DNA of 62,079 bases, filler included, from Deltaproteobacteria bacterium (GTDB lineage Bacteria; JAEEML01), in assembly GCA_016283195.1 (NCBI GenBank). It is 5 parts of 5 records of this genome, joined end to end, with 100 filler letters (N's around TTAATTAATTAA, not from the genome) between each part and the next. Parts side by side here need not be neighbours in the genome. Positions count along the whole stretch, not along the records: positions 1 to 22,940 come from JAEEML010000131.1; 4 more parts are not named here. One strand, written 5' to 3'. The number at the start of each line of letters is the position of its first letter. Position 1 is the first letter of the stretch. Shown piece after piece: positions 1-62,079 of the stretch. The notes under the pieces are model-generated. The model was not told where the DNA came from and ran no database searches. It saw only the letters and a program-made list of their open reading frames with translations. Position numbers and translations under genes: made by a program.

Positions 1-78
1 GTTTAGGCCAATAATTTGACCTTTTACCAAAGTGGTAAGAGACTTCTCTTGCGGCGGTGCCGCACTAGAGGAAAAGCG

Positions 79-3000
79 ATGAGAACAAGAAGTGTGAAGA
101 ATCTGTCGTTACTGGTACTCACTATAGCAGCTCTGGGAGGCATCAGAGCCGCCGAGGCCAACAAGTTGCTCTCGGTTAGCGCGCAGCCGCAAGCAGGTGG
201 CAGCGTGGTGACTATAGCTACCGCCGAAACGCCCGTTTTTACGGCCTTCAGACTCTATGACCCCATGCGGGTGGTGGTGGATGTTAGCGAAGGTGATACC
301 GGCAAGTTTATCGCTCCGGTTACCATAAATAACGGTGTGGTCGGTGATGTGGCTTTCCGCCAATTCAGGGCCGGCTCACGTTCTATCGGGCGCATTACTG
401 TCGAAGTGCTGAAAAATATGCGCTATGAGGTGCGCTCAAATGGCAAAAACATTGAAGTCCACCTATTTGACGATGGACGCGGCGCCATTAAAGAGGCTGC
501 CCTGCCCCCGGCACCACCGGCCTTGGACAGAAAAGCTCTTGATGAAGCCAAAGCCGCGCAAAAAGAGGCTGTAGAAGCTGTGGCGGCCGCGCAAAGAGAG
601 CAAAAAGAGGCCAAGGAGCTTAAAGAAAGTCTTAAGCAAAAAGACCGCGAGCTTGCCATTAAAGAAAACAAATTACAGGCCGAGCATGAAGCTTTAAAAG
701 CGGCCGAAAAAGAATATAACGAGCTTAAAAACCAGCTGGACACCGCTGCCAAAGCCGAGCGCAAAGCTCTGGAGGCTGAAATAAATAAGAGCGCTAGGCA
801 AAAAGAAGCGGCTGAGCAGGCTTATGCCAAGTCTCTTATTGATAAAGCACAGCTTAAAGATGAAATAAGCGCCTTAAAAAGAGAAAAGCTTAAAAGCGAA
901 AAAGCGGCCGAAACAGCAGCCCTACTAGCCGAAGAAAAACTTACCAAAGCCGAGCAGGCACTTAATAAAGCCAGCAGCGAAAAAGAAGCTTTGAGCAAAA
1001 AGCTCAGTAAAGCCGAGGCCGAACTGGCCAAAGCCGAAGAGCAAAAAAATATTGCCGAAGAAGAACGGGCCCGCTTAAAAGAACGTAAACAAGAGCTTGA
1101 TAAGCAGCGCGCCGAAGTAGCCAGACAACTGGCTGAGCAACGCGAACTGGCCGCTGCCCAGACTAAGGAGCGTTTAGCTTTAGAAAAAAGCATTGCCTCC
1201 TTTAAAGAGGAAAATAGCCGCTTAACCAATAGCCTCGCCGAGTCTGAGAAGCGCAACCGCCATCTGGAAGCCGAACACAAAGAACTTCTGGCTTCGCAAA
1301 AATCGCTCGAAGAAGAAAAAGCCGCTTTAAGTAATGAAGTAGCTCTTTTAAAACAAAATCTGGCAGCCAAAAACGAAATGACCGCTGCCAGTTACGGGCC
1401 AGCTCAGGTTGAGCGGGTGGCGCAGCGCAAAAACGGCGACATCGTTCTCTCTTTCGCGGGTAAATTACCCCGTTACGAGAGCCAGATGCTCTATAATCCG
1501 CCGCGTGTTGTGCTGGATCTGGAAGCCACCGCGCGTAAAGCCACTTTGCCGCTTAATCACCAGCTCTCCGGCCAGATAGTGAGCAGAATACGCCTTGGCG
1601 AACATCCCGGAAAACTGCGTGTGGTTTTGGATTTACGGCAGGATAAGAAAAATTTCCAAATTAAGGAAGAAGGCCGGGATATCGTTATCAGTTTCACAAA
1701 TTCCATGCCCTCTTATATGAGAGCCGCCGACAATCCGGCCGCAGCCGGTGCGGCCCTTGATGTCGCAAGCCGCGGGCGCATTTCCAAAGTATCTTTCAAT
1801 AAGAGCGAAGGCTACTCAACCATCGCTATAACTCTTGATAGCAAATTGGCTTACACAGTTGATGAGAGCCCGGATAAAGCTTATGTTCTCACCATAAGTG
1901 GGGCCATTATCGACGCCGATGCCGAGCGCGCTCTCGACACAACTTCTTTCCACGGGGCGGTGGAAATGGTGAGCGCTTATCAGGAAAGCCGCAATCCGCC
2001 GGTGGTTAAAGTTTTGGTTAATATGAGCGAAAAGAGCCCCTATACCCTTAATTATCAAGGCGGGCGCCTGGTGTGGGAAATTGCCGATGCCCTCTCCGCC
2101 CCGGCGCGCGGCGGCCTCAAAATGGCTACTCCGGGAGCAGCCGGCAGCTTTAGAGCCCCAAGCGGAGCCCTAGCCTCCACGCTGACAGCCGCTCCGGCTA
2201 GTCAAAAGCGCATTACCATCGATTTAAAAGATGCCGATGTGGTAAATGTTATCCGCCTGATTGCCGAAGTCAGCGGCGAAAATATCATCACCAGCGATGC
2301 CGTTGGCGGCAAAATAACCTTAAAATTGCGCAACGTTCCCTGGGAACAAGCCCTCGATATAATCCTGGCCACCAAAGGCTATGGCAAAGTGCGGATTAAC
2401 AACATCATCCGCATTGCCCCCACCCAGGATTTGCAAAAAGAAAAAGAAATGGAACTCAGCAGGCGTAAGGCCGAACAGCTGGTGACCGATCCGGTTAAAA
2501 AAGTGGTGCTCATCAACTATGCCAAAGCCGGCGAGCTCAAAAACCAGCTCACTCCCCTGCTCTCCGAACGTGGTTCCATCCAGGAATCTGAGCGCAAAAA
2601 TGCTCTTATTATCAACGAATTGCCCGATAAAATAGATGAGATACTCGAACTCACCAAGGCCCTTGACACTCCCACTCCGCAGGTGCGCATCGAAGCCCGC
2701 ATTGTGGAAGCTTCCAGCAATTATCTGCGCCAGCTCGGTATTCAGTGGGGCGGCCGTTCCACCAGATCGCCGGTTTACGGCAATGCCACCGGCCTCTCCT
2801 TCCCCAATACCATGATTTTCTCCGGTGCTGCCGACGATGAGACAGCTAATCAAACCGGCGGTGTCTTAACTCCCTCCAACTATGCGGTTAACTTGCCGGC
2901 GGCTATCGGAAGCGGTAGCGGTGGCGGTATTGGTATCAGCTTTGGCAATGTTTCCGGCTCGGCCATGCTCTCACTGCGTATTTCGGCACTGGAAGAGAGC

Positions 3001-3525
3001 GGTGCGGCGCGGATTATCAGCACGCCCAGCGTTACCACTTTGGATAATAAAAAAGCCCACATCGAACAGGGCATTGATATTCCTATCAGTGTGGTCTCGG
3101 CCGCAGGTGTCAATACGCGCTTTGTCTCGGCCTCGCTCGAACTCGAAGTCGAACCCCATATAACCAACGACGGCTCGGTTATGATGCAGCTTAAAGTCAC
3201 CAAGAGTGAGCCCGATTTCTCCAGAACCGGTGCCTCCGGCGACCCGACCATTCAGAAAAAGTCTGCCGAAACCGAAGTTTTGGTGCCCGATGGCGATACT
3301 ACTGTCGTCGGCGGTATACTTACCATCAATACCTCCAAAACCACGAGCAAGGTGCCTTTCCTGAGCAAGATCCCCATTTTGGGCTATCTCTTCAGAAGCA
3401 CACGTGAAGAAGATAACCGCGCCGAACTTCTCATCTTTGTCACTCCGCGAATTGTCAACAGAGACACCGCGCTGAACAGCTCTGCCGAATTAACATTCGA
3501 CAGCAAAAAGAATATGGAGAATTAA
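79..3525 (+). CDS. pilQ: Type IV pilus secretin PilQ with AMIN domains and a long coiled-coil insertion
   Basis: Signal peptide; AMIN motifs (LYDPMRVVVD, LYNPPRVVLD); N0 domain (ITIDLKDADVVNVIRLIAEVSGENI, LRNVPWEQALD); secretin C-terminus (QVRIEARIVEA, VPFLSKIPILGYLF, ELLIFVTPRIV). ATG at 79 follows GAGGA. Confidence 0.95.
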   Translation: MRTRSVKNLSLLVLTIAALGGIRAAEANKLLSVSAQPQAGGSVVTIATAETPVFTAFRLYDPMRVVVDVSEGDTGKFIAPVTINNGVVGDVAFRQFRAGSRSIGRITVEVLKNMRYEVRSNGKNIEVHLFDDGRGAIKEAALPPAPPALDRKALDEAKAAQKEAVEAVAAAQREQKEAKELKESLKQKDRELAIKENKLQAEHEALKAAEKEYNELKNQLDTAAKAERKALEAEINKSARQKEAAEQAYAKSLIDKAQLKDEISALKREKLKSEKAAETAALLAEEKLTKAEQALNKASSEKEALSKKLSKAEAELAKAEEQKNIAEEERARLKERKQELDKQRAEVARQLAEQRELAAAQTKERLALEKSIASFKEENSRLTNSLAESEKRNRHLEAEHKELLASQKSLEEEKAALSNEVALLKQNLAAKNEMTAASYGPAQVERVAQRKNGDIVLSFAGKLPRYESQMLYNPPRVVLDLEATARKATLPLNHQLSGQIVSRIRLGEHPGKLRVVLDLRQDKKNFQIKEEGRDIVISFTNSMPSYMRAADNPAAAGAALDVASRGRISKVSFNKSEGYSTIAITLDSKLAYTVDESPDKAYVLTISGAIIDADAERALDTTSFHGAVEMVSAYQESRNPPVVKVLVNMSEKSPYTLNYQGGRLVWEIADALSAPARGGLKMATPGAAGSFRAPSGALASTLTAAPASQKRITIDLKDADVVNVIRLIAEVSGENIITSDAVGGKITLKLRNVPWEQALDIILATKGYGKVRINNIIRIAPTQDLQKEKEMELSRRKAEQLVTDPVKKVVLINYAKAGELKNQLTPLLSERGSIQESERKNALIINELPDKIDEILELTKALDTPTPQVRIEARIVEASSNYLRQLGIQWGGRSTRSPVYGNATGLSFPNTMIFSGAADDETANQTGGVLTPSNYAVNLPAAIGSGSGGGIGISFGNVSGSAMLSLRISALEESGAARIISTPSVTTLDNKKAHIEQGIDIPISVVSAAGVNTRFVSASLELEVEPHITNDGSVMMQLKVTKSEPDFSRTGASGDPTIQKKSAETEVLVPDGDTTVVGGILTINTSKTTSKVPFLSKIPILGYLFRSTREEDNRAELLIFVTPRIVNRDTALNSSAELTFDSKKNMEN

Positions 3526-3526
3526 A

Positions 3527-4282
3527 ATGGCTAGCAAAATGTTAAAAAAATATATCAGCATATTAGCCGGTGCCTTTATGCCCCTGACTTTGAGCGCCTG
3601 TGTGCAGGATCAGGCTACCGGCCTGGTGGTGCGCGATGTGGTCTTTCCCGAAGCTCCGGATTGCGTAATTAAATCCGATGCCACCATCGTCATGAGTAAC
3701 GGCACGCTGGATTTGGTGCATCCTCTGGCCACCGATAATACTCCGGGAGCCAACGGTATCCCCAGTTATAAGCTGAATTTGCGCCTTAGAAACAACCTGT
3801 TGCCCAAAGATGACATGGAAAAGTTGCAAATCAACGAAGATAATATGGAATACCAATTTGACAGTATGGCCATCAATATTGTGGGCTACAATGTTTGTAT
3901 CAGCGCTCCGCAAGATGACGATCCTTATCGCCACTGCGAAGATATTCCCGAGGCTTTAAGCTACTTTGTCCCCTCCTCTGTTTACGTGGAGCCGGAAAAT
4001 AACGCCGTCGATTCGCTGGAAGTTATCAATGCCAATCAAATTATGGAATATTTTGGCGATATCTCCGCCATTGACCAGGTTGGCACCAAAATCATCGCCC
4101 ATGTGGTAGCGCTCGGCAAAACACAAAACGGTAAAACACTGCAATCAAATGAGTTTATCTTCCCCATTAAGATATGCGCTGCCTGCCGCAAAATAACTTG
4201 CCCCACCGGCTATGATATCTCTTTTGATAACGCTTGCTACACTTGGCAAGATGCCGGTCCCAGCTGCGTAGAATCCAAATAA
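3527..4282 (+). CDS. Hypothetical Cys-containing lipoprotein coupled to pilQ
   Basis: Starts right after the pilQ stop; lipobox LSAC; C-terminal CxxC and further Cys residues. Confidence 0.75.
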   Translation: MASKMLKKYISILAGAFMPLTLSACVQDQATGLVVRDVVFPEAPDCVIKSDATIVMSNGTLDLVHPLATDNTPGANGIPSYKLNLRLRNNLLPKDDMEKLQINEDNMEYQFDSMAINIVGYNVCISAPQDDDPYRHCEDIPEALSYFVPSSVYVEPENNAVDSLEVINANQIMEYFGDISAIDQVGTKIIAHVVALGKTQNGKTLQSNEFIFPIKICAACRKITCPTGYDISFDNACYTWQDAGPSCVESK

Positions 4283-4288
4283 TTACTT

Positions 4289-4819
4289 TTAAATCTTAAT
4301 AGTTACCGTAATCTTTCCCTTATAACTCACATCATCTTTGGGTGGAAAAAGGCCGCCGGCCGCACAGCTGATTTTAGCTCCGGCATTGATATAAGGAAGG
4401 AGATCTATTGATTCATCTATGGTTAAATTTAGAACTGTGCTCTTAGCGGAAAAATCTTTTATAAAAGCCAGCTTCTTTTTGGGTAAGCTAGCATCTTTGG
4501 CTTCGATGAAAATTTGCAATTCCTGAAAAAAATCAAAGAAATCTTCGTCTGATGGGTTGCTTTTGGCTGTATCTGTTATCTCCAGAGTAATGGCTTTTAA
4601 ATAGGCGGCACTGGCCGGGCCGGTCTCTCTGGCGGCAATTTCCTGATCAAGATTCAGGCTGAGCGCCATGGGCGGAAAGAAGGTATTGGCATCGAGGGCT
4701 GGGTTTAAAAGGTCTATGCCCTTTACGGTGTTTTCGGCAATCTCCTGGTCCAAATCAAAGCTAATGAGCCCGCAGGCCAAAATGGGTAAAAATAAAAGCG
4801 ATAAATAGCGGCGTTTCAT
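4289..4819 (-). CDS. Hypothetical lipoprotein
   Basis: GGAGG before ATG at 4819; MKRRYLSLLFLPILAC lipoprotein signal. Confidence 0.75.
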   Translation of the reverse strand: MKRRYLSLLFLPILACGLISFDLDQEIAENTVKGIDLLNPALDANTFFPPMALSLNLDQEIAARETGPASAAYLKAITLEITDTAKSNPSDEDFFDFFQELQIFIEAKDASLPKKKLAFIKDFSAKSTVLNLTIDESIDLLPYINAGAKISCAAGGLFPPKDDVSYKGKITVTIKI

Positions 4820-4922
4820 GTGACCTCCCAAGTGCACTCACCAAAAAAGCAGCTTATTCTATCACAGCCAGCACTTTTTTAAAGCCAGGAGATGCGGTAA
4901 TTATTAGGCCGTGGAGCGGCGT

Positions 4923-6272
4923 TTAAGCGCCGCTCTGCTCCCGCCCTTTAGATTTAAGCCAGCGTTTTAGCAAAAAGACGCAAAAATAGGGAAAGTTATA
5001 GATATTATTGGCTAATCCGATATTGCCCATGGAAAATTTTATGCCATAACTGATATCCGGATAGCGCTCACTTATAATGAGGGTTTTCAGTGATTTGGCA
5101 TTGCCGTTTTTAGCTTTTACCTCGATGGGCACCAGATTTTGGCTGTCTCGCACAAAAAAATCCTGCTCCAGCCGGGAATCTTCCCGCGCATAGTAAAAAA
5201 GGTCAAACCCCTGCTTTACGAGGCTCTCACCAACAATGCTTTCATAAAGCGCTCCCTTATAAATACCCAGATTGGCATTCACCCGCAAATCTTCCTGAGT
5301 GTCATCATCCAGCGTGGCCACCAACAGGCCGGTATCAAAAAAATATAGCTTATATTTAGAGGGATTATAATTACCCTTAAGTGGAAGCTCGGGGAAATTC
5401 AAAGAATAGGCAATATTTATCAGGCCGGCATCATTAAGCCACTCGATGCAGCCCCAATAATCGGCCGCCCGCCCGCCTTTGGCCACTTTGGAAATTTGAA
5501 ATTTTTTATTCTCTTTGGCAAGTTGCACCGGGATATGATTAAGCACATTGATAATTCTGGTTTGTTCCAGGCCCACAGCGTATTTGCGCACATCTTCCTT
5601 ATAATTTTGTATCAAAGCGCGCTGCAGCGCCAAAATGCCCTGAAAATTACCGCTCTCGATAAATTTAGCCGAAAGACGCGGCATACCGCCAATTACGCAA
5701 AAATCTCGGAAATGACCCATAAATACTTGCATTTCCAACTCGCTAAACTGGAGCAAATCTGTCATTTTCCGCAATAATTCGCCAATAACATCATCACTAT
5801 AGCCCTTGGCCCAGAGAAACTCTTCAAAATCGAGTGGCCGCATTTCATAATCCAGCTTATAGCCCACACTGTTACTCTCTATGCGCTTATAATTAAGCCC
5901 CAAAAGCGAACCGCTGCAAATAACGTCATATTCGCCGGCCAGTTTAAAAAATTTGAGAGCGGTGGCTATTTCCGGAAATTCTTGCAATTCATCAAAAACA
6001 ATCAGGGTTTTATGCGGCACAAATTTTTGCCCCGGATCTATCAGAGTGATATTTTTAATAATATTTTCCGCCAAATAGCCATCTTTAGTGATTTTTTTAA
6101 ACTTCTCGTCGGTTACAAAATTGATATAAACCGTATTTTCGTAATTTTCGGCAAAATGCAAAATGGAAGCTGTCTTACCGACTTGGCGAGCACCTTTAAC
6201 TATCAGCGGCAATTTGTCGGCATCCTGCTGCCATTTTAGGAGGAAATCGTCTATTTTGCGCTTTATGTACAT
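4923..6272 (-). CDS. AAA_14 ATPase with DUF4143 / PD-(D/E)XK-like C-terminus
   Basis: Walker A GARQVGKT, Walker B VFDELQ, GSLLG, GGMP, KLYFFDTGLL, C-terminal EQDF...PIEVK. Confidence 0.9.
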   Translation of the reverse strand: MYIKRKIDDFLLKWQQDADKLPLIVKGARQVGKTASILHFAENYENTVYINFVTDEKFKKITKDGYLAENIIKNITLIDPGQKFVPHKTLIVFDELQEFPEIATALKFFKLAGEYDVICSGSLLGLNYKRIESNSVGYKLDYEMRPLDFEEFLWAKGYSDDVIGELLRKMTDLLQFSELEMQVFMGHFRDFCVIGGMPRLSAKFIESGNFQGILALQRALIQNYKEDVRKYAVGLEQTRIINVLNHIPVQLAKENKKFQISKVAKGGRAADYWGCIEWLNDAGLINIAYSLNFPELPLKGNYNPSKYKLYFFDTGLLVATLDDDTQEDLRVNANLGIYKGALYESIVGESLVKQGFDLFYYAREDSRLEQDFFVRDSQNLVPIEVKAKNGNAKSLKTLIISERYPDISYGIKFSMGNIGLANNIYNFPYFCVFLLKRWLKSKGREQSGA

Positions 6273-6308
6273 ATCAGGCCTTTTTTATTGTATATTTTGC
6301 TCAGAATC

Positions 6309-6395
6309 ACAAAAATCCGAGCGACTTTTGTGATTTCTTATACAAAAAAATGAGCGACTTTTCAAGCTGCTAGCACAAAAAAATGAGCGACTTTT
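6309..6395. repeat. Three direct repeats ACAAAAAxxxGAGCGACTTTT with exact 33-bp period
   Basis: GAGCGACTTTT begins at 6319, 6352 and 6385, just upstream of the ATPase start at 6272. Confidence 0.9.
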
Positions 6396-6527
6396 ATATT
6401 TTGTGCTCTAGTAGCTAAAAATGCCCTATCCGGCTTTGTAACCCACTGCAACAATAAAAGTCTGGTCTATAAGAGATAGAAAGTGTATAGAGCGTAAAAC
6501 CCGGCAGCTGGCCGGGAGGAGAAACAG

Positions 6528-8075
6528 ATGACGAAAGATATAAATGCCCGCCTCACCGAACTGGCGCAAAAACAAACGGCGCTGATGGCCGGTGGCGGAG
6601 CCGAAAAACAACACGAAAAAGGCAAATTAACAGCCCGCGAGCGCATTGAAGCGCTCCTCGATGCCGATAGCTTTACCGAGATCAATCTCTTTGTAACTCA
6701 CCATTCCACTAATTTTAATATGGCCAAAACCGTCATCCCCGGTGACGGGGTGGTAACCGGCTACGGCACCATAAACGGGCGCACGGTAATGATCTACGCC
6801 CAGGATTTTACGGCTATGGGCGGCTCGCTCGGCGCCATGCACGCGCAAAAAATAGTTAAAGTGCAGGAGATGGCCTTAAAAGTCGGGGCACCCATTATCG
6901 GCATTTGTGATTCCGGCGGAGCGCGCATCCAGGAGGGCATTGAATCGCTCGACGGCTTTGCCAAGATTTTTAGAAACAATGTGCTCTCTTCCGGAGTAAT
7001 TCCGCAGATTTCCGTTATTTTGGGTCCCTGTGCCGGCGGGGCGGTCTATTCCCCAGCGCTCACTGATTTTATCTTTATGGTGGATAATGTCTCCAATATG
7101 TTCATCACCGGGCCGCAGGTAATCAAAGCGGTGACCGGCGAAGAGATTTCTTCCGAGGCCCTGGGCGGGGCTTACACGCACAACACCATTTCCGGCAACT
7201 CCCACTTCCGCTGCGCCAGCGAAGCCGAGTGCTTTGACAAGATACGCAAATTATTAAGCTTTTTGCCGCAAAATAATGTTGATGTTTTACCGCCCTCCAC
7301 TTGTAAAGACGACCCGGAGCGTCTTATTCCGGAGCTGCGCGAGCTGGTGCCCACCAATGCCAAAGCGGCTTATGATATGCGCGACCTCATCCATTATATT
7401 GTTGATGATGGCGATTTTTTGGAAGCGGAAGAGAGCTTTGCCACTAATATGGTGGTGGGTTTTGCCAGGCTTAACGGCCAAAGCATCGGCATTATTGCCA
7501 ATCAGCCGCTCTATATGGCCGGGGCTATCGACATCAACGCTTCCGACAAAGCGGCGCGCTTTATCCGCCTGTGCGACGCCTTTAATCTGCCGGTGATTAC
7601 CATTGTGGATACTCCAGGATACCTGCCGGGTAAAGAGCAGGAATATAACGGCATTATCCGCCACGGCGCCAAAGTGATTTATGCCTACTGCGAAGCCAGT
7701 GTGCCGCTTATCACCTTAACGGTGCGTAAAGCTTACGGCGGCGCGCATATTGCCATGTGCAATAAGGGGCTTGGCTCAGACCTCATGATTGCTTGGCCGC
7801 AAGCTGAGATTGCCGTCATGGGCGCACAGGGGGCGGTAAATATTCTCTACCGCAAGGAAATAGCGGCGGCGAGTAACCAAAAAGCGGCCCGCGAACAAAA
7901 AATTGCCGAATATGAAGAGCTCTTTGCCAACCCCTATGAAGCGGCTAAAAGCGGCCTTGTTGATATGATCATCGATCCGGCCACTACCCGCCCGGTTTTG
8001 GCCAAAGCCCTGCTCACTCTCTCCAGTAAGCGCGAGGTTAAACCCAGCAAAAAGCACGGCAATATGCCGCTATAA
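6528..8075 (+). CDS. Acyl-CoA carboxylase carboxyltransferase subunit (PccB / methylmalonyl-CoA decarboxylase alpha type)
   Basis: KGKLTARERI, GDGVVTGYG, DSGGARIQEG, GPCAGGAVYSPALTDF, RKAYGGA, C-terminal KKHGNMPL. Confidence 0.92.
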   Translation: MTKDINARLTELAQKQTALMAGGGAEKQHEKGKLTARERIEALLDADSFTEINLFVTHHSTNFNMAKTVIPGDGVVTGYGTINGRTVMIYAQDFTAMGGSLGAMHAQKIVKVQEMALKVGAPIIGICDSGGARIQEGIESLDGFAKIFRNNVLSSGVIPQISVILGPCAGGAVYSPALTDFIFMVDNVSNMFITGPQVIKAVTGEEISSEALGGAYTHNTISGNSHFRCASEAECFDKIRKLLSFLPQNNVDVLPPSTCKDDPERLIPELRELVPTNAKAAYDMRDLIHYIVDDGDFLEAEESFATNMVVGFARLNGQSIGIIANQPLYMAGAIDINASDKAARFIRLCDAFNLPVITIVDTPGYLPGKEQEYNGIIRHGAKVIYAYCEASVPLITLTVRKAYGGAHIAMCNKGLGSDLMIAWPQAEIAVMGAQGAVNILYRKEIAAASNQKAAREQKIAEYEELFANPYEAAKSGLVDMIIDPATTRPVLAKALLTLSSKREVKPSKKHGNMPL

Positions 8076-8100
8076 AGGCTTCTCCCTGTTTTCGCGGGCT

Positions 8101-8220
8101 CCTCTGCCTGCGGCGCCCTCACCAAGGCCATCAGTGCCAATTCTTACCGCGCGCCACCTCTCCATTTTTACAAATGGAGAGGGGCTCATCTATTTAAATT
8201 TACACGCTTTTCGCAAATAG
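8101..8220 (+). repeat. Dispersed REP/MITE-like hairpin repeat, copy 1
   Basis: CCTGCGGCGCCCTCACC...CCTCTCCATTT-TTAC-AAATGGAGAGG-GGCTCATCTATTTAAATTTA; near-identical segments at 57374-57472. Confidence 0.85.
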
Positions 8221-8332
8221 CCAGCGAGATAAGGGGTGGTTCCTCCCCGAAAAAGAAAAAACAATCGCTTATTTTTTTGAGAGGAGAAAGGGGCGAAAAC
8301 AGGATGCAGTACCCAAAGCAGTGAAATTTAAA

Positions 8333-9226
8333 TTAAAAGAACTCTTTCAGCGTCCGTTCCAGATAGGCAAAATAGCTTTCACCCTCCCCCGGACCGGGGT
8401 CAATAATGACCACTTTAGCTCCCACTATGGCGGCTATTTTTTGGCTGACGGGCCGCGGCTGATAATTCTCCTGGATAATATACTTTATCGGCGCTGCTTT
8501 TAATTCGGCTACTAACTTTTTAACCTGCGCCGGGCCGGGAGCTACGCCCGGCAGCGGTTCAACTGTCGCCACCTGCTTTAGGCCCAGCCAGTGGGTTAAA
8601 TAAATAAAAGAATCGTGGTAACTTACGAGGCGTTTTTGAGCGGCGCTAAGAGCCTGGAATTTACTTTGCCAGAAGGCCTCTTTAGCCGCCGCTTTTTGCT
8701 CAAAAGCATTCAAAAGATCGGCATATTGGGCGCTGTGATCAGGATCGAGCGCTGAGAGCTTTTCGCTGATGGCCCGCGCTACCAGGCGCACTTCTGGCAA
8801 ACTATATAAATAGTGCGGATTGCCCTCAGTATGGACATCGCCCTGCGATCGCTCCACCGGGCCGCGCGGCACGGCCAGTGGGGTAACCACTTTGGAGGCA
8901 TCGAGCAGCCCGGTACCCCCGCTTATTATGCGGCAGTTGCGGGCATTTTTTTGCACCGGCGGCAGCCAGCCAATCTCTAGTTCCATGCCGTTATAGATGA
9001 GCAAATCGGCCCGGCTCACTTTTAAAACATAATCGGGCCGGGGCGAGACAAAGTGGGGATCCTCGCCGTTACTAGCCAGAATATCTACGCTCACCAGGTC
9101 GCCGCCCAGTTCCTTGGCCAAAGCGCCCAAAGTGGGCAAAGTAGCGACAACTTTTAGCTTGGCTATAGCCGCCTCAGGCTGCAAAAAGTTAATTATAAAA
9201 ATCATTAAAATCATCTTTTTAAACAT
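8333..9226 (-). CDS. znuA: Metal (Zn/Mn) ABC transporter substrate-binding protein
   Basis: KVVAT, EDPHF, ADLLIYNGMELE, GDVHTEGNPHY, YHDSFIYL motifs of the ZnuA/TroA family. Confidence 0.85.
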   Translation of the reverse strand: MFKKMILMIFIINFLQPEAAIAKLKVVATLPTLGALAKELGGDLVSVDILASNGEDPHFVSPRPDYVLKVSRADLLIYNGMELEIGWLPPVQKNARNCRIISGGTGLLDASKVVTPLAVPRGPVERSQGDVHTEGNPHYLYSLPEVRLVARAISEKLSALDPDHSAQYADLLNAFEQKAAAKEAFWQSKFQALSAAQKRLVSYHDSFIYLTHWLGLKQVATVEPLPGVAPGPAQVKKLVAELKAAPIKYIIQENYQPRPVSQKIAAIVGAKVVIIDPGPGEGESYFAYLERTLKEFF

Positions 9227-10091
9227 TGCTGCAATTTCTCCTAAATTTTTTTAAAAAATTAACAACATCCACTAATAAAACTATGGCTATGGCTACTGCC
9301 GCCTGAGCCGGCCCCACCGGAAATTCCAGCACATAAGCCGCAAGATAGCCGCCAAAACCGCTGAGAGCGCCGAAAAGCAGCGCCGCCAAAAACATGGTGC
9401 GTAGATGCCTAAAATGGCGGGCAGCCATAGCCGGCAGGCAGGAAAAGGCAAAGACCGGCAAACTGCCCAGAATCTTGGCCGCTATGGCAATCACCACTAC
9501 CAGCAAGCTATAGAGAATAATCTGAATAAGACGCACCGGCACGCCGGCCGCTTTAGCCATATCATGCCAAAAGAGGGCGCATTTAAAAGCCCGCTCGCCG
9601 TAAAGAAAAAGCGGCACAACAAGGGCACATAGCCCAATCATCAAAAGATAGTCGCTATGTTCCACCAAAACGGCATCGCCCAGCAAAATAGTGCTTATAT
9701 CGTGAATTTTACCGGTAATTTTGCTGCCCACCAGCACGGTGCCGGCGGCTCCGCCCAGGTAGAGGAGAGCCAAAACGGCATCCGGCGTGGGCGACCTCCG
9801 CATGAGCGGCCCGCTTACGGCCAAAAGTAAAAGGGTAAAAACAACGCTGCCCAGGATAACCAGGCTGCCCGCAATGTGCTCAAAACCCCATAAGGTCAGT
9901 AGCCACATGGTCAGCACCGCTCCCAAGCTGGAAATTTGCCCCAAAGCCGCGCTCAAAAACACCCGCCGCCCGAGGAAAATATAGACGCCAACAGCGCCCA
10001 GCATGGCGCCGGCCAGCGTGCTGGTGATAACGGCCTCGCGGAAGAAGGCAAAATCAGCAAAAAACTGGGCGATTTTACTAGCTAATTCCAT
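9219..10091 (-). CDS. znuB: Metal ABC transporter permease
   Basis: Highly hydrophobic ABC-3 type protein (ILLGD, LPAMAAR); overlaps both neighbours. Confidence 0.85.
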   Translation of the reverse strand: MELASKIAQFFADFAFFREAVITSTLAGAMLGAVGVYIFLGRRVFLSAALGQISSLGAVLTMWLLTLWGFEHIAGSLVILGSVVFTLLLLAVSGPLMRRSPTPDAVLALLYLGGAAGTVLVGSKITGKIHDISTILLGDAVLVEHSDYLLMIGLCALVVPLFLYGERAFKCALFWHDMAKAAGVPVRLIQIILYSLLVVVIAIAAKILGSLPVFAFSCLPAMAARHFRHLRTMFLAALLFGALSGFGGYLAAYVLEFPVGPAQAAVAIAIVLLVDVVNFLKKFRRNCSNV

Positions 10092-10753
10092 GATATCTTC
10101 TCCAAAACCGCCTCTTTGGTTCCCTGATAAAAAGTGCCTTCATGAAAAGCCAGAATATGGGTAAAAGCAGCAGGTTTTTGCTCCAGATGGTGCGAAACCG
10201 CCACCACCGCAAGCTCATGCTCCCGGCTGTACTTAGCCAAGAGTTCTAAAATCAGGGCCGCGTGGCGCTTATCCATAGCGGCTGTGGCTTCATCGAGCAA
10301 AAGCAATTGCGGAAAACGCACCAAAGCCTGGGCCAAAAGAGCGCGCTGCCGCTCGCCTGGCGAAATCTCGTGGAAGGAGCGATTTTGTAACTCCGTAAGA
10401 TTAAAGGCTTTTAATACTTCTTCTATTTGCGCCCGGTGGCGGCGATAATAAAATGGCCGCCACACGGATGAGCCGCTTTCCAGCCCCAGTGCCACCACGT
10501 CACTGACCGTTGCCGGAGCAATATTGGCGGCATCGCCAAGTTGGGCAAAATAAGCGCGATTTGGCGTTAGGTGGCAGGAGCCGCCAAGCGGCGGCAAAAA
10601 ACCTAAAAGCGTTTTTAGTAAAGTGGATTTCCCGCAGCCGTTTTCACCAATAATAGCCCAGATTTCGCCCGGCTCCACCTGCCAGCTAAGCGGCGCGGTA
10701 AGCGGCTTTTCGCGGCCAAAGGATAATCGCTCTGTTTCCAGAATATTAGTCAT
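10082..10753 (-). CDS. znuC: Metal ABC transporter ATP-binding protein
   Basis: GENGCGKST, ISPGERQR signature variant, LLLDE, H-loop; start set to the ATG overlapping the end of the upstream gene. Confidence 0.85.
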   Translation of the reverse strand: MTNILETERLSFGREKPLTAPLSWQVEPGEIWAIIGENGCGKSTLLKTLLGFLPPLGGSCHLTPNRAYFAQLGDAANIAPATVSDVVALGLESGSSVWRPFYYRRHRAQIEEVLKAFNLTELQNRSFHEISPGERQRALLAQALVRFPQLLLLDEATAAMDKRHAALILELLAKYSREHELAVVAVSHHLEQKPAAFTHILAFHEGTFYQGTKEAVLEKISWN

Positions 10754-11537
10754 GGTGATGCTCATCTTTGTGTTCATGCTCGTGCTCTTCGCCTTCCGCT
10801 TCCAAGGTGGCGTGGGCGCTAAAGAGGTCGGTAAATTCGATATCGCCATCTATTACCTCGGCGAGTTCATTTAGCATTTCGCCCAAAATTTCTAGCTCAA
10901 AGGAAAGCTTCTGCTTTTCCGCGCTCTTCCGAGTGATATTAAGCTCCAGCGGGTGACTTATGGTGATTTCTTCCTGATGCACTTCTCCATCATGCTGATG
11001 ACTATTGCTAAAAGTTAGCTCACTTGAGCCGTCCAGCACTTTTAGCTCCACTTGGTCGATGGTGAGGCTGATTTTATTAATTTCGCCATAAGAGAGCGGA
11101 ATTTCCGGTAAATTGCCAAATGACACTTCCTGATTTAAAGCCGTAAGCAGCGCACTATGGTCACAGGAAATTTTGGCCACCTCTTGTAACTTACTGGTAG
11201 CGCCGCTAAGTTTTTTCTTTATCTCGTCGATACTTTCGACCTGATCGGAATTTTTTATGTGGCAGTGGCCGGCATGGCAGTTATAGTAGGGCTCCGGCGG
11301 GTTATTTATGTCAAATTCCACCGCTTTCCCGCCGCTAACTGTTTCATTATAAAGGGCAATTTCACTAATATGCAGCTTTAGTGAGTTTAAGCTGTAAGGC
11401 GCGATTTTTTCATCTTCGTCTCTAACTATTTTGGCAGTTAAGGCCAAATCAAGCATGGCTCCCGCTTCACCAGAGCCGCAGGCGGTAAGAGAGTTAAGAG
11501 TTAAAATTAAAGCTAAAATATTAATAATCTTTTTCAT
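10746..11537 (-). CDS. His-rich metal-binding lipoprotein
   Basis: Lipobox LTAC; CHAGHCH motif; C-terminal EHEHEHKDEHHHD. Confidence 0.75.
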   Translation of the reverse strand: MKKIINILALILTLNSLTACGSGEAGAMLDLALTAKIVRDEDEKIAPYSLNSLKLHISEIALYNETVSGGKAVEFDINNPPEPYYNCHAGHCHIKNSDQVESIDEIKKKLSGATSKLQEVAKISCDHSALLTALNQEVSFGNLPEIPLSYGEINKISLTIDQVELKVLDGSSELTFSNSHQHDGEVHQEEITISHPLELNITRKSAEKQKLSFELEILGEMLNELAEVIDGDIEFTDLFSAHATLEAEGEEHEHEHKDEHHHD

Positions 11538-11552
11538 AATTCACCTCAAATA

Positions 11553-12830
11553 TTAGTAGTTATGGGCCGGATGACTGCCGGCTGTAAATTCTAAAGCCAA
11601 AAAGAGCGCCCAGATGGGTTTATCAAGCCATTTGGGAATATCGACCGAAGCCTGCCCGCGAATACGCGTAAAGTGCGAAGGCGTCCAGGTGAGCTGGTAA
11701 GCCGCCCGCCAGCGATCTTTGGTCCAGGCCGGGTCTAGGTAATCATTTAAAAGGCCGCTGCCATATTCGCCGCGAACAGCAGTACCGATAAATTTATTAA
11801 TCTGCCATAAGAGCTCCGCATAGCCGGCGCCGTCAAAGAGCATGTCGCCGGGAATCTGGCGAGTGCGCAAAAAGATTTCCGCCTGCAAAACAATGAACAT
11901 TTCCGGGTATTTAGCCGGCGAAAACTTTAGATGCAAATCGCTGGCATAAATATTAGTGCGGTTGCCCCGGCCGGTATTGTTGGGGCCAAACTGAGCGCTT
12001 ATGCCCCAAAAGAGGCCAACTTGCTTACCCATGGCAAAAAACTGTTTTATGGCCGCCGTATAGAGAAAATCGCTAAAGCCGGTAATCTCATTTTCGGTAT
12101 TTAAAAAGCTGCGGTTGCTGGCACTGGAGGTGGACATCTGGGCCGAGCCTACAATCTCCACATACCAAGGCAAGGGAGTGAGCCAGGAGATCTCGAGTCC
12201 CAGGCCGCGGTTACCTTCCGAGCCATACATTTTGCCGATAACAAAGGGCTGATCGACAAAATCCCAGCTATGGGGATGAGTGGCATTGAGGCGGCCGATA
12301 CGCGATAAAAACTGGCCGGCGCGCACTTGCAAACCGCCGGGCAAAGCCAGAGTAGTGACATAAGCCTCTTCCAGCTCCACGCCGGCAAGCGAAAAGACCA
12401 AATTGGCATCCGTGCGGAAGATATGGTCAACAGCTGCCCCCATATAGAGCTCAAGTTGCTGTAAATTAAATCCCAGCTTAGTTGGATCGTGAGCCCCTGT
12501 TTGCAGATTATCGGCCGAAAACCAGGCCAGAGCGAAATCGCCGGTGAGGGCAATATCTAAACTTATTTTTTGCATAAATGATTGAAATTTTTCCTTAAAA
12601 TTTTGTGGTTTTGTTTCCTCCCTGGTGGTTGGTTCATCATTTTTCTCTTCATTAAAAGCGCCATCTATGGCCGCTTCTTCGGCGGCCGAAAGGGGCGCCG
12701 AAACTTCCGAAGCGCCATCAGCTACATAGGCTTCGTCGCTCATACTATCAGTGGTAGCATCTATACTACCAGGCGCTGCCGCTACCATAAGGGGCAGCAG
12801 CGCCATTAAGTAAAATGGATACATTTTCAC
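11553..12830 (-). CDS. Outer-membrane beta-barrel of the 'zinc-regulated TonB-dependent receptor' annotation class
   Basis: Signal peptide; GAHDP, GFNLQQLEL, ELEEAY, RLNATHPHSWDFVDQP and C-terminal GSHPAHNY. Confidence 0.75.
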   Translation of the reverse strand: MKMYPFYLMALLPLMVAAAPGSIDATTDSMSDEAYVADGASEVSAPLSAAEEAAIDGAFNEEKNDEPTTREETKPQNFKEKFQSFMQKISLDIALTGDFALAWFSADNLQTGAHDPTKLGFNLQQLELYMGAAVDHIFRTDANLVFSLAGVELEEAYVTTLALPGGLQVRAGQFLSRIGRLNATHPHSWDFVDQPFVIGKMYGSEGNRGLGLEISWLTPLPWYVEIVGSAQMSTSSASNRSFLNTENEITGFSDFLYTAAIKQFFAMGKQVGLFWGISAQFGPNNTGRGNRTNIYASDLHLKFSPAKYPEMFIVLQAEIFLRTRQIPGDMLFDGAGYAELLWQINKFIGTAVRGEYGSGLLNDYLDPAWTKDRWRAAYQLTWTPSHFTRIRGQASVDIPKWLDKPIWALFLALEFTAGSHPAHNY

Positions 12831-12840
12831 CTCAGTTTTG

Positions 12841-12868
12841 CCGACAAATACACCAATGTATCTATCGG
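12841..12868 (-). promoter_or_regulatory. 12-bp mRNA hairpin between the leader ORF and the receptor RBS
   Basis: Minus-strand RNA CCGAUAGAUACA-UUGG-UGUAUUUGUCGG pairs fully using two G-U wobbles, which form only on the coding strand. Confidence 0.6.
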
Positions 12869-12903
12869 ACTGCTATTTAATTTTTGCTAATTTTTCAAAA
12901 ATA

Positions 12904-13326
12904 TTAAGCAGATGGAGGCGAATGTTTGGGAGCTATGGCTAGTACGCCGCAGCTCTTAAAGGGGCCCAAAGCATAACTAGCCACTGCACCGGTGGGTAAA
13001 AACGACTGCTGCCGGCTGGCGGCAGCCTGTAAAGAAGCGGTGCCGCCAAAGTGGGCGGCCAGGCTTAAAAGACAATGATTATCCTCGGTGGTAACAATAT
13101 TTTCGCTGAGAGAATTGAGATTTAAAGCACGGCCGGTGGTGCGTAAAATATGGTAATTAGCTGCATCTTCCGGCAAAAGAGAGTGGTGACCGCTCACCAT
13201 GTGCAGCGGCATGGCAATAAAGAGCAGGGCCTGGAACAAAGCCAAAACGCCGGCTAGACTTCTAAAGTTAGCTCCCGCCGCCGGCAAAAGGCGCAAACGG
13301 GAATATTTGTTAGTCTGCTCTTTCAT
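12904..13326 (-). CDS. DUF2946-like membrane leader protein ending in APKHSPP
   Basis: One hydrophobic segment followed by His residues, an HC motif and C-terminal LAIAPKHSPPSA; first gene of the metal-uptake operon. Confidence 0.55.
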   Translation of the reverse strand: MKEQTNKYSRLRLLPAAGANFRSLAGVLALFQALLFIAMPLHMVSGHHSLLPEDAANYHILRTTGRALNLNSLSENIVTTEDNHCLLSLAAHFGGTASLQAAASRQQSFLPTGAVASYALGPFKSCGVLAIAPKHSPPSA

Positions 13327-13509
13327 TTTTAACCACGGGTACAAACCCGCTCCATTCTCGGCGCGGCAAAATAAAACCATTGCCAGATGATGTCAAGAGC
13401 GCATAGCGTTGTTTGCTTATTTTGGGCTTAGGAGCAATTTATTTGTTATTGTCAGCCCTCTTTTAACCTTATATTATTCTGACGCCGCTTGTGGCCAGGA
13501 GGTAAAAAA

Positions 13510-13929
13510 ATGCAATATAAAGCCGTAAATAATACTTATTTTGTGACTCTTGCTCCCGGGGAGGAAATTGTCTCCTCGCTCGAAAATTTTTGCCGGGAAA
13601 CCGGCGTTAAACTGGCCTCTGTCAGCGCTATCGGCGCGGTGAACGAGATAGAAATCGGCCTCTTTCATCCGGCGGAAAAACGCTATGAAAAAGAGACCTT
13701 AAAGCGCGATTTTGAGATAACCGCGCTACTCGGCAACATTACCCAAAAAGATGGAGAACCCTACCTGCACCTGCATATTACTGTAGCCGATGAGAGCCGC
13801 CATGCCTTTGGCGGCCACTTAAACCGCGCCGTGGTGAGCGCCGCCTGCGAGATTATTGTGCAAAGCTTTGTCGGAGAAGTGGGCCGCGTTTTTAATGAAA
13901 AAATCGGGCTCAATATCTGGAAATTTTAA
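13510..13929 (+). CDS. PPC-domain (DUF296) putative DNA-binding protein
   Basis: GEEIVSSL, AIGAV, FEITALLGNI, HLHITVAD, GGHL; AGGAGG RBS. Confidence 0.9.
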   Translation: MQYKAVNNTYFVTLAPGEEIVSSLENFCRETGVKLASVSAIGAVNEIEIGLFHPAEKRYEKETLKRDFEITALLGNITQKDGEPYLHLHITVADESRHAFGGHLNRAVVSAACEIIVQSFVGEVGRVFNEKIGLNIWKF

Positions 13930-15140
13930 TGACTTTAACTATTTACGCCCCATCTGCCAAAAGCCTCACCCAGAGAGCACTTATACTCTCGGCTCTCTCT
14001 GAGGGCCCTTCTCTCTTAAATAAGCCCCTTATTTGTGACGATACGCTCTTTTTGGCTGCCGCCTTAAAAAAGCTGGGAGTGGAAATTAGCCAAAAAGCCG
14101 ATAGCTGGCAGATAGCCGGCCGGCCGGCTGAGTTTTTAGCCCCTAAGAAGCCGCTTGATGTGGGCGCCGCCGGCACAGCTCTTCGCTTTTTGGCTGCTTT
14201 TTCGCTCTTTTTGCCCTTTTCTTTTCGCCTGACCGGCGCTAGGCGCCTTAGCGAGCGGCCTATACAGCCGCTACTCACTTTTTTGCAAAATTTGGGTATT
14301 AAGGCCGAATTTGAGCGCAGCGCAGACAGTTGGAGTATTTTATTAAATGGTCAAAATAAAAGAGCAATAACCAAAGAGCCGCTCGCCGTTTCGGTGGCGG
14401 AGAGCAGCCAGTTTTTGAGCGGCTTACTCATGGCGGCGCCCCTTAGCGGGCAAAAAATGCGCTTTAGGCCGGCCGGCGCTCCCGTCTCCTGGCCCTATGT
14501 GGAAATGACCAAAAAGATGATGGCCCTTTGGGGCGGGAGCGTTATGGATGACGGCCAGGTTATAACTATCTCAAGTGGCTGTTATCATGGCATAAATTAT
14601 AGCGTGCCCGGCGACTTTTCGGCGGCGGCTTATATTTGGGCGGCGGCCAAAATCCGCCGCGTAGAGGTGAATATTCCCAACTGCCTGGCCAGCGGCATGC
14701 AGCCCGATGAGCACATTTTGGCATATATGAGCCAAATAGAGCGCGGCGAAAAGGTGACTATAAACTTGAAAGAGTCGCCCGATCTTTTGCCGCCGCTGGC
14801 TGTTTGGGCTCTTTTTGCCGGAAAACAAGTTGTTTTTACTAATATTTCTCATGTGGATTTAAAAGAGTCGCCGCGCGGGGCAATGCTGGCTAATGAGCTC
14901 AGGAAAGTGGGGGCCAATATAAGCTGGGACGGCTCTACTTTGGCTATTAACCCGGCACCATTACATAGTGGTGCTATGCTAGAGACAGCCGGTGACCACC
15001 GCCTGGCTATGGCTTTTGGGCTACTTGGCCTCTTTTTGCCCCAAATAGCTATAGATGACCGGGAATGTGTAGCCAAATCCTACCCGGAATTTTGGGAGAT
15101 GCTGGGCGAGCTGGAGCACGTTCATAGCCAGCAGTGCTAA
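13929..15140 (+). CDS. aroA: 3-phosphoshikimate 1-carboxyvinyltransferase
   Basis: KSLTQRAL, GTALRF, SSQFLSGLLMA, LKES, DHRLAMAF, VAKSYPEFW. Confidence 0.9.
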   Translation: MTLTIYAPSAKSLTQRALILSALSEGPSLLNKPLICDDTLFLAAALKKLGVEISQKADSWQIAGRPAEFLAPKKPLDVGAAGTALRFLAAFSLFLPFSFRLTGARRLSERPIQPLLTFLQNLGIKAEFERSADSWSILLNGQNKRAITKEPLAVSVAESSQFLSGLLMAAPLSGQKMRFRPAGAPVSWPYVEMTKKMMALWGGSVMDDGQVITISSGCYHGINYSVPGDFSAAAYIWAAAKIRRVEVNIPNCLASGMQPDEHILAYMSQIERGEKVTINLKESPDLLPPLAVWALFAGKQVVFTNISHVDLKESPRGAMLANELRKVGANISWDGSTLAINPAPLHSGAMLETAGDHRLAMAFGLLGLFLPQIAIDDRECVAKSYPEFWEMLGELEHVHSQQC

Positions 15141-16018
15141 GGCCCCGCCAAAACTGCCCGCAATTCTTCCATAAAAAGCTCAGACACCGGCGTAAACTGC
15201 TGATGCTTTTTCCATATAATATACATTTTCGTCTCCAGCCTGGGTGCCAGCGGTCTGAAGCATAATTCACTTCCGGAAGAGGTATCGGCCAGTTTATCAA
15301 ACGTCAGCATATACCCAAGGCCTTCCCTGACAAAGACACTGCCGTTATAAAAAAGATTCAAGGTGGTAAATATATTCAGTTTTTCAACTTTATCTCCGCA
15401 CCAGCGCGGAAAATCTGTATGAATTGCCTGCACCGAACAGATGAGTGGCAAACCGATTAAGTCTTCGTAATAAATAGATTTCTTCTCAGCCAGCTTGCTG
15501 TCTTTGCGCATGACAACGCCCCAGACATCGGGTATGGGAATTTCGATATAATTATATTTTGCCAGATCCGGCGCCTCGCAAATCAGCCCAAAATCCAGCT
15601 GTCCGCGATTTAATCTTTCGGCCACCTGTTCAGTATTGCCGCTCGTTAAGTGATAGCGAACCCCCGGGTATTTTGCTAAAAATGATTTCACCGCCTGGGC
15701 AATATAGCGAATTTGATAAGATTCCGCACAACCGATGTAGATATCTCCGCCCGTGATATCATCCAGCGCTTGAAATTCCCCCACCGTTTTGTCAATCATG
15801 GCCACGATATCTTCTGCGCGCTGCAATAGTAGCATACCTTCTTCGGTCAGATTCATGCTGGCACTGCCGCGCCGAAAGAGTTTTTTACTAAGCTCTTCTT
15901 CCAGCTCTTTCATTTGCTTTGATAAAGCCGGCTGCGAAATATGAAGCCGCTCTGCCGCCCGTGTCATATTGCCCTCGCGGGCAATCACGATAAAATTTCT
16001 TAAAATCCGCACTTCCAT
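15137..16018 (-). CDS. LysR-family transcriptional regulator
   Basis: MEVRILRNF...MTRAAERLHISQPALSKQMKELEEEL HTH; divergent from the hydrolase gene. Confidence 0.93.
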   Translation of the reverse strand: MEVRILRNFIVIAREGNMTRAAERLHISQPALSKQMKELEEELSKKLFRRGSASMNLTEEGMLLLQRAEDIVAMIDKTVGEFQALDDITGGDIYIGCAESYQIRYIAQAVKSFLAKYPGVRYHLTSGNTEQVAERLNRGQLDFGLICEAPDLAKYNYIEIPIPDVWGVVMRKDSKLAEKKSIYYEDLIGLPLICSVQAIHTDFPRWCGDKVEKLNIFTTLNLFYNGSVFVREGLGYMLTFDKLADTSSGSELCFRPLAPRLETKMYIIWKKHQQFTPVSELFMEELRAVLAGP

Positions 16019-16223
16019 AGTAGCCGCCACCTCCTGGTGTTATTCTAAAATAGAATAACATGAAATAAAATATAAATATTGGATATTTCATCCCCATAGC
16101 GGTATCAGCATATTGTAAGGGCGCGGCGCCTTGGCTAAAGGCCGCCGGCCATGCCGGCAAGCTATTGGGGGCAGCCAGGCATGGATCCCCCAACAATTAC
16201 CCCCCAAAACAGCGAGGTATTTT

Positions 16224-17378
16224 ATGAAAAAAATCACTCTCTTAGTCTTATGGCCATTATTTTTCGCCGCTTGCAGCAGCAATTCCACAGGCTCTCACGA
16301 TTGCCCGCAAAATTTAAACCCAAACGCTGCCCCCAAAGCAGTAAAACCGGCTAATGAAGCCAATAACCAAGGAGTAGAAGCCATGAATCTGGAGCAAAAA
16401 TGGGACAAAGTCTTTAAAGAGAGCAGCAAAGTAAAGCACCAAAAAGTCACTTTCCGTAACCGTTTCGGCATCACGCTCGCCGCTGATATGTATATTCCCC
16501 AAGATGCTGCCGCTAAGAAACTCCCGGCCATCGCTGTTTCCGGCCCCTTTGGCGCGGTGAAGGAGCAATCGTCCGGTTTATATGCTCAAACTCTGGCCGA
16601 GCGCGGCTTTTTAACCATCGCCTTTGACCCCTCTTTTACCGGCGAATCGGGCGGCGAGCCGCGCTACATGAACTCTCCGGATATCAATACCGAGGATTTT
16701 AGCGCTGCTGTTGATTTTCTTACGGCCCATGAGCTCGTAAATCCCGACGCCATCGGCATTTTGGGCATCTGCGGCTGGGGCGGCATGGCTATCAATGCGG
16801 CCGCCATCGACACGCGCATCAAAGCCACTGTGGCCTCAACCATGTACGACATGAGCCGCGTTACCGCTAAAGGCTACAACGATTCTGCCGATTCCGCCGC
16901 AGCCCGCCAGGCTCTCCGCAAGCAAATGAGCGATCAGCGCACTATTGATTATAAAAAGGGCACTTATGAGCGTGCCGGCGGCGTTATCGATCCGCTCCCC
17001 GATAACGCCCCGCAGTTTGTTAAAGACTATTATGCCTATTACAAAACGCCGCGCGGCTACCATAAGCGCTCCCTCAACTCCAACGAAGGCTGGGCCAAAA
17101 CCGCCGCCATCTCTCTGCTCAACAGTAAACTACTCGCTTATGCTGATGAAATTGTAAATCCCGTTCTCATCATCCACGGCGAAAAAGCCCACAGCCGCTA
17201 CTTTAGCGAGGGCGCTTTTGCCAAGATGACCGGCCGCCATGTAAAAAACGAAAACGCCACCGTCGGCAATAAGGAAATTATGATCATCCCCGGCGCCAAT
17301 CATGTGGATTTATATGATAATATGGAGAAAATCCCCTTTGATAAGCTGGAGAAGTTTTTTAGGGAGAATTTGAAATAA
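16224..17378 (+). CDS. Alpha/beta hydrolase (YcjY-like) with N-terminal lipoprotein signal
   Basis: GPFGAVKEQ, AFDPSFTGESGGEPR, GICGWGG nucleophile elbow, HVDLYD; FAAC lipobox. Confidence 0.85.
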   Translation: MKKITLLVLWPLFFAACSSNSTGSHDCPQNLNPNAAPKAVKPANEANNQGVEAMNLEQKWDKVFKESSKVKHQKVTFRNRFGITLAADMYIPQDAAAKKLPAIAVSGPFGAVKEQSSGLYAQTLAERGFLTIAFDPSFTGESGGEPRYMNSPDINTEDFSAAVDFLTAHELVNPDAIGILGICGWGGMAINAAAIDTRIKATVASTMYDMSRVTAKGYNDSADSAAARQALRKQMSDQRTIDYKKGTYERAGGVIDPLPDNAPQFVKDYYAYYKTPRGYHKRSLNSNEGWAKTAAISLLNSKLLAYADEIVNPVLIIHGEKAHSRYFSEGAFAKMTGRHVKNENATVGNKEIMIIPGANHVDLYDNMEKIPFDKLEKFFRENLK

Positions 17379-17380
17379 GC

Positions 17381-17480
17381 TCATAAAAACGGTGCCATGT
17401 AGGTAGGAATAAGGGTTGTAGCGCCGTTTTTAGCCAAATCTTTGGTGTAAATTAGGTATTCGGTGTAATCTTTGTCCCAA
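17381..17480 (-). pseudogene. 3' remnant of an AAA/DUF4143 ATPase gene
   Basis: Minus strand reads KDYTEYLIYTKDLAKNGATTLIPTYMAPFL*, resembling typical C-termini of this family; the rest of the gene is absent. Confidence 0.55.
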
Positions 17481-17534
17481 AGCAAAGCGTTACAAACAAA
17501 CCATTTTCCGCTTTCCCGCAAATTTTTTTGGTCT

Positions 17535-17591
17535 AAAAACACCGTACCCCCAAAATTTTTTCAGGCAAAAAACACCGTACCCCCGAAATTT
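17535..17591. repeat. Two direct repeats AAAAACACCGTACCCCCrAAATTT with 33-bp period
   Basis: ACCGTACCCCC begins at 17541 and 17574. Confidence 0.85.
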
Positions 17592-17617
17592 GCCGGCTAA
17601 AGCAGAGCCGCAGCGCC

Positions 17618-17699
17618 GGCGCCCTCACCCTGACAAGTAGCGAAAATTATTGGCATCTCGCCCCTCTCTGTTTTTACAAACAGCGAGGGGCGCCGCAGG
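17618..17699 (+). repeat. Dispersed hairpin repeat, copy 2
   Basis: GGCGCCCTCACCCTGACAAGTA...CCCCTCTCTGTTT-TTAC-AAACAGCGAGGGGCGCCGCAGG. Confidence 0.85.
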
Positions 17700-17885
17700 T
17701 TCAAATGGTTCACTTTCTTCAGGCAAACGACATGAATTTGCTCAAGTTTCCTCTTGCGCCGCTAGGGGCGCTATGCTAGCGTGACTTCATTCGCGTTTTG
17801 TGTTAAAATATTCACTGCGATTTGGAGGGCTTAATGGCTTCGCGCAAAAAAACTTAACAATATTAGCAAATTACCGGTGCTTACC

Positions 17886-17940
17886 GCCCTCACCCCGCCG
17901 CTTTGCGGCACCCCTCTCCATTTTTACAAATAGAGAGGGG
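17886..17940 (+). repeat. Dispersed hairpin repeat, copy 3
   Basis: GCCCTCACCCC-GCCGC-TTT-GCGGC-ACCCCTCTCCATTT-TTAC-AAATAGAGAGGGG. Confidence 0.85.
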
Positions 17941-17993
17941 AATTTACAATAATTCTCAGCAGTTGCTGGGGTAACGGCAAAGAGGAGGGCATC

Positions 17994-18278
17994 ATGGCTG
18001 CCGAATTTGTACTTACCTATATGAGCGGCGACCGGGCGCGCTGGGCCAGACAATTTCAGGATGAAATGGCCGATATAGATAGAAGATCCAGCGCGGCTGC
18101 GATATTGGAAAAGGGCATGGAAAAGGGCATGGAAAAAGGCCGGGCAGAAGGCCGGGCAGAAGGCCGAACAGAAGCAATGCTGGAACTAGTAAAGAGTAAA
18201 CTCCTCTCCGCCGCCGAAGCGGCCCGGCGCCTTAATATGTCCGAAAGCGAGCTAAAAAAGCTCTTGGAAGAGAACTAA
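17994..18278 (+). CDS. Small protein resembling the C-terminus of Rpn/YhgA-like nucleases
   Basis: AGGAGG RBS; EKGMEKGMEKGRAEGRAEGRTE repeats followed by an HTH-like LSAAEAARRLNMSESEL; no nuclease domain. Confidence 0.65.
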   Translation: MAAEFVLTYMSGDRARWARQFQDEMADIDRRSSAAAILEKGMEKGMEKGRAEGRAEGRTEAMLELVKSKLLSAAEAARRLNMSESELKKLLEEN

Positions 18279-18350
18279 GCCAACTATACTGTTCACTGTT
18301 CCGCTCCGCTATGGAGCCGTTCTCAACCACCGCATTTGGCTTTTTTTAAT

Positions 18351-18423
18351 CCCTCACCCCGACAAGTATTGGATTTTATTGGCATCTCTCCCCTCTCCGT
18401 TTTTACAAACAGCGAGGGGCTCA
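18351..18423 (+). repeat. Dispersed hairpin repeat, copy 4
   Basis: CCCTCACCCCGACAAGTATTGGATTTTATTGGCATCTCTCCCCTCTCCGTTT-TTAC-AAACAGCGAGGGGCTCA. Confidence 0.85.
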
Positions 18424-18484
18424 GGTTGCGTAACTTGGCGATAGCGCTGGATAATTAGGCAGAAGCGGGCAAAAAAGTTGGTGT

Positions 18485-19405
18485 CTATTTTCCCAGCCTC
18501 TCCAGCCGTTGGACTGCCTTCGTAAGCGCCAACATGGTCCAGCGCGTCGCGATGCGCTGGTACACATCATCATAAAGCACAAATGAATCCCTAAATTCAT
18601 CGTCACGGAATTCGGTAGAATATTTTCGCTGACATTTAAGACAAATACGGCAGGTGTATGGAGTCGATCTCCACTTGGATATAAAGCGTGACTCAGTGGT
18701 ATATATCAATGTTCTCCCACCACAATATTCGCAAGTTCCGTAAAGATTACTCAGTGTTAAAAGCTTACCGAGCGTAGCGCCGCTATAGCGTCCAAGCCAA
18801 ATAGGTTTATAGACATAGATATTTGAGAGCTCCTCACTGTTATATATACCGCGGCTATACTTTTTAATTAGCGGGTAATTCTCCACAAATAGCTTAAAGG
18901 GCAATTCGATGCGCTCTTTTAAAAGCGGTATCCTGGCCTTTTCGTCGGGCGTCAAATCAGGGACTTCTTCCGCACTAATATCCAGAATTTGTCTAATAAG
19001 CTGATCGGTATCAGGGGCCCAAAAGTCTCTTGGCTCAAAAAAACCATCAAAGCGGGAAAAGAATTTATTTCTGTTAAAACCTTTTGTCCCCTGTGCGAGG
19101 CGTATTTTCTCAGCTCTATTACCTATTTCTTTGCGCGAAAGACCGAGCTCACTAATCTTTTGCTTATAATACTCCTGGCGCAAGCGGGGCCATTTTTGGC
19201 GCAGCATAATAAACTCGGCCTCGGCCGCTTCGCCTTCCGGCAGCTCTCTGGCCATCTCGGCCGTGGGATATTCCAAATGTAGCGCTTCTCTTTTAAGTGG
19301 CGGCCTAGCGCTCTGGGAACTCGCTATCTCGGCAGTGCCTTCAACTTTTTTATCTGCTAAATTATTTGTGATTTCGCTAGCTTGCATTTGTATCTCCTTT
19401 AGCAT
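18485..19405 (-). CDS. Hypothetical protein with C-terminal zinc-ribbon-like CxxC...CxxC
   Basis: 306-aa ORF; CEYCGG and CLKC motifs; start uncertain. Confidence 0.65.
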   Translation of the reverse strand: MLKEIQMQASEITNNLADKKVEGTAEIASSQSARPPLKREALHLEYPTAEMARELPEGEAAEAEFIMLRQKWPRLRQEYYKQKISELGLSRKEIGNRAEKIRLAQGTKGFNRNKFFSRFDGFFEPRDFWAPDTDQLIRQILDISAEEVPDLTPDEKARIPLLKERIELPFKLFVENYPLIKKYSRGIYNSEELSNIYVYKPIWLGRYSGATLGKLLTLSNLYGTCEYCGGRTLIYTTESRFISKWRSTPYTCRICLKCQRKYSTEFRDDEFRDSFVLYDDVYQRIATRWTMLALTKAVQRLERLGK

Positions 19406-19817
19406 TTTATATACCGCAGCAAGTAGAGCTATAAATTCGCGGTATGATCACCATCTTTTGGTCTAGCCTCTCCAAAAGATAGTATTACTATACCACAGTT
19501 CGGTTCAAAAGGCAAGTATAAAATCGGTCGGCGTGCGCTGACATCTCCCATGGGGCGCGAGGTAGAGAAAAATAGCTCTGGGGGCTTAGGCGGGGCGGTC
19601 GTCCCGGCAGCACGCTGCCATCACCAACTTTCCTCTGGCCTCTTAAGGGAGGTATTCTTAAAAACCAGCGGCAGGAGGCACGAGGGAAGAAATAGGGTGC
19701 TGGAATATGAGAATTGTACTGTTTTATCCAGTGGCTGATTATTTGCTTTATCGTGGTAATCGTGAATCTTTCCATTGCAAAAAACTAAGTTTTCAACCTC
19801 ACTGGAACTACATCAAA

Positions 19818-21647
19818 TTAATTTAAGCCCCAACCTTCATAAAGAATTTTTAGCCGATTTTCTTGCAGTTGTTGGCATTCTTTAGCAGTATAATTTTCAA
19901 AAGCAAAACTAGCGCGGGTAATAATATAGCTGGAGAAACTCTTAGTTCTTGATGTATTTTCCTTTTTAACATGATAAGCGTGATTGCGGTTTGATGTATT
20001 TTTCCCACTAGAAATCAAGCATAAATTTCCAATTCTATGTAACCAGTATTTTCTTTCATCTTCCGTCCATTTTTTCTGCCAATATGAGTCAGAATCATTT
20101 TGAGGTAAAACGTGTTCTATAGTGATTTTTTTCCCGCTATTCATATCTGAATAGGCACTTTCATTCCGATCACTACACCATTGGTTGAGATGGAGCAGAA
20201 TATACTTTGTAAAAACCGCGCCCAATGAATCATATATTGGCCCATCAAGCATCTCTCTAAAATTCTTTTTCTCATCATCTGTTAGCTTTAAAGACAAGAG
20301 ATTTTCTGAAGTAGGCGGAGTTTCCTTAAGAGCCTTAATTTCTTTAATGATTTTGAAATAACGACTCAAACGGTGTGAGCGCCCTACCTTTTTTAACCTA
20401 AAATAGGTTGCTAATGCTTCCATTCTTTGCAACAAAGAAGAAAACTGTTCTCGGAGTTCTTTGCAGTTGGGATCTGCTAAACGAGCATTATCAAAACTAC
20501 GCTTAAGACACATGGTAACTGGTACCCAATCAGAATTCTCATGGGTATTTAAAAATGCAATCATACGGTAAATATCTTTTGCACAGGTTTCTTCAAATAC
20601 TTTAATTTTATTTTTTTTATCATCGTCATTCTCTGCAAAAATATCTTTTACGTAATCATCAATATTTTTAACAAACATAAAATGAGGAACTGTTTGAATC
20701 AGTTTTTGTAAAAAGGTGTAATAATCCTTCTCACCATTTTTATCATTCGGAATCAATTCTATATAATCATTGATAAGAGCTACCGAAGACTTTTTCTCCA
20801 TCTGTTCCATACGATACTGAATTAACATATCATTAAAAACTTCAGAATTTTCCAATTGGCTTTCCATATTCTGCCATTGTTGCACAGCATAATCCTTGTC
20901 ACTCTGCAGTTCACCAATTACGCGAGCTTTTATAATATCGACATCCTGCAAAGCCATTCCACGTGCATTCAAAGTCGAGAAAATACCAATAGCTATCTGA
21001 ACATTTGTTGTTTCTACTCGAACAATTGCACAATAGTCTAATATATGCCAAGCAAAAGCATCTAGTTTTTCACAATCATTTTTAAAACTATCAGCTAAAC
21101 ATTCTTCAAGTAACCATTTTATATTATCACGCATATGCGCTGATGCTGGTGAACCTGGGGATTGGTTTTTAATAGTGTCTTCGATCATATTAGGTGTTTG
21201 AAGATTCTGCAAATAACAATTGTCCAATTTATTAGTATTTATAACAATCCGGCGCGAAGCTTTTCTGTGCCACTCTTCTTCATTCTCAATGCTTGGGTTT
21301 CTAATTTTTGATATTCTATTTGCATCATAATTACATTTTTCTAGTTGAAGAAGAATGGCCGTCAGAAGCAACTGCAGAGATATAATACGTTGTTGTCCAT
21401 CTATAACTTCATAATATTTTTGTGTTTTTTTTGACTTCTTTTCTTGTTCAGCCAGAACAATGCATCCAAGAAAATATTCATCCTCCTTTCTGCTGATAAA
21501 ATGATCGTATATATCATCAAATAGCTGACCTACCTTTTCAGTATCCCACACATAAGGACGCTGATAGTAGGGTATTTCATAGACATTCTCTTCTTCAAAC
21601 AATTCACGAATCGAATTAACGGCAGCTTTAAAATTCTCTTCAGCCAT
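19818..21647 (-). CDS. DUF262-DUF1524 protein (GmrSD/SspE-like NTPase-HNH nuclease)
   Basis: IPYYQRPYVW, VIDGQQR, FSTLNARG, then TIEHVLPQ and IGNLCLI HNH-type motifs; GAGGAGG RBS; visibly AT-rich. Confidence 0.9.
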   Translation of the reverse strand: MAEENFKAAVNSIRELFEEENVYEIPYYQRPYVWDTEKVGQLFDDIYDHFISRKEDEYFLGCIVLAEQEKKSKKTQKYYEVIDGQQRIISLQLLLTAILLQLEKCNYDANRISKIRNPSIENEEEWHRKASRRIVINTNKLDNCYLQNLQTPNMIEDTIKNQSPGSPASAHMRDNIKWLLEECLADSFKNDCEKLDAFAWHILDYCAIVRVETTNVQIAIGIFSTLNARGMALQDVDIIKARVIGELQSDKDYAVQQWQNMESQLENSEVFNDMLIQYRMEQMEKKSSVALINDYIELIPNDKNGEKDYYTFLQKLIQTVPHFMFVKNIDDYVKDIFAENDDDKKNKIKVFEETCAKDIYRMIAFLNTHENSDWVPVTMCLKRSFDNARLADPNCKELREQFSSLLQRMEALATYFRLKKVGRSHRLSRYFKIIKEIKALKETPPTSENLLSLKLTDDEKKNFREMLDGPIYDSLGAVFTKYILLHLNQWCSDRNESAYSDMNSGKKITIEHVLPQNDSDSYWQKKWTEDERKYWLHRIGNLCLISSGKNTSNRNHAYHVKKENTSRTKSFSSYIITRASFAFENYTAKECQQLQENRLKILYEGWGLN

Positions 21648-21741
21648 TTCTAACCTCCTCATGGAAATGTCAAGTTTAAATTATTGCATGTAAACAGCAC
21701 AGCATACAATAATTCACACACATATACCAAGTTTATGCATT

Positions 21742-22514
21742 AAGCAACACATAAATATCGGTGCCGAAATTAAGGGGCTGCATAGAAAAGATGTCCCGGA
21801 AATCCCGCCAGAGGTAATTCGTGAACTTATTGTAAACGCCGTAATGCACAGGAACTATCTGGCGCATTCCAACATCCAGGTTTGCATTTTTGATGACCGT
21901 ATTGAAATAACCAATCCAGGTGGTTTATATGGCGGCCTGACAATGGAAAAAATGCTCTCCGGAATTTCCAGTATTAGAAATGAATTAATTGCCGATATCT
22001 TTCTAAAAATGGGCATTGTGGAAAAATGGGGAACGGGAATAAAACGAGTCAGAGAACTTTGCCAAGAAAGCGGCTTAAGCGATGTTGAATATTCTGCGGA
22101 TGAAGATTTCTTTACCGCAGTGGTTCATAGGCCCAAAAAGTTCCCCAAAGTTCCCCAAAGTTCCCCAAAGTTCTCCAAAAGTTCACCCAAAGTTCCCCGA
22201 AGTTCCCCAAAAGTTCACCCAAAGTTCCCCGAAGTTCCCCAAAAGTTCACCCAAAGTTCCCCGAAGTTTCCCAAAAGTTCACCCAAAGTTTCCCGAAAAA
22301 GATACCAGAAAATGCGCTACTAACATTAGAAGAGCTAAAGAAAAATCCCAAGGCATCTTCGACGGAGATTTCCGCAGTTATTGGTATAACCTCAAGAGCG
22401 GTAAAGAAGCATTTCGCAATTTTAAAAGAACATGGACTAATCGAATATGTTGGAGGCAGTAGAGGCGGACATTGGATTATAAAAGATGAGCCTGCTGAAC
22501 CTTACCATTCCTAA
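21742..22514 (+). pseudogene. 5'-truncated, frameshifted ATP-binding/HATPase_c_4 protein with C-terminal winged HTH
   Basis: IRELIVNAVMHRNY, FDDRIEITNPGGL, EKWGTGI; the wHTH (ISAVIGITSRAVKKHFAILKEHGLIEYVGGSRGGHW) lies in another frame at 22302-22514. Confidence 0.75.
22138..22295 (+). repeat. Tandem minisatellite: 15 AAGTT-initiated units of 10/11 bp including four 32-bp super-repeats
   Basis: AAGTTCCCCA-type units; super-repeats start at 22168, 22200, 22232 and 22264. Confidence 0.92.
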
Positions 22515-22540
22515 GTAGCCTTTCTAAAGGCGCACCTTGC

Positions 22541-22593
22541 CATTTGTAAAATTAAAGATGGGCAAGATGCCAATAAATTCCAATACTTGTCAG
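22541..22593 (-). repeat. Dispersed hairpin repeat, degenerate copy 5
   Basis: Reverse complement CTGACAAGTATTGGAATTTATTGGCATCTTGCCCATCTTTAATTTTACAAATG matches copies 2 and 4. Confidence 0.75.
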
Positions 22594-22612
22594 TGTTGGT
22601 ACCTCCGTTTGA

Positions 22613-22697
22613 TTGAAATAATGCATGATTTTGACGGATCCTATGTTGAAATAATGCGCAATTTTGGCTAACTGCATGTTGAAATAATGCGTAATTT
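22613..22697. repeat. Three direct repeats TTGAAATAATGC with exact 33-bp period
   Basis: Cores begin at 22613, 22646 and 22679; minus-strand GGAGGT at 22601-22606 follows them. Confidence 0.9.
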
Positions 22698-22763
22698 CGG
22701 CAAATCGCCGCTGGGCGCTCACCTTATGGCGCTAGGCTGCCCATAGTGCTCTCAAATTTTCTA

Positions 22764-22815
22764 TTGACACGGTGTCAGCGAGCTGTTAAATATAACCTTG
22801 CTGACACGGTGTCAG
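22764..22815. promoter_or_regulatory. Two identical palindromic operators TGACAC-G-GTGTCA upstream of the TetR gene
   Basis: Palindromes at 22765-22777 and 22802-22814; the first overlaps a TTGACA -35 hexamer. Confidence 0.8.
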
Positions 22816-22834
22816 TAAGCAAACGGAGCTCTTT

Positions 22835-22940
22835 ATGAATTCAGTAAGTGAACTCACCATGGCCCGCAAAAACGAAATTATCGCCGCTTGCCGGCAGCTC
22901 TATCAGACTAAATCCTTCCGGGAAATCACTATTAAGGATA
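22835..22940 (+). CDS. TetR/AcrR-family regulator, N-terminal fragment cut by the gap
   Basis: MNSVSELTMARKNEIIAACRQLYQTKSFREITIKD matches a TetR N-terminal helix pattern; GGAG RBS. Confidence 0.75.
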
Positions 22941-23040
22941 NNNNNNNNNNNNNNNNNNNNNNNNNNNNNNNNNNNNNNNNNNNNTTAATTAATTAANNNN
23001 NNNNNNNNNNNNNNNNNNNNNNNNNNNNNNNNNNNNNNNN
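22941..23040. other. Artificial contig linker
   Basis: N-run/TTAATTAATTAA/N-run with stops in six frames. Confidence 0.98.
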
Positions 23041-24048
23041 AAAGCGCAAATCGGTACGGGATTTTTAGGCATTTTGCCATATTTCCACGCCTTTGCCATG
23101 TCCACTTCTTTTAATTTGCCGTTTCTTCTTGGCGCCTGGGTATTGCTCTTTCCCAAGCCGCCCAAGCCGGAAGAGCTTTGCAAACAAATAGTAGCCAAAT
23201 CACCTAAATCAACCACAGAAATGATTTATTGCGGCGTTGAGGTGCTCTTTCAGCGCTTGGCCGATTTCCCCGATGTGGAAAAGTATCACCTTGGCGGCAA
23301 ATTGGGGCTCTGTGTCTCCGGTGCCGGCCCGCTCCACAGCTATGTGCGCGAGGCTTTTGAAGCTAAAGTGCCCGGTGCCCGCCTGGTAGAAGGCTATGGA
23401 CTCACCGAGGCCAGCCCGGTTGTCTGCGCCGGCCCGTTTTATGGCAAAAACAAGCCCGGCAGTATCGGCTTGCCATTTGTTGGCACCGATTGCAAAATAG
23501 TGGATATCGCCACTGGCGAGCAGGAATTGCCCCCCGGTCCGGATAATGTCGGCGAGCTTATTGTTCACGGCCCGCAGGTGATGAAGGGCTATTTGCGCCA
23601 AGATGATGAAGGGCGCGATCTCCGCGAAATTGATGGAAAAATTTGGCTTTATACCGGCGACCTCGGCTATATGGACGAAGAGGGTTCCATCTTCCTTTGC
23701 GATCGTAAAAAGCAGCTCATAAAACACAAGGGCTATAGTGTTTTTCCAAAAGAAGTAGAGACTTTGGTGGGGCAGCATCCGGCTATTAAAGAGGTGGCGG
23801 CAGCCGGTATTCCCGACAGAACCACTAACGAGCAAATAAAAGCCTGGGTGGTTTTAAAGCCGGAATTTGTTGGCAAAGTCACAGAGGAAGAAATTAAGGA
23901 TTGGTGCAAACAAAATATTACTCATTATAAAGTTCCGCGTTATATAGAGTTCCGCGATTCTCTGCCCTGTAATGCGGTGGGTAAAGTAATGCGCCGGGAA
24001 TTACAAGAAAATGATCCTTTATATATTGAATATTATAAACAAAAATAA
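23041..24048 (+). CDS. Long-chain fatty acid-CoA ligase, C-terminal part
   Basis: LPYFHAFA, EGYGLTEASP, GPQVMKGY, YTGDLG, GKVMRR; open at the contig edge. Confidence 0.9.
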   Translation, partial: KAQIGTGFLGILPYFHAFAMSTSFNLPFLLGAWVLLFPKPPKPEELCKQIVAKSPKSTTEMIYCGVEVLFQRLADFPDVEKYHLGGKLGLCVSGAGPLHSYVREAFEAKVPGARLVEGYGLTEASPVVCAGPFYGKNKPGSIGLPFVGTDCKIVDIATGEQELPPGPDNVGELIVHGPQVMKGYLRQDDEGRDLREIDGKIWLYTGDLGYMDEEGSIFLCDRKKQLIKHKGYSVFPKEVETLVGQHPAIKEVAAAGIPDRTTNEQIKAWVVLKPEFVGKVTEEEIKDWCKQNITHYKVPRYIEFRDSLPCNAVGKVMRRELQENDPLYIEYYKQK

Positions 24049-24060
24049 GGAGGTATCTTG

Positions 24061-24279
24061 ATGAAAAAGTCTTTTACGGTATTGCTGAGTGCGCTTATGC
24101 TTACGGCCACTTCTCTTACGGCTTGTAATAGTAAAAAGGCCGAGGCTCCGGCGGCTCCGGCGTCCCAGGTAGCAGCTCCGGCAGTGGCTCCTGCTCCGGC
24201 TCCGGCAGCTCAGGCTACCGATTCCGCCAGCGATAATGTTGCCCATTGTGCCGATGGCAGTGTTTGCCCAGTTGAATGA
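24061..24279 (+). CDS. Small Ala/Pro-rich lipoprotein
   Basis: AGGAGG RBS; LTAC lipobox; C-terminal CADGSVC. Confidence 0.75.
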   Translation: MKKSFTVLLSALMLTATSLTACNSKKAEAPAAPASQVAAPAVAPAPAPAAQATDSASDNVAHCADGSVCPVE

Positions 24280-24289
24280 GGAGATAAAT

Positions 24290-25102
24290 ATGAGTGATTT
24301 CAATATATTAGTTGCAGGTAAAAGTGGCGCCGGCAAGCAGCCGAGAATCGATGCTTTGATTGAGATGTATGGTCTTAGCCAGCTCTCTACCGGCAATATC
24401 TTTCGCTTTTATTTAAAATTATTAGATGGTATTAACGGCTTGCCCAGCCGTGAAGCTATTTGGGATAGTGCTGAAAATTGGTTTATAGAAGACGACAAAA
24501 TAGCCGCTATGATAGAGCCCTTGTTGGCCGGCCATGATGTGGCGGTTAATGACGCTGTTTTAGCTCTAAAAGTGCAATATTTTGTTTTGCAAGGCCTCTT
24601 TGTGCCCGACCAAATCACCAATGAGCTCTTTTATGCTGCTTTTGCCAAAAAAGGCTTTAAAGGCTGCGTACTTGACGGCTATCCGCGCACCGTGCAGCAG
24701 TGTGACTTTTTGCTGGATACAGTAAAAAAAGCCGGCACCGAAATAGCCTTTATTCTACTGGTGGATGCCGAGGATGATAATATTATAAAGCGCCTTACCG
24801 GCCGGCGTATTTGCAGCGATCCTAATTGTGCCAAAGTATATCACTTGCAATATAATCCGCCCAAAGACGGCCGTTTTTGCACTGTGTGCGGAGCTGAGGT
24901 TTTGCAACGCGGCGATGATACCGAAGAAAAAATAATCAAGCGCCTGCAGGAGTTTAGAGACAAAGCCAAACCGGCTGTCGATTATCTGGTGAGTAAAGGG
25001 CTAAAGCTGGCGGTGGTGCCGGGTAATTTGCCGAAATTTTCGCCGGAGGCTGTGCTGGAAAGTGTTAAAGAGGGCATAGCCGCTGCCGGAATTAAGGTTT
25101 GA
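24290..25102 (+). CDS. adk: Adenylate kinase family protein with insertion
   Basis: GKSGAGKQ P-loop, LSTGNIFR, LDGYPRT, Zn lid (RRICSDPNC...CTVC), RGDD. Confidence 0.8.
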   Translation: MSDFNILVAGKSGAGKQPRIDALIEMYGLSQLSTGNIFRFYLKLLDGINGLPSREAIWDSAENWFIEDDKIAAMIEPLLAGHDVAVNDAVLALKVQYFVLQGLFVPDQITNELFYAAFAKKGFKGCVLDGYPRTVQQCDFLLDTVKKAGTEIAFILLVDAEDDNIIKRLTGRRICSDPNCAKVYHLQYNPPKDGRFCTVCGAEVLQRGDDTEEKIIKRLQEFRDKAKPAVDYLVSKGLKLAVVPGNLPKFSPEAVLESVKEGIAAAGIKV

Positions 25103-25184
25103 TATATAATAAGGCTACCGATTTTTTGTAAAGCAACTAGCTGAAATTTATAGATAAAATAAATATAAGTAAGAATATATAAAA

Positions 25185-26696
25185 ATGAACAGCAACACCA
25201 TTTTAATCAATGCCATCAGTCAGGAACGCCGCGTAGCTTATTTGGAGAGCGGGACTCTGGCGGAATATTACAGCGAGCGTCAGGACGAGCATACGGTGGT
25301 GGGCAATATTTATAAGGGCAAAGTAGTGCGTGTATTGCCCGGTATGCAAGCGGCTTTTGTCGATATCGGCCTGGATAAGGCGGCCTTCCTTTACGCTGCC
25401 GATGCCATGAAACAAACCTCTGTGCGAGACGAAGAAGACGGCGGTCGTGAGAGCAATGACTTGCCGCTGGATATGCCCTCTATCGGTGAGCTGGTAAAAC
25501 CCGGCCAGGAACTTATTGTGCAAATTAAAAAAGCGCCAGTTGGTACCAAGGGCGCGCGCATTACCACGCATATAACTCTCCCGGGGCGTTTTTTGGTGCT
25601 CATGCCGGAAACCACCCATGTGGGGGTGAGCCGGCGCATTGCCGATGATGCCGAGCGCCAGCGGCTGAGAACGCTTTTGGAAGAAGTAAAAGGCGAGGAT
25701 CAAGTTGGCCTTATTGCCCGTACAGTGGCCGAAGGAGTTTCGCGGGAAAAGCTGAGTGCCGAAATTAAGATGCTTAAAACTATGTGGGAGAGTATCAGCC
25801 AAAAGGCCTTTTATGCTCCGGCGCCCAGCTGTATCCACGAAGATCTCGATTTGGTGCTTAGGGCAGTGCGCGATATTTTGGATGATAATGTAAATCAGGT
25901 AATTGTCGATAATCCCATTGAGTGTGAGCGCATTGAACACTTTGTGGAGATGATTGCCCCGGCCAAGCTCAAGGCTGTTAAATATTATAGTGAAATTATG
26001 CCGCTTTTTGACCGCTATGGCGTGGAAAACGAAATCGAACGGGCCATGGATCACAAGGTTTGGCTCAAAAGCGGCGGCTATATCGTTATCGATCCCACCG
26101 AAGCGCTCACGGTTATTGATGTCAATTCCGGCAAATTTGTGGGCCATAGCAGCCTGGAGCAGACAATTACCCAAATAAATGTTGAGGCGGCCAAAGAAAT
26201 AGCTTTGCAACTTAGGCTACGCAACATTGGCGGCATTGTGATTATCGATTTTATCGATATGGAAGAAGAGTATAACAAAGAGCGCGTTTTGGTGGTGCTG
26301 GAGGAGGCTTTAAAGCGCGACCGCTCGCGTAGTTATGTTGTCGGCATGACCGAACTTGGCCTCGTGCAACTTACCAGAAAGCGCTATCAGGAGCCTCTGG
26401 GCACGGCAGCCACCGAGCCTTGCCCGCACTGTTTGGGAACCGGCCGGGTAAAGACGATCACCACGATTGTGCACGAAGTTTTTCGTTCTGTGCAACGTTA
26501 TTTGCTTAGTGCCGATTGTTCGGCTATCTTGGTAAATGTGAATCCGGCGGTGGCCGATTACCTCTATGAACAAGAGGAGGAAGCCGTTGGAATATTGGAA
26601 GAAATGACAGGTACTGAAATAATTTTCGTGGCCCGCGAAGGTTACCACGAAGAGCGTTTTGATATTGTTGGCACACCAAAACGGAGCGAAGATTGA
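25185..26696 (+). CDS. rng: Ribonuclease G (Rne/Rng family)
   Basis: GNIYKGKVVRVLPGMQAAFVDIG, TEALTVIDVNSG, LRLRNIGGIVIIDFIDM, CPHCLGTG. Confidence 0.92.
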   Translation: MNSNTILINAISQERRVAYLESGTLAEYYSERQDEHTVVGNIYKGKVVRVLPGMQAAFVDIGLDKAAFLYAADAMKQTSVRDEEDGGRESNDLPLDMPSIGELVKPGQELIVQIKKAPVGTKGARITTHITLPGRFLVLMPETTHVGVSRRIADDAERQRLRTLLEEVKGEDQVGLIARTVAEGVSREKLSAEIKMLKTMWESISQKAFYAPAPSCIHEDLDLVLRAVRDILDDNVNQVIVDNPIECERIEHFVEMIAPAKLKAVKYYSEIMPLFDRYGVENEIERAMDHKVWLKSGGYIVIDPTEALTVIDVNSGKFVGHSSLEQTITQINVEAAKEIALQLRLRNIGGIVIIDFIDMEEEYNKERVLVVLEEALKRDRSRSYVVGMTELGLVQLTRKRYQEPLGTAATEPCPHCLGTGRVKTITTIVHEVFRSVQRYLLSADCSAILVNVNPAVADYLYEQEEEAVGILEEMTGTEIIFVAREGYHEERFDIVGTPKRSED

Positions 26697-27067
26697 TGAC
26701 GCAGGCAGGCGAAAATAAAAAAGGGATTGAGCGGCGCAGAGCCAAACGTTATGAAATTAATCACCAATTTCAAAGCGTTGATGAATTTTTGCGCGAATAT
26801 GCCATGAATGTTTCGGCCAGCGGTGTTTTTATTCGCACCGAAGAGCCGTTGCCTGTTGGTACTAAAGTAAAACTGCGTTTTACCGTGGTGCTGGATGATT
26901 TTGAGACCATAGAGGGCGTAGGGGTAGTAGCCCGCAGTGTACCTGTCGGCGGCCCGGAAGCGGCGGGCATTGGCGTTGTTTTTACATCGCTTACTCCGCA
27001 CAGCCGCGAGGTTTTAAGCCGCCTGTTTATTAAAAACGGGCAAGATGGGGCAGGGAAAAATGGCTAA
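26693..27067 (+). CDS. PilZ-domain protein (myxobacterial type)
   Basis: RRAKR and NVSASGVFIRT motifs; GIGVVF. Confidence 0.8.
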   Translation: MMTQAGENKKGIERRRAKRYEINHQFQSVDEFLREYAMNVSASGVFIRTEEPLPVGTKVKLRFTVVLDDFETIEGVGVVARSVPVGGPEAAGIGVVFTSLTPHSREVLSRLFIKNGQDGAGKNG

Positions 27068-27866
27068 ACCGCTGGCTGTTTGTGTTATCGGCGCCGCCGG
27101 GCGCATGGGTAAAACGCTTATTGGCGAAATTGCCCGCACGCCTGATAAATATATTTTAAGCGGGGCTTTGGAACATAGCGCTTCACCATTTTTAGGGCAG
27201 GATGCCGGCACAACGGCCGGGATAGAGCCTTTAAAAATTAAAATTGGCTCTAATCCCGAAGAAGCTCTTAAAGGCGCTGATATTGCTATAGATTTTAGCG
27301 CTCCAAGTGCTTTGAAGATAACCGCTGCCGCGCTTAAAGCTCAAAAATGCCCGCTGCTTTTAGCTACCACGGCTCTTTCCGCTGCCGATGAAGCGGCTTT
27401 AAAAGAGCTGTCACAAGAGACGGCCGTTTTGGCGGCGCCTAATTTTAGTCTCGGTATTTACGCTTTGCGGCGCGCCGTCAAAGAGGTGGCCAGGCTTTTG
27501 GCCGATAAAGGCTTTGAAGCCGAGCTTTTGGAGATACATCACAAACACAAAAAAGATGCTCCTTCCGGCACAGCCAAGCTGCTCATAAATGATTTAATTG
27601 AGAGCGGTATTGCCGGGGAAGCCGTTTATGACAGAGCCGGGAAGAGCGGAGCGCGTGAGGCTGATTCTCTGGGTGTTGCCGTGCTTAGAGGCGGCGATGT
27701 GGCCGGCGAGCACAAGGTTTACTTTTTGGGCGAGGGCGAGCGTTTAGAACTTGCTCACTTAGCTTCCGGAGCCCAGCTCTTTCCGCGCGGGGCTTTAAAA
27801 GTAGCTCTTTGGCTTATTCACCAAAAACCGGGCCGTTACACAATGGACGATTTTTTCGGAGCCTGA
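27060..27866 (+). CDS. dapB: 4-hydroxy-tetrahydrodipicolinate reductase
   Basis: GAAGRMG, EIHHKHKKDAPSGTA, LRGGDVAGEH. Confidence 0.93.
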   Translation: MAKPLAVCVIGAAGRMGKTLIGEIARTPDKYILSGALEHSASPFLGQDAGTTAGIEPLKIKIGSNPEEALKGADIAIDFSAPSALKITAAALKAQKCPLLLATTALSAADEAALKELSQETAVLAAPNFSLGIYALRRAVKEVARLLADKGFEAELLEIHHKHKKDAPSGTAKLLINDLIESGIAGEAVYDRAGKSGAREADSLGVAVLRGGDVAGEHKVYFLGEGERLELAHLASGAQLFPRGALKVALWLIHQKPGRYTMDDFFGA

Positions 27867-27867
27867 A

Positions 27868-28431
27868 ATGAAAATTCTTTTGCCCCTGTTATTAGCTATT
27901 TTTACAGCCGCTCAGGGGCAAGTAGTGCCGACAAAGAGCAAAAAAGAGGAGCCTATTCCCTTCCGCTGCGATCGCATGGCTATGGATGGCAAAAATTATA
28001 GCGTGAGCTGTCAGGGCAATGTGCTCATTAAGTATGATACTTTGCTCCTTTGCTGCGACACTTTCAGTGCCAGGGCCAATAAAGATTGGGAGTGGCAAAC
28101 TCTCGATTGCAAGGGGCGCGTGCGTGCTTATATGGACGACCGCTGGCTCTGGGGTGATGAGGGGCGCTATTTGGTAGGCGATGAAAAGCTGGAAATCAGC
28201 GGGGATCCGCTTTTAAAACAGGGGCGCTCTTGGTTTACCGGCAGCAAAGTTGAAGTTTACAGCAAAACCCAAACCGTGCAGCTCATAAAGCCGCGCGGTA
28301 CATTGGCCCGTGATGTGGATACCGGCAAAAGGCCCAAAGTTAATGCCAAAAAGTTGCCGGCTACCTGCCCGATCCCCTTCCGCAGTGCGGAAATTAACAA
28401 TCTTCCAACCGATGGCCATAGCGATGAGTGA
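27868..28431 (+). CDS. LptA/OstA-like periplasmic protein
   Basis: Signal peptide; beta-jellyroll-like pattern (GNV, GRV, SGDP); directly upstream of lptB. Confidence 0.65.
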   Translation: MKILLPLLLAIFTAAQGQVVPTKSKKEEPIPFRCDRMAMDGKNYSVSCQGNVLIKYDTLLLCCDTFSARANKDWEWQTLDCKGRVRAYMDDRWLWGDEGRYLVGDEKLEISGDPLLKQGRSWFTGSKVEVYSKTQTVQLIKPRGTLARDVDTGKRPKVNAKKLPATCPIPFRSAEINNLPTDGHSDE

Positions 28432-29173
28432 AAATGCCATAGATGCCTCTAATTTGTTGGAAGCCCGGGATTTGGTAAAAAGCTACAAGGGACGCCGGGT
28501 GGTTGATGGTGTCTCTTTCAAAGTAAAGACTGGCGAAGTGGTGGGCCTTTTGGGCCCTAACGGTGCCGGCAAATCCACCTCTTTTAATATGGTTATGGGT
28601 CTGGTGCGCCCCGATGCCGGCACCATTATGCTTGGCGGTAAAAATCTAACAAAATTGCCACTTTATAAGCGGGCGCGCGCCGGTATAGGCTATCTGGCCC
28701 AGGATCCGTCTGTCTTTCGCGGGCTCACTGTGCGCCAGAATTTTATGGCTGTACTGGAGCGCAGCAAGCTCTCTTACAAAGAGCGCCTGGCGCGGGTTGA
28801 AGAAATTCTTTCTTCATATTCTCTAAGTCATGTGGGCGATAATTACGGCCTTAGGCTTTCCGGCGGTGAAAGGCGCCGCGTGGAGGTGGCCAGAGTGCTC
28901 ATTCCCCACCCGTCACATGTGCTTTTTGATGAGCCGTTTGCCGGTATAGACCCCATTGCTGTTAAAGAAATTCAAAATATAATCATGGAGTTACGCCAAA
29001 AGGGCCTTGGCGTTCTTATTACCGATCACAATGTGCGTGAGACCTTGCACATTTGCAATCGGGCTTATTTAATTACCGAGGGGCGTATTTTTATGGAAGG
29101 CACGCCGGCGGAAATTGCCGGTAATGTGCAGGCGAGAAAGGTCTATTTAGGTGAGGAATTTAGGCTTGATTAA
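28424..29173 (+). CDS. lptB: LPS export ABC transporter ATPase
   Basis: GPNGAGKST, LSGGERRRVE, DEPFAGIDP, ITDHNVRETL, YLGEEF. Confidence 0.95.
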   Translation: MSENAIDASNLLEARDLVKSYKGRRVVDGVSFKVKTGEVVGLLGPNGAGKSTSFNMVMGLVRPDAGTIMLGGKNLTKLPLYKRARAGIGYLAQDPSVFRGLTVRQNFMAVLERSKLSYKERLARVEEILSSYSLSHVGDNYGLRLSGGERRRVEVARVLIPHPSHVLFDEPFAGIDPIAVKEIQNIIMELRQKGLGVLITDHNVRETLHICNRAYLITEGRIFMEGTPAEIAGNVQARKVYLGEEFRLD

Positions 29174-29239
29174 ACTGCCTAAAGGGGTAAAATACCCGGC
29201 TATGAAAAGGTACGTCATGTATTTTTGCGGAGTGCTGGA

Positions 29240-30775
29240 ATGGAAATAAAGCTTCAGCAACGTCTTAGCCAGCAAATGGTTATGACGCCGCAACTGCAGC
29301 AAGCTATTAAGCTCATGCAAATGACTTCCACCGAGCTCGAGGCTTTTATAGAAGAGGAGCTTTTGGAAAATCCGGCTCTGGAGCGCATGGAAGAAAATCA
29401 AAATGAGCCGCTTGCCGCCGAATGGAATATGGGTCTGGAAGAGGAAAACCAGGCTTTAGCAGGCGAGGAAACGTCTTCATCAGAGCATAGTGGCGAAGAA
29501 GAGTCTTTTGTGCCCGGCGAAGGCGGTGGCAGTGGTGACGAAGCTGCCGCTTCCGAAGAAATCAGCGAAAAGCGCATGGCCGAGGATATCGACTGGGAAA
29601 GCTACTTAAATACCGGCAATGCCATTTTGCCGCCGGCAGCCGGTGAGGGCAGCGATTATAACGAAGTAAGCTCTTTTGAAAATTATATAGGCGGCGCTAT
29701 TTCTCTCGCTGACCATTTGGAATGGCAAGTTAACGTGAGCTCCGATTTTAGCCCGGAAGAGCGGGAAATAGCCGGGCGCATTATCGGAGCTTTGGATGAG
29801 CGCGGTTATGCGCCGGCTGACATTGTCGATGCTGTGGCTGCCGATCTTTCCTGTTCGCCTGATTTTGTTCAGGCGGTACTTTTTAAAATACAGGATTTGG
29901 ACCCGACCGGTGTTGCTGCCCGCAGTTTGGAAGAGTGCCTGACTACACAGGCCAAAAGTTTTGGTATAAATAATGATATTGTTTATGCCATTATTGACAA
30001 ATATCTGGAAGAAGCTTCTAAAGGTCGCACTTTACAAATTGCCAAAGAACTCAAAGTAAGTGAAGGCGAGGTGCGTAAGGCGCTTAAACAAATTTCGCGC
30101 CTTGAGCCCTGGCCGGCCCGCAATTTTTCTTATACGCCGGCGACGGCAGTGCGCCCGGATTTAACGGTGATACGCAATAGTGCCGGTGAATACGAAGTTA
30201 GTGTGGAAGGTAATAGTTCTCAGCAATTATGCCTCAGCGGCTATTGCAAAAATCCTATTTTTAAAGATAACGCGGCGGCCAAAGTGTATCTTAAAGAGCG
30301 CATCGGACGGGCCAAATGGTTAATAAAGAGTATATATAACCGCGATAATACGTTGCGCCTGGTGATGGAAACCATCATAGCTTTTCAAAGCGACTTTTTT
30401 GCAACCGGCGATATCAAGACGCTAAAGCCGCTTATTCTAAAAGATGTGGCCGATCAACTGGAGATTAGCGAATCCACAGTTTCCAGAGCTACGGCCAATA
30501 AATATGTAGAGACCGAGCATGGAATTTTCCCTCTAAGACTCTTTTTTAAAACCAGTTTGGCATCCAGTGCCGGCGATGATGTTTCCACCGAAGGAGTGCG
30601 CCAAACTATTGCCGAGCTCATAAAGGGCGAGGACAAAGCCCATCCCTTGTCCGATCAGCAACTGGTGGATATTTTGCAAAAAAAAGGTATTGCAGTGGCC
30701 CGGCGTACTGTAGCCAAGTATAGGGAATCTTTAAATATTCCCTCGACATCTGTGCGCAAAAGAGCTATTAAATAA
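29240..30775 (+). CDS. rpoN: RNA polymerase sigma-54 factor
   Basis: MTPQLQQAIKL, ESTVSRAT, RpoN box ARRTVAKYR. Confidence 0.96.
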   Translation: MEIKLQQRLSQQMVMTPQLQQAIKLMQMTSTELEAFIEEELLENPALERMEENQNEPLAAEWNMGLEEENQALAGEETSSSEHSGEEESFVPGEGGGSGDEAAASEEISEKRMAEDIDWESYLNTGNAILPPAAGEGSDYNEVSSFENYIGGAISLADHLEWQVNVSSDFSPEEREIAGRIIGALDERGYAPADIVDAVAADLSCSPDFVQAVLFKIQDLDPTGVAARSLEECLTTQAKSFGINNDIVYAIIDKYLEEASKGRTLQIAKELKVSEGEVRKALKQISRLEPWPARNFSYTPATAVRPDLTVIRNSAGEYEVSVEGNSSQQLCLSGYCKNPIFKDNAAAKVYLKERIGRAKWLIKSIYNRDNTLRLVMETIIAFQSDFFATGDIKTLKPLILKDVADQLEISESTVSRATANKYVETEHGIFPLRLFFKTSLASSAGDDVSTEGVRQTIAELIKGEDKAHPLSDQQLVDILQKKGIAVARRTVAKYRESLNIPSTSVRKRAIK

Positions 30776-30819
30776 GTGGCGGGACAGAAATTTCCGGCGG
30801 CGCTGTTGGAGCGGAAGAG

Positions 30820-31773
30820 ATGATGAAAATCCCCAAAGAGAGCACATACGCCAAAGTGCTGGAAAATAATAAATATTACAGCCACTTGCAAGTTTTATGC
30901 GCCCACTCCGCTTTGGATAGAGAGGTTATCTCTTTGGCTGTGCGCCGCGTTGGCTTGGCTCTGGCCGGCTTTTTAAACTCTTGTGAAAAAGGTTCTATCT
31001 GGCTTCTGGATCGCGATGAGCTGAATTATTGGGCTTCAAAATATAACGAGCCGCAAATTATCAAAAATTTTGCCAATAAAGCTCAGCCGGCTTTGCTTAT
31101 ACTCTGTGAGGAAGAGAGTGCTCCTGATTGCCTGGTGGCCGCTCTTAGCGAGCAGGATATTCCCCTAGTGGCCACCGATATTTCCTGCCAGGAACTGGCG
31201 CAATCGCTGAGCTGGCAACTTGGCAAATGGTCTTCGCCGCGTGATATGACTCATGGCACCTTGCTGGATATTTTCGGCGTTGGAGTGCTTTTAAAGGGCA
31301 AGAGCGGTATCGGTAAGAGCGAATGTGCTCTGGAGCTCATTATGCGCGGCCATCCGCTGGTGGCCGATGATGTGGTGGATCTCACTTTAAGAAGCGACCA
31401 TGTAAATGGCTCCAGCCCGGAACCTGTTAGAAATCTCTTGGAAATACGCGGCCTTGGCATTGTTAACGTGCGCGACCTTTTTGGCATTATTGCCGTGCGC
31501 GACAGCAAAAAGATAGATATGGTGATTGAACTCACCGAGTGGCAGCCCGGCCAAATGGTTGAGCGCCTGGGTGTTGAAGAAGAGCAAACAGAGCTTTTGG
31601 GAATATCTCTGCCTTATTTGGTTATACCTGTGCGCCTGGGGCGTGATTTAGGCTCTATTATCGAAGTGGCCGCCAGAAATCTGTTGCTCCGCCAGGCCGG
31701 TATTAATACGGCTCTGGCCTTGGAAGAACATCTTGATGAGATAATTGCCCATAATAAGGAATACGGAGAATAG
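30820..31773 (+). CDS. hprK: HPr kinase/phosphorylase
   Basis: HGTLLDIFGVGVLLKGKSGIGKSE, LVADD, LEIRGLGI. Confidence 0.92.
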   Translation: MMKIPKESTYAKVLENNKYYSHLQVLCAHSALDREVISLAVRRVGLALAGFLNSCEKGSIWLLDRDELNYWASKYNEPQIIKNFANKAQPALLILCEEESAPDCLVAALSEQDIPLVATDISCQELAQSLSWQLGKWSSPRDMTHGTLLDIFGVGVLLKGKSGIGKSECALELIMRGHPLVADDVVDLTLRSDHVNGSSPEPVRNLLEIRGLGIVNVRDLFGIIAVRDSKKIDMVIELTEWQPGQMVERLGVEEEQTELLGISLPYLVIPVRLGRDLGSIIEVAARNLLLRQAGINTALALEEHLDEIIAHNKEYGE

Positions 31774-32664
31774 ATGAATCCTCTAAAAATAATAATAATT
31801 AGCGGAGTTAGCGGTTCGGGAAAATCCACGGCCATTAAGGCTTTGGAGGATCTCGGCTACTACTGTGTGGATAATTTGCCGGGCATTCTTATTGAAGATG
31901 TTTTGCAAGTGGCCGAAGATGAGGGCCATTACAAAGTGGCTTTTGGTATTGATGTGCGCGATGCTAACCATATTCCCAAGGTGCCGGGGCTGATTGATAC
32001 TTTGCTGAAAAAAGGCCACCAGGTTGAGGTCATCTTTTTGGATTCCGGCGATGAATTTTTAGTGCGCCGCTTTAGCGAAACGCGCCGCCAGCATCCCATG
32101 GCCAAAGACGGCGATTTACTTAGCGCCATCACCAGAGAGCGCCATCTTTTGGAGCCCATTCGCCAAAGAGCCACTAAAATTATTGACACCAGTGGGCTCA
32201 CCATTCATGAACTAAGAAAATATATTAATGATTTTATTGGGAAAAATAGTTCAAATGGCAGTGATATCGCTATTTCGCTTGTGAGCTTTGGCTTTAAAAA
32301 CGGCCTTTTGGCGCAAGCCGATTTAATTTTTGATGTGCGCTTTTTACCCAACCCTTATTTTGTGCCGGAGCTTTCTCCTAAGAGCGGCCTTGATGATGAT
32401 GTTTTCCATTATGTCATGGATAACCCCAAGACAGTAGAGTTTTTGGAGCATCTTTCTAAGCTGTTATTATTTCTTATTCCGCAGTATATTGCCGAAGGAA
32501 AGAGTTATCTTACCATCGGTATTGGTTGTACCGGGGGCAAGCATCGCTCGGTTTCTATTGTGCGAGCGCTAAATAAAATGCTTTTGGAGCATGGTTACCA
32601 AAATGTAATGCGGCATCGTGATTTGCCAAAAAGTGTTAATAAAGCCGCCGAAGTGAGTGGCTAG
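31774..32664 (+). CDS. rapZ: RNase adapter RapZ/YvcJ
   Basis: SGVSGSGKS, FDVRFLPNPY, IGCTGGKHRSV. Confidence 0.93.
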   Translation: MNPLKIIIISGVSGSGKSTAIKALEDLGYYCVDNLPGILIEDVLQVAEDEGHYKVAFGIDVRDANHIPKVPGLIDTLLKKGHQVEVIFLDSGDEFLVRRFSETRRQHPMAKDGDLLSAITRERHLLEPIRQRATKIIDTSGLTIHELRKYINDFIGKNSSNGSDIAISLVSFGFKNGLLAQADLIFDVRFLPNPYFVPELSPKSGLDDDVFHYVMDNPKTVEFLEHLSKLLLFLIPQYIAEGKSYLTIGIGCTGGKHRSVSIVRALNKMLLEHGYQNVMRHRDLPKSVNKAAEVSG

Positions 32665-32676
32665 AGGAGGGTAAAG

Positions 32677-33096
32677 ATGATAGGTGTGGTTATTGCTGCT
32701 CATGATAAGGTGGCGGAAGCGCTTTTGGCGGCGGCAGCCAGTGTATTGGGGGCTATAGACCATGTGCAGGCCATCACTATTGACCCTCGTGATGATGCCG
32801 CGATGATTCAGGAAAAATTTAAAGCCAAAGTTGAAGCGGCCTCGCGTGATGGCGGCGTGCTTATTTTAACCGATATGTTTGGCGGCACGCCGTCAAATAT
32901 CGGCCTGACTTTGCATGATGGCCAAAATATAGAGCTGCTTACAGGTGTAAATTTGCCTATGGTAATAAAAGCCGCTCAAATTGCCAAAAATGAAATAACT
33001 TTGGACAAAGCGGCGCAAGCAGTAAAAACAGTGGGCTTAAATGCCATTACTATTGCCAGTGAAATGCTGGCTATACCGGCGCGGAAGGCCAAATAA
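32677..33096 (+). CDS. PTS EIIA component (mannose/fructose family)
   Basis: MIGVVIAAH, LTDMFGGTPSN, GVNLPMVI. Confidence 0.9.
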   Translation: MIGVVIAAHDKVAEALLAAAASVLGAIDHVQAITIDPRDDAAMIQEKFKAKVEAASRDGGVLILTDMFGGTPSNIGLTLHDGQNIELLTGVNLPMVIKAAQIAKNEITLDKAAQAVKTVGLNAITIASEMLAIPARKAK

Positions 33097-33374
33097 TGAA
33101 TAGCGAACTTGAAGAGAGTGTCACCATTACCAATGAGCTCGGTATGCACATGCGGGCAGCCGGGCGCTTTGTGGAACTGGCCGGCCATTTTGCTGCCGAT
33201 GTCACCCTGATTAGCAGCGGCATGGCGGTTGATGGCAAGAGCATTATGGGCGTTCTTTCTTTGGCTGTGCCTTGCGGGCACACGGTTACTGTTAAAACCG
33301 CCGGACCCGATGCTAAAGAAGCGCTCGCGGCGCTGATTAGCCTTATTAAAAACAAATTTGACGAAGCTAAGTAA
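33096..33374 (+). CDS. ptsH: Phosphocarrier protein HPr
   Basis: NELGMHMRAA (active His) and DGKSIMGVL (regulatory Ser). Confidence 0.9.
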   Translation: MNSELEESVTITNELGMHMRAAGRFVELAGHFAADVTLISSGMAVDGKSIMGVLSLAVPCGHTVTVKTAGPDAKEALAALISLIKNKFDEAK

Positions 33375-35143
33375 TGGATAATTTAGTAAATTACAGCCGA
33401 GCTACTTTAACGGGCATAGCTGTTTCTTCCGGCACTGCTTTGGGGCGTGTGCTCCTCATCGAGCGTGAAAATTTTCGTATTCCCCGCTACCATATCAACG
33501 CTTCGCTTTTGGAAGCCGAAAAACAGCGCCTGGAAAAGGCCATCAGCCGCAGTATTCAGCAAATAGACAACATCATCTATTCGGTGCAGCAATATGGAGC
33601 CCAGCCGGAACAGCAAGCGCTCCTCATGGCTCATAAGATGATTTTACAAGACGACCTCTTCATCGGCCGTATTAAGCGCAATATTGCTACGCAGCAAATA
33701 AATGCCGAATGGGCTGTAAGTAAAGCCGTTAATGAAGTGGGCCTTCTTTTTGAACACCTTGAAAGTGATTATTTCCGCGAGCGCAGAAGCGATATTGCCT
33801 TTATCGGCAAGCGTCTCTTGCGCAGCCTTTTGGGACATAGTTCCGATATTCCGGCTTCCATGGGCGAAAAAGCCGTGGTTGTGGCCCATGATTTAAGCGC
33901 TATTGATGTTATTCAGCTGGCTCATAAGAATGTGCTCGCTATTGTTACCGCCCTCGGCGGCTTCACCTCGCATGCGGCTATTATCACCCGCAGTTTGGGG
34001 ATTCCCGCCGTTTTTGGTGTCAGCCAAATAGACAGAGTGGCTTTTGATGGCCAAACTATCGGTGTTGACGGAGCCAGCGGTGAGGTTTTTCTCTCGCCCG
34101 ATGCCCAGGTGGAAAAGCGCCTTTCGGCCCAGGTGGCGCGTCTTAACGAGCAGCGCGAGCAATTATCGGAAATAAAAGACTTGCCGGCAGTTACCGAGGA
34201 CGGCCAGGTTATTCACTTATATGGCAATATAGAATTCCCCGATGAAGTGCAACAAGTTAACCAAAACGGCGGGGAGGGCATTGGCCTTTATCGGACAGAA
34301 TACCTCTTTGTCGATCGTCAGGATGCTCCAACTGAAGATGAGCATTATCAAGTATATAGGCGTGTTTTGGAACTCTCCGGCGGCAAAGAGGTAACTATTC
34401 GCACCATTGATTTGGGCTTTGACAAAACCTTTTTGGCCGGCAGTGTCTCGCGGGTGGAAAATAACCCGGCTTTGGGTGTTAGAGCCATTCGCTTATGCCG
34501 CGAGTATCCGGATTTACTGCGCAATCAGCTGGGGGGGATTTTTCGGGCGGCGCTTTACGGCCCCTTAAAACTGCTTATCCCCATGGTCAGCGGGCTGGAA
34601 GAGATAGCCTGGGTGCGCACCATGATGAGTGAAGTGGCCGCCGATTTACAAAGCCGCGGGCTACCCTATAAAGCCGATTTGCCGCTCGGCATTATGATTG
34701 AAGTACCGGCTGCGGTGACTATTGCCGATATTTTGGCGCGAGAAGTGGACTTCTTCTCACTGGGAACCAATGATCTCATTCAGTACAGCCTGGCTGTTGA
34801 CCGCAGCAACGAAACACTGGCTTCGATTTATACCCCCTGGCATCCGGCTATGCTGCGCATGATCGATAGGACGGTAAAAGCGGCGCATAATGCTGGCATT
34901 CCGGTGAGTATTTGCGGCGAAATGGGAGCTAAAGCAGCTTTTGCTATCATTTTTGTGGCATTAGGGATAAACTCTATTTCTATGAATGGCTCGGCCATTC
35001 CCGAGGTTAAGTGGGCACTGCGCCATTCCTCGGCTGAGGCGGTTAAACATTTATGGGATGAGCTTTTGGAACTTAAGAGCAGTGAGGAAATAACAGCCTA
35101 TATTAATGCGCATTTACCGGCGCTCTCTGTTGGCATGAGGTGA
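33374..35143 (+). CDS. ptsI: PEP-protein phosphotransferase (enzyme I)
   Basis: GGFTSHAAI, GIGLYRTEYLF, IMIEVP, FSLGTNDLIQY, ICGEM. Confidence 0.93.
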   Translation: MDNLVNYSRATLTGIAVSSGTALGRVLLIERENFRIPRYHINASLLEAEKQRLEKAISRSIQQIDNIIYSVQQYGAQPEQQALLMAHKMILQDDLFIGRIKRNIATQQINAEWAVSKAVNEVGLLFEHLESDYFRERRSDIAFIGKRLLRSLLGHSSDIPASMGEKAVVVAHDLSAIDVIQLAHKNVLAIVTALGGFTSHAAIITRSLGIPAVFGVSQIDRVAFDGQTIGVDGASGEVFLSPDAQVEKRLSAQVARLNEQREQLSEIKDLPAVTEDGQVIHLYGNIEFPDEVQQVNQNGGEGIGLYRTEYLFVDRQDAPTEDEHYQVYRRVLELSGGKEVTIRTIDLGFDKTFLAGSVSRVENNPALGVRAIRLCREYPDLLRNQLGGIFRAALYGPLKLLIPMVSGLEEIAWVRTMMSEVAADLQSRGLPYKADLPLGIMIEVPAAVTIADILAREVDFFSLGTNDLIQYSLAVDRSNETLASIYTPWHPAMLRMIDRTVKAAHNAGIPVSICGEMGAKAAFAIIFVALGINSISMNGSAIPEVKWALRHSSAEAVKHLWDELLELKSSEEITAYINAHLPALSVGMR

Positions 35144-35146
35144 AAA

Positions 35147-35770
35147 ATGAAAATACTGGCTGTAACATATATTTTGACGGCACTTTTAGCTGCTTTGCCG
35201 GAAAATCCCAATCCCTGGCAGGATAAGGGCACCACTAAAGGTACGGCTGTTTATGTGCGCGATGTGCCGGATTCCAAAGTGCGCGAAGTGAAGGCCGTAG
35301 CGGTTATTCCGGCGCCTATAGAGCGCGTAGCAGCCACCATCGCCGATGCTGTTCATTATCCGGAATTTATGTCCTACACCGAAGAAGTGCAGATTTTAGA
35401 GACTATTTCGCCAAATGAATTTATAATTTACCAGCGCATCGCGCCGCCCATAGTCGATGAACGTGATTATGTTTATCATTTTGTAATTAAAAAAGAATCC
35501 CCGGAAAAAATTATTCTCTCCTGGACGCCGGTAAATGATAGAGGGCCGGCTCCCAAGAAAAAAGTGGTGCGTCTTACTGTAAATTACGGCAGCTGGACGC
35601 TGGAAGCGCAAGGCAAAAATGCCACCAAAGTAACTTATTGGCTTTATACCAATCCGGGGGGCTCCATTCCGGCTTGGGCTACCAATAAAGCCAATACCAC
35701 CAGCCTGCCTGATGTGCTGAAATCCGTTAGAGAGCGCACACTTAATCCCAATTGGAAAACGAAAAAGTGA
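35147..35770 (+). CDS. Secreted START/SRPBCC lipid-binding domain protein
   Basis: Signal peptide; PPIVDERDY, GSWTLE, TNPGGSIPAW. Confidence 0.8.
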   Translation: MKILAVTYILTALLAALPENPNPWQDKGTTKGTAVYVRDVPDSKVREVKAVAVIPAPIERVAATIADAVHYPEFMSYTEEVQILETISPNEFIIYQRIAPPIVDERDYVYHFVIKKESPEKIILSWTPVNDRGPAPKKKVVRLTVNYGSWTLEAQGKNATKVTYWLYTNPGGSIPAWATNKANTTSLPDVLKSVRERTLNPNWKTKK

Positions 35771-35828
35771 TATGTTCTAATGGCTGACGCCCGGTCTCCC
35801 TTGGGCTAGGTTTGTTCTGCCCCGAATA

Positions 35829-37085
35829 TTAGACGCTCAGTTTGCTCTCCAGCTCACTGAGGCGCGCGCGTACTTCCAAAACCTGGGCAGCCGTAGTAAA
35901 GGGTTTGGCCATTTCTTCCAAAAATTCGCCTCTTGGTATGTAGCCGGGAATGCGCTGTTTCAATGCGCGGATAAGCGCCAAATCGGTATCTGTAAGCAAG
36001 TTTTCCGCTCCTGCCAGCTCAAAGCGTGCTTCAATATGGGCCGCTTTTTGGGCCAGTTGCCAGGTGCTGCCAAAGCCTTTGCGCATATACCAGGTGAGAG
36101 CGCAGTGCTTCAAGCGCTCGGCACAGCCCAAAATATCTTCTCCGTGAAAAAGCTCAATAGCTAAGGATAGATAGCCCTCAATGCGGATAAAAAGATTAAG
36201 CATTTGATCGATGTCGCCGGGCTCTACAGCTTCCACCACCGAGGCCGTATTGGTGATAAATATGAGCTCCTGCTCCAGGCGATCGAGAAGTGCGGCGTCG
36301 TCGATGCTCTCTAAAACGCGGGCGAAAGCTTTGCCCTCCGGCAGGCGCTTTAGGTAAAAAGAGGGCACAGTTACCGGATTATCGAGCGGTAACGGCGGGG
36401 GCAGGGGATCATCGCTTTTTAGCGGAGAATAAAGCTTTGCCGCCTCTTCATAAGGCAAAAAGCCCAGCTCTTCCATGCGCGAAGAGCGAAATTGGTAAGC
36501 CATTTCCTCTTGCTCTGAGGGCAGCTCCCAGGCAATGGCCTGCACGGTGCGAAAGCCCAGTTGCAAATCCTCTCTATATAAAAGATCGATCAAAGTGAGC
36601 GGATTAATTTCATCGGAAGCGGGCATTTTTTTGAGATCTATTACAAAAAAGCCGTCCGGTGTTTCAAAGCGCGGAAGCTCCTGCTCGCCGTCAAAGAGCG
36701 TCGGCGGTTGCGGTTCATCCTTTTCCAATTGGGTCACCACCACCTTTTCTTGCAAAAAGGCAATGAGCATTTCCGGATCTATAATATCCATGACCCGCAT
36801 GAGTGTTTCCGGTGAAATATTAAGAGCTACGGTAAAATAGGTGCTGAGCGAGTTATAATTGGGGCGGTCGCCTTGCCAGGCATCCATATCAAAAAGGCTG
36901 CGGATTTGCCGGGCCGAGCCGTAAGTGATGAGCTCCTCCGAGTCTTCGGCACCGCGCTGTTTTAAAATAGTGGTGAATGATACTTCATCGAGAGCGGCCA
37001 CCTGATCGGGCTCTAAAAAGCGATTAAGAGAACGAGGGTCATATTCTTTGGCTTTAATAAGACGTTTTTTAAAAATAGAATCCAT
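35829..37085 (-). CDS. Conserved hypothetical protein (DUF6178-like)
   Basis: FDMDAW, ETPDG, SEQEEMAYQFRSSRMEELGF pattern seen in deltaproteobacterial/myxobacterial hypotheticals. Confidence 0.65.
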   Translation of the reverse strand: MDSIFKKRLIKAKEYDPRSLNRFLEPDQVAALDEVSFTTILKQRGAEDSEELITYGSARQIRSLFDMDAWQGDRPNYNSLSTYFTVALNISPETLMRVMDIIDPEMLIAFLQEKVVVTQLEKDEPQPPTLFDGEQELPRFETPDGFFVIDLKKMPASDEINPLTLIDLLYREDLQLGFRTVQAIAWELPSEQEEMAYQFRSSRMEELGFLPYEEAAKLYSPLKSDDPLPPPLPLDNPVTVPSFYLKRLPEGKAFARVLESIDDAALLDRLEQELIFITNTASVVEAVEPGDIDQMLNLFIRIEGYLSLAIELFHGEDILGCAERLKHCALTWYMRKGFGSTWQLAQKAAHIEARFELAGAENLLTDTDLALIRALKQRIPGYIPRGEFLEEMAKPFTTAAQVLEVRARLSELESKLSV

Positions 37086-37100
37086 TTTAATTTCCAGTGG

Positions 37101-38477
37101 TTAGAGTTCTATGGTTTGGTTGTAGGTTGGAATAAAGATATTTTTGTGCCCAGCTTCTTCGAGCGCTTTTTTGAGACCTTCTTCGGCTGCCGGTTCTCCG
37201 TGTACCAAAGCTATTTGCTGCGGCCCGGCATCTCCCATAGAGCCAATCCAGCGGCTGAGCTCATTTTGATCGGCATGGGCCGAAAAGCCGGCAATTTTTT
37301 CAATATGGGCAGCCACCATCACTTCTGTACCGAGCATTTTTACCCGCTCGGCGCCGTCGATAATAGCCCGGCCTCTGGTGCCTTCAGCTTGGTAACCAAC
37401 GAATAATACTGTTGTTTTTGGATCGGGAAGGCGGTTTTTGAGGTGGTGCAGCACGCGGCCGCCTGTAGCCATGCCCGAAGCGCTGATGACAATAAAAGTG
37501 CCCTCCAGCTCGTTTAATTTTTTCGATTCTTCATTGGTTAAAACATAGGTGAGCAGGCTGGTGGCAAGCGGGTCGGAAAGACGCTTAAAAACTTTTAACA
37601 TATTTTCATCTACATCTTCGGGGTGATCCAAATAAATGCGTGTTACTTCCTGAGCCATTGGGCTATCGAGATAGACCGGTAGCAAGGGAATTTCGCCGCT
37701 TTCTTCCAATTCGCGCAGCACATAGAGTAGCTCCTGGGTGCGCCCCACAGCAAAGGCAGGAATGATGAGCGCGCCGCCGCGATCTATAGCGTCATGGATA
37801 ATTTTGGCAAATTGTTCTTTGGGGTCGGCCTCCGGGTGGCGGCGGTCGCCATAGGTGGATTCACAGATTAAAAGATCTGCCGGCGCAAGCTTGGCCGGCG
37901 CGGGCATCACCGGTGCTTCGGCCCGGCCGACATCGCCGGAAAAGATAACGCTCTTGCCCTCAGCTATAAGCTCAATATGGGCCGAACCCAAAATATGGCC
38001 GGCGCGGTGGAGGCGGATTTTGATATCGTCGGTTACGTTAAACCATTCGCCATAAGCGTGGCCGCGCAGCAAAGTAATGGCGGCTTCGGCATTATCCATA
38101 GTGTAAAGCGGCTGTGCCGGTGAGTGCTTGGAATAGCCGAATTTATTGGCAAAAGCCGCTTCTTCTTCTTGCAATTTGGCGGCATCGCGCAGCAAAATAG
38201 GCACCAGATCCACCGTGCCGTTTGTGGCATGCACCGGCCCTCTAAAGCCCTGATAGACGAGGCGCGGCAGATAGCCGCAGTGGTCGATGTGGGCATGAGT
38301 CAAAATAAGGGCGTCGATAAGCCTCGGCGCCACAGGAAAGGGCTGCCAGTTGAGCTCGCGCAGCTCTTTTAAACCTTGGTAAAGCCCGCAATCAATCATG
38401 ACAATACTACTCGCTGTTTCCACAATGAAACGCGAGCCGGTAACCGTGCCTGTTGCTCCCAAAAAGGTGATTTTCAT
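37101..38477 (-). CDS. MBL-fold beta-CASP ribonuclease
   Basis: LTHAHIDHCG, AGHILGS, ESTYGDR, FAVGRTQE, FSAHAD, VHGE. Confidence 0.92.
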   Translation of the reverse strand: MKITFLGATGTVTGSRFIVETASSIVMIDCGLYQGLKELRELNWQPFPVAPRLIDALILTHAHIDHCGYLPRLVYQGFRGPVHATNGTVDLVPILLRDAAKLQEEEAAFANKFGYSKHSPAQPLYTMDNAEAAITLLRGHAYGEWFNVTDDIKIRLHRAGHILGSAHIELIAEGKSVIFSGDVGRAEAPVMPAPAKLAPADLLICESTYGDRRHPEADPKEQFAKIIHDAIDRGGALIIPAFAVGRTQELLYVLRELEESGEIPLLPVYLDSPMAQEVTRIYLDHPEDVDENMLKVFKRLSDPLATSLLTYVLTNEESKKLNELEGTFIVISASGMATGGRVLHHLKNRLPDPKTTVLFVGYQAEGTRGRAIIDGAERVKMLGTEVMVAAHIEKIAGFSAHADQNELSRWIGSMGDAGPQQIALVHGEPAAEEGLKKALEEAGHKNIFIPTYNQTIEL

Positions 38478-39591
38478 CTATTTACCCTCCGTTTTGGCCG
38501 CATAAGAGCAAATAACGCCAGGAGTAAAGGCCAGAGTGCCGGAGAGCCGTTTTGGCAACCGCTCTCCGGAATGGTGGGGTCACGGATGCATTTCTCATTT
38601 TTGCAAATCATCTTGTCCCCGCATTTTTCGCCGTCCGGTAGTGGTTCATAGTAACAACCGCGCTTTATGTCGCATAGATTTTTGGTGCAGGGGTTACCAT
38701 CGGTGCAGCTATGATCAAAAGTGTCGCTGGAAAAAGTGCAAATGCCTTCATGGCAGTAGCCATAGCCGCAAGGGCCATAGTCGCATTTTTCTCCATTGGG
38801 CAAGTTTTCATGCTTGCAACCACCGGCTGTGCAGGTATCGGCCGTGCAAGAATTGTTGTCGTCGCAAGAAGTGGAGCCGGCTATGCATACTCCATTCCGG
38901 CAGGAGCTATTAGCTGCGCAAGGGTCATTAATATCACAAGGCGATCCGTTAGGGAGAGGGTTATAGAGGCATTCGCCGCTTTCTTCATGGCAGATACCAA
39001 CAGTGTGACAGCTCTTTTCCGGGCAGGTTACAGCTCCGCCGCCAAGGCATTGGCCGTTTCGGCAGAAGTCGTTTTTTGTGCAGGGATTACCGTCTTCGCA
39101 AGTTGTGCCGTCGGGCCGATTACTGGCCACACAATTACCGGTATTGGGATCGCAATGGGCACTTTCCCGGCATGGTTCTGTAGCGGAGCAATTTTTTATG
39201 GCGGTTATTTTACATATTCCGTCTAGGCACTCCCCGGCCTCGGCACATAGGTTGGTCACTTTCGGATTACAAGGGGTGCCATTGGCTTTACGCTCATATA
39301 TGCACTTGCCGGTGGCTTTGTTGCACTGGGGATTGATGAGGCAGGGATTACTTGTGGTGCAGGTAACCGTTGGTACTTGGCCGGTGCAAATACCATTTTG
39401 GCAGGTACCGCCGGTTATGCAGCGATTTTCCCCATCATTGCTGCATTCCATATCATCATTCATTGGCCGGCAACCGTCACAGCAAGTATCTGTGGCATCC
39501 TGGCAGACACAGCTTGGCTCAATACTTGGAACCATAGTGTGAGTCCAGTTGTGATTTGCACCTTTAACCATCCAGTCATAATCGCCCACGC
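38474..39591 (-). CDS. Cys-rich repeat surface protein with MYXO-CTERM sorting signal (5' end cut by gap)
   Basis: Repeated CxDGNPCTxDxC-type units; C-terminal SGCQ, hydrophobic helix and RPKRR. Confidence 0.8.
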
Positions 39592-39691
39592 NNNNNNNNN
39601 NNNNNNNNNNNNNNNNNNNNNNNNNNNNNNNNNNNTTAATTAATTAANNNNNNNNNNNNNNNNNNNNNNNNNNNNNNNNNNNNNNNNNNNN
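39592..39691. other. Artificial contig linker
   Basis: N-run/TTAATTAATTAA/N-run. Confidence 0.98.
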
Positions 39692-40057
39692 CAGGTGCGC
39701 CGCTACTTTAATAACGGCCTCTATGAGGGCGATGCCATCTACGACTTAAGCCTGGGTATGGAAGGCGCCACCATTTTGGACCCTTTAGACGAAACTAGGC
39801 ACAAAGATTTTAGTAAAGAGGCCACTTTTAAAGACCTTTTGGTGCCCATTATGCGTAGCGGCGAAATTGTCTATACTTGCCCGGAGCTTACTGAAGTGCG
39901 CGCTCATTTGCAAGAAGAGCTGGCCCGATTCCATGGCTCCATAAAGCGCCTTATAAATCCACACGAATACCCGGTTGGCCTGGAGCAAAAGCTCTTTCAT
40001 TTAAAGAAAGAACTCATCATGAAGGCCCGCAGTCATGGCCAGGAGCACGATAGATGA
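39692..40057 (+). CDS. pncB: Nicotinate phosphoribosyltransferase, C-terminal fragment
   Basis: DLLVPIMRSG...KRLINPHEYPVGL C-terminal pattern; coupled to pncA. Confidence 0.8.
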   Translation, partial: QVRRYFNNGLYEGDAIYDLSLGMEGATILDPLDETRHKDFSKEATFKDLLVPIMRSGEIVYTCPELTEVRAHLQEELARFHGSIKRLINPHEYPVGLEQKLFHLKKELIMKARSHGQEHDR

Positions 40058-40683
40058 GAGCGCTTTTAATCATTGATGTGCAAAACGATTTTCTCCCCGG
40101 CGGCGCCTTGGCCGTAAAAGAGGGTGATGCTATTATTCCTGTTATAAATCAGGCAGTTAATAACTATGACCTGGTGGTGGCCACTCAGGATTGGCACCCG
40201 GCGGATCACGGCAGCTTTGCCAGCCGGCATAGCGGCAAAAATGTTGGTGAAGTCATAGACTTAAACGGCCTCAGCCAAGTGCTCTGGCCCGACCACTGTG
40301 TCCAAGGAACTAAGGGGGCGGAATTAGCCGCCGCTCTCGATACCCGCCGGGTGGCCGCTATTTTCCGCAAAGGCATGGATGTTGCTACCGATAGTTATAG
40401 CGCCTTTTTTGATAACGGCCACCGCCATGACACCGGTCTTAGCGCCTATCTCAAAGCCATGGACGTAAAGGAAATAGACTTTGCCGGCCTGGCCACCGAT
40501 TATTGTGTGAATTTTAGCGTCTTGGATGCTCTTGCCGCCGGCTTTAAATGCCGCCTTTTGCTCTCCGCCTGCCGGGGAGTAAATGTGGCTTCGGATGATG
40601 CGGCTAAGGCAGTGGCCAATTTGCAAAAACTTGGCTGCGAGGTAATTAGTAGTTCCCCTCAGGAAAGTTACAAGCGTGGATAA
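40054..40683 (+). CDS. pncA: Nicotinamidase/pyrazinamidase
   Basis: IDVQNDF, TQDWHP, WPDHCVQ, FRKG, GLATDYCV. Confidence 0.95.
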   Translation: MRALLIIDVQNDFLPGGALAVKEGDAIIPVINQAVNNYDLVVATQDWHPADHGSFASRHSGKNVGEVIDLNGLSQVLWPDHCVQGTKGAELAAALDTRRVAAIFRKGMDVATDSYSAFFDNGHRHDTGLSAYLKAMDVKEIDFAGLATDYCVNFSVLDALAAGFKCRLLLSACRGVNVASDDAAKAVANLQKLGCEVISSSPQESYKRG

Positions 40684-40818
40684 GTTTAAACCACATCTCA
40701 AACCAGCTCTTAAAAAAATCAGAGTTGCTTAGTTCTTGGTAAATACATATATTGGGCCGTGTTCATAACGGCCTGAAAATGAGTAGGCCCGATTTCTTAT
40801 TTTTATAGGGGGTAGCCA

Positions 40819-41736
40819 ATGAATTTTAAACTTACCGAAACTCTTTTTGCTGTCTTACGCCCGCTCTCTTTTGGTGGCCTACTGCTTCTTGGCAGCTGCT
40901 CCGGTGCCAACGAGGTAGCTACCGTGGAACTGGCCATAGAACATCCGGAAAATATTTTGAATGTCTTTGTGGCTAAATGCTCCACCGCTACCACCGCCGA
41001 TAATGTGCCCGTGGATTGTATTGGTACAATGGTCAAAATGGCTGATTGCTCCGCTAAAGGGTGCGAATTGCATCTTTATGACACCGCAGGGGCGGAAGGG
41101 GGCACAGAACTTAATGACGGTGATAAGCTATCTATAGAAATTACCTATGATTGCGGCAATATTGCCGATGAACTCTCTACTTTCTGCGGCTATTTGGATG
41201 GCGAGGAGATAAAAGTTAAGGTGAACGGCCAGGAGCTCACCGATGAAACAGCGCGTCAGCAGACAGAACTGGGCGGTAAATACTTGCCTATCAACCTGCG
41301 CGTCGGGAAATTTACCAGTTATCATTCCTTTGCTCTGGCCGAGAATATGAAACTGGAAATTAAAGGCGCACCGCGCCAAATAAGCCCTAATGAGCTGCGC
41401 CTTCAGGAAGATAGCGACTACACTTATATAGATGCTACCAAGGCCGATGTGGATACTGCCGATGTTTATGAAGTCGGCGCTATCGGTACTTCCAAATACT
41501 GCGGCCATCTTGGGCATAAAATGCGCTTTTGCAAAACAGGCACCGAAGTGGTTTTTGCCGCTGATATGGAAGGCGGCGCCGTTGTGCCGACAGAATTTAA
41601 GCTGGACGGCCAGCCGCTTAATAAAGACGCTACCGCTCTTGTGGAGCATGATTTTGTCAGCCAGCCCTTTGCGGCCAGAGCTAACGGCAGCGGCAAAATT
41701 ATGACCATAACCAGTAATTCCCGGGGATCTAAGTAA
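40819..41736 (+). CDS. Hypothetical lipoprotein
   Basis: LGSC lipobox; several Cys; no recognised domain. Confidence 0.7.
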   Translation: MNFKLTETLFAVLRPLSFGGLLLLGSCSGANEVATVELAIEHPENILNVFVAKCSTATTADNVPVDCIGTMVKMADCSAKGCELHLYDTAGAEGGTELNDGDKLSIEITYDCGNIADELSTFCGYLDGEEIKVKVNGQELTDETARQQTELGGKYLPINLRVGKFTSYHSFALAENMKLEIKGAPRQISPNELRLQEDSDYTYIDATKADVDTADVYEVGAIGTSKYCGHLGHKMRFCKTGTEVVFAADMEGGAVVPTEFKLDGQPLNKDATALVEHDFVSQPFAARANGSGKIMTITSNSRGSK

Positions 41737-41864
41737 TAATTCCTTTTTAAAAAACGCCTTAAAGTTTACCGAACCTATAAAAGCCGTGAGGCGCAGCGGC
41801 AAAATAATCTACCTAATCAGCTGAACAACAAATTGAAAACATTCATGAAATTTTCAGTTTTTTA

Positions 41865-41893
41865 TTGACGCCATCTCTTCCTATTGCTATTAT
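41865..41893 (+). promoter_or_regulatory. Sigma70-type promoter
   Basis: TTGACG-N17-TATTAT upstream of protease 1. Confidence 0.6.
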
Positions 41894-41948
41894 TCCCGCC
41901 GCGATTGCCCCAAATGGGTGGTTACTAAAATTATTTCGGAGGTAATTT

Positions 41949-43352
41949 ATGAATATAAAAAGAGCGATGACAAGTGCTTTTCTTGCTTTGGCACTCTCTG
42001 CCTGCACTGCTACCAAAGAGGCTGAAGAGCCTAATGCTGCGGCAGCGAAAGAAGCAGCTTTGCCCGATAAATTGCCAATTTATATGGGTACTTCTGGCCC
42101 CAATCTCTTTAAAGTGCCTGAGCCTTATCAACTGGCTATAGGGGCTCTTATGCGTAGTGGTGATAATTTTTGCACTGGCACGCTTATCGCCGATGATGTG
42201 GTTTTATCTGCCGGCCATTGCGCCGTGGATCTTAATACCGGCCTGGAAAGACCTATTAGCGGCGTTACTTTTGGCTTTGGTAAAGATATGCTGAATCCGC
42301 TCCACAAAATAGCCGTTAAGAAGATTATTCCGCACCCGGACTTCTTCCCCAATGCCATTAACGATGATGACACTTTTGCCAAAAATGATGTAGCGCTCTT
42401 TATTTTGCAGGAAAAAGCTTCTGCCCATCTGCCGGATGTCTTACCTATTCCGCTGAATAAGTCCTCTCTGGCCGACCTCAAAGGTAAACCGGTGCAAAAT
42501 GTCGGCTACGGGGCCACTGAGGAAAATTATTATAATACCCGGCGTTTTTGGACGATTGAAGAGGTTGTGGACGTAACCAGCTATGATTTCACCGTTAACG
42601 GCAAAGGTAAATCCTCTGTTTGTATGGGTGATTCCGGCGGGCCCTCTCTCTATGCTATTGATGACCAGATATATGTCATCGGCACCGTTTCCTGGGGGAG
42701 CGCCTCCTGTGTCGATAACGACCACTTTGCCCGCACTAATGACAATATTCCCTGGATTACCAAAACTTTGGCCGAAATCGGCCATGCTCCGCTCGAAGAT
42801 CATTTGCTGCCTTTGGAGCCGGTGGAAGAGCCCAAGCCCGCCGACCCGAATCCGGTTGATAATTGTCAGGGCATTACTTTAACCGGTCTCTGCGAAGGCA
42901 ATGTGGCCAAATGGTGCGAAAATGGCAGTATAAGAGAGCGTGACTGCACTATAACCAACCAGGTATGCGGCTTTTCTGCAACTAACGGCTATTACTGCAT
43001 GGATCCGGATCAGCCGGAAGATCCTTGTCTGGGCATTAGTTATCTTGGAATGTGCCTGGGTGGGGTGGCCACATGGTGCGAAAACGGTAAAGTTAAAAAA
43101 CTTGATTGCAATCTTCAAGGCAAAGAGTGTGCTTATGTCGATATTAGCTTTGGTTACTATTGCACCGATAAAGTCGCCGATGATCCCTGTGGCGGTGTTC
43201 CTGCCGAGGGCGCTTGTCTCGGTGATGTAGCTGTGTGGTGCAGTAGTGCGCTAAAAGAAGTTGTCAAAATAGATTGTGCCGCTATGGGCCGCACTTGCGG
43301 CGCTTATGAGACCGAATTTAACACAATTAATTACAACTGCCTTTCCGAATAA
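41949..43352 (+). CDS. Trypsin-like (S1) serine protease lipoprotein with three Cys-rich C-terminal repeats
   Basis: LSAC lipobox; triad LSAGHC / NDVALF / GDSGGP; CxGxVAxWC repeats. Confidence 0.9.
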   Translation: MNIKRAMTSAFLALALSACTATKEAEEPNAAAAKEAALPDKLPIYMGTSGPNLFKVPEPYQLAIGALMRSGDNFCTGTLIADDVVLSAGHCAVDLNTGLERPISGVTFGFGKDMLNPLHKIAVKKIIPHPDFFPNAINDDDTFAKNDVALFILQEKASAHLPDVLPIPLNKSSLADLKGKPVQNVGYGATEENYYNTRRFWTIEEVVDVTSYDFTVNGKGKSSVCMGDSGGPSLYAIDDQIYVIGTVSWGSASCVDNDHFARTNDNIPWITKTLAEIGHAPLEDHLLPLEPVEEPKPADPNPVDNCQGITLTGLCEGNVAKWCENGSIRERDCTITNQVCGFSATNGYYCMDPDQPEDPCLGISYLGMCLGGVATWCENGKVKKLDCNLQGKECAYVDISFGYYCTDKVADDPCGGVPAEGACLGDVAVWCSSALKEVVKIDCAAMGRTCGAYETEFNTINYNCLSE

Positions 43353-43412
43353 AGTGCCAAAATTGCATGCCAACATCCGGAAAATATTAATAAAAAAATA
43401 TTAAATCTTTTG

Positions 43413-43441
43413 TTGACTACCCTTTGGTTAAAAGCTATCAT
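43413..43441 (+). promoter_or_regulatory. Sigma70-type promoter
   Basis: TTGACT-N17-TATCAT upstream of protease 2. Confidence 0.6.
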
Positions 43442-43498
43442 TTAGCGCTGGAACTTGTCTAAAGTGGGCAATTTCCCATTCAAAATCGGAGGTACACC

Positions 43499-44728
43499 AT
43501 GAAGATCAAACCAATTGTTATGGCCGGTATGTTGGCTCTGGCTCTTAGCGCCTGTGGTAGCAAAGAGAATAAAGCGGCTGGCGATAACGCCGCGCAAAAA
43601 GCTCCGCTTCCCGACAAAATGGCCATCTATTATGGTACTACCGGCCCGACTTTGTTTGATGTACCCGAAGCCTACCAATGGTCCATCGGTGCTTTGCTGC
43701 AAAATGGTTCCAATTTCTGTACCGGTACCCTTATTGCCGAAGATGTGGTTCTTTCTGCCGCTCACTGTGCTCTTAATAGCAGCTGGTGGGGTGCCAGAAG
43801 TGTTATTTCCACCAACGGCGTTACTTTCGGTCTCGGCAAAGATATGAAGAACCCGACCCACAAGATAGCTGTAAAGCAAATCATTCCGCACCCCAGCTAC
43901 AATGGTAACACCGCTTCCAATGATGTGGCTCTCTTTATTTTGAAAGAAAAGGCCACCAAGTACATTCCGTCCCTGAAACCCATCCCCATGAACAAATCAT
44001 CTCTTGAGAACTTCAAGGGGCAGATTGTGCAAAATGTCGGCTATGGCAGCACCGAAGACAACGATTACAACACCAAGCGTTTCTGGACTACCGAAGAAGT
44101 TAAAGATGTCACCACCTATGACTTCACCGTTAACGGCAAAGGCAAATCCTCTGTTTGTTTCGGCGATTCCGGCGGCCCCTCCCTCTTTGCCATCGACAAC
44201 CAGATTTACATCGTCGGCACCGTTTCCTGGGGTGACCAATCCTGTGTCGATAACGACCACTATGCCCGCACCAACCACAATATTGCCTGGATTGCCAAAA
44301 CTCTGGCTGACGAAGGCCATGAAGCTATTGAAGATCAGCTGATTTCTCTGGCTCCCGTCGAAGAGCCGGTTGTAGAACCGCAAGAGCCGGTAGTAGAAGA
44401 AGACCTTTGCCAAGGTTACGATTTTGTCGGTGTTTGCGAAGGTAACGTAGCCAAATGGTGTGATAATGGTGTCGTTTATGAGCGCGATTGTTCCTTTGAA
44501 GGCCAAGTTTGCGGCTACTCCGAAAGCGCTAACGGCAATTACTGTCTCGAACAAGAAGAACCTGTAGTTGATCAAGATGACCCATGCGGCGGCATAACCT
44601 ACCTCGGTGTTTGTGAAGGTGATGTAGCTAAATGGTGCAGTAATGGCGAAATCAAACAGCGCGACTGTGCTAATTATGGCCAAAACTGTGATTACATCGA
44701 TGCCGAATGGGGCTATTACTGCCTCTAA
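43499..44728 (+). CDS. Paralogous trypsin-like serine protease lipoprotein with two Cys-rich repeats
   Basis: LSAC lipobox; LSAAHC / NDVALF / GDSGGP. Confidence 0.9.
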   Translation: MKIKPIVMAGMLALALSACGSKENKAAGDNAAQKAPLPDKMAIYYGTTGPTLFDVPEAYQWSIGALLQNGSNFCTGTLIAEDVVLSAAHCALNSSWWGARSVISTNGVTFGLGKDMKNPTHKIAVKQIIPHPSYNGNTASNDVALFILKEKATKYIPSLKPIPMNKSSLENFKGQIVQNVGYGSTEDNDYNTKRFWTTEEVKDVTTYDFTVNGKGKSSVCFGDSGGPSLFAIDNQIYIVGTVSWGDQSCVDNDHYARTNHNIAWIAKTLADEGHEAIEDQLISLAPVEEPVVEPQEPVVEEDLCQGYDFVGVCEGNVAKWCDNGVVYERDCSFEGQVCGYSESANGNYCLEQEEPVVDQDDPCGGITYLGVCEGDVAKWCSNGEIKQRDCANYGQNCDYIDAEWGYYCL

Positions 44729-44874
44729 TTTTCTCTGATTTATCTGCCTGAAATTATATATTCTTTCCTTTAATCAAATGGTTTTTTTCCCCATAAGTTC
44801 ACTTGACATTTATTATGCTGATTGTAAGCTTAATATGGTTGTCCGTGCCTTCTATTTCGCTCGGAGGAAATAAG

Positions 44875-47800
44875 ATGAAACACCCATTAAAACTTTTAGC
44901 CTTCTTAACTGTTATACTGGCTGTCAGTAGCTGCAGCGAAAAAGTCCCGGTTGTAAACACTCAAAAAGAGAATTATGCCTGCAACTCCACCGATAAGTTC
45001 TGTGACCAAGGGCTGGTTTGCGTTGATAATGTTTGCCGCCGGGTCTGCGTTACTGATGCCCAATGCGATAGCTCGCAACAATGTATTGAGCAAACTTGTC
45101 TCCCAGCCACCAACAAAGGCTGTGCTTCGGCAGCCAATTGTATCACCCCGGGAATATGTGAATTAGCAGTTGATGCCGAATGTGTTGCCGGCAAGTGTGT
45201 CTATAAAAAAGCTGATAGCGGCACCGCTTGTGATGATGACAATATTTGCACCACAAATGATAAATGCGATGACGATGGCCTTTGTGTCGGCTTGGAACTT
45301 GACTGCACTACCGATGAAAAAAGAATTTGTGTAGAAAATGATACCATTTTCCGTACATACAACACTAAGGGCAAATGCGATAAAGATGCCGGTGGTTGTG
45401 TTTACGATTATACCGATTTATCTTGCGATAGTTGCACCATTAATTGTCTCAGCTTTTGTGAAAATGTCACCTGTAAGGATACCACAGGGCAGTGTGTAAA
45501 TTATATTTGCGACCCAAAATCAACCGATGATCCGCCTTGTTCACCAACCAATAAAGCTGTTGGGACAACTTGCCAATTATCTGATAATAGCCTAGGTTAT
45601 TGTGACAATGGTGTTTGTTATGAATGTGTAGCGGATAAGGATTGCCAAAACTATCCGACTTGGCACGAATGTTTTGAGGCAATATGCCAAAACCACAAGT
45701 GTGTTTATAATCCAGCGGTAAATCCAGAAGCCTGCGGCAATCGTTGTGTGGATGGCAAAATTTATAATTACGGCAATTGTATTAATGACGGTAAGGCATG
45801 TGATGCCGATATCACAAAAGATTGCCATGGACTTGCATGTAATGCCGCTGGTAATGACTGTCTTGAAAGTTGTCAAACAAACGATGATTGCCTGACTGAT
45901 TTCATATGTGGTAACGGTGCTTGTTATCCAGAAGTTGCCATTGGTGAAGCCTGTAATCCAGCCGCAAACGGTCACGATTGTATCCAAGGTACTTGTAAAG
46001 ATGGTATTTGTTGCAGCTCTGAATGCACTGGCACTTGCCAGGCTTGTAATTTACCGGGCTCTTTGGGCACTTGCACCAATGTTCCGGAAAACCAGCAAGA
46101 TAATGATACATGCAGCGGGAAAAAAGCCTGTGATGGCAATGGCAATTGTGTAAAATCTCTAGGGGAAAATTGCGGCTCACATAGTGAATGCGCTTCAGGC
46201 GCCTGTGTTGATGGCGTTTGCTGTGGCAGTTCTGAATGCGGTCGTTGTCAATCATGTGCTGTTGCCGGTCATGAGGGCTCCTGCTACGCAGTGGCAGCCG
46301 GAGCAGTAGATGATTCTTGCGGCTTTGGCCAAGTTTGCTCGGCCACAAGACGCTGCGTTTATCCCAATGGCGCCATCGGCTCTAAATGCCAAAACGACAC
46401 TGATTGCCTATCTAACCATTGTGACAAGCGAACCGGTATCTGCTGCGCAAGTGGCGATTGCTGCATAAGCGACAATACCCAATGTCCAGCGCATATGTCT
46501 TGTAATGCCACAACTCACACCTGCCGGACTTCCACCACTGGCGATATATGTGAAAACAACGACCGCTGCAATACATCATCCTATCCCGGCGATCACTGTG
46601 TTATCACCAGTGGCCACCGGGGTATTTGTTCTAATGGAAACACCGGCGACCCTTGCGTCACCGATAAAGATTGCGATTCCGGTTATCATTGCAGTACTTT
46701 GACCAATACTTGCTTTAAAGGCAATATCGGATCGGTGGGCTGCCTCCTTGATTCAGATTGTGATAAGGGGCACCACTGCCGTGCTTCAACTCAGACCTGC
46801 GTGCATGGGCAGACATATAAGGATGATGATGGGCCGCGGGTTCCTGACTATTCATATTGTGATGATCATGATGACTGCGATTCCAGAAGTTGCATAAACA
46901 GTATATGCACAAAAACCAAAGTAGGTTCTCATTGTACATTTGACAGCGATTGCGGTTCTGGCAGATATTGCCGTTTTTCAACCAGAACTTGTGTTTCTGG
47001 TGAAGCAAGTGACTCATGCGATGATGATGGCGATTGTTCTCCCAGCTCTTATAAAAATAATGCTGTTCACAGTGGCATTCATTGTCGCCAATCAACAAAC
47101 AAATGCGTTTCTGGTAGTCCTGGAGATTCTTCTTATAATCTTGGAGATTCTTGTGATGATGATTGTGACTGCGATGATTATCATAGATGTATAAATGGCC
47201 ACTGCCGTGAAGACGAACAAGACTTTACAAAAGACTGTTCCACAATTACTCCCAAATTAAAAAATGGTTATGCCGGCTGTAACAAAAATGCTGATTGCGA
47301 ATCCAACCATTGTGATACCAGTAACGGCGTCTGCTGCGCCTCTGGCAATTGCTGTGTTGATGATAGCAATCAATGTCCTGATCACATGGCCTGCGATACA
47401 GCAAAACATATGTGCCGCGAAGCGGTAACAGGCGACAGATGCCGCACTAATGCCGACTGTTTATCAGGCGACCATTGCTATATGGTAGAAGGGCAAATTG
47501 GTAAATGTGTTTCCGGCAATAATGGTTCAGAGTGCCACACTGCTGCCGATTGCGATAGTGGCTATCAATGTAATTCTGTCACCAAGAAATGTTTTGCTGG
47601 CAATAATGGGAGCGTCGGTTGTTATCAAAACGCCGACTGCGACGGCGGCCTCCATTGTCGCATATCCACTCATACTTGTTATAGCGGCGATGATACTCCC
47701 TGTGACAGCAATGATGAATGTGACGATGGCTATTATTGTAAAGATCATATATGTGATTCCTCCCCACTAGGTATCCCTTGCCAATATGATCGCGATTGTT

Positions 47801-48141
47801 CCGGTGATTACTGCCAGGCTTCTACTGGTATTTGCGTTGAAGGCTATATTGGCTATCCTTGTGATGATGATGGTGATTGTGGCCTCGGTATGCACTGTCG
47901 CCAATCTACCAATACCTGTGAAAGCGGTGGCATAGGCGACCCTTGTGATAACGACGAAGACTGCGATGACGGAACTTCCGCTTGGGGTCACCACTGCCGG
48001 GTCGATACCAATACCTGTGTCAGCGGCAATCCCGGTAGTACCGATGGCTGTTTTGATAATTGCGATTGCGATGATCTGCATATTTGCGTTAACCGCATCT
48101 GCAGCGAGGATGAAGATCCCAATAAAGTTTGTCCACGTTAA
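44875..48141 (+). CDS. Large Cys-rich repeat lipoprotein
   Basis: GGAGG RBS; VSSC lipobox; many CxxxxDCxSxxC units along the whole length. Confidence 0.85.
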   Translation: MKHPLKLLAFLTVILAVSSCSEKVPVVNTQKENYACNSTDKFCDQGLVCVDNVCRRVCVTDAQCDSSQQCIEQTCLPATNKGCASAANCITPGICELAVDAECVAGKCVYKKADSGTACDDDNICTTNDKCDDDGLCVGLELDCTTDEKRICVENDTIFRTYNTKGKCDKDAGGCVYDYTDLSCDSCTINCLSFCENVTCKDTTGQCVNYICDPKSTDDPPCSPTNKAVGTTCQLSDNSLGYCDNGVCYECVADKDCQNYPTWHECFEAICQNHKCVYNPAVNPEACGNRCVDGKIYNYGNCINDGKACDADITKDCHGLACNAAGNDCLESCQTNDDCLTDFICGNGACYPEVAIGEACNPAANGHDCIQGTCKDGICCSSECTGTCQACNLPGSLGTCTNVPENQQDNDTCSGKKACDGNGNCVKSLGENCGSHSECASGACVDGVCCGSSECGRCQSCAVAGHEGSCYAVAAGAVDDSCGFGQVCSATRRCVYPNGAIGSKCQNDTDCLSNHCDKRTGICCASGDCCISDNTQCPAHMSCNATTHTCRTSTTGDICENNDRCNTSSYPGDHCVITSGHRGICSNGNTGDPCVTDKDCDSGYHCSTLTNTCFKGNIGSVGCLLDSDCDKGHHCRASTQTCVHGQTYKDDDGPRVPDYSYCDDHDDCDSRSCINSICTKTKVGSHCTFDSDCGSGRYCRFSTRTCVSGEASDSCDDDGDCSPSSYKNNAVHSGIHCRQSTNKCVSGSPGDSSYNLGDSCDDDCDCDDYHRCINGHCREDEQDFTKDCSTITPKLKNGYAGCNKNADCESNHCDTSNGVCCASGNCCVDDSNQCPDHMACDTAKHMCREAVTGDRCRTNADCLSGDHCYMVEGQIGKCVSGNNGSECHTAADCDSGYQCNSVTKKCFAGNNGSVGCYQNADCDGGLHCRISTHTCYSGDDTPCDSNDECDDGYYCKDHICDSSPLGIPCQYDRDCSGDYCQASTGICVEGYIGYPCDDDGDCGLGMHCRQSTNTCESGGIGDPCDNDEDCDDGTSAWGHHCRVDTNTCVSGNPGSTDGCFDNCDCDDLHICVNRICSEDEDPNKVCPR

Positions 48142-48348
48142 GTGCTTCTCCAGCAATTATCTGCGCCGAATGGGGCTATTACTGTATATAATCAGCACCT
48201 AAACCCTGCCTGATAAACTTTTTCTTAAAAATATCTTGCCACTTGCCTATTTAGGCACTTAAAAACAGTTGGCTCCGACTTAGCGGAGTTGCTACTAAAG
48301 AGGGAGGCGCACTTTGGCACGCAAAGTAAAATTAAAAGAAAAAACATC

Positions 48349-48448
48349 NNNNNNNNNNNNNNNNNNNNNNNNNNNNNNNNNNNNNNNNNNNNTTAATTAA
48401 TTAANNNNNNNNNNNNNNNNNNNNNNNNNNNNNNNNNNNNNNNNNNNN
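48349..48448. other. Artificial contig linker
   Basis: N-run/TTAATTAATTAA/N-run. Confidence 0.98.
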
Positions 48449-49137
48449 CCTTCGAGAGCGGCTTCCATCAGCTCATCGGAGAAGTTGGAAGCGGCGTCGA
48501 TGATAGCTTCGTGGCGAGCTTCGGCCTCTTCCTTTAAATTATCGGGAATTTCGGCCTCGCGGATGGTATCGCCCATGGGACCTTCAAAATAGAGAGCCTT
48601 CATGGTGACTAAATCAACCACGCCGGCAAATTCGCTTTCCAGGCCGATAGGAAGCTGCATAGCTACAGAGTTGTGGCCAAGTTTTTCCTTGATTTGGTCA
48701 ACAACGCGGAGCGGATTGGCACCGGTGCGGTCGCACTTGTTAACAAAAGCAATGCAGGGCACGTGGTAGCGGGCCATTTGTTTGTCAACGGTGATGGACT
48801 GTGATTGCACGCCGCCGACAGAGCAGAGCACTAGGATAGCACCATCAAGAATACGCAGTGAGCGCTCTACTTCAACGGTGAAATCAACGTGTCCTGGAGT
48901 GTCGATGACGTTGAAATCATAGCCTTTCCACTGGCAATAAGTGGCGGCCGAAGTGATGGTGATACCGCGTTCTCTTTCGAGCTCCATGAAGTCCATGGTA
49001 GCGCCTACACCGTCTTTGCCTTTGACATCATGTGTGGCATGAATGCGGCGGGTGTAGTAGAGAATGCGTTCGGAACAGGTTGTTTTACCAGCGTCAATAT
49101 GGGCACTGATACCAATATTTCTTACCTTACTGAGCAT
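48449..49137 (-). CDS. fusA: Elongation factor G, N-terminal part
   Basis: [35 protein letters not shown]. Confidence 0.95.
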
Positions 49138-49345
49138 AAAAATCTTCCCCTTGCCATGGCCCTTTAAGCGGAACCAGGCGAATTAATCACCTGCAAAGTT
49201 GCTTGAAATTAGGGCCAAGACTAAAGGGCCCTTGCGGGTGCGGCGCGCATAATATCCATAGAAAATCAAAATGCAAGGGGAAATTTAAAAAAAATGCATA
49301 GCGGATAATTTTTTTATTATAGACGGCCGGCGGTGAAGCTTGGCG

Positions 49346-49924
49346 CTAGACCATTCTAAGCTCTTGCTCCAGCTGCTTTTTTATGCGGCTTTCCCGGGCA
49401 ATCTGCTCGCCAGATTCTTCCAATTTGTCGAGCAGAAGGCGCATTTCCATGGTGTCACTGCTTTTGTCGCCGGAAGCGGCCTGCAAAATGGAGAGGTGGA
49501 GATTTTCCAAAAGAATTATAAAATGGTCCACATTGCCCAAAAGTTCGCGCTCCCGCTCTCTTAGAACTTGCAATTTTTCGAGCTGGCTGGCAAGGCTACG
49601 GCGTACTTCCTCCGGCAAATCGGCTTTGGTGCGGGCGGCCACTTCCTGCTCCAGCTCGGCCACTGTCTGCTTTATTTTGTCGGCCAGTTCCAATAGCTCA
49701 GCTATTTGGGCCAAAATCTTTTGAAGCCGTTCTTCGGCCACGGGGCGATCTTCCGGATTAATATCACGGCAAATATCGGTGTAGAGCTTTTGCGCTCGCT
49801 CCATCTGCGGAGCCTGATAAGCGGGCAGGGCGGCCGGCCTTTCCGCCGGCAGGTGGCGGAGGTAGTGAATTAAAGCGGCTAAAGCGCCGGTGCCGATGAT
49901 GGCCAGAATGAGTCTTATCAGCAT
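49346..49924 (-). CDS. Membrane-anchored coiled-coil hypothetical protein
   Basis: N-terminal hydrophobic helix and helical E/L/R-rich body; start overlaps the SPFH stop. Confidence 0.75.
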   Translation of the reverse strand: MLIRLILAIIGTGALAALIHYLRHLPAERPAALPAYQAPQMERAQKLYTDICRDINPEDRPVAEERLQKILAQIAELLELADKIKQTVAELEQEVAARTKADLPEEVRRSLASQLEKLQVLRERERELLGNVDHFIILLENLHLSILQAASGDKSSDTMEMRLLLDKLEESGEQIARESRIKKQLEQELRMV

Positions 49925-50964
49925 TATTGCCCCAGGAAGAAGTTGCGCCAGCTCTTCATGCTGGCAAATTCTTGCAAAAAGGCGGCATTGTTGGAATTTA
50001 GCTCCACTTCGCCAAGTTGGAAATTCTCGGCGGCGATGATGGCGCTATAGGTGCGCCCGGCCTGCGAGGCGAGAGCAGCGGCTTTAAGCTTATTGCCCAG
50101 CGCTTCGGCCTGGGCTTCGGCCAGGTCGCCGGCAGCTTTGGCTTCGGCATAGACAGCATCGGCGGCTGAGCGTTTTTCGGCATTGTAACGCAGCGCTTCG
50201 GCATTGATGGCGGCTATTTCGAGTTCGTATTTAGTTTTTAAATCTTCAATGCGCCCGTTCCATTCCTCGCGCTTTACATTAATATCTTTTTGAATGGATT
50301 TTTCAAAAGTATCGGTTTCCTGGATGGCCTCGGATTCCCGTTTTTTGGCTTCGTCCAGCCGCCCCTGCACCACAAAAAACTGCTTATCCTGGAGTTTTTG
50401 CTCGTATTCCGGCCTAAAGGCAATGTTGCGAATAATAACATTATCGGCCACCACATGGTATTGAGCGAGCGCCTGATTCAGCTTAGGTAAAATGGCCTGG
50501 GAATTGGTGACGCGCTTATCGGTTTGATAAATATCGGTGGTGCTCATAGCGGCCAGGGTTTCGCGCAGAATACCGGTGCAGGTGGAAGCCACTTTGTCGG
50601 CATAAGAATCCACAAAGCCCTCGCGGATAATCTGCCAGGCCTCGCCCTTTTTGATGCGCCAGGGAATGGTGACATCTACATATATAATATTGTTACCGCT
50701 GGTACGGATTTCCAGCGAGCCGGCCTCGGCATCCGGGTCTTCGTTGCTGTAATCCAAAAATTGCAAAGTAGCCGGCAGCTGATAGTAGCTGTGGAAAAAG
50801 GGAAGGCGCATGTGGTAGCCCAGGCCCAAATCCTCCTCATGGATACCGCTGATGAGCGAGCGGCGCACGCCTATTTCCCAGGCGGGAATAGAAACCATAA
50901 AGAATTTGGGAAGAAGCCATATAGCCAAAAAAGCAATGCAAATTATATTGATAAGTTTTCTCAT
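49924..50964 (-). CDS. SPFH/band-7 domain membrane protein
   Basis: N-terminal TM; GYHMRLPF, IYVDVTIPWRI, VIIRNIAF; Ala/Glu coiled-coil tail. Confidence 0.8.
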   Translation of the reverse strand: MRKLINIICIAFLAIWLLPKFFMVSIPAWEIGVRRSLISGIHEEDLGLGYHMRLPFFHSYYQLPATLQFLDYSNEDPDAEAGSLEIRTSGNNIIYVDVTIPWRIKKGEAWQIIREGFVDSYADKVASTCTGILRETLAAMSTTDIYQTDKRVTNSQAILPKLNQALAQYHVVADNVIIRNIAFRPEYEQKLQDKQFFVVQGRLDEAKKRESEAIQETDTFEKSIQKDINVKREEWNGRIEDLKTKYELEIAAINAEALRYNAEKRSAADAVYAEAKAAGDLAEAQAEALGNKLKAAALASQAGRTYSAIIAAENFQLGEVELNSNNAAFLQEFASMKSWRNFFLGQ

Positions 50965-50974
50965 TTTAGTCTCC

Positions 50975-52093
50975 TCACTTGCTGCTCGTAGTCTGGCGAA
51001 TTTCCAGCGGAGTGCTCATTTTGATGAGCGGCGTGGCTTTCACATTTTTGAGCTGCGGAAAGACTTTTTCGGCAATTACTTTATTGAGCACATCCGGGCC
51101 GCTGGCGCCTACTGAGGTTATTTTAGCCACCAGCCCCTCGGCCTCTTTGCGATAGGCTACTTCATTGGCTTTGGCTTTGGTCTCTTTGGCTGTTTTGTAT
51201 GCTTCACCGGCTGCCAGGCGTTCGGTGTAATATTTATCGGCTTCGCGCTTTACGGCTTTCAGATTATTATCGGCCTCTTTTTTCTTGGACTCAAGCTCGG
51301 CTAAAAGTGATTGATATTCCGCATTTTTTGTTTGTTCTATGCTCTGAATTTTTAAGCCCTTTTCCTGCTCTAATTTGCGCCGTTTTTCATCTTGCACTTC
51401 AACTTCCTGTTCGGCATTTTGGCGGTCTTCGGTGGCCTTTTCTACGCGGGAATCAAATTTTGGTTTGGGGGTGACGATTTGGGTAATTTCAATGCCGTAA
51501 GCCAGGAGGCGCTCATTGAGGCGCTTTTTGGCTTCGCTGGTGGCGGCGGTGAAGGTGGCCGGGTTGGCTACTTCTAAAAAGTCATAGCGGCCAAATTCAT
51601 CGCGCAGAATTTCCCTGGCGTTGGCGGCTATGACATGTTTTTTAAAGGAATTTGCCGGCCCCAAAGTGCGGATGACCGTGCCGGCGGCGCTGGGAATGAT
51701 TTGGTAATAAATTTCCAGGCGATCAAAGTAAAAGTTACTGCCGTCGTTGGCGCGCACAGTGAGCTTTTTGGTGACCTGGTAATCTTTACCGTGATCTTTA
51801 CCTTTGCCGCGCCCGGTTTCGTCGGCCATGACAAAGAGCTGTGGGCGGCGCTCCAATACTTCGATATGTTGCAGACCGGGCAAAAAAGTTTTGGCTCCCT
51901 GGCCGATGATTTCTTCGGATTCCCCCAAAAACTTGAGGCCGGTATTATTGTATAAAACAGCTGCCTCGCCGGGGCGTACCTCTAAAAAACCGCCGTTGCC
52001 AAAGAAAAATTCCTTGGTCATAATGGTGAGAGTGATGAGAATCAAGACAGTAGTAATGATAGTCTGGCTCGATATTTTAGTGGAATTTGCCAT
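50975..52093 (-). CDS. SPFH/band-7 domain membrane protein
   Basis: TM; EVRPGEAAV, LTVRANDG, YGIEIT; long coiled-coil tail. Confidence 0.8.
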   Translation of the reverse strand: MANSTKISSQTIITTVLILITLTIMTKEFFFGNGGFLEVRPGEAAVLYNNTGLKFLGESEEIIGQGAKTFLPGLQHIEVLERRPQLFVMADETGRGKGKDHGKDYQVTKKLTVRANDGSNFYFDRLEIYYQIIPSAAGTVIRTLGPANSFKKHVIAANAREILRDEFGRYDFLEVANPATFTAATSEAKKRLNERLLAYGIEITQIVTPKPKFDSRVEKATEDRQNAEQEVEVQDEKRRKLEQEKGLKIQSIEQTKNAEYQSLLAELESKKKEADNNLKAVKREADKYYTERLAAGEAYKTAKETKAKANEVAYRKEAEGLVAKITSVGASGPDVLNKVIAEKVFPQLKNVKATPLIKMSTPLEIRQTTSSK

Positions 52094-52170
52094 AAAAGCC
52101 TCCTTAGCCGTTTTTCGGCGGCTACTATATAACACGCCAGAGAAAGCAGTGCAGCAAAAATTTTGGGTGC

Positions 52171-52539
52171 TTATGGAGTGGTGGTAGCGAGTTCTTTTGA
52201 GAGTTTTTTGTCAAAGGTAAAAATATCTTCGGCCAATATTTTTTTGCGGGCTAAAATAATAGCATCTACAAAGTCAAACTTAGTATCGGAATAAATGGCC
52301 AGAGCTGATGAGATTACAACACTATTTTCTATAGAAATTTCATCTAATATTGGTGAAACAATATCTTTGATTTCCTCTTTGGGAACACCATACAGTTTTG
52401 TAAGCACATATACTACTTCCGCTATTATTTCCGGCAATGTAAAAGCTCCTGTGCTGATTACGGAGGCTGCTTTTTCGGCTTGTTCCGGAATATCGTTTAA
52501 CAGGTAGCGCAGAATTACATTTGTATCAATAAGTGTCAT
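52171..52539 (-). CDS. PIN-domain (VapC-like) toxin
   Basis: LIDTNVILRYL, EVVYVL, DFVDA, TFDKKL. Confidence 0.9.
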   Translation of the reverse strand: MTLIDTNVILRYLLNDIPEQAEKAASVISTGAFTLPEIIAEVVYVLTKLYGVPKEEIKDIVSPILDEISIENSVVISSALAIYSDTKFDFVDAIILARKKILAEDIFTFDKKLSKELATTTP

Positions 52540-52751
52540 TTGTCAGACTCGGAAAATGCCAAGGCGGCAACAGATTCTTCTTGAGCAATAAGGGCAGGAT
52601 TGGCATACTTGGCCGCGATACCGCGACATGATTTTTTCTCTGTTGTGGCTGGTTCAGCTATGATAATCATTGCCGGTTGATTTATTTTAAAATCCATTTG
52701 TTCAATGGGAACAAATACATTTCCGTCAAAATACGCTTTTATGGCCAGCAT
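52536..52751 (-). CDS. Putative antitoxin (AF2212/DUF104-like N-terminus)
   Basis: MLAIKAYFDGNVFVP; GGAGG RBS; 4-nt overlap with the PIN gene. Confidence 0.7.
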   Translation of the reverse strand: MLAIKAYFDGNVFVPIEQMDFKINQPAMIIIAEPATTEKKSCRGIAAKYANPALIAQEESVAALAFSESDK

Positions 52752-52872
52752 AAAACACCTCCACTTCCACTTATAACATATTCTGCTGTTTTTTATACAG
52801 TAATATCTAAATGGATATTTAACAGGCAATGCCGGAGCTGGCCGCCCCGGCGCCCTGCCATGGCTCGGTGTT

Positions 52873-52991
52873 CATTTGTGAAAAGTATGTAAATTCAAGC
52901 AGATTGGCCCCTCCCCACTGTGGGGAGGGGCGAGCGGATGTACTTTATTTTATGGACAGGGTGAGGTCCGCTTGGTTAGGGGGTGAGGTCC
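52873..52991 (-). repeat. Dispersed hairpin repeat, variant copy 6
   Basis: Reverse complement GACCTCACCC...GCCCCTCCCCAC-A-GTGGGGAGGGGC-CAATCTGCTTGAATTTACATACTTTTCACAAAT; the tail matches copy 1. Confidence 0.7.
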
Positions 52992-52996
52992 GGCGG

Positions 52997-53620
52997 TTAG
53001 TAGCCTTGTTTCACGCAGCGTAGTGAGAAGCCCATAGTCTTTGCCTGAGAGCGCATGTTTTTAGCCGGTAATATAAAGGCCGTGGCGGCATTGGAACCGG
53101 TCGCGTTACTGCTCCAGAAGTAGGCCTGGTTGCCAAAATAGATAAAGTTTTGCTGCGAAGCGTTATTGTAATAAATACCGGCAGGTAAAGCGTTAAAGCC
53201 AAAATACGGATCGCTGGAGCCGCCCCAGCTTGTGCCCATGAACCAGGAGGCTTCGTGGTTATTATAAAGAGCTTGAAACTCGTTGCTACTCGGTACATGC
53301 CAGCCATTTGGACAGGCGTTTTGGGCATCGTTCCAACTATAGAGGAAGCCGTAGTTTTGGCGGAAGTCCGGGTCGCCCTGGGTGTTTTCCAGGCAGGTAA
53401 GCGAGCTGCCGTCGTCGTCGGTTTTGCCGTCCTGGTCTTTGCCGGGTGTTTGGTCTTTTGGGCAGGAGCCATCCAGGCAGACTAAGCCCTCAACACAATC
53501 GCCGTTACGCTGGCAACTGTCGCCCTCTTTGGATGTACCGGGCTTTTGTTCCTTGGCACAACCGCCGGCAAGCGCAAGCGCGAGCCCCAAACACAAGATT
53601 AATCCTTTACACCTGGTCAT
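52997..53620 (-). CDS. Lipoprotein with FISUMP (Fibrobacter succinogenes major paralogous) domain
   Basis: AGGC lipobox; YGFLYSW, ACPNGWHVPS, GFNALPAG, AYFWSS, GFSLRCVK. Confidence 0.85.
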   Translation of the reverse strand: MTRCKGLILCLGLALALAGGCAKEQKPGTSKEGDSCQRNGDCVEGLVCLDGSCPKDQTPGKDQDGKTDDDGSSLTCLENTQGDPDFRQNYGFLYSWNDAQNACPNGWHVPSSNEFQALYNNHEASWFMGTSWGGSSDPYFGFNALPAGIYYNNASQQNFIYFGNQAYFWSSNATGSNAATAFILPAKNMRSQAKTMGFSLRCVKQGY

Positions 53621-53705
53621 AATAACCTCCTGTTGCCTCTATGCGATACTGCGCAGAAAAGGCGAAAAACGGTGCGAATTTATTGAAAAAATATGAAAAT
53701 AATGC

Positions 53706-53734
53706 TTGACAAAAATACCAAAATGTGCTAGAAT
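53706..53734 (+). promoter_or_regulatory. Near-consensus sigma70 promoter with no downstream ORF
   Basis: TTGACA-N17-TAGAAT with an extended TG. Confidence 0.6.
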
Positions 53735-53820
53735 TGAATTTATTAAAAGCCCTCAAAAAAACAAAAACTTAAAGAAACATAGCATTTAGATATAGGGTGT
53801 GCAAGAGAAAAGTGTGGGTG

Positions 53821-53845
53821 GGGTGAGAGGGCGGCGCAGGTAGAT
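53821..53845 (-). repeat. Fragment of the dispersed repeat (left end), copy 7
   Basis: Reverse complement TCTACCTGCGCCGCCCTCTCACCC resembles TCTGCCTGCGGCGCCCTCACCC. Confidence 0.5.
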
Positions 53846-53893
53846 GGTGGCAAGAGGAAAGCTGATTGCCAACCTCCGTTTGCCAAAGCCAAC

Positions 53894-54103
53894 TTACCCG
53901 CCCAGAGCCACATCAAGAGTGAGCATGATGGTAAAGCCCAGGCCAAAAAAGATGGTGCCGACGTTGGAATGTTCGCCTTCAGTCATTTGCGGAATGAGCT
54001 CTTCCACCACCACATAAATCATGGCCCCGGCGGCAAAGCTTAGACAGTAAGGTAAGATAGGCACTACGAGGGCAGAGGCCACAATGGTGAGTAGGGCGCC
54101 CAG
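53894..54103 (-). CDS. ZIP-family (ZupT/GufA) metal transporter, C-terminal fragment
   Basis: LSFAAGAMIYVVVEELIP, LDVALG. Confidence 0.9.
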   Translation of the reverse strand: MGALLTIVASALVVPILPYCLSFAAGAMIYVVVEELIPQMTEGEHSNVGTIFFGLGFTIMLTLDVALGG

Positions 54104-54203
54104 NNNNNNNNNNNNNNNNNNNNNNNNNNNNNNNNNNNNNNNNNNNNTTAATTAATTAANNNNNNNNNNNNNNNNNNNNNNNNNNNNNNNNNNNNNNNNN
54201 NNN
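54104..54203. other. Artificial contig linker
   Basis: N-run/TTAATTAATTAA/N-run. Confidence 0.98.
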
Positions 54204-54916
54204 CAATTAAAATGTGTGAGCTGCGCCACTTTGGGGATACCGGTACTGCCACCGGTCATTAAATAAACAGCCACATCGTTTTCCGGATCGATCTCCACCT
54301 CTGGATAGGCTTTTTTGGTGCGCAAAAGATCGCGAAAGACATAGCTGCCGGGAGCCAGTTCGGCCGAGGGAATTTTCTTTAAAATCTTGCCGATAGTCCT
54401 CTTATAAGCAGGCAGAAAATCAGCAATATTTGTCCCTATTTTAATAATATTTTTAATATCATCGGCCACAGGAGCCAAAATTTTGTCGTAAAGGGCATCG
54501 AGATAAACAATAGCTTTTGCCGAAGTACTTCTGAGCTGGTGCAAAATTTCCAGCGGCTTATAAGTGGGATTGCAACCGGTGACAATCACACCGATTTTAA
54601 CGGCAGCATAATACGAAACTACATATTGCAGGCTATTGGGCAAAAGAAGAGCTAAAACATCACCTTTTTTGAGCCCCATATCGGAAAAAGCGGCAGCCAG
54701 ACGATTGGCATATTCGTTTACTTCACCGTAAGTAAACCATTTATCCAAAAAAGAGACAGCCAGAGCTTTGGGATTTTTAGCTACCATATCCTCTAGCATC
54801 TCGCCCAGAGATTTAACAGGAAAATCAATATTTTTAGGCACTTCTACCGGCCAGCCGGCCGATTCCTGAAGCCATGGGCGGTCTTCTGGTACTTTAAAAC
54901 TTGTATTAACTTTCAT
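54204..54916 (-). CDS. Long-chain fatty acid-CoA ligase, N-terminal part
   Basis: GLKKGDVLALLLPN; ends in the AMP-binding loop YLMTGGSTGIPK...LTHFN at the contig edge. Confidence 0.9.
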
Positions 54917-55053
54917 GCTTACTTGCTCCTCCACTGAATCTTACGGGGGAAGATTCAAAAGCGCTGCCAGCATAATTCAAATGTTACCGCTTGCCAAGAG
55001 TTTCTAATTTGCTATGATGCGCTCACCTTATTAACTACCATAAGGAGGATAAG

Positions 55054-56286
55054 ATGGTAGCAGTTTTTGGTTTTAAAGGTCATCGCCCGTCAAATGAACT
55101 AGTCGCCAAGGTTTCCTGCCCGCCCTATGATGTTATTTCATCAAAAGAAGCGCGGGAGTATGCCGCCGGTAATCCCTATTCGTTTTTGCATGTTTCCAAG
55201 GCCGAGATAGACTTAGACCCGGCTACGCCGCAATATGATGAATCCATTTACCAAACTGCCGCCAAGAACATGAAAAAGATGCTGGACGATAAAATTTTTG
55301 TCCAGGACAAAGAGCGTTCTATTTATATTTACAAAGAAATCATGGGAGAGCAGGAGCAAGTGGGCCTCATGGTTTGCGCCTCTGTTGATGACTACGACAG
55401 CGGGCACATCAAAAAACATGAACTCACAAGAAAAGATAAAGAAGACGACCGCGCCAAACACATGGATATGATCTCCTGCCATGCCGGCCAGGTATTTTTA
55501 ACTTATAGGGCCAAGCCGGAAATCGACGCCCTCGTTGCCGAAAAAATGGCGCGCCCGGCCGATACCGATATGGTGGCCGACGGCGTGCGCCACCTCATTT
55601 GGGCGATTACCGACCAAGCCTGGATTGATAAAATTATTGAGCTCTTTAAAGAGGTGCCCGATCTCTACATTGCCGACGGTCACCACCGCGCCGCTTCCTC
55701 CTCAAGAACGCGCAAAGTGCGCCGGGAGCGTAACCCGAATCACACCGGTAACGAAGAATATAACCGGGTGATGGCGGTGCTCTTCCCCAGCAATCAGCTA
55801 AAGATTATGGCTTATAACCGCCTTATTTTAAACACTAACGGCCTTTCTGAAGCGGATATTTTAGCTAAACTTAGCGAAAAATTCACCATCAGCGAAACCA
55901 CGGAAGAAGCCCCCAAAGCAGCCCATGAGCTGGATATTTACATGGGCGGCAAATGGTACAATTTAAAGGCTAAAGAGGGCATTTTTGATAAAAATGACCC
56001 CATCGACCGCCTGGATGTACAAATTGTGCAAAAGAATATTCTGGATGCCATCTTTGATATTAAAGACCCGCGCACCGATAACCGCATTGAGTTTGTTGGC
56101 GGCATTCGCGGCACAAAATACTTAAAAGATCAAGTAGATAGCGGCCACGCCAAGTTGGCTATTTCCATGTATCCCACTTCTATAGACGACCTGCTCTCGG
56201 TGGCCGACGCCGGGGCCATCATGCCGCCCAAATCCACCTGGTTTGAGCCGAAACTGCGCTCCGGCCTGGTTATTCACACTTTTTAA
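55054..56286 (+). CDS. DUF1015 family protein
   Basis: PPYDV, KKHELT, YIADGHHR, MPPKSTWFEPKLRSGL. Confidence 0.9.
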   Translation: MVAVFGFKGHRPSNELVAKVSCPPYDVISSKEAREYAAGNPYSFLHVSKAEIDLDPATPQYDESIYQTAAKNMKKMLDDKIFVQDKERSIYIYKEIMGEQEQVGLMVCASVDDYDSGHIKKHELTRKDKEDDRAKHMDMISCHAGQVFLTYRAKPEIDALVAEKMARPADTDMVADGVRHLIWAITDQAWIDKIIELFKEVPDLYIADGHHRAASSSRTRKVRRERNPNHTGNEEYNRVMAVLFPSNQLKIMAYNRLILNTNGLSEADILAKLSEKFTISETTEEAPKAAHELDIYMGGKWYNLKAKEGIFDKNDPIDRLDVQIVQKNILDAIFDIKDPRTDNRIEFVGGIRGTKYLKDQVDSGHAKLAISMYPTSIDDLLSVADAGAIMPPKSTWFEPKLRSGLVIHTF

Positions 56287-56319
56287 CATAGTGTAATTAT
56301 TTATCATTTGGAGAAATCC

Positions 56320-57291
56320 ATGGCCTTTGACACTCACTCGCTTGTGCAAAGTCTTTTAAATAAAAATAAAGCTCCGGCCCCGGCGCCGGCTGCCCAGGAA
56401 GCGCCCAAGGCACCTGAGTCACCAATAACGCCGGCTCCGGTAGCAGAGCCAGCAATAGAAGCTGCTGAGCCGGCGGCCGGCGGCGCTGCTGCCGCTGAAG
56501 ACCCAGCTGCCACTGAAGGCAGCGCCGCCGAGGCAGATTCAGCCACAGATGGCGAGGAATTGCCCCTTTTGCCACCCGAGCTCATGGAAAAAGTAGCTAA
56601 AGCCGGCGAGCTGATGGACGGCTCCTTCCTGCCGGCCCCCAAGGGCAACAAAGATGAGCTAAGCGAAGAGCAAAAGAGCGAAGTGGCCGATTTAATCCAG
56701 GCCTATTTTGCAGCCGACGACCCAGAACTGCGCGATAATATTATTATTTTGCTCTCTGCCAGCCCGGCGGAAGATGCCGAAGAGTTTTTCCTGACCGCCC
56801 TCGAAGAAGACCCTGACCCCTTTGTGCACAGTGCAGCGGCCGAAGCACTCTATCGCCGCGGCCGGCAGGAAGGAGCGGCGGCTCTCTATGAAGCTCTGGA
56901 GAATCCGGAAGTTATCGAGCAGATGAACCATGCCATCACTGTTTTAGCCAAAAGCGAAGGCATGAAGCTGGCGCCCAAATTGATAAATATTTGGAATGAT
57001 GCCGGCCACAGCAGCGAGGAGCACATTGAGGCACTTCTTGGCCTGGAACAAATCATGGGGCGCGGGCTGGAATCTATGCTCATCTCTTTTATCGAGGGCA
57101 TTAAAGGCAGCGCCGATATGCCGGAAGATGAATTTTTAGAAGTGCTTAATGTGCTGGAGCGCCTGGACTCCGCCAAAGCTGCACCAACCTTGGAAAATCT
57201 CAAAAAGCGCCTCCTCGCCAGCGTAGCTGACAAAGACGACATTTTGCCACTAATTGAAGAAATAGATGGCACCATCGGGCTTCTAAGCTAA
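56320..57291 (+). CDS. Acidic HEAT-repeat-like protein with Ala/Pro-rich N-terminus
   Basis: DDPELRD and DPDPFVHSAAAEAL HEAT-like motifs. Confidence 0.65.
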   Translation: MAFDTHSLVQSLLNKNKAPAPAPAAQEAPKAPESPITPAPVAEPAIEAAEPAAGGAAAAEDPAATEGSAAEADSATDGEELPLLPPELMEKVAKAGELMDGSFLPAPKGNKDELSEEQKSEVADLIQAYFAADDPELRDNIIILLSASPAEDAEEFFLTALEEDPDPFVHSAAAEALYRRGRQEGAAALYEALENPEVIEQMNHAITVLAKSEGMKLAPKLINIWNDAGHSSEEHIEALLGLEQIMGRGLESMLISFIEGIKGSADMPEDEFLEVLNVLERLDSAKAAPTLENLKKRLLASVADKDDILPLIEEIDGTIGLLS

Positions 57292-57373
57292 ATCATCACC
57301 CATAGCCACTTTGACCTCACTCCCCGGCTAAGCTGACCTCTCCCCCTAACTTGCTGAATTGTTTTGGAAATCG

Positions 57374-57472
57374 CCCCTCTGCCTGCGGCGCCCTCACCCC
57401 ACAAGTCGTGGAAATTTGGCAGCGCACCCTCTCCATTTTTACAAATAGAGAGGGCTCATCTATTTGAATTTA
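57374..57472 (+). repeat. Dispersed hairpin repeat, copy 8
   Basis: CCCCTCTGCCTGCGGCGCCCTCACCCCACAAGT...CCCTCTCCATTT-TTAC-AAATAGAGAGGG-CTCATCTATTTGAATTTA. Confidence 0.85.
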
Positions 57473-57528
57473 GGCGAATTATTCAATAATATCATCTAAT
57501 TGCAGGTGGTAAGGTCAGAGCGGGCGAC

Positions 57529-59382
57529 CTAGTGAGACCCCGCTAAATAATCTAAAATCTCTTCCACCAGCTCTTTGGGGCTTTTGCCCAGTGTATCAAG
57601 CACTAATTCCGGGGCGAGCGGCTCCTCATACGGCGCAGAAACGCCTGTAAATTCAGCAATTTCTCCGGAAATGCCCTTTTTATAAAGCCCTTTGGGGTCG
57701 CGCTTTTGACATTCATGGAGCGGCGTATTCACATAAGCTTCGATAAAGCGCTCCGGCCCAATTATGCGCCTAGCCAGCTCGCGCCCGGCTCTCATGGGCG
57801 AAATAAGGGCACAAATAGCCAGCACTCCAGCCGAATTGAGTAGGCGCGCCACCTCAGCCACGCGGCGGATATTCTCCAGCCGATCCGCCTCGCTAAAGCC
57901 AAGACCTGCCGAAATGCCCTTTCTTATTACATCGCCGTCCAGCACTGTGGCGGCCAGCTGATATTCACTTAAAATTTCCATAAGAGCCGCCGCTATAGTG
58001 GATTTTCCCGCCCCGCTCAGGCCGGTGAGCCAAATAGTTTTAGCCTTTTGGAGCGTTTTAGCACCGGTGGCAAAGCGGCGCTCGCCACTTTCTGCCGGCG
58101 CTGCGGCTAATTTTTCAGCCCCATCTTCGGCCATTCCCGCTGTATTACGAGCCAAAACCATACAAGCGGCCACTGTGGCATTAGTATCTGGATCAATCAG
58201 AATAAGGTGGCCGGTGACTCTATTTTGTTCATAAGAATCCACAGGCAGCGGCTTATAGAGAGTAAGGCCGAGGCGCCCAATATCATTTAAATTTAAAGCT
58301 GAAGTCGCCCGGCGATGCAGCGTATCAGGGTCAATATTATAATATATTTTATCTACTCGGCCACGCACCTCGGCACTCAAATGGCGCACATAGTAGCTCT
58401 TGGTAAGTTCCAGCGGCTTTTCGCCAAGCCAAACCACCATAAGATCAAGTTTTTCTAATAATTGCGGCTGATTATCCGGGCGCACCAGCATAGCACCGCG
58501 CCCCACATCGAGCTCATCATTAAGCTCAATAGCCACATTTTGCGGAGCAAAAGCATAAGCTGGCCGTTCATTATAAGTAGTTATAGATTTTATACTGCTC
58601 TTTTGCTTTGAAGGCAGAGCCAGTACCTCATCACCAACACGCAAAACGCCGGAAAGCACCCGCCCGGCATAACCGCGAAAATCGGGAGCACAGCGCAAAG
58701 TGAGCTCAATATCAAAACGCATATCGCGCAGATTTCTATCGGCCTCAATATAAACATTTTCTAAATAATTTAGGACAGATTGCCCGCGATACCAAGGCAT
58801 ATTGTCACTTTTAACCGCCACATTATCACCCTTTAGGGCACTAATGGGGATAAAAGTCACATCAGCAAAATTAAGGCGCAGAGCAAAATTATTAAACTCT
58901 TCTTTCAGCTCGTTAAAGCGCTCCTCGCTGTAATTCACCAAATCCATTTTGTTGATGGCCAAAAGCAAATGGCGAATTTCCAGAAGAGAAGCAATAAAAG
59001 CATGGCGCCTGGTTTGGGTGGTAAGGCCGTTTTGGGCATCCAGCAACAAAAGAGCCACCTGCGCGGTGCTGGCTCCCGTCACCATATTACGCGTGTATTC
59101 CACATGGCCCGGCGCATCGGCTATAATAAAGCGCCGTTTTTTAGTCATAAAATGACGATAGGCCACATCAATGGTAATGCCCTGCTCGCGCTCGGCTTTA
59201 AGGCCATCGGTGACCATAGCCAGGTCGATACCTTCCTTGTTAAGAGCGCCCTTTTTACTGAGAGCCTCCAACTGATCAAGATAAATCGAGCCGGTATCAT
59301 ACAAAAGCCGACCAATAAGTGTAGATTTGCCGTCATCAACACTGCCGGTAGTTACGAGGCGCAGTAAATCCATCTTACTCAC
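57529..59382 (-). CDS. cysNC: Bifunctional sulfate adenylyltransferase large subunit / APS kinase (CysN-CysC)
   Basis: GSVDDGKSTLIGRLL, EREQGITIDVAYR, DAPGH, NKMD; C-terminal TGLSGAGKST, LDGD, RDPKGLY. Confidence 0.93.
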   Translation of the reverse strand: MSKMDLLRLVTTGSVDDGKSTLIGRLLYDTGSIYLDQLEALSKKGALNKEGIDLAMVTDGLKAEREQGITIDVAYRHFMTKKRRFIIADAPGHVEYTRNMVTGASTAQVALLLLDAQNGLTTQTRRHAFIASLLEIRHLLLAINKMDLVNYSEERFNELKEEFNNFALRLNFADVTFIPISALKGDNVAVKSDNMPWYRGQSVLNYLENVYIEADRNLRDMRFDIELTLRCAPDFRGYAGRVLSGVLRVGDEVLALPSKQKSSIKSITTYNERPAYAFAPQNVAIELNDELDVGRGAMLVRPDNQPQLLEKLDLMVVWLGEKPLELTKSYYVRHLSAEVRGRVDKIYYNIDPDTLHRRATSALNLNDIGRLGLTLYKPLPVDSYEQNRVTGHLILIDPDTNATVAACMVLARNTAGMAEDGAEKLAAAPAESGERRFATGAKTLQKAKTIWLTGLSGAGKSTIAAALMEILSEYQLAATVLDGDVIRKGISAGLGFSEADRLENIRRVAEVARLLNSAGVLAICALISPMRAGRELARRIIGPERFIEAYVNTPLHECQKRDPKGLYKKGISGEIAEFTGVSAPYEEPLAPELVLDTLGKSPKELVEEILDYLAGSH

Positions 59383-59458
59383 TAGCCGCAGCCTCCGCTT
59401 TTTTTATTAGAAAGGTATTTATTTAGTCTTGACGGTTAAATCCGCAGGAAAAAAGGGG

Positions 59459-60232
59459 TTATTCGCAATCTTCAGAGAAGCAAGCGCAGTACTGATCTTC
59501 GTCATCATCCGTCCAATCGCTATCTTCGCTATCTGCTTTTTCCCAAATAGCGAAGCAATCCACATAAGTAGCATAAGTAGTGGAAATATTAAGGCTATCA
59601 ATGGAAATTGGCGCATTGGCTGAGGTATATTCGCAAGTTTCTTCATCGCATTCATAGCCTTTAAAAGTAACATTTTTAAGCTCAGCAGCAAAATTCTTGT
59701 TTTGGGCTTTGCTGATAGAAATCTTGCCGCCGTTGCTCAAATACTGCTCACCCTTGTTCTTGCTTTGAAATTTGTCGTAAAGCACATAATCATCGTCATT
59801 GGCATCATTGAGGAAGGTTACATCGCCGCTAAGATTCGGTTCGCAAACATAAATACTCAACATACTATATGGATAGCTCTCAACTTCGCCGTTTTTTACA
59901 CCTACATCAAGATATAGGGCATCAAGACAGTATTCATCAGGAGCTTCGGCACCAACATAAGCCAAAATATAAGCATCGGAATATTTTATTTTAAAAACAT
60001 CATTGCTGGTAGATGGTGTGGCATCAGTATTCTGCGACTGATTGCCATTATCATCGTCACCGGTATTGGTGTTAGTATTGGTATTGGTATTAGTGCCGGT
60101 ATTGGTATTAGTGCCGGAACTGGGTTTGCTTTTTCCGCTGGTGCCGTTATTATCACCATCAACAGTACAAGCCGCTAGGGAGAAGCATAGTGAGATGGTA
60201 GCTAACATTCCATATTTACAGAGTTTTTTCAT
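59459..60232 (-). CDS. Hypothetical acidic lipoprotein with Thr-Asn linker
   Basis: LAAC lipobox; GTNTNTGTNTNTNTNTNTG repeat; AGGAG RBS. Confidence 0.75.
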   Translation of the reverse strand: MKKLCKYGMLATISLCFSLAACTVDGDNNGTSGKSKPSSGTNTNTGTNTNTNTNTNTGDDDNGNQSQNTDATPSTSNDVFKIKYSDAYILAYVGAEAPDEYCLDALYLDVGVKNGEVESYPYSMLSIYVCEPNLSGDVTFLNDANDDDYVLYDKFQSKNKGEQYLSNGGKISISKAQNKNFAAELKNVTFKGYECDEETCEYTSANAPISIDSLNISTTYATYVDCFAIWEKADSEDSDWTDDDEDQYCACFSEDCE

Positions 60233-60311
60233 GGCATTTTCTCCTCTTTCTGTTGGCACAGTGCCAACTTTTTTTTAATACTACACCTGCAAGCTAATAA
60301 CAACAGGCAAA

Positions 60312-61076
60312 TTATTTTTGCACATTTACCGCCATTTGCAAAGCCGAAGCACAGGCATAGGCATCAAGAGCATCGGTTACCGCATCGCAATTGCGCACAT
60401 ATACTTCTTCTTTGGTATTAGCCACAATATTCAGGTGCTTAATCTTTATTTCGCTCCCGCCTTCCACAAATGGCGCGGCAATAGGTTTGGTATGAAATTC
60501 GTCTCTGGCACTATATTTATATTCAAATTCTTTTAATACCAGGTTGTTAGCCACAGCACACAGCTGACCGTCACTAAACTCATTAATGGTTATCGTGCCG
60601 CTCACGGCCATGTGCTGCTTACCATAGCCGGTAGCGCTCATGCCGGTAGCCACCACCAGGCATTTGGTGCAGGTCATATTATTGCGCTCAGCCTCAGTGT
60701 CACCCAAAGTAATGGTACCTAAAGTAAAGGGATAAGAGGAACCGTAATAAGTGTCCATCCAAAAATCCAGGCCGTTATAATGAGCATCGGCAGGCACTGC
60801 ATAGCCTTCTTCATCGAGGCTGAATGTGGTGTCGTAACCTTTTATTCCCCAATAAGCCGCTTTATTAGCCGCACTATCGTAATATTCGGCCTGCACAGTT
60901 TTTATGGAAAACGGCGCATCATCGGGCTCTACACCGCACTGCGCCCGCCCTTTGTCAACCTGCGTTTCGGAATTGGCGGGCTCTTGCTGCCCCTCAGGCT
61001 TACCGCAAGAAGTCAAAAACAGTACCAAGCTAAAACAAACTAAGGAAGATATTTTAAACATTTTTTTCTCCATCAC
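60312..61076 (-). CDS. Hypothetical lipoprotein
   Basis: LTSC lipobox; CTKC motif; SGTITI strand motif. Confidence 0.75.
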   Translation of the reverse strand: MMEKKMFKISSLVCFSLVLFLTSCGKPEGQQEPANSETQVDKGRAQCGVEPDDAPFSIKTVQAEYYDSAANKAAYWGIKGYDTTFSLDEEGYAVPADAHYNGLDFWMDTYYGSSYPFTLGTITLGDTEAERNNMTCTKCLVVATGMSATGYGKQHMAVSGTITINEFSDGQLCAVANNLVLKEFEYKYSARDEFHTKPIAAPFVEGGSEIKIKHLNIVANTKEEVYVRNCDAVTDALDAYACASALQMAVNVQK

Positions 61077-61231
61077 TGCGGCCGAAAAAAAGCGGCCAAG
61101 ATTTTTTCATTCTAGCCACTTTTTTACTTCTTGGCCAATGCTTTTAACTCTTAAGCCGGCTGAGCGAAAAATTTGCCAACTTTCCACCCAAGGGCCCATA
61201 ATCCACCAGCCGTGACGGCCGGAGGGTTAAT

Positions 61232-61531
61232 ATGAAAGTTTTTAAATTAATAATTACTCTTGCTCTTCTTGCAGGGCTTATTTATCTTGCCGGTACCACT
61301 GAGTTTAAAGGTAAAACAGTGGCAAAGCATATCTCGGACTATTGGCATGGCAGCCCGGTGGAAAAAACGGTAAATAAAGCCGGCAAAGAGATAAAAGACG
61401 ATTTGGATAAACGGGTGGAAGCGGTAAAGCCCAAAAAGGTTAAAATTAATGAAAAAGCTGGCGAAATTGAGGATTACACCGAGGAAGAGCAAAAGCTCAT
61501 TACCGACGCAATCAAAAAGCATCTCAAATAA
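61232..61531 (+). CDS. Small membrane-anchored hypothetical protein
   Basis: GGAGG RBS; N-terminal hydrophobic helix. Confidence 0.7.
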   Translation: MKVFKLIITLALLAGLIYLAGTTEFKGKTVAKHISDYWHGSPVEKTVNKAGKEIKDDLDKRVEAVKPKKVKINEKAGEIEDYTEEEQKLITDAIKKHLK

Positions 61532-61570
61532 ATCCGTAAAATTAAATGCCATGCGCCATGGAGCTATGCC

Positions 61571-62079
61571 ATGTTGCAGGTAAAAGATCTCTCTCTCTCT
61601 TTTGGTGAAAGAGCCATCATTAAAAATGCCTCGCTCACTATCGGCCCCAGTGATCGCCTGGGCCTCGTAGGCCCTAACGGCTGCGGCAAAACCACCTTTT
61701 TGCGCCTCATTTCCCAAACAGTTGAGCGCGACGACGGCACCATTATTATCTCTAAAGAGAGTACCATCGGCTATTTGCCGCAAGACGGCCTCTCTTTTGC
61801 CGATGGTCAATTAAAAGAGTGTGTAAAAAGCGTCCGAAGCGATCTGGTGGAACTATCAGCCACTATTGAAGATTTATTAAAAAAGCTGGAAAGTGGCAGT
61901 CACAGCAATGCCGAGCCCCTAAGCGAGCGTCTTTTGGAAGCCAAAGAGCGCTTTAACCTCCTTGGCGGCCACAAGTGGGACGGCGAAGCGGCGCGGATTT
62001 TGCGCGGTCTCGGTTTTTCGCCAAGCGATTTCAACCGCCCCTGCCGCGAGTTTTCCGGCGGCTGGCAGATGCGTATTGC
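61571..62079 (+). CDS. ABC-F family ATP-binding protein (runs off the window)
   Basis: MLQVKDLSLSFG, GPNGCGKTT, IGYLPQ, LRGLGF, FSGGWQMR. Confidence 0.9.
   Translation, partial: MLQVKDLSLSFGERAIIKNASLTIGPSDRLGLVGPNGCGKTTFLRLISQTVERDDGTIIISKESTIGYLPQDGLSFADGQLKECVKSVRSDLVELSATIEDLLKKLESGSHSNAEPLSERLLEAKERFNLLGGHKWDGEAARILRGLGFSPSDFNRPCREFSGGWQMRI

Follow-up and report, generated by a model that had tools for sequence, protein, structure and literature searches.

We have studied an array of three direct repeats upstream of an ATPase-nuclease gene, in a stretch of DNA of 62,079 bases that we term the window. The repeats are probably a self-encoded operator array, through which the gene would be autoregulated by binding of the winged helix of its own protein product. 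Arrays of the same spacing, each with a sequence of its own, stand before the closest paralogues in the source genome and before relatives of the gene in other species.

The gene is an open reading frame of 449 amino acids at positions 4923..6272 on the minus strand, with its ATG at 6272, and the array lies 36-123 bp upstream of this start. The pattern ACAAAAANNNGAGCGACTTTT, with at most one mismatch allowed, has three matches in the 62,079-base window, on the plus strand at 6309, 6342, and 6375, separated by exactly 33 bp. A separate repeat search returned the same copies, with spacings of 33 and 33. When the window was shuffled 100 times, no match was obtained. The sequence-only reading had proposed three repeats at 33-bp spacing upstream of the ATPase gene, and this is borne out, with GAGCGAC cores that start at 6319, 6352, and 6385.

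The motif is about 21 bp in length. By both pattern and repeat search, and in the sense of the gene (minus strand), the gene-proximal unit 1 (6308..6329) reads AAAAGTCGCTCGGATTTTTGTG, unit 2 (6341..6362), 33 bp upstream of it, reads AAAAGTCGCTCATTTTTTTGTA, and the distal unit 3 (6374..6395), a further 33 bp upstream, reads AAAAGTCGCTCATTTTTTTGTG. The gene-sense consensus is AAAAGTCGCTC(A/G)..TTTTTGT(G/A), and over 29 nt the copies are 66-79% alike. A leader of 35 nt (6273..6307, minus strand) separates the proximal repeat from the start codon, and on its sequence is the presumed promoter zone. Tandem Repeats Finder did not list the array at a minimum score of 30 on the window or 40 on the genome, because only about two-thirds of each 33-bp unit is conserved. 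Unit 1 also belongs to a 13-nt inverted repeat. No Rfam family was matched in window positions 1-22940. Folded as RNA, the array gave z = -2.5, a value due solely to units 1 and 3, which have dyad symmetry. The units of most relatives lack such symmetry, and a reading of the array as RNA was therefore dropped.

The encoded protein is a full-length member of the PDC-S01 family (AAA_14 plus DUF4143; COG1373). Pfam AAA_14 is matched by residues 22-153 (E = 5.5e-24; 85 bits against a cut-off of 27) and DUF4143 by residues 226-387 (E = 1.6e-29; 103.2 bits against a cut-off of 28.1), while the PADLOC PDC-S01 model PDLC04786 covers residues 1-438 (494 bits, E = 8.5e-149). There was no match in NCBIfam. 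An alignment of 80 sequences was used for an AlphaFold2 model with a mean pLDDT of 90.7. Residues 1-322 of this model comprise an NTPase domain followed by a helical domain and a winged helix, and the C-terminal part carries a PD-(D/E)xK nuclease motif. In the same 80 sequences the Walker A and B residues G27, R29, G32, K33 and D94, E95 are invariant, as are the nuclease residues E344 and E384-V385-K386; D371 is kept in at least 90%. Also invariant are G195, G196, and P198 of a GG.P motif, which presumably stands in place of the GxP motif of STAND NTPases.

In a structural comparison of the model, the best matches over residues 1-322 are archaeal ATPase and winged-helix proteins (2qen, Z = 16.4; 2fna, Z = 15.5). 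CED-4 and plant NLRs follow at Z = 12-14 (CED-4, 4m9s, Z = 13.9), with the STAND defense protein EfAvs5 (9jap) at Z = 11.4. ORC2 and Cdc6/Orc1 are matched at Z = 10-11 (1w5t, Z = 11.1 over residues 1-322), and the DNA-bound 2qby_A at Z = 10.2 over residues 1-323. The alignments span residues 1-322 and 1-342. The modeled fold is thus ORC/STAND-like, comprising an ATPase, a helical domain, a winged helix, and a PD-(D/E)xK nuclease. At E ≤ 0.001 AAA_14 and DUF4143 were the only Pfam families matched, with none of the Cdc6/ORC families, and a profile search of the PDB with the protein sequence found only the P-loop stretch of midasin.

The source genome contains 14 DUF4143 genes, and a tblastn search with the window protein identified five clear paralogues of 26-37% identity (C142, C45, C116, and two at C151). 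Each of these five has 3-4 direct repeats directly upstream of its start, at a spacing of 32-34 bp, and the repeat sequence differs among all five arrays. The proposal that spacing is conserved while sequence is free thus holds for the five paralogues, each of which has its own motif. In a genome-wide search with mismatches allowed, each of the six motifs was confined to its own array, except that two of the six had single matches elsewhere with 2-3 mismatches, which we take to be chance. In the 3.2-Mb genome Tandem Repeats Finder lists about a dozen arrays of period 33/34, of which five are the paralogue arrays. At C142 the array lies upstream of the -35 box, only touching it. Other paralogues have different upstream sequences. 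There are three repeats at 22 bp before the C57 paralogue, a direct repeat of 72 bp together with an inverted repeat at C3, and short palindromes near the start of several members of a second clade.

Two further arrays of period 33 are present in the window, at 17520-17591 (2.2 copies) and 22613-22697 (2.6 copies). The sequence-only reading had noted both, at 17541/17574 and at 22613/22646/22679, and had cited them in support of a private array for each ATPase paralogue. The arrays and their period are real, but they adjoin no such gene. The window is composed of several contigs, of which the one that holds them (window 1-22940) carries a single DUF4143 gene, and their neighbors are a hydrolase gene, REP-like elements, a truncated HATPase_c_4 gene, and the start of a TetR-like gene. 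A six-frame reading of 17380-18300 revealed no DUF4143 remnant. Tracing both arrays (22590-22720 and 17500-17620) in 60 other genomes gave short matches at the level of chance. Those 60 genomes are all kin at the level of the same domain, so that the source genome has no close relative among them. Elsewhere in the source genome (G000), arrays of 33-bp period with no nearby ATPase gene occur at C5:2396 and C125:6467.

We then turn to relatives in other species. A profile of the six paralogues found at least 582 relatives in a collection of species-representative genomes, from which we took the best 80 loci, of 42-65% identity to the window protein. These come from Bacillota, Bacteroidota, Spirochaetota, Lentisphaerae, Kiritimatiellia, Opitutales, and a Methanomethylophilaceae archaeon, and most lie on contigs that bear no plasmid label. 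For each locus we determined the best-scoring self-match at a lag of 8-80 bp within the 250 bp before the start. In 79 usable loci the best lag was 31-33 in 68, 64-66 in 8, and some other value in 3. A lag of 31-34 or 64-66 was found in 76/79 upstream regions, compared with 12/72 downstream regions and 6/67 regions far upstream (750-1000 bp), confirming the expected enrichment of a period of about 33 bp over control regions. With a score of at least 12, the same lags were found in 63/79, 3/72, and 0/67 respectively, and one of the three downstream matches (L067) is the private array of a second, tandem paralogue. Fisher's test gives p ~ 1e-35 for the contrast between upstream and control regions; since the loci are kin, such values overstate independence, but the contrast with the controls is plain nonetheless.

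The spacing between units was 32 bp in 95 instances, 33 bp in 35, 31 bp in 7, and 34 bp in 4. Two other methods find the same arrangement. Searching with 14-mers, 70/85 upstream regions (the 79 loci plus the six of the source genome) had at least two phased copies and 52/85 at least three, while an anchor-chain method found chains in 74 upstream regions. The arrays have 3-6 copies. Relatives are also present in 61 plasmid records and in 13 records labeled as phage, all but one of the latter being fragments from human fecal samples.

The 32-34 bp array belongs to a single clade and is not general among AAA_14/DUF4143 genes. Other DUF4143 clades have 22-bp repeats or palindromes. In a survey of 30 such loci from 60 other genomes, together with 15 evaluable paralogues from one genome with 29 copies, we observed many different palindromes and a few direct repeats of 32-33 bp near the start. 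By a crude measure of arm length (arms of at least 9 nt) palindromes were not enriched in these clades, being found in 6/24 upstream and 5/22 downstream regions; as this measure did not separate palindromes and repeats from the controls, we confine our claims to the 32-34 bp clade. The suggestion that every ATPase paralogue has a private phased array is therefore correct for the five paralogues and for 76/79 relatives, but within this one clade only.

Alignment of the units on the G of a GTG sequence reveals a common anatomy. Each comprises a clade-specific core of 6-9 bp, about five A/T bases, and GTG, often extended to GTGA, and all units are oriented toward the gene. We compared neighboring copies in 57 loci, with the lag fixed for each locus and only the anchor imposed. 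Their identity was 0.54-0.88 at positions -17 to -1 and about 0.55-0.6 at +3 to +5, compared with 0.17-0.42 in the remaining spacer of 10-11 bp. The conserved block of each unit is thus about 22 bp. The profile resembles a footprint, which argues for a selected binding site with a free spacer, rather than a decaying or uniform duplication.

The units are also ordered with respect to the promoter. A σ70-like promoter could be placed in 46/74 of the chained loci. In 16 loci the -10 hexamer starts 1-4 bp past an anchor G, and in another 9 it starts 32-36 bp past one, so that it is in phase with the anchor in 25/46, where 5/32 would be expected (binomial p = 1.6e-9, a value that overstates independence in loci that are kin). 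At L013 TTGACA and TATAAT flank the proximal unit, which takes up their whole spacer; at L064 the sequence GTGATATAAT merges the unit with an extended -10; and in the plasmid pRUMAL01 of Ruminococcus albus 7 (RUMAL_RS17400) there are four units, the last lying between TTGACT and TATGAT. A simple count of anchors inside the promoter (29 observed, compared with a random-phase mean of 37) is uninformative, because a period of 32 bp puts an anchor there at almost any phase. In the window copy itself no σ70 consensus promoter was found in the leader (6273-6307), and the overlap with the promoter is therefore a property seen in the relatives. Autoregulation, DNA loading, and mobility had all been offered as functions of the array. 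We favor autoregulation of these three, because in the relatives the proximal unit is in the promoter and phase-locked to the -10.

In the predicted recognition helix, the stretch that precedes the conserved W278-L279 varies between paralogues and clades. The variant GARFRDYRGC goes with TTCGCTCAT-W5-GTG, GARNREY.GT with GGAAWWWTGTGAT, and GAKF.DYRG with ...TTTTTTAGT. In a tree calculated without the helix columns the GAKF variant is found in two places, at L039 and in the L069 group, both of which have units that end in AGT and not GTG. This double occurrence is suggestive only of a pairing between helix and motif. As to the co-evolution of ATPase and array that had been proposed, the motif classes do follow the variants of the predicted recognition helix, but shared ancestry can largely explain the match.

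Comparison of close relatives reveals the limits of what is inherited. Among the 80 loci there are 18 pairs whose nucleotide sequences are at least 80% identical across 1 kb or more, of which three involve a truncated gene; on most sides 1.1-1.5 kb of flanking sequence was available. In all 18 pairs the alignment begins 72-234 bp before the ATG and spans repeats that still align. Where the genes are intact, its other end falls anywhere from about -27 to +53 relative to the stop codon, apart from one pair at +150. These limits indicate that the unit that is inherited or exchanged consists of the array and the open reading frame, such that the ATPase is the only protein to accompany the array. 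This is the main argument that the protein binds the array.

The mechanism that we propose is as follows. Each unit of about 22 bp (core, A/T tract, and GTG) would dock one molecule of the ATPase-nuclease whose gene lies directly downstream, and would be read by the winged-helix domain of that protein. Since the units have the same direction and follow one another at intervals of three helical turns, 3-4 molecules would line up along a single face of the DNA in head-to-tail order, in the manner of an AAA+/ORC-type assembly. At 32 bp of B-form DNA the sites are about 108 Å apart, which is far for direct contact between protomers of 50 kDa; the problem is eased if the DNA bends, or if each protomer covers a whole unit. 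The gene-proximal unit overlaps the promoter, so that occupancy of the array would control transcription of the ATPase-nuclease gene itself. Repression is more likely than activation, given that the proximal unit lies within the core promoter or abuts it. A layout like that of C142, where the array only touches the -35 box, would also fit activation. We infer binding of the protein to the array, together with the sign of regulation, cooperativity, and a role for ATP. Autoregulation may keep a potentially harmful nuclease at a low level, the private cores could keep the paralogues within one cell apart, and array and gene together would make one compact cassette that moves between genomes.

Four other explanations of the array deserve consideration. 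The array might be a platform for assembly or loading, which nucleates an ATP-dependent head-to-tail oligomer and whose main role is not control of transcription; the oligomer might park or license the nuclease, for example by keeping it inactive on the cell's own DNA until the oligomer is disturbed by infection. The resemblance of the fold to ORC/Cdc6 and to the oligomerizing STAND NTPases is consistent with this, as are the invariant nuclease residues, the 3-6 strictly phased repeats that are direct and not inverted, and the standing of PDC-S01 as a candidate defense family. Yet the phase-locking of the proximal unit to the -10 box is explained most simply by regulation, and there is no known sensor domain or trigger, so that we consider this function unlikely. 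The same holds for its broader form, where a sequence-addressed assembly site for the ATP-dependent oligomer serves either to park or license the nuclease or to spread the cassette. Were it true, PDC-S01 would represent a type of system, loaded on DNA in a sequence-specific way, as yet undescribed among defense systems and mobile elements. Alternatively the array and gene could be a selfish single-gene cassette, with the repeats as the cis-acting site at which its own DNA-binding ATPase-nuclease would move or copy it. Similarity between species does give way to unrelated flanks just past the aligned repeats on one side and at the stop codon on the other, and copies of 42-65% identity are spread across phyla and domains, and on plasmids too. 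The window cassette moreover has a G+C content of 0.40-0.45, lower than the 0.52-0.55 of its neighbors. Against this, a second copy of the motif is found neither at the 3′ end nor in the rest of the genome, near-matches at the level of chance apart, and neither terminal inverted repeats nor target duplications were seen at the boundaries inspected. A role as a mobility site is thus improbable.

The repeats could instead be bound by a factor of the host. The W5-GTG(A) part of the unit is common to many clades, and we take the shared TGTGA to resemble a half-site of the CRP/FNR type. But each paralogue has private cores, its sites recur in direct orientation at 32-33 bp and do not form inverted pairs, and the layout persists across phyla and in an archaeon, hosts that would not share one regulator. 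Binding by a host factor is for these reasons very improbable. Nor is much to be said for a functionless array that arose by neutral tandem duplication of an AT-rich promoter segment, to which we give almost no credence. The copies are indeed short and AT-rich, Tandem Repeats Finder does not list the window array, and other 33-bp arrays lack an adjoining ATPase gene; the occurrence of this period in arrays away from any ATPase gene is also a point against the operator. Against it, however, stand a position, orientation, and period that 76/79 loci have in common, and a conservation that extends over some 22 bp only while the spacer is at background level.

The operator array that we favor has partial parallels in known systems. 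The iterons of theta-replicating plasmids such as P1, F, pPS10, and RK2 are usually about 17-22 bp in length at a spacing of about 22 bp, and are bound with private specificity by Rep initiators, autoregulated winged-helix proteins that are neither ATPases nor nucleases. Here too phased direct repeats adjoin the gene of a winged-helix protein that is predicted to bind them. In contrast to the plasmid systems, the PDC-S01 cassettes encode an ATPase-nuclease, number up to 14 per genome, and lie mostly on contigs without a plasmid label, and the window protein belongs to no initiator family of the Rep type (its Pfam matches being AAA_14 and DUF4143 only). DnaA is an ATP-binding, DNA-binding protein that is autoregulated, with DnaA boxes in the dnaA promoter. 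Like the archaeal Orc1/Cdc6 proteins with their ORB sites, the window protein has an AAA+ module followed by a winged helix, and in its case too repeated sites lie beside its own gene. Unlike Orc1/Cdc6, it is not a member of that sequence family, it has an added C-terminal nuclease, and there are many paralogues per genome. With the STAND NTPases (Avs and CED-4/Apaf-1/NLR) it shares a core of NBD, helical domain, and winged helix, together with the fused nuclease effector. It differs from STAND/Avs proteins in that it ends at residue 449 after the nuclease, with no C-terminal repeat sensor; neither Pfam nor the AlphaFold2 model has a TPR, WD40, or LRR sensor. We know of no operator arrays for Avs.

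In the available parts of published reports, PDC-S01 ranks fourth in frequency among defense candidates across prokaryotes, with validation still awaited for most of them (PMC12988326), and is the single defense locus met most often in rumen genomes (PMC13356809), while DUF4143 is listed as a PD-(D/E)XK family with no function assigned (PMC3424549). In the available portion of a further report, one PDC-S01 member was assayed in E. coli B and did not belong to the four candidates, out of eight, that gave protection against T7, T5, or T4 (bioRxiv 10.1101/2024.09.26.614923). Within the accessible sections of the first three sources, PDC-S01 is treated only as an abundant, untested ATPase plus PD-(D/E)xK candidate (PMC12988326, PMC13356809, PMC3424549), and in those of all four, upstream repeats and sequence-specific DNA binding go unmentioned. 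The preprint in which the defense candidates were introduced has none of PDC-S01, S01, or DUF4143 in its main text. In the literature on DUF4143, AAA_14, COG1373, and PDC-S01, supplements aside, we found no description of upstream repeats.

A conserved, private, phased array that travels with the PDC-S01 gene thus provides a first concrete handle on this family. It yields a predicted DNA-binding specificity for each member, and a predicted regulatory circuit. The plasmid-borne gene RUMAL_RS17400 of R. albus 7 offers a cultured model for the pairing of array and gene. Heterologous assays of PDC-S01 members that keep the native upstream region and those that drop it may differ in expression of the protein.

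The orphan array at window positions 17520-17591 comprises 2.2 units with a 33-bp period, and these depart from the grammar typical of the arrays paired with ATPase genes, i.e., a clade-specific core followed by five A/T bases and GTG. The array is flanked on one side by an alpha/beta-hydrolase gene (16131-17378, plus strand) and on the opposite side by REP-like elements, and its vicinity showed neither a DUF4143 gene nor the remnant of one. Copies of the REP-like element, in which the sequence order is GGCGCCCTCACCC ... TTTTTACAAA ... GCGAGGGG, lie at 17600-17700, 17890-17960 and 18390-18450. The same element is also found upstream of the DUF4143 paralogue on contig C36 of the source genome, and is dispersed, being repeated across the intergenic DNA of that genome.

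The second orphan array (22613-22697) has 2.6 units, again with a 33-bp period, each of which starts with TTGAAA. A truncated HATPase_c_4 gene ends on one side of it, and on the other a TetR-like gene, with two TGACACGGTGTCAGC palindromes of its own, starts at 22836; the contig ends beyond these, at 22940. The array could represent a vestigial operator. The truncated gene occupies 21844-22523, has two overlapping frames and a coding tandem repeat of 10/32 bp at 22137-22297, and adjoins a GmrSD type IV restriction gene (19818-21662, minus strand). The surroundings of these two genes look like a defence island.

A perfect 33-bp array of 2.4 copies is present elsewhere in the source genome (contig C5, 2396-2475), downstream of a gene encoding a 551-aa ATPase, which is assigned on sequence alone to the AAA-ATPase_like/PDDEXK_9 type. 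The array unit, TGGATTTCGTC, is similar to the putative operator TGGATTTCGTG of the related locus L078 from another species. Among DUF4143 genes outside the 32-34 bp array clade, the paralogues on contigs C33 and C49 are each preceded, about 25-30 bp ahead of the gene start, by a palindrome that is nearly the same in both (TGTGGCTAGCCACA and TGTGGTTAGCCACA), and therefore the putative operators of this other clade may not all be private to one paralogue.

In other species, locus L067 carries two DUF4143 paralogues in tandem, the second of which (3100-4323) has a private 33-bp array of its own at 2830-2940. The upstream region of locus L051 contains six units spaced by 32 bp, in which the variants GAAAATGTG and GAATTTTGTG alternate to give a 64-bp super-period, and this array appears to be the product of amplification. 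RUMAL_RS17400, on pRUMAL01 of the cultured strain Ruminococcus albus 7, is a 62.9% identical orthologue. Its array comprises four units of ~32 bp (locus positions 1360-1500), the final one bracketed by TTGACT and TATGAT, and the locus provides a usable experimental model.
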